NCBI RefSeq assembly: GCF_004010195.1
Contig: NC_057718.1
Coordinates: 75,798,275 to 75,823,943 of the forward strand
Direction: 5' to 3'
Length of the DNA: 25,669 bases
Origin: Chiloscyllium plagiosum
Taxonomy: Eukaryota
Made by a program: the position numbers and the translations under genes. Shown here one piece after another: positions 1 through 25,669 of this stretch; within the stretch, counting starts at the first letter, position 1; every line of letters starts with the position of its first letter. A model generated the notes under the pieces. That model did no database searches. It was given only the letters and a program-made list of their open reading frames with translations, and was not told the origin of the DNA.

Positions 1-366
1 ACCCATGGCAATCCTCCAAATGTCTGTGTTCAAAACCAATACTTTTTCCCCCACAAGCTGAGTCATGTGATCTTCTCTAAGCATGTTGCAGACTCAGTCT
101 CCATCCAAGTAGTTTGCTCTTAACAAAATATAAAATTGTTGCTGTTGCAGTTCATGTCTTTTGCTTTGCAAAGTTTTCTTTTCAAGATAACTTCACAATA
201 TATATCTAACCAATGACGTTATAAATGAATATTTTAGGCAGTAGATTTCATAATAGTACCATATCTCAATAAATAACTTTAGCAGCTTTAGACCTTCACC
301 CAAAAACTGTAAACCCAAAAATCATGTTTTGTACTTCCCACTAGTGAAAACTGGAAGGCAGTAACA

Positions 367-653
367 GGGCAGCGCGGTGGCTCAGTGGTTAGCACTGCTG
401 CCTCACAGGGACCCAGGTTCAAGTCCCACCTCGAACACCTGTCTGTGTGGAGTTTGCACATTCTTCTGTATCTGTGTGGGTTTCCTCCCACAATCCAAAG
501 ATGTGCAGGTCAGGTGAATTGGCAATGCTAAATTGCCCATAGTGTTAGGTGCTTTAGTCAGGGGTAAATATAGGGTTGGGGAATGGGTAACTCTTCGGAG
601 GGTCGGTGTGACTGAAGGGCCTGTTCCCATACTGTAGGGGATCTAATCTAATC
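367..653 (+). mobile_element. HE1-like tRNA-derived V-SINE
   Basis: A-box GGTGGCTCAGTGG, B-box GGTTCAAGTCC, V-domain TGTGTGGAGTTTGCACATTC, (AATCT)n tail. Lacks one GGTTTCCTC-bounded unit that is present in the 21954 copy. Confidence 0.92.
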
Positions 654-1254
654 ATTTTAACATGTACAGCTGCCTTCTCGAATCATGGATATGCAGAATA
701 CAACTCAACCCATTCCACCCTTCTCCTCCCACTCTTTCCCGCCTTCTGATTGTAAATGGTGGCTGCCAGGACCTCTGGATCAGGGCTCCAACACCATTTC
801 AGCCACACTCTCTGTGAAACAAAATTATAAAACTCCAGGTCAGCAAGTTTGTTATACACCTTGGCCTTTCCATCATTTCCCAGTTCTTATTTCTCCACCT
901 ATATTGGGCGCATGTTTACTTTCACTAATGTCTTATTTATATATGAATAGAAATATTAACAATGTCATTTTACATCTATTACTCACTTACTTTCATATTC
1001 TGTTTCCTGATTCTGCTTTACTGAATTCTAAATTCTCCTAATATTCAGGCATACTGCACGTTTTTACAACATTACAAGCCTTTTGATGTGATATATATTT
1101 AATTCCTCTTGTGGGCCTGCTTGGTACATTATTTGTGCCTTAAAAGATTGCATACTTGTTGTAAATTATGCATTAAACCTTTCAATACCATTTCTTTCCC
1201 ACCATCATAGATTTTAATGTAGTCTCAAGAACTACTGGAATCAACTGGCCTATT

Positions 1255-1700
1255 AAACATAAAAAGGGAGCAGGAATAGCTCATTGCATCTTGAGTTTGG
1301 TCTATCATTCAGTAAAATCATGATTGATTTGACTATGGCCTGAACTTCACTTTCTTGCCCACTTCTCATAACATTTGACTCCCTTGTCAAACCCTGGCTT
1401 CAGTCTTAACTAAATAACATTCAAACTCAAAATAAGATGCTATGTCATATTATGGTCACTCTTTCCTAGAAGCTTCTTTACTAAACAGTTATTAATTAAC
1501 TCTTTTTCCATTGTACAACTTGGTATATACCATGCATCATCCTCCCCACTATTACTTTGAATTTAGTTTGCCCAGCTTATTTGAAAGTTGAAATCCTCTA
1601 TTATCACTATAATGTTTTTGTTGTACTCTTCAAATTCAAATTCTACACTTTAACTACTATCAAACTTCCTTTAAGCAACACCTACTAATGCCTTCTGCAT
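1255..1700 (-). mobile_element. Old CR1-type LINE fragments (3' tail plus endonuclease-region remnant)
   Basis: 1255-1400 resembles the CR1 tail at 22657 (GGAGCAGGAATAG...CATTCAGTAAAATCATGATTGAT). Minus-strand DHNM- and DFN-like remnants at ~1445-1460 and ~1585-1600. Confidence 0.6.
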
Positions 1701-1730
1701 CTAGATTTAATAGTTTTGTCCTTTATATTT

Positions 1731-1744
1731 GGGGGGGGGGGGGG
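1731..1744. repeat. Poly-G tract (G14)
   Basis: Read directly. Confidence 0.95.
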
Positions 1745-1873
1745 TCATGTCTACATTAAGCCCATAGAATCTTAGATTTGAATACTTCCTGATGATTGTC
1801 ACTGACTTTCCCTCATGTATCTGTATCCGGCCCACTTTTGCCACATCAACTGTCAGCTTTGCACAGCTTGCCA

Positions 1874-1971
1874 CAGTGGTGCTGGAAAAGCACATCAGGT
1901 CAGGTAGCATCCGAGGAGCAGGAAAATAGATGTTTTGGGCAAGAGCCCTTCATCAGGAAGGGCTCCTGCTC
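1874..1971 (-). mobile_element. Penelope-type terminal mini-element (collapsed palindrome) with degenerate minimal hammerhead motif
   Basis: Similar to the left arm of 20507-20723. Minus strand 1956-1929 reads CTGATGA-A-GGGC-TCTT-GCCC-AAAA-C-ATC. Confidence 0.75.
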
Positions 1972-2012
1972 TTCATTTTCTAAGACTAATCTTCATTTTC
2001 TAAGACTGAATC
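1970..2012. repeat. 20-bp tandem duplication (TCTTCATTTTCTAAGACT x2)
   Basis: Read directly, immediately after the mini-element. Confidence 0.85.
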
Positions 2013-2029
2013 TAGAATCGTACCCTTTC

Positions 2030-3900
2030 TTGTTGGACTTGTTATGTAAGTTAAAAAATTTCTCTTGAAACTTTTAACAATGGTGCATTTTTTTGTACAT
2101 GTCACACTGTTTCTATACCAATTGACATTTGAGGAATTGACATCCACAATTTTAATTGCCTATTAAAATTTGCCAACATAATAGTTCCTCTCTCTTCCAC
2201 TATTTAGTGAGTTTATCATATGTACCGAGCAGTGTGGCTACTCCTTTTTGTTTCTGAGCTGACCCCAATGGCGTCATTTGATGTTTCATTTAGTATATCA
2301 TCCCTCTTCACAGCTGTGATTGGTTCCTTAACTGATAATGTTACACCCCTCACCTTTTTCATACTCATCTCCAACTTGCCTGAAAACTATATCCAAGGAT
2401 GTTTACCAATGATATCATGCTACCATGTGTCTATCTGTCCTGTTAACTCATCAGCTGTATTTGCTTAATCGTGTTTCTACATATATACCTATTAATACTG
2501 CCAAATCCAAGTGCATTCCACTTATTTAAACTCTGCTTCCTCTGTCTTTCAGCATGATTTACCAGATTTATGCCTCCCTATTAGCTGGTCTAAATTTGTC
2601 CTCGGATTCCCATGCCCTTGCCAACTTAATTTAAACCCTCCACAACTGCCCAAGAAAAATTTCCTTGCAAGGATCTTTATCTCAGTCCTGTTCGGGTGTA
2701 GGCCATCCATCATATACAGGTCTCATGTTCCTTAGAACCAGTCTCAATGCTCCAGAAATCTAATGTTCTCCCTCCTTTACCACTTTTCCAGTCACACGTT
2801 CAATTGTTCAATTCTCAATTATTATGCTCCCCCACACATAGGGCTGGGAATAATCCTGAAACTACTGTTCTAGAGATCTTGCCTTTAAATTTCCTACCTA
2901 GCTTCCTGAAACTTGCTTACAAGGCTCATCCCCGTTGCTACCTCAGTCATTGGTACAAACATGGTCCACAATATCTGGTTGTTCACCTATTCCCAGAAGA
3001 ATTTCCTACAGCCACTCTATAACGTCCTTTACCTTGGTGCTAGAGAGGCAACATACTGTCCAAGAGTCTTTTTAGAATAGAATTGAATCCCTACAGGACA
3101 GAAACAGGCCATTCAGCCCAACAGTCCACACCGACCCTCCGAAGAGAGTCCCACCCAGACACATCCCCCCACCCTATTCCTGTAACTCTGCATTTCCATT
3201 GGATAAGGCACCTAACCTACACATCCTTGAACACACTACATTTAGCACCTCAGTTGGCCTGACCTGCTCATCTTTGGACAGTGGGAGGAAACCTGAACAC
3301 CCAGGGGAAACCTATGCGGACACAGGGAGAATGTGCAATCTCTACACAGGCAGTCACCTGCAGGTAGAATTGAACCTGGGTTCCTGGTGCTGTGAGGGAG
3401 CAGTGCTAACCAGCAGGCCATCACTTGTTCTGTTTGTAATGTTGATATTTTGCAGAAATGCCTTCCTGACCCCCTAAGTGTGGAAAAACCAGTCACTATT
3501 GCTGTTCCATTCTTCTTCCTCACCTCCAACTCTGTACAACTGAGGAACCAGTGATGCCACTGACATGACTCTAGCTGCTCTCACCTGAGAAAACATACCT
3601 CTCACCGGTATCCAAAATGGAATACAGATTGCCAAGCAAGATAGACTCAAGAAGCTCCTTCAATACCTGTCTGAATTTTTAGACAGCCTGCCTGTCACCC
3701 ATTCCCTTTTTCCCCTTATGCTTCTAAGCTGAGGTGTGACCTCATCCCTAAATGTGCTATCCACGTAGTTAGCTGCTTTTAATGGATGCACAAATGTGAC
3801 TCCAGAAGCGACGTGAGTTTTGTAACCTTGAATCCAAGTTTGCTCAGTCAATGACACTTCCTGCAACTGTGTTTGTCCTGTGCTGAGTCCACAACTTCAT
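2030..3900 (-). mobile_element. Decayed CR1 LINE 5' half (ORF1 with SGNH-esterase-like domain plus ORF2 endonuclease start), split by a SINE
   Basis: Minus-strand peptides resembling CR1 ORF1: YVDSTFRDEVTPQ..EWVT, AIVTGFSTLRG, VCCL..TKVKDV, EQPDIVDHVCTND, DLYMMDGLHPN. Multiple stops and frameshifts. Confidence 0.8.
3074..3425 (-). mobile_element. HE1-like V-SINE (older copy) nested in CR1 ORF1
   Basis: Reverse complement of the A/B boxes, V-domain and (ATTCT)n-like tail. The CR1 ORF1 motifs resume on both sides. Confidence 0.9.
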
Positions 3901-3944
3901 TCAATCACAGGATGAGTATTCCCCACCCCCAAACTTCAAAAACA

Positions 3945-4580
3945 GGCTCTTTGGTCAGCCAAGTCTGTGTCAACACATGATGCCTTTCTAAACTAAAAAC
4001 TGTTTCCTCTATGTATCTCTCTATTCCCATTCTATCCATGTGTCTGTCAAGATGCCTTAAAAATGCTGTTATTGCATCTGCCTCCAATCCTCCGGCAGCA
4101 CACTCAAGGCACCAGTCTCTGAGCAAAAAAATTAGATTAGATTACTTACAGTGTGGAAACAGGCCCTTCGGCCCAACAAGTCCACACCGACCCACGACCC
4201 ACCCCCCTACATTTACCCCTTCATCTAACACTACGGGCAATTTAGCATGGCCAATTCACCTAACCTGCACATCTTTAGATTGTGGGAGGAAACCAGAGCA
4301 CCTGGAGGAAACCCACACAGACACCGGAGAATGTGTAAACTCCACACCGATAGTCGCCTGAGGCGGGATTTGAACCCGGGTCTCTGGTGCTGTGAGGCAG
4401 CAGTGCTAACCACTGTGCCACTGTGCTGCCCCAAAATTGCCTCTCACATTTCCTTGAAACTTACTCCCTTCTACCTTAAACATATGTCCCCTAGTAACTG
4501 ACATTCCTACCTTAGAAAAAAAGACTCCAAGTATCCATTCTATCCATTCCTCTCACAATTTTGTAAACATCTATCAGGTT
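3945..4580 (-). mobile_element. CR1 LINE 3' end, split by a SINE
   Basis: Peptide EADAITAFLRHLDRHM matches the CR1 ORF2 C-terminus. The element continues after 4432 and is similar to 7250-7634. Confidence 0.8.
4132..4431 (-). mobile_element. HE1-like V-SINE, near full length
   Basis: Minus strand starts GGGCAGCACAGTGGCACAGTGGTTAGC, has B-box GGTTCAAATCC and ends in (AATCT)n. AAAATT on both flanks is a possible TSD. Confidence 0.93.
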
Positions 4581-4594
4581 ATTAGTACCCTATT

Positions 4595-4631
4595 GTATGT
4601 AGTATATATATGTGTGTGTGTATATATACAT
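4595..4631. repeat. Compound (TA)n/(TG)n microsatellite
   Basis: TATATATATGTGTGTGTGTATATATACA. Confidence 0.85.
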
Positions 4632-4714
4632 GCCACTTACTCTAAAAAATTAATTATACAGCTCATCTCAGTCCATTTTTTCTGCCACCAAACACCTCCA
4701 TCTTCAATCATCTA

Positions 4715-6865
4715 AATCATAACAATGCATTGGCAATTATGGTCTTTCATCCTGCCATGTGTACAATTTTCAAATTGAATGGCTGCTATAATGAGCTCCA
4801 TCTAAATAACCTGGAATTTTATCCTTAAACATTTCCAAAAACTTTTAGAGGTTATGATCAGTACATATAATTGTCTCAGATGCATTATTGGCAACAGAAA
4901 TGTTTAAATGTTGCAACGCAAACACCAAACTCAAGGTCATCTTCTCAATTGTGGAATATTTCTGTTGATGAATATTCAACATTTTGGAAAAAATACCCAA
5001 CATGTCTTTCTATCTTCTCATTGTTGTCTTGCAAGAGTACAGCATCTACATCCACAACACCCCATCATTAACCACCTTGAATGGCTTTGCATACTTAGGT
5101 GTGGTTAACATTGGGGCAGTGGCTAACATAGCTTATAGATTGTCAAACATATTCTGACATTCCCCTGTCCACTGAAATTTTCTCCACTTCTTTAACAGGT
5201 CAGTCAGTGGATCAACAACACTGTTAAAATTCAGTACAAATTTTCAATAAAAACCACCCAGTCCCAAGAATCGTAATGCTTCCCTCTTCATCAGTGGTAT
5301 GGGAAACTCCCCAATAAATTTTGTTTTCATGTCCCATGAAGCCATTTGCCTGTGGCCCAGGAACATGACTTGGGATTTTGTCAACTCACTCTTAGGCCAG
5401 GTTTATCACTAAGCTCTCCTTCCAAAGTCATTCGAACAATTCTGATAGGTGCTCCACATGATCCTTTCATGTGTGACTAAAAATCACTAAATCATCTATG
5501 TACATAATACAACTGGATAATCCTGAAATAATTTTATTGATTAGTATTTGAAATAAAGCTGGCATATTCTTCATACCAAACAGCATGACTTTAAAGTGGT
5601 ACAGTCTATTCAGTGCGATGAAAGCTGAAATGTCCTTTGTTCTTTGAGATACAAGTACCTGCCAATATGCTCTGAGAAGTCCAATTTAAAATATAAGTTG
5701 TATGTCCCACCTTCTCAATACAGGCTTCCAAACATGGAATAGGACATGAGTCAAATTTTGTGACTTTGTGATAATCCACAAATAATTGTTGGGTACCACC
5801 TGGTTTTGCCACCATTAGTACGGGTGAGCTCCATTCATTGCAACTCACTTCAATTAAGATAATCTCTTTTTTCTGTGCTGTATATCTCTACGCCTCTATG
5901 ACTCTTTTTGAACCAGTGCAAACTTCAGAAAATTAAGTCTATAAGCATGTTGTTTAATTGGAACAGCATTTCCTCTATCTCCATCATGCATAATCAGAGT
6001 AGTACTTTTCCTACATATCTCCCCATGTGATTGTAATTACTCTTTCTGGTCATTTTGATTTTCCTCTGGAATTTAATTCAAAAATGTATTCTGATATTTA
6101 AGAATTTCCTCATTGCCCATTTTAATTTGAGAAATGTCCAATTCAGAATCATCTGAATTTAGTTTTTCACTCTGTCTTGTAACCAGTAACACATTCTCCT
6201 TTTGCTTTCCTTTCCTCTCAAAATACCTTTGAACATATTGACATGATACACCCTGTGAGATTTCTTTCCATCTGATGTTCTTAAATTCCCTTTGATTTGA
6301 CAAGGCCCACTAAACCTTGCCTTCAAAGGTTCATCTACCACTAACACTTTATCTCACTAGCAAAATGGTGAATTTTTAATTTCTTGTCTGCTTCCTGTTT
6401 CACTTCATACTTTCAAATGTTGTCTAGCCAGCTTGCCCACTCTATTTAATCTTTATCTAAAATTTGGCACACAATCCAAATATGTAGTCTCCCAACTTGA
6501 CTCACCAATTTCTCTTTAACTATTTTCAGTGGTCCTCTTATCTCATGCCCCAAAAAAATTGAAATGGGCTGAATTTAGTTGATTCATTCCATGTATTCCT
6601 AACTACAAAAGTACAAATGAAATTCCTTTATCCCAATCCTCTGGATGGTCTTGACTATAAGCCCTCAACATGGCCTTTAAAGTTTGATGCCACTGTTCAA
6701 ATACTCCTGTGATTCTCGATGGTACGCAGTGGATTTTATTTGTTTTATTCCCAAGTTATCCATAACTTCCTTGAATAGTTTTGATGTAAAATTTGATCCT
6801 TGATCTGATTATATTCCTGTGAATAGTCTGTATCTAGTAAAACTTGAGTAACGCTTCTACAATCC
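4715..6865 (-). mobile_element. Decayed Ty3/Gypsy pol with Gmr1-type order (integrase, RT, RNase H)
   Basis: Minus-strand order: IN core SDQGSNFTS..AYHRESQ..WHQTLKAML..WDKG (from 6808); IN C-terminus ARFSGP..VYHVNM; RT WSSPVLMVAKP, VDY, FKVMLFGMKNMPALFQ, YIDD (5502-5491); RNase H YSTIEK..LVFALQHF, TDHN, RLFRW. Many stops and frameshifts. Confidence 0.92.
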
Positions 6866-7655
6866 TTATTTTACTAAACAGCAACTGTTCCAATATGATA
6901 ACATCACATTAACACACCCTTGGCAAAGGCAAATTCAGTAAAATAGATTGTCTCACATGCAATTCTCCAATCCAGGAAGAATAAACATCAAAAGAAAACA
7001 GAGAGAGAAAGAGAAAACTCAAACATTCTGCTATAGTATGGAGAGATGTATAGCAGCTTCCATAGTTAGCTTCAAGACTCTAACAATTACTAAAAGTTAA
7101 GCTAAATCCTGGTTCTGTGGGAGCCTAACCCCATCCCTTCATGGTGCTTCTGTTGCTCTAACTTTTAAAAACAACTGAAGTTAGCTTAGCTCAGAGCAGA
7201 TAGTTTGGCTCCAAGAAATATGGTGGAACAAATCTTCCTTAAAGGCATATAGAGTCATAGAATCATAGAGATGTACAGCACGGAAACAGACCCTTCAGTC
7301 CAACTCGTCCATGCCAACCAGATAGCCCTACCCAATCTAGTCCCATCTGCCAGCACCCGGCCCATATCCCTCAAAACCCTTCCTATTCATATACCCATCC
7401 AGATGCCTTTTAAATGTTGCAATTGTATTAGCCTTCAACACTTCCTCTGGCAGCTCATTCCATGCATGTTCCACCCTATACGTGAAAAAGTTGCCCCTTA
7501 CATCTCTGTTATATCTTTTTTGTCTCACCCTAAACCTATGCTCTCTAGTTCTGAACCCCCTACCCCAGGGAAAAGACTTTGTCTATTTATCCTATCCATG
7601 CCCCTCATGAATTTATAAACCTCTATAAAGATCATATCTTGTAAAAACAGTCACA
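6866..7655 (-). mobile_element. Probable truncated 5' LTR of the Gmr1-like element, interrupted by CR1 (7250-7634)
   Basis: Non-coding, abuts the integrase remnant. The minus strand would begin TGTGAC at 7655 and continue ATGCCTTTAAG after the CR1. No partner LTR is present to confirm it. Confidence 0.5.
7250..7634 (-). mobile_element. 5'-truncated CR1 LINE 3' end
   Basis: ORF 7337-7528 RDVRGNFFTYRVEHAWNELPEEVLKANTIATFKRHLDGYM is a classic CR1 C-terminus. Has a (CTATGATT)-like tail. Confidence 0.93.
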
Positions 7656-7832
7656 GCCTCCTGTACCTGACCATTGACCAGCTCAAAATTCTACTTAGCT
7701 GAAGTGGTGTGACTGCCTCATGGAGTGTACTGCCCATTCAGCAACTTCGAGTTGAAGTTCCTCAAGCCACAGACCCAGATATAATTTATCTGGTTTAAAT
7801 GTCTGCATCTTGAGGAATTTCAATGATGCTAT

Positions 7833-8290
7833 GTGGTGGAATAGTGATAACATCACTGGTCTAATAACTTAACAGAATATTCTGGACATTAAGTTCTGCT
7901 GTTAACTCTGAAATGTTAACTCTGTTTTCTCTCTATCAATGCTACAAGACAAGGTGTGTTTCTCCAGCACTCTCCGCTTTTGTTTAATCCTCTAGGGACT
8001 GGGTTTGAATCCCTCCAAGGCAGATCAAGTTTGAATTCAATAAATATCTGGAATTATAAATTAGCCTAGTGGTGACCACGTACCCACCGTTGATTGCTGT
8101 AAAACCCAATCTGATTCATTAATGACCTTTACAGAAGAAAATCTGTCATTCTTCCTGATTTAGCTTCATGTGACTCCCAACCCAAGGAAATGTAGTTGCC
8201 TCTTAACTGTCCTGTAGGTAATTAGGGATGGATAATGAATGCTGGCTCAGCAAGGGACATCCACATTTTGTAAACTGATAAAACAAAAAC
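7833..8290 (+). mobile_element. Old tRNA-derived SINE with LINE-shared tail, interrupted at ~7890-7985
   Basis: Degenerate A-box GTGGAATAGTG and B-box GGTTTGAATCC. Tail TAGGGATGGATAATGAATGCTGGC...GACATCCACAT matches the LINE tails at 23270-23320 and 18540-18600. Confidence 0.7.
7890..7985 (+). mobile_element. Penelope-type terminal fragment
   Basis: TGAAATGTTAACTCTGTTTTCTCTC...TCTCCAGCACTCTCCGCTTTTGTTT resembles the reverse complement of 8780-8881. Confidence 0.55.
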
Positions 8291-8529
8291 AGACAGTTGT
8301 TTGTGTCGCCTTGGTCTGTACAAACAGGCTACACTAATAACACACCATCTCCCTGCCAAGTCTATTTGTTCTTTTTATTTAAATTATTTCATTTTGTAAT
8401 TAATAGCAGGTTACTGCTTCCAAGCTTAGGGATAACAGAAAAGCACCCTCAATGTACTTCAGACAAAATAAAAGCACCATTTCCTTCTTCATTGCACTGA
8501 ATTCCCACTTCTACTGAATGCCTGAACTC

Positions 8530-8615
8530 AACAATTTAGACAAGCAGGAGGCTGGAAGAACATGGCAAGCCAGGTAGCATCAGGAGGTAGAGATGTTTTG
8601 GGTATAACCCTTCCT
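8530..8615 (-). mobile_element. Penelope-type terminal fragment with degenerate hammerhead stem II
   Basis: GCTGGAAGAACATGGCAAGCCAGGTAGCATC resembles 1880-1910 and 20555-20585. Minus strand has GGGT-TAT-ACCC-AAAA-C-ATC. Confidence 0.6.
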
Positions 8616-8779
8616 CTGACATGACTGCCAGTCTAGTGCTTTTCCATTACTACAAAACTGACCATAAAAACAATAGAGGGATATTCAACTCAATGCTAAT
8701 GGTAGGGAAGAAGAATTTTTACTGTTATGTGATGACAAGGAATTCCCTAATCAGTATGTTTCCTCTGCAATAACGAAGG

Positions 8780-8881
8780 AAGTAAACACAGAGGATGCTG
8801 GTGAAACCCAACAAGTCTGACAACATTTGTGGAGAGAAATAGAATTTACATTTTGAGTCCAGTATGACTCTTCCACAGAAC
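8780..8881 (-). mobile_element. Penelope-type terminal fragment with degenerate hammerhead motif
   Basis: Minus strand reads CTGTGGA-A-GAGTC-ATACTG-GACTC-AAAA-T-GTA, followed by the family tail. Confidence 0.6.
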
Positions 8882-9119
8882 ACTTCAGGTAAATGGAAGT
8901 ACAGCAGAATTATAATGTGACAATGTAGGGGAGAGCACATTCAGTGAAGATAAGAGTTCAGATACCAGCTGAGCATATTCCTTTGATGGAAAAAGATGTG
9001 CACGTTCTCCTAGTTGTGATGAAAGGTCAGTGACCTGATGTGAGCTGCTGAATGTTATGGCGCCTTTTACATTTGAACTCTGATGGATGTGTAAGAAATA
9101 ATATTGCTGTGATGCCAAT

Positions 9120-9495
9120 TGTATTACATTGGTAGCTGCAATGAAGTGACAGACATGGATTAGACACTACACAGGTTTTGAGCAGCTCCAGGTGCTCCTC
9201 AGCCACCACTGTCCAGGCTGCCTGTCAGTCAAGATGATCTCTGGTTGTCATCCACAGGACAAGCACTTCCCTTCTCTCCTAGACAGCCACAGGGAGTATC
9301 TATAGGGAGGCATTGCTAAAGGTCAGTGCCACATTTGTCTACTCTCATACATCTCCAGGATGTGTAGCATTATAAGCAGAGGTTGAATAATTGTCCTGGT
9401 TTGCAGAGAGTGAAATGGGTACCTTTTAAATCTGTTTATTGGAGCTCTGAAGGTTCAAACTGGTCTCAGAACTGCCTGCCCATAAAATTTGCTAT
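9120..9495 (-). mobile_element. Relic of a PIF/Harbinger Myb/SANT-like ORF, possibly with element terminus
   Basis: One frame from 9332 reads VALTFSNASL*ILPVAV*ERREVL...AAWTVVAEE...KTCV. This fits the FSxxxLxxL...RRxVL...AWxxVA Myb/SANT-like pattern. Three in-frame stops. Confidence 0.6.
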
Positions 9496-9624
9496 TTTGC
9501 TTGGTATGTATATATAATGAGTTGGGTAAACTGATCCCTCCCAAGTGAATTTCATTCTGCTTTTATGCTCAACTCCATATCTGATCTCAACAAAAAAAAA
9601 AGAAAAATTAAAATTCTGTCCAAA

Positions 9625-9860
9625 AAGCCAGTCAATATCAGCAATGGGAAGGCTTCTTCTGAGACAATATGAAATTTCATTTGAAAAGGAATCAATTAAT
9701 CAAATATAGCCAACATGCATTTATTAAAAGCTAACCATGTCTGACTAACACGATTGCCTTCTGTGATGCTATAGTGGTGAAAGTTGATAAAGATAATACA
9801 GCAGATATTGTGTGTGGATCTTCAAAAGACATTTGAACAAGATAACGAAGACAATCGTGG
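9625..9860 (+). mobile_element. Old CR1 RT fragment
   Basis: SQHAFIK, CLTNTIAF, VDKDNTADIV, DLQKTF remnants; parallels 16440-16590. Confidence 0.75.
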
Positions 9861-10904
9861 TAACAAATGCATATATTCAGGCCAGGGAATGGTTTGCAGT
9901 GTTTTTAGATCCGTTGTTTTTTTTAAAAACAATTCTTACAAACAACCTTGACTTAGAGAGCTTAAACAAAGCTTGTAAATTATATAAAACATGGCAAAAT
10001 GAAAAATATTATTAAGGATAGTTAAGTGTTTCAGGCATATACAAGTAGAAATATACAATGAATAGAAACATGCAAGATGGTGTTGAATGTGGCAAAGCAT
10101 AAAGTGACCTAAAGGTGGCTAATAAAGAAAGTGAGCATACGAACAATAACATGACTTTTAAGATGTAGATGGACAATGTGTCCTGGAAATTCATCTTTAA
10201 TCCCTAAGTATTCAAAACAATCCTACATAGTTGACCACACAAAATTGGATTGAATTTTACACTAATCTTTGAAATTCTCCGTCAATATATTAAAAAAGGA
10301 TCTGTTGCCATAACCTGATATCTACTAACAGCTTGTTTGCCCACTGCATCAAATCTATTCATTCATACATAAAACAAAATGTACCTAAACACCAACTTCC
10401 TGCTTCATTCATTCTGAGGGGCCACTCCAGAGATCAGGAACATGTTGTCTAATCAGTTGATAGTAAATGTGGAGATTGAGAGTAGCAAAGTTTCTAATCC
10501 AACTGATGTATTTGTTACAGCTTTGGACATTACCAGAATTGCAGGTGAATAGTGCATCTTTCCACAATCTCCCGTCAAGATGGAAAATGGAGCCTCTTAC
10601 TGAAGTGACCACTTTCTGAAGAACAGTTCAATTACAGACAGCATTCACATGACACCCGAAGCCTCTGCCTTGTACAGTAGTTCTGATGACTCCATTCACT
10701 TGTATTTCTGTATTTTGATAACTATATTGACTGCTATGTATTGAGGAAATCAACGATATAGTATACATGGGGAAGGACTAATTAATAATGTTCTTGAAGT
10801 AGACCTGTAAAGCTGAAAATTTTTAAAATCAAGAAATGTAGTGTTAGAGTAGTATGCAAGCAGCTAATGTACACTTTACTACATTACTCAAAAAATAATG
10901 ATTT

Positions 10905-11092
10905 CTTTGGCTCTATCTGTTCCTCTTCCTGTGAGAGTTTCCTTTAAGCCTACCTCTTTGATCAATTGTTTTGGTTCTTTTCCTAATACCAATACCAATG
11001 ACAGTGCACTGTCAACATTACTGTGAGGCACCTTAAAATATATTACAATGGAGAAGGTGAAGTGCTTTAATAAATGTAAGTTGTTATTATAA
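10905..11092 (+). mobile_element. L2-like LINE 3' tail
   Basis: CCTTTAAGCCTACCTCTTTGATCAA...CTGTGAGGCACCTT...GCTTTAATAAATGTAAGTTGTTATTAT. Confidence 0.6.
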
Positions 11093-11119
11093 GCACAATT
11101 CATTAGGATTTCTGACCTA

Positions 11120-11530
11120 ACAGAAAATAATCAAAATTGCTGCAAATATTGAAATCAATACTCCACGTATGGGTTTAGTAATTTCAAAATCCTCATTTCT
11201 CATTTACCAATCTCTCAAAAGCTCATCAACATGACCTTTCTGTATCAATGTAGCCTCATGACTCATCTATCTCAAGCATCTTGAACATTTACCTTACCTT
11301 CCTCTTCCATCCTACCATCCATGACAGAGCTTTCAGCTCCCATGACCCTACTCTATGGAACTTGTCTTTCTTCTCTCCCTCCTTTAAAGAGTCTTGGAAA
11401 ACCAATTTGACTATGTTCCTACTTTTAATTTCTCCATTGAAGATCATTGTTCTTTCTTTATTCTGCTCTTTTTCTATAAAACGCCTTGGAATATTTTCTG
11501 TCATTAAAGGTGTCACATAAATGCAATTCC
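11120..11530 (+). mobile_element. L2-like LINE 3' end
   Basis: FKILI remnant and TIHDRAFSSHDPTLWNL (L2-type RAFS..P.LWN.L). Tail AAACGCCTTGG...AAAGGTGTCACATAAATGCAA. Confidence 0.7.
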
Positions 11531-12523
11531 CTTGTCTGTATGCTTGATCGTTGTAATGTAATGTTTTGTACAATCATAGCAAGAAAATGATTTACTTGTG
11601 TTGAGAATCATACTTGTAAGAAATAAACATATATACAAAGTACTAAACCCAATTCACACAGCGAGTGACATTCAATTGAACCTGCAAGAGTGGGACGCAC
11701 TGTGTAAGAGGTGATGGAATTTGGAAGGAAGAGATGCAGATTAAGATAGTGGTGTGTTTTGTTCCATTAGAGGCCTCATGCCAGCCTGTAGCAGTTTCCC
11801 ACTTGTGATATGTTTGCTTGCCATGAATATAAATTCACATAAAACTTTTTAAGCTTATGATTGACCTTCAAGATAAGGTTATTGATACGCAAGAATCTCA
11901 TGGTGCCCACTTCAGGTCCATGGAAAAGTGACTTAACTGTCACTTTTGAGCAGTTGTGTCTGAGGTCTGTAGTTTTCCTTGTTGAATTCTGAAGCACAAG
12001 AAAGGGGAGCAGAAGAAAAGCAATTTGGCTGGAGGGTCAGGACTGCTAAGTCAGTAGTTAAGGGGGTGGTTGTGAAATGGAGTTGGGGGAGTGGAAGACT
12101 GGAGAGTGAAAGAAGGAAGAGCGTGACATCTGGGTGTGTTGGTTGTTGATGGGAACACAATCAGTCAAGGTAAGAAAATGCATGGCAAAACAGCAGTGTC
12201 AATACTGTTCACATGCGACAGAGTGCTTACAGAATTTTGAGTTCAACTACAACAACTTAATTATCTCTGTTGAGAGTGATTGCAGGCATTGCCCTTTACA
12301 GTGCATACAAGGGAGAGTGTGCTGAGCCTGCAATTTTAGTCAAGCCCCCAAAGAGTAACAATATAACACTGGATAGTAACATGAACATTCAACAGAGAGA
12401 ATTCAAAAACATACACTTTCTTCCACAACAATGAAATGTCCTTGCCTCAGACTCAGTTAAAAGTCAACTGGGTAATCAAGGAAAGTTGGTTTTCTTCCTT
12501 GAAGGAGATAAACGAACCAAATA

Positions 12524-12619
12524 CCTCTCCCTGAACAACTCCAGGGTGTTGGTGGACACCGCGTGCTCCTTCTCCAAGGACACCCCGGCCCTAACGTAAC
12601 CGCGGAAGAGGGGCAGGCA
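12524..12619 (-). mobile_element. 96-bp fragment resembling the L1/Tx1-clade ORF2 C-terminus
   Basis: Open frame CLPLFRGYVRAGVSLEKEHAVSTNTLELFRER. GC-rich with several intact CpGs, unlike the flanks. Confidence 0.7.
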
Positions 12620-12808
12620 TGAAGTAGGTTCTTATTCTTGACACATCCTTTATGCACAGCACTGAAGACAGGGAAGAGCAGATGGTACTAATCAGGAGAA
12701 ACTGTTTCCTAAAGACCTCAGGCGCATCGACCAGATAGCAGTCCTCAAAACTCATAGAGGTGAAGGGCAAATTCATCCCAAATTGCCAGGGATAATTCAA
12801 TCATGATA

Positions 12809-13026
12809 CAGACAGCCCCCCCAAATTGCAAACAGGTTCTGTTCTGGAATCCGCTTGGAAGTTGATTTTTATCCAAGTTGGAAGATAATGCAGGACAATA
12901 TAAAGAAACCATTCATAAGTAGACAAAATGATTGTAGGTTGGATGTTTAAAATTACCCCTTTGTTAAATCATGCTCAGGAGTGTGAGCATTTGTAAACCA
13001 GGTGTTCATAATTTGAAGAACCTTTG
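12809..13026. mobile_element. Degenerate Tc1/mariner-pogo (Tigger-like) MITE
   Basis: TA on both sides (12807-8, 13027-8). Decayed TIRs: CAGACAGCCCCCCCAAATTGCAAAC versus reverse complement CAAAGGTTCTTCAAATTATGAAC. Internal TTCATAA/TTGTAA repeats. Confidence 0.5.
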
Positions 13027-13269
13027 TATGTTAATTAAAGTCTATTAATTGGACTGTCAGAATCTTGAGTAGCTGCTTCTCCAATCACAGGCTGTTGCTC
13101 TTCTTCAGCAATAAAGAAGGGAGAGCAACAGCTTGTGATTGGAGAAGTGGTGAGAGGGTGTTTGATGGTATGAAGTGGTTACAGCTGTGTTGGGGGAGGG
13201 AATGGAGGAGAAAGAAAGGAAAAAAAAAAGTGGGAGAAGAGAGTGAAAGGCAAGGTGCAATTGAGAAAG

Positions 13270-13400
13270 AGATAGAACATTACAGCTTAGTGCAGGCCCT
13301 TTGACCCTTGATGTTGCACTGACCTGTTATACCAATCTGAAGCCCATCTAACCTACACTATTCCATATACTTGTCCAATGATGACTTAAATGTACTTAAA
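13270..13400 (-). mobile_element. Short CR1 3' tail fragment within a GA-rich tract
   Basis: CCAATCTGAAGCCCATCTAACC is the reverse complement of the tail at 18146-18167. Confidence 0.85.
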
Positions 13401-14422
13401 GAGAGGGAGGTTTCAAGGAAGGGGGGCTAAAATTATTCAAGGGGACAGAGAGACACTGCAAGATGGAAAGGTGATAGTCTGAAAAGCAAGGGGGTTTGAG
13501 GGAAGGAGCTTCACATGGAGTAGTTGTTGGGAGAGAGGTATATTAGAGAGGGAGATAGTAAGAGGGGGAGAGGAGTGAGGCTGCAAATGGGATGAGCAAA
13601 AGAACACTGCAAAGGAGACACAGCAGTTTTAAACCTGCAAACAAAGGTCTCCTCAGTTAACTAGGTGCCAGTTAGTCTCAATCTCTAGGATGGGTGACTT
13701 CTTCACAAAGTAATGTGAAATCTTTAGCTCAAGGCTGTATATGTTCAGAAACTACTGTATGGTAGTAAAGCATAGTGAATGAACATTGTCTCAATTGTTA
13801 ACAATTGAGATTGAGCTCTGGAATGCAATGATAAAGGTTGGAACTGCCTGGTTGAAATCTTCCAACTTTGGGTATATGCCATGGAAGCATTGGCTGGGAT
13901 CTCTCCCAATCTCCCAAAGTGTGTTCAAGGTGATTGGGTTTTGTGTGTAGATGTTTGTGTCAGTAACTTGGAAAAAAGTGCCATTTACACATTGTCTTGG
14001 GCAAATGTAAATGCAATGGTGCATAATAAATGTTTCATTAGTGTGTCTTGAGTTTTCAATGGTGAGGTAATCCTTATTAAATATATTTGGAAAGTGATAA
14101 AGCTTGATTACAGAGAGAAAGGTAGTCCCACAACTGTTCTCTGGTCCAAAAGGTTAGTATTTATTGGTATGTTGTGGTACGCTATTTGAGAGGATATAAT
14201 TAGGGTGGGAACCCTTGGCTTAAGGGTCTGGTGTTGGATTCTGCTGCTGTTACAGTTCTTCCTTGAGCAAAATAATAATGTTGTTTCAGAACCAACTGCA
14301 TCTCCGTGTGGAGGTAATTCTTGCATGATGAAATTCCTGTTCCCATTTCCATCTGGAAATTAGTACTTAAGTTGAATGTACAGGAGACAATATCAGAGCT
14401 ACAGGCAAGAACAACTTGAATG

Positions 14423-14596
14423 ATCCAAAGATGTGCAGGTCAGGTAAATTGGTCATGCTAAATTGTCCATAGTGTTGGTGCATTAGTCAGGGGTAAATAG
14501 AGTATGGGAATGGGTCTGGGCGGGTTACTCTTCAGAGGGGCGGTGTGGACTTGAGCTGAAGGGTCTGTTTCCATAGTGTAGGTAATCTAATCTAAT
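14423..14596 (+). mobile_element. 5'-truncated HE1-like SINE
   Basis: Matches the 3' half of the 367 and 21954 copies; (AATCT)n tail. Confidence 0.92.
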
Positions 14597-15239
14597 ACTT
14601 TAAGTCCAAGAAAGTTTTTTTATTTTTCATTGGGATCCATATAACTGCTGTGTGTGAATTTTAAGTTTTGTTTTTTGCTTTTTATCTGTTGCCCTGTGAC
14701 TACAGTGAGGAGAATTTTCAGTGGTGAAATTTCCCATCTGCAGATAATGCAGCAAGTAGGTGTAGGCTGTAAAAGAGCATCCTGAACAAACAGGGATGCT
14801 CTGTCATGGCCACAACTTTCCTGCCCAGTTCCATTACCATTAACCTAAGACCTCTTCAGAACGCAAAGGTGGCATAGATCTTCAGATGTAAATTTTAACG
14901 GAATTTTTTTAAAATCCTACCTCACTCAAGTGTACATCATTTGTTGAGACTTGCTTAGTCAAAACGAAATGTTCCAGCGTATTTCATATTTGCAGATGTT
15001 TCTTGATACCATGTGGATTGAATTGCATAGAGGGACCTGTGATGCTGGGGACTTCAGAGGTGGCCAGAATGGAACTTGATACTTGTAAATTGAGTATTAC
15101 TGAAAAAGGGGCCCTTTGTGTTGTTATGTATTTCCAATGTAAGTAGCACAATTTACAACTTTCAACTGGTTGTCAGCATATTTTGTTTGGCATGCTCAGA
15201 ATTGTTTAGCAAATCTTATGCAGTCGCAGAATCACACCC

Positions 15240-15530
15240 AATGTTGGATGCTGTTTTGTGAAAGTGTGACATCAGTATCTGATTCATTCCTCAGAACAAC
15301 AACTTGACCATTCAGAGTTAACCTGCCTGGTTTAAATCTAAACAAAATGCTTGGCAGATAACTGTCAGTTATCATCAACCTGGAACATTTGCCATGACCA
15401 TCATCAATTTGCTAACTAATCAGCACTCTTTTATATTATGAAATATTGATCCTCTTTATAGTGGCATTCTTGTGAAAATCCTAATGAGTGCAAGATATAA
15501 CATTTTTCAGACCTTTTCCTGCGATACTCA
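15240..15530 (+). mobile_element. Possible old Penelope-like 3' region
   Basis: Ends in ATTCTTGTGAAAATCCTAATGAGTGCAAGAT, resembling a decayed CTGATGA-GTGCAAGAC-GAAA motif. Highly diverged. Confidence 0.4.
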
Positions 15531-15829
15531 GATTAGAAAATTGTTAGATATAAAAACAAGTATTTTGGGTGACTGGCAGCCATGAATCAATGAACAAGGG
15601 TAAATGAGAGCCTGACTTGAGTAGATGTTTGGCCATGAAAATGGCTAAATTATATTGCTATTGAGATTATTGGGAACAGATGATCTGATGGTATTTCCAG
15701 ATATATGGCAAGCCAGATCTGATGACCCTATTGAACCCCCTCCAGTAGATGTAAAAAATCCAATGGTATAGTCCTGGGCTGTAATTATTCCATCTTGGCT
15801 AAAAAGGAGTGTCGTTTACGAAGGACATT

Positions 15830-18210
15830 GAATCTCTTGTTGAGAAGGAGGTTTATGTTAGGATGAGATGCAAAGGCTCAGTTAGTGATTGAGTGTTACA
15901 AGGTAGCCAGGAAAGACCTAAGACAAGTGAGGAGAGGGACATGAGAAGTTGTTGGTGGATAGGATCAGGGAAAACTGTAAAGCTTTCTATAGCACGAATT
16001 GAGGCCAGTCGTGGGAAGTTGCGTATGGAGTCAGAGGAGATAGGGAAAATGCTAAATGAATGTCTTTTTCATGTGAATACTGATGAAAAATAATGTTGTT
16101 GAGAAGAATACTGAGAGGCTACCAAACTAGATGGGATTGAGGTTCACAAGGAGGAAGTGTTAGAAATTCTGACAAGTGTGAAAATAGAAAAATCCCCTGG
16201 GCAGGATGGGATTTATCCTAGGATTCTCTGGGAAGCCAGGGAGGAGATTGAGGAGCCTTTGGCTTTGATCTTTGTCATCATTGTCTACAGGAATGATACC
16301 AGAAGACTGGAGGATATCAAATGTTGTTCCCTTCTTCAAGAAGGGGGGTAGAGACAATCCTGGTAATTATAGACCAGTGAGCCTTACTTCTGTTGTTGGT
16401 AAAGTGTTGGAAAAGTTTATTAGAGAGGATTTATAATCATCTAGAGAGGAATAAGTTGATTAGTCAACATGGTTTTGTGAAGGGTATGTCATGCCTCACA
16501 AACCTATTGAATTCTGAGAAGGTGACCAAACGGGGATGAGGTTAAAGACTTTGTGGTATATATGGATTTCAGTAAGGCATTTGATAAGGTTCCCCATGGT
16601 AGGTTACTGCACAAAATGCAGAGGCATAGGATTGAAGGTGATTTAGCAGCCAACAAAAATTGGCTAGTTGAAAGGAGACAGGGTGGTGGTTGATGGGAAA
16701 TTTTCATCCCGGAGTTCAGTTATTAGTGGTGTACTACAAGGATTTGTAGGATGGGATTTATCCTAGGATTCTCTGGGAAGCCAGGGAGGAGATTGAGGAG
16801 CCTTTGGCTTTGATCTTTGTCATCATTGTCTACAGGAATGATACCAGAAGACTGGAGGATATCAAATGTTGTTCCCTTCTTCAAGAAGGGGAGTAGAGGC
16901 AATCCTGGTAATTATAGACCAGTGAGCCTTACTTCTGTTGTTGGTAAAGTGTTGGAAAAGGTTATTAGAGAGGATTTAGAAAGGAATAAGTTGATTAGGG
17001 ATAGTCAACACGGTTTTGTGAAGGGTATGTCATGCCTCACAAACCTATTGAATTCTGAGAAGGTGACCAAATGGGGATGAGGTTAAAGACTTTGTGGTAT
17101 ATATGGATTTCAGTAAGGCATTTGATAAGGTTCCCCATGGTAGGTTACTGCACAAAATGCAGAGGCATAGGATTGAAGGTGATTTAGAAGCCAACAAAAA
17201 TTGGCTAGTTGAAAGGAGATAGGGTGGTGGTTGATGGGAAATTTTCATCCCAGAGTTCAGTTATTAGTGGTGTACTACAAGGATTTGTTATGGGTCCACT
17301 GCTGTTTGTAATTTTTATAAATGACCAGGATGAGCGTGTAGGAGAATGGTTTAATAAATTTGCAGATGACACTAAAGTCAGTAGAGTTGTGGATTGTGAC
17401 GAAGAATGTTATAGGTTACCGAGGGATAAAGATGAGCTAGGCTGAGGTGGCAAATTGAGTTTAATGCAGAAAAGTATGAAATGATTCACGTTGGAAGGAG
17501 TAACAGGAATGCAGAGTACTGGGTGAATGGTAAGACTCTTGGTTGTGTAGATGAACAGAGATACCTTGGTGTCCATGTACATAGATCTCTCAAAGTTGCC
17601 ACCCAAGTTGATAGGGCTGTTAAGAAGGCCTATGGTGTGTTAGCTTTTATTAGTAAAGGGATTGAGTTTTGGAACCATGAAGTCGTGCTGCAGCTGTACA
17701 AAACTCTGGTGTGGCCACACTTGGAGTATTGCGTACAGTTCTGTTCACTACATTATAGGAAGGATGTGGAAGCTTTGAAAAAGGTTCAGAGGAGATTTAC
17801 TAGGATGTTGCCCAGTATGGAGGGAAGGTCTTATGAGGAAAGTTGGAGGGACTTGAGGCTGTTTTTTTGTTAGAGAAGAAAGTTGAGAGGTGATTTAATT
17901 GAGACATATAAGATAATTTGAGTTAGATCAGGTGGACAGTGAGCCTTTTTCCTCTGGTGATGTCTATCATGAGGGAGCAAAGCTTCAAATTGAGGGGCGA
18001 TAGATATAGGACAGATGCCAGAGGTAGTTTCTTTACTCGTAGTAGGGGAATGGAATCCACTGCCTGCAACAGTTGTAGATTTGCCAATTTTAAGGGCATT
18101 TAAATGGTCATTGGATAGGCATATGGATGAGAATGGAATAGTGTCGGTTAGATGGGCTTCAGATTGGTGCATAATTGAGGGTTGAAGGGCCTTACTGTGC
18201 TGTTTTCTTT
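15830..18210 (+). mobile_element. CR1 LINE ORF2 (RT) pseudogene with internal tandem duplication
   Basis: KSPGQDGIYPRIL, PGNYRPVSLTSVVGKVLE, SQHGFVKG.SCLTNL, DFSKAFDKVPH, QG..MGPLLF.IFIND, KFADDTK, LYKTLV.PHLEYCVQF, then 3' tail. Frameshifted. Confidence 0.97.
16203..17288 (+). repeat. Direct tandem duplication (545 bp plus 541 bp)
   Basis: Unit 1 is 16203-16747 and unit 2 is 16748-17288. About 9 substitutions, plus 10-bp and 6-bp indels, by eye. Confidence 0.95.
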
Positions 18211-18354
18211 TATGAGAACAGACACATTCATCAATTGGATGATTCATGGTTATCTGTCCAAAAAGCCATTTTTCTCAAATCGCTTTATAGCTAATAGGCA
18301 GAAATGTTCAAACAACTTTTTTTTTGTTGGGGGGAAAAAACTTCAAAATAAGTA

Positions 18355-18495
18355 AAACAGATTAATGTTTGATTTATCTCTCTTTTTGTGAGACCTTACC
18401 ATACACACAACAATAGTGATGTTACAAAAGCACAGCATTGACTATAAATCACTGCTACTATCTAATATTGTGAAAGGTACTATTAAAATGCATGA
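18355..18495 (+). mobile_element. Old Deu-domain/SacSINE-like 3' portion
   Basis: ACAGATT...TTTGTGAGACCTT...ACAATAGTGA...TGTGAAAGGTACTATTAAAATGCA. A possible upstream Deu-like piece GTAGATGTAAAAAATCCAATGG lies at ~15745-15766. Confidence 0.45.
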
Positions 18496-18534
18496 TACCC
18501 GCCCACCCTCTCCCCTCTGATCCTGGATCATGTT

Positions 18535-19060
18535 TCTTTTTATTCTTCTGTGGGATGTGAGTGCTACTGGAGGGAGAGCATTTGTTGTCTGTGCCTGGTG
18601 ATTCATTGCATTGTCAATGGCCATTGTTTTGAACAACTGCAATCTGTCTGATGTAAGCACAAACACAATGCTATGAGGAGGAGAGTTCTAAAGGTTCTGA
18701 CAGTGAAGGAATAGTGAGACAGTTCCAAGTGAGGATGATGTGCAATTTGGAGAGGAACTTGCAAATGTGGCATTCCCATATGTCTACTACCCTCATCCTT
18801 CCAGGTGGTAGAGATAGCTGGTTGGAAAGTGCTTTTGAACAGGTTTGATGAATTATTCTAGCACAACTTGCATATGACACACTGTTGCCAATTTGTGGCC
18901 TTGACAGAGAGAGCAGGTATTTAAGGTTGTGTATATTGTGCCAATTAATTGGGCTGCTTTATCTTGTATGATTCAAGTTTCTTCAGTATTGTTGGAGCTG
19001 CACCCATCCATATAAGGAGTATTCCATCACGCTCCTGAACCTGTGCCTTGTAGATGGGGA
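18535..19060 (-). mobile_element. CR1/L2-group LINE 3' end
   Basis: Minus-strand IYKAQV-RSVMEYS...AAPTILKKL..IQDKAA remnants. Same family as 22350-23325. Confidence 0.8.
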
Positions 19061-20397
19061 GACAGGAGATGGGTTTTTTGGCAGACTTTTGTGAAACAGG
19101 AAGACCTGTTGGTTTCTTTTGAATTCCATTTTCTCCATGACACTCACATAGGAGGAATTTGGGCTGAAGGATGTTTTATCCTGTTCTCCCTTTGCTTGAA
19201 AAATAAAATGTGACAAATAATCAGCAGGACACCAACAGTCTCCCTGCAATCTCTTACAGATATGTGAATACTCAGTCTCTACACAATAATTCCAATTGTA
19301 TTGTTATGACCTTCTGACCAGCATTGAACTCTAAGTTACAGGCTTGGAGTATCTTCACTTTATCTTGCTTTCCTCTTATTTTACCACTTATGCAAGGCTT
19401 AAACAGACTAGACCTGGTCTTCAGTGTGTTTAAATATTAAGTTATAAGGTAGCAACCTGTTTGGGGTTTTCTGCTTGAGACCAAAAAGTTGTTTTGTTTT
19501 TAAGGAAAACATGAACATTACCGGTTAGCCTGACACCTTAGAAATATGTCTGCAAAGATACCTTTCCAATCTACACTTATTTCTACAGCACCATTCAATG
19601 GTGGATGATATGTTGGTACAAGGCTGTCTTGACTACATTCAAACTCAATTTTGTCAAATTCTCTGTGGACTATTTATCTAAGCATGTGTACCAGACCTTT
19701 CAGAGCATGCAGAGTATCCCTGACCAGACCATTGTATCAAGGAGCACTGACATTTTAGTTAATGATACTGTACTGTGTCACAGCCTGATAAGAGTTCAAA
19801 AACAAGGCCAGTATATTGTTGGAAGTGATCAACAGCAAATGGTAATACCATTATCATCAGACAAGGCATGCAACAAGAGATAGCAAAAGATATGTTGACT
19901 TAATACAAGTTTTCAACTCCTATTTTAGTTTAGGGTCAAACTACTTCATAGTCCAGCCAAATTTAATCAGTGCAACAAAAAAAGGGAGAATCAATTCTTT
20001 CATAAATGACATGTACCATCTGATTAATTGCCAACATGGGCCTTTGAAAATTCTGATAGAGCTTCTTCCAATAAACCCACGACAATGTGGTATCATATGA
20101 TTTTATCTTTCAGGCTAAGGAAGGCTTTATTGCTAAAAGCAGTGCAATTCACCAGGAAGGCTGAACTTTTAAAACAAAGCAAACATTTTATCTGTGGAAA
20201 TTGTTATGAAGGTATAGGGGTGTACTGCACCTTTGAGAGTTGAAAAGTGAGCAAGGACTGACAAAGCACAAAGTCCTGAACAAGGTATCAGTGTAACACT
20301 TGATTGAAAGAAATAGCAGCAGCTGGGTTGCCATGAAACAAAAAAACAAATTCAAATTTGGCCAACCAGTTTAAATTATGCTCCAAGATACCAAAAT

Positions 20398-20470
20398 CCA
20401 ATCAAATTTGAATTTAGTATTTTGATGGTATTAAAACCAATGGAATAATCCAATGTTTTGGGGTATAAAA
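20398..20470 (+). promoter_or_regulatory. Putative LTR U3 promoter (3 CCAAT boxes plus TATA box)
   Basis: CCAAT at 20398, 20437 and 20450; TATAAAA at 20464-20470. Activity not demonstrated. Confidence 0.55.
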
Positions 20471-20506
20471 GCAGACATTTTGAACAACTGGGGATAACTG
20501 TCACAG

Positions 20507-20723
20507 GAAAAAATGAGGACTGCGGATGCTGGAGATCAGAGCTGAAAATGTGTTGCTGGAAAAGCACAGCAGGTCAGGCAGCATCCAAGAAAGAGGAGAA
20601 TCGACGTTTTGGGCATGAGCCCTTCACCCCTTCCTGAAGAAGGGCTCATGCCCGAAACGTCGATTCTCCTGCTCCTTGGATACTGCCTGACATGCTATGC
20701 TTTTCCAGCAACACATTTTCAGC
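20507..20723. mobile_element. Palindromic Penelope-type non-autonomous mini-element with 13-bp TSD
   Basis: Inverted arms 20541-20625 and 20639-20723. ATAACTGTCACAG at 20494-20506 and 20725-20737. Confidence 0.88.
20631..20665 (+). ncRNA. Minimal type I hammerhead ribozyme-like motif
   Basis: CTGAAGA (20634-40), A, stem II GGGC-TCAT-GCCC, GAAA (20654-57), C-GTC. No helix III loop, as in Penelope minimal hammerheads. Helix I is only about 2 bp here. Confidence 0.6.
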
Positions 20724-21384
20724 AATAACTGTCACAGACCAGTAAATGTAGACTGTTAGCTGAAGAGCTCTCTGAAAGGCACCTGTCTGTGGGGAGTGTG
20801 CAGCAGAACATAAAGGATAATCTGGTGAGAATCTACAAAGGAGAATTGGCAGAGCTGACTGTTTTTGGAAACTTGATTTCTTTTTTGTAAATCTTAATCA
20901 GGATTTTCTTTTAAATCAGACTAGTATTGTAGAGTGGAAGGTAAAAGATATAAGTTTAAGAAAAAGGAGTTGTAATTAATTGTTTATCTTAATATTTTCT
21001 GGATTTAAAGAATAAAGTTGTTAACTTTTACTTTAAATAGTAACCTCTGGGATTGTTCTTTTGCATCTCAAATTTTAACAGATTCCAGCAATCTTTTCTA
21101 AGAGGCTGGTTTAAATTAGCAGAGGGGTTTACCCCATTTCTTAACAAAATAGAAATTTCCCTGGTACCAGACCACTAGCCCTGGCTTGGTTCAGTTTGTT
21201 AGTGAGAGGGCTGCCCACCCATCGGTAAGACAACAGTCCCATAGGAAGAGGGGCTTTTTTTGGTCTGCATTGTGGCAAGTTGATGCCAACCAATCCCAAC
21301 CACCAATCTATGCTATAAGAAAGTCCACTTTCAGATACTTTGCTGAAGGAGCAATGAGAGATTTCCAGTTGTGATGTTAAAGTA

Positions 21385-21930
21385 TAGAATTACTGCTAAC
21401 TGCTAAATGGGGAAGTCAGTAGGAGCTTGTCAGAAAGATATAGCAAAATCATGGGAGTTTTTAATTTACACCCAAACTGAATGGAAAAATCAGATTCACA
21501 AAAATAGCCTTGCTAGTCATAAAAAGTTTTTAGGATAGTTTCCTAGAACAGCATCTTCTGGAGCCAAGCAAAGAACAGGCTACACTCCCTTTTGAAATGT
21601 GAGACAAGATAAAATCGATCAATTACCACATGGTAAAGTTGTCCCTGGGTGTCAGCACTGACAATATTATTGAATTTCAAATTTAACTTGGGGGAGAGAG
21701 GACTGGGGCGAAGACTAGGGATTTAAACTCCAATATCGGCCACTAAAATCTAAACCAGTCACAGTGAATTGGTAAATTATGTTAGATGTGCAGTGGCAGA
21801 CATTCAAGGGAATATGTCAGAAGACTCAGGATAGATGTGTTTCAACGCTAAGAAAAATAGCCCAGCATCACAGCTCTGATGTGTATAAGGATCTGTATCC
21901 TACAGCATGATTTGCAAATGGTTAGTATGG
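21385..21930 (+). mobile_element. Old CR1 endonuclease-region fragment
   Basis: IMGVFN, FLEQHLLEPSKEQATL and DNIIEF remnants. Confidence 0.65.
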
Positions 21931-21953
21931 AGGTACAATGAATAATTTCAAAA

Positions 21954-22273
21954 GCAGCACGGTGGCTCAGTGGTTAGCACTGCTGCCTCATAGCACCAGG
22001 GTCCTGGGTTCAATTCCTGCCTGTCTGTGTGGAGTTTGCACATTCTCCCTATGTCTGCGTGGGTTTCCTCAGGGTGCTCCGGTTTCCTCCCACAATCCAA
22101 AGATGTGCAGGTCAGGTGAATTGGCCATGCTAAATTGCCCACACTGTTAAGTGTGTTAGTCAGTGGTAAATATAGGGTAGGGGATTGGGTTTGGGTGGGT
22201 TTCTCTTCGGAGGGTCAGTGTGGACGTGTTGGGCCGAAGGGCCTGTTTCCACACTGTAGAGAATCTAATCTAA
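21954..22273 (+). mobile_element. HE1-like V-SINE, near full length
   Basis: A-box GGTGGCTCAGTGG, B-box GGTTCAATTCC, complete V-domain and (AATCT)n tail. Confidence 0.95.
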
Positions 22274-22349
22274 CAAATGTTAATGCTTATTGTAAGAGGA
22301 ATTGAATACAAAAATATGGATGTTATATTTCAGTCATTTCAGATCCTTC

Positions 22350-23325
22350 TAACTCACAAATGTCTGTCCATTGCCTACATAGCATTGATCAAGAGTGTTA
22401 TGGAATACACCCTAATCCCCTGAATGAATGAAGTTCCAACAATATTCAAGAAGCTTAACACCATTAGGACAAAGTGACATACTTGAAAGACACACTATCC
22501 AACACCAGTGTTCAGTGGCAGCAGTGTGTCTACCAACTACACGGTAAAACTCACCAAGCCATCAACAGCGAATTCCAAATCAGCAACCTTTACCACCTCA
22601 AAAGACAAGGGCCGCAGATACATAAGAACCGCTACATGCATATTTCCTGCTAAGCCATAAGATCACAAGAATTAGTAACAGGAGTAAGCAATCTGTCCCA
22701 TCAAACCTGCTCCACCATTCAATAGCTTCATGACTGATCCAACATTCTTTACATCAATTTTCCTGTGTTCGTCCCATAACCCTTGATTCCCTTATTGATC
22801 AAGAATCTTACTATCTCGGCCTTAAATATACACAAGGACTCTATCCCTGCAGAGTGTGGGAAGGTGTTCCAAAGACTCAAACCCACTGAAAGAAGGAATG
22901 CTGCCTTATTTGAATCTTAATTTGGCACCCCTTCATTCTGAGATTAAGCCCTCTAATCCTAGACTTTCCCATGAGGAGAACCATCCTCTCAGCATTTAAC
23001 CTGTCAAGCCTTCTAAGAATCCTATATGTTTTACTTCCTATATGTTCACCTCTCATTTTTCTAAAGTTCAATATTATTTTAGCATTTGCTCGTAAGATAA
23101 TCCCTCCATATAAGGATCATCAAAGCACACACCACTCTGATTTGGGGTTTCTTTACTGGCACTGAGTCCAAATCATCAAACTCCCTCTTAAATAGCATTG
23201 TGTCTGTCTCTACGTGCCAAGGTCTGCAGCAGTTCAAATAGGCAGCTCACTATGAACTTCAGAAAGGCAAATTGGAATGGACAATCAGTGCTGGCCTAGC
23301 CAGTGACGTCCACATCTTCTTATAA
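22350..23325 (+). mobile_element. CR1/L2-group LINE 3' end, split by an inverted CR1
   Basis: KSVMEYT..VPTIFKKLNTIRTK remnant. Resumes at ~23125 and ends TGCTGGCCTAGCCAGTGACGTCCACATC. Confidence 0.75.
22657..23125 (-). mobile_element. CR1 LINE 3' end nested in another LINE
   Basis: TYRILRRLDRLNAERM..MGKSRIRG..LRMKG..F.QWV and a typical CR1 tail. Confidence 0.88.
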
Positions 23326-23329
23326 ATTT

Positions 23330-24275
23330 AATTAAGGACATGAACAGATTAAGTATTTGGGTAAAATAATGATAAATTAAACTGAATGTTGAGAATTGCT
23401 AATTTTGGGAATAAGAAAGACAAGCTAAGTATTATGTAAATATTGAGGAACTAGGAACCACAGAGAAACAAAGATATGGGAGCTCAGAACATAAATTATT
23501 TAAAGTTAATAAATGGGTAGACATGGAATTAATGGGCGAGTAGAATGTTGACTATTATCTTATAAAGGCTGGAATTTGATGGGCAAGATGGTATCTATTA
23601 GTTTGATTATATTGGTCATCTCCCAGCTAGAGTAGGATTAGAATTCCTACAGTGTGGAAACAGGCCCTTTGGCCCAACAAGTCCACACTGACCCTCCAAA
23701 GAGTGCTGTGTTCAGTTTGGAACACCACAATTCAGGAAGAGAATAGTTTCTATTGAAGTCCAAATTCGCCAGAAATAAACCAGGGCAGAGCAGTTTAAAA
23801 TTTGAGGACAGCTTGTATGGATTTTGTTTATATTTCCATGAATAAAAAGAGATATCTGAAATCCCAAGGGTTAAATTGCATATTCTCTGGAATTTTGAGG
23901 GTTGTGTGGTGATTTGGTTAAAATTTCCAAGATATTGAAGAGAGATGATAATGTGATAAAGAGAAATTATTTGTGCTAGTTGAGGGCGTAAAGGGTAATA
24001 GTCATGATTGGCATATTTCTGCCAGACATTTTAGGGGTAAAATTCACACAAAGGGTAGTAGAAGTTTGGAGCTCTCTTCTGTGAATGCAATTCTGTTAAG
24101 TGAATTGCTAATGTTAAATCTAAGATTGATAGTTTTTTTTGTCAACCAAATGTCCTAATGGATATGGGACAAAGTAGGCTATATGATGTTAGGTGACAGA
24201 TCAGCCATGATTGCAAAGAATGGCGGAACAGCCTTGAGAGGCCAAATAACTTACTCCAGTTCCAATGTTTCAATG
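23330..24275 (+). mobile_element. Old CR1 ORF2 C-terminal region and 3' tail
   Basis: CAGCTAGAGT..CTGTGTTCAGTTTGG (LEYCVQF-like), FTQRVVEVWSSL remnant, tail GATCAGCCATGAT..GAATGGCGGAACAG. Confidence 0.75.
23636..23704 (-). mobile_element. HE1-like SINE 3' tail fragment nested in CR1
   Basis: Matches 4136-4190 and the reverse complement of 22203-22270. AGAGT is present at both junctions. Confidence 0.88.
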
Positions 24276-25541
24276 TGTCTATAGTATGAAAAGATGTTTC
24301 AAATGTTTCTTTTTATTAAAAAAGTGCAGCAAACAAGAAACCCCATACCTTGATAAATTCAATACTAAATATTATTGGAAATATTTGTCGACAACATAGA
24401 TTTGTCAGCATCTGTAAAGAGAAAATCTAGCTCCGCAGTTGGAACAAGATCAAAGATGTAAACCCATATTTTACAAATATTGATGTAAATGCATTTCAAT
24501 TTGCTATGGTAATTCAAGAGCTTCTACCGTTAAACAGTAACGGTATGAACAATTCCACACAGTACAGAATCAATTCTATTGCTCTCATCAGTGTTTGTGA
24601 AACAAATGGAGCCCCAAGAGTTGGAGATAGAAAATGCAGCTTATTAACTAAGAAATCTATACTGCCAACAATTAAATGAATCACCGATGCGTAGGCTCTT
24701 GAACATGAAAAATGGAAAGTAAGTATGTAACACAATGAATGCAGACTCTATTCTGATCAACTACCTCATTTATTATTAAGCAAACAGGCTATGATCCTCT
24801 GAATTATTAATGCTAATAACAGAACATTATAGCAAGCAAAGGTACTTCTCATTTTTAAGAGCAGTTTTAAAGGAAAATCAGTAAAGATTCACCTTTGAGA
24901 TCACAATGAACTATTTTTAATAAACGTAATGAAGGATGAAAATGGCCCCTGTATGTATTCAATACTGATATTGAAGTTAGTCTCAATTCCAGCTTACAGA
25001 AGTACTTGGAAAAGGCTGGTTGTTCGAAGTGTTGAAATTGAGAGCGCATTGTGAGACTGACTGATGTTTATTAGATTTAGGCTGCAGTGAGACCCCTTGG
25101 GACAGGAAACTTGTTCAATGTTCACCTCTGATATTGATATTAATGTGATTTTGTTTTGGCTTTATTTGTGGGTACCTGTTTCCTGGACTTCATCAGTGAT
25201 GGCAAAGACAATGTGGGAATAAGTACTGAATCCTTTTAAATATTTTCTCACTTAATTGTGTTGTTTGGAGGATATTTCTACAATATTGGAGAGTGTAAGT
25301 CTTTCTACACTGCGAGGTTTTGATCTATCAGGTTGGTGCGGATGTGATTTATTGCTGCTTTAACTTTGGACATAGCATGCGCTGAAACAATGACAGTGGT
25401 TATATTTCACACTCAACTTTCAACTGAAAGGTTAATTCTACTTCTCTGATCACATATTTGTGTTTTCTGTTTGTTTTTCCAGTTTTCAACGTCCATAGTA
25501 ATAGTCAACATTGGTGGATAAAAATACAGACCAAAATTTGA

Positions 25542-25669
25542 AGAACATAGAACATAGAACATAGAAGAATACAGCGCAGTACAGGCCCTTCGGCCCTCGA
25601 TGTTGCGCCGATCCAAGCCCACCTAACCTACACTAGCCCACTATCCTCCATATGCCTATCCAATGCCCG
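25542..25669 (-). mobile_element. Young CR1 3' end running off the window
   Basis: (AGAACAT)x3 tail and several intact CpGs. Related to the tails at 13270 and 18140-18200. Confidence 0.9.

Follow-up and report, generated by a model that had tools for sequence, protein, structure and literature searches.

We propose that a 218-bp insert at positions 20507-20724 of the window analysed here, a stretch of 25,669 nucleotides from Chiloscyllium plagiosum, arose, with high probability, when the RT/GIY-YIG protein of a Penelope-like element (PLE) of the endonuclease-positive class inserted a copy that was dead on arrival and reduced to two terminal modules. That the insert consists of inserted PLE end modules we hold to be very probable, and, given this, we lean slightly towards two separate priming events as the way in which it was built. 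Most likely, then, it is an ordinary PLE stub rather than a mobile element of a novel type. The earlier note had viewed it as a non-autonomous, ribozyme-bearing unit moved by Penelope-like machinery; the machinery finds support in our analysis, the self-propagating unit and the working hammerhead do not. The features of the insert and of its relatives in the window are as follows.

20494-20506, plus strand: left target-site duplication (TSD), 13 bp, 100% identical to 20725-20737
20507-20540, minus strand: 34-bp one-sided extension, the PLE "tail", absent from the right arm and of a size that fits a 30-40-bp tail
20541-20626, minus strand: inverted pLTR-end copy, truncated within the hammerhead core (CUGA missing; AAAA in place of GAAA)
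20627-20723, plus strand: direct pLTR-end copy lacking the tail and starting 7 nt upstream of the core
20634-20661, plus strand: minimal type I hammerhead core with a 4-bp helix II and a 2-bp helix I and no helix III
20724, plus strand: single extra A, absent from the other arm and from the left flank (read from the sequence)
20725-20737, plus strand: right TSD, 13 bp, identical to the left one
1876-1972, minus strand: second copy of the family, one arm with a short stub folded back over about 13 bp; 87 nt (1876-1962) align at 85% identity
8551-8616, minus strand: third relative, old and decayed, 72% over 74 nt, E=0.015

The TSD, ATAACTGTCACAG, is indeed perfect, its two repeats being identical, and the chance of a repeated 13-mer within 40x40 positions is about 4e-5; the length between the repeats is 218 bp and not the 217 bp first given. 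The inverted arms of about 85 bp described earlier were likewise recovered (20541-20625 and 20639-20723, 85 nt each and 92% complementary, with seven mismatches), as was the extension of about 34 bp (20507-20540), which is found on the left arm only. The insert folds with a z-score of -18.7, and none of 200 shuffles was equally stable. Because of its high depth and shared variants in the read data, the stretch 20507-20540 is family sequence and not flank. Since reads of the family align as far as 20505 (376 loose ends in run X21), the last two bases of the left TSD may be microhomology with the end of the tail, and the extra A at 20724 is, judging from the letters themselves, probably untemplated.

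This anatomy, together with the evidence from other animals presented below, argues against a DNA-transposon MITE with long inverted repeats and a chance hammerhead match. Such an element would account for the long inverted repeat and the high abundance of the family, but the two ends of the insert are not mutual inverted repeats, the 34 bp at the left end having no mirror, so that terminal inverted repeats do not extend to both ends. Moreover, single-arm copies of the family exist, the centres are variable, the motif has a chance expectation of 0.007 per window, and the same motif follows GIY-YIG ORFs elsewhere. We therefore regard a MITE as highly improbable, and the preference of the earlier note for Penelope-like mobilisation is upheld by the tail on one arm, the long TSD, the variable centres and the position of the core after GIY-YIG ORFs in other loci.

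The window itself yielded no PLE ORF in a tblastn comparison with six PLE frames (no match at E<=1), and a Pfam search of 13 window frames recovered one RVT_1 fragment (16814-17077) and no GIY-YIG domain. A 40-residue peptide from the tail frame had no match among longer proteins; its five matches among representative proteins were dismissed as artefacts, all being tandem-repeat proteins without RT or GIY-YIG domains. In metagenomes, a generic pattern derived from the 20634-20661 core matched at least 120 loci; these are evidently animal host DNA, since one of them (L054) encodes a 7TM receptor. Among the matches listed, 95 loci were eligible (at least 250 nt upstream, six duplicates dropped, with four Pfam-hit frames as queries), and in 24 of these a GIY-YIG-like ORF lies upstream on the same strand, a count that includes the four query loci and in which some loci may represent one family or locus twice. 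The distance from the end of this ORF to the core is 72-184 nt, with one case at 544, in these 24 loci among the matches listed. The Pfam GIY-YIG domain (PF01541) was detected in four of the 11 metagenome frames tested, in two of them above the curated cut-off. Helix I, which lay outside the search pattern, has at least 3 bp in 79 of the 114 metagenome motifs listed, against a shuffle mean of 6.1, and an inverted copy occurs within 400 nt in 27 of the 97 loci listed that have room on both sides (22 without duplicates). Four loci (L010, L014, L026 and L098) are ORF-less palindromes of 217-259 bp with TSDs of 12-14 bp and a one-sided extension of 44-53 bp; matches of 8-9 bp were disregarded as TSDs, the TSD search having been run without a shuffle control. 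As the arms of these palindromes are 80-93% identical to ORF-linked copies, the architecture of the 218-bp element is a routine PLE by-product in other animals.

The metagenome families and the 218-bp element have only the core of about 28 nt in common, and the metagenome evidence for a PLE link of the present family is therefore one of analogy. Patterns specific to the family had no match in the viral, metagenome and prokaryote collections, nor did blastn of the plasmid collection with the family sequence return any. The generic core was also found at three loci in viral contigs, which are not PLE-like and were excluded from the counts; in one of these (L122:5001-5028) the core resembles a hammerhead and has a helix I of 4 bp together with the triplet AUA.

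In light of these observations, we posit that the PLE protein would have cut the target with a 13-nt stagger (the TSD is observed, whereas the cutter is deduced), and that both 3' ends would then have served as primers for reverse transcription of uncut RNA containing the pLTR, with a start on the left that takes in the 34-nt tail and a start on the right that leaves it out. Synthesis of both cDNAs would have ended at the hammerhead or shortly beyond it, and the two would have been joined head to head at the junction that is observed, leaving near-identical arms that would have decayed separately, with the hammerhead as a passenger of the pLTR. We infer the priming steps from this anatomy and from what has been seen in vitro with PAc, an element of the anole. 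Read from the outside inward, both strands open with antisense sequence, one at the end of the tail and the other 34 nt further in, and starts spaced in this way match the two RT start sites and the two-strand extension of PAc. Furthermore, each arm has sequence that is missing from the other, namely the tail on the left and the 5' part of the core on the right, so that neither can simply have been copied from its partner, as fits two primings at one staggered cut. Against this, a later deletion at the tip of the hairpin could mimic the pattern, and a 5' boundary that recurs before the core is not expected from random truncation and also fits a short dedicated template.

An alternative that retains the PLE origin is that a single cDNA snapped back at the CCCUUC/GAAGGG mini-hairpin and served as its own template, with resolution by the endonuclease and a later deletion accounting for the tail and the uneven centre. 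For head-to-head PLE repeats, self-priming has been proposed in earlier work (PMC3846280), and the mini-hairpin is predicted at 20628-20644, where it overlaps and would compete with the hammerhead core. Two further copies look like snap-back products: that at 1876-1972, which folds back exactly at the same CCCTTC/GAAGGG mini-hairpin overlapping the core, and L014, whose palindromic centre is perfect. A search for a TSD around 1876-1972 found none. In the 218-bp element, however, the arm with the tail falls short of the other at the centre and has T at core position 7, where the other arm has A, and a simple snap-back from either arm thus calls for a further deletion as well as a point change. 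We take self-priming to be a genuine possibility but not the probable one, and retain two primings as our preferred reading.

The read data were examined by aligning four runs on 20150-21050 at 85% likeness. Three DNA-type runs from two organisms gave 80,299, 78,903 and 86,239 aligning contigs, to which the flanking repeats contribute, and the summed depth, which is not a copy number, is 1e6-2e7 across the arms versus 10-25 at 20150-20180. The family is very abundant in the genome. Of the 15 joints listed among 661, 13 lie within the element and lead from points at 20552-20596 in the left arm to the right arm, with the right-arm boundary at 20631-20632 in eight of the 13; none of the 13 falls at 20662, immediately 3' of the predicted cut. 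In each run, 414-824 records have loose ends before 20631, with low agreement (0.34-0.48). Based on these joints and loose ends, other copies are likewise head to head, with differing centres and a sense arm that often begins just before the core. Among the 40 of 127 difference rows listed, six of the seven differences between the arms are cases in which one arm departs from the majority of the family, the left arm in three and the right arm in three, and a minority loop variant is common to both arms (20617 and 20647), consistent with arms that were near-identical at insertion and decayed later. A contig from the second organism (run X13) matches 20725-20861 with three differences and has 38 letters unaligned leftward, a hint of an empty site.

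The recurrent boundary before the core also bears on the template, which may have been full-length PLE RNA or a short pLTR-derived RNA, either of which it allows. Under the latter alternative, a SINE-like RNA of about 130 nt, spanning from just before the hammerhead to the tail and transcribed from master loci, would be moved in trans by the PLE protein, with the palindrome still being built at insertion. The frequency of the boundary before 20631 (the loose-end records given above) speaks for it; vertebrate non-autonomous repeats derived from pLTRs have also been proposed (bioRxiv 10.64898/2026.07.22.740005), and pLTRs in cis are described as sufficient for mobilisation in trans (PMC3846280). 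Conversely, the loose-end consensus holds about 13 common letters upstream in all four runs, and part of the family therefore extends further 5'. Position 20631 may, moreover, partly mark where the window copy departs from the consensus, and short and ORF-linked metagenome copies have the same pLTR. A dedicated short template is a tentative alternative to full-length PLE mRNA.

The turnaround of the hairpin does carry a minimal hammerhead core, as the earlier note had recognised: on the plus strand, 20634-20661 reads CUGAAGA (20634-40), A, GGGC/UCAU/GCCC (20642-53), GAAA, CG and UC, with a predicted cut site after 20661. It is the sole match of the minimal hammerhead descriptor on either strand of the window, compared with 0.007 matches per window over 1000 shuffles, while the search against hammerhead models proposed alongside that observation gave no match to the element with the Rfam models at E<=1. 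The element agrees with the published min-HHR descriptor (PMC4209133 supplement) in CUGANGA followed by an optional N, in a helix II of 3-7 bp with a loop of 3-10 nt and in GAAANNUH, and departs from it in helix I, for which 3-7 bp are specified and only 2 bp (C-G and U-A, followed by U-U) are present. Both caveats raised at the outset, a helix I of only about 2 bp and sequestration of the core by the long hairpin, are borne out, the latter by a helix II probability of 0.0 when the entire insert is folded. With only the sense arm folded, helix II forms (0.8) and helix I does not (0.008), and cofolding of two sense arms did not produce a dimer hammerhead. The inverted arm is no dimer partner because it supplies the complement only, breaks off within the core and no longer reads GAAA. 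Given the 2-bp helix I, the burial of helix II in the hairpin and a second arm whose core is cut and mutated, the ribozyme of this copy is probably idle, to go by the predicted folds. The insert retains the core and 7 nt upstream of it, and the template RNA was therefore uncut. No pile-up of RNA read ends was listed, the poly(A) single-cell library being a poor test of cleavage, and in PAc hammerhead mutants insert normally and cleavage requires the protein (PMC11167929). The claim of a functional ribozyme-bearing core thus finds no support, as helix I fails the published descriptor and the copy was made from uncut RNA.

The same observations bear on whether the 218-bp hairpin as a whole propagates itself as a ribozyme-bearing unit with active dimer cleavage in its cycle, which we consider very improbable. 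In the right arm all core nucleotides and three CpGs are intact, and 3,217 RNA reads of the family were recovered, on both strands. Yet 98% of these reads continue into unlike sequence and hence come from other loci. Only one of the four family arms in the window has an intact core, the core being broken in both other relatives (1876-1962 and 8551-8616; CUGAUGA is present in the copy at 1876-1972, but GAAA and GUC are broken), and low age could explain this single intact core, which we infer would require no selection at a decay of about 4% per arm. The 2-bp helix I compares with at least 3 bp in 79 of the 114 related motifs listed, neither helix II in the full insert nor a dimer hammerhead in the two-arm cofold was predicted, and an inverted arm yields on the same RNA a complement and not a second ribozyme. 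The earlier idea of a unit propagating as such is not supported, as other copies differ in arm lengths and centres; the arrangement is that of published PLE insertions after extreme 5' truncation.

The surrounding DNA is repeat-rich and of vertebrate type. The flanks of the insert (20181-20490 and 20738-21048) are repeated genome-wide, with a summed depth of up to 1e5, and the stub thus sits inside an older repeat; the left flank also has a 22-bp inverted repeat (20339-20360/20403-20424). The RVT_1 fragment at 16814-17077 lies with a 545-bp tandem duplication of 95% identity (16203-17288) within an RT-bearing LINE fragment, and the RT-bearing pieces of the window are presumably of the CR1 type. 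A SINE-like repeat of about 300 bp occurs in six copies of 70-90% identity (367-660, 3078-3412, 4125-4431, 14423-14603, 21954-22273 and 23628-23704), which we take to be HE1-like SINEs. A hairpin at 13069-13154 with a 36-bp stem has a weak match to MIR7533, far below the gathering score, and no hammerhead core was seen in it. GC skew is opposite over long stretches, at about -0.2 in 1-8000 and up to +0.4 in 12000-19000.

Being the decayed remnant of a retroelement whose class is known, the single locus carries little weight. The family is of modest weight, since its stubs resemble MITEs or miRNA hairpins and are easily misannotated as such. Its very many young copies, however, provide junctions that can test the origin of head-to-head PLE repeats and of the one-sided tail, which the published work, as far as covered here, leaves open. 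We offer, as a speculative and on present evidence rather unlikely generalisation, that these stubs might constitute a genome-scale record of PLE integration in which both ends of one staggered cut would prime on separate RNAs, one per subunit of a dimeric RT-endonuclease, with two RT start sites giving rise to the one-sided tail and with both cDNAs halting either at a hammerhead that is still uncut or where a short, dedicated, SINE-like pLTR RNA, amplified to very high copy number, has its 5' end. If this is true, two primings would take the place of antisense self-priming as the proposed origin of head-to-head PLE repeats, and the hammerhead would serve as a boundary signal more than as a cutter.

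Among known systems, the insert comes closest to the insertion unit of the endonuclease-positive PLEs (Penelope/Poseidon, Neptune and Naiad; PMC3846280, PMC8557442, PMC2377424). An inverted pLTR, a one-sided tail and a TSD are described in rotifer, Drosophila and Naiad elements (PMC3846280, PMC2377424, PMC8557442, PMC8969392); the rotifer unit has an inverted pLTR, an optional 31-bp tail and a TSD of 8-10 bp (PMC3846280), a tail of 30-40 bp at one end is reported in PMC8557442, and a 34-bp repeat in D. virilis (PMC2377424). With these elements the insert shares direct and adjacent head-to-head inverted pLTR ends, a 30-40-bp one-sided tail, a variable TSD and strong 5' truncation, and it has an adjacent, head-to-head, 5'-truncated inverted pLTR, a 34-bp tail on one side and a hammerhead in the pLTR. 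Its TSD, to be compared with their variable lengths, is a perfect 13 bp at a single locus, as against 8-10 bp in the rotifer cases, and it differs further in being only 218 bp long without ORF sequence, with arms of only 85-97 bp. The minimal hammerheads of pLTRs are mostly solo motifs from truncated PLEs, with pairs on opposite strands 100-700 bp apart (PMC4209133). The present core resembles them in CUGANGA, an extra nucleotide before helix II, a G-C closing pair, GAAA, a palindromic CG replacing helix III and a UH cut site, but has a 2-bp helix I, as against 3-7 bp in the descriptor, and a helix II of 4 bp; for D. virilis, too, a helix I of 2 bp has been reported. A search of supplement file 2 of PMC4209133 listed no shark entry, and the literature covered, which took in few subscription papers, contained no description of this family in sharks nor of twin priming for PLEs; the family may well be catalogued already in repeat databases.

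The non-LTR retrozymes (bioRxiv 10.64898/2026.07.22.740005) are likewise non-coding, pLTR-derived and equipped with a type I hammerhead, and are present in a cartilaginous fish, and the cartilaginous-fish families of that work could include the present one. Retrozymes, however, are head-to-tail tandems with a complete hammerhead in each unit, whereas the 218-bp element is a head-to-head pair with a single complete core. The Poseidon element PAc of Anolis carolinensis nicks both strands of its target and extends each of them; its tail is bounded by two RT start sites, and its template is uncut RNA (PMC11167929). Although the PAc ORF begins in the hammerhead and no matching ORF start was found in the 218-bp element, the two share a hammerhead about 120 nt upstream of the end of the tail, a tail that behaves as an optional extension, and insertion from uncut RNA.
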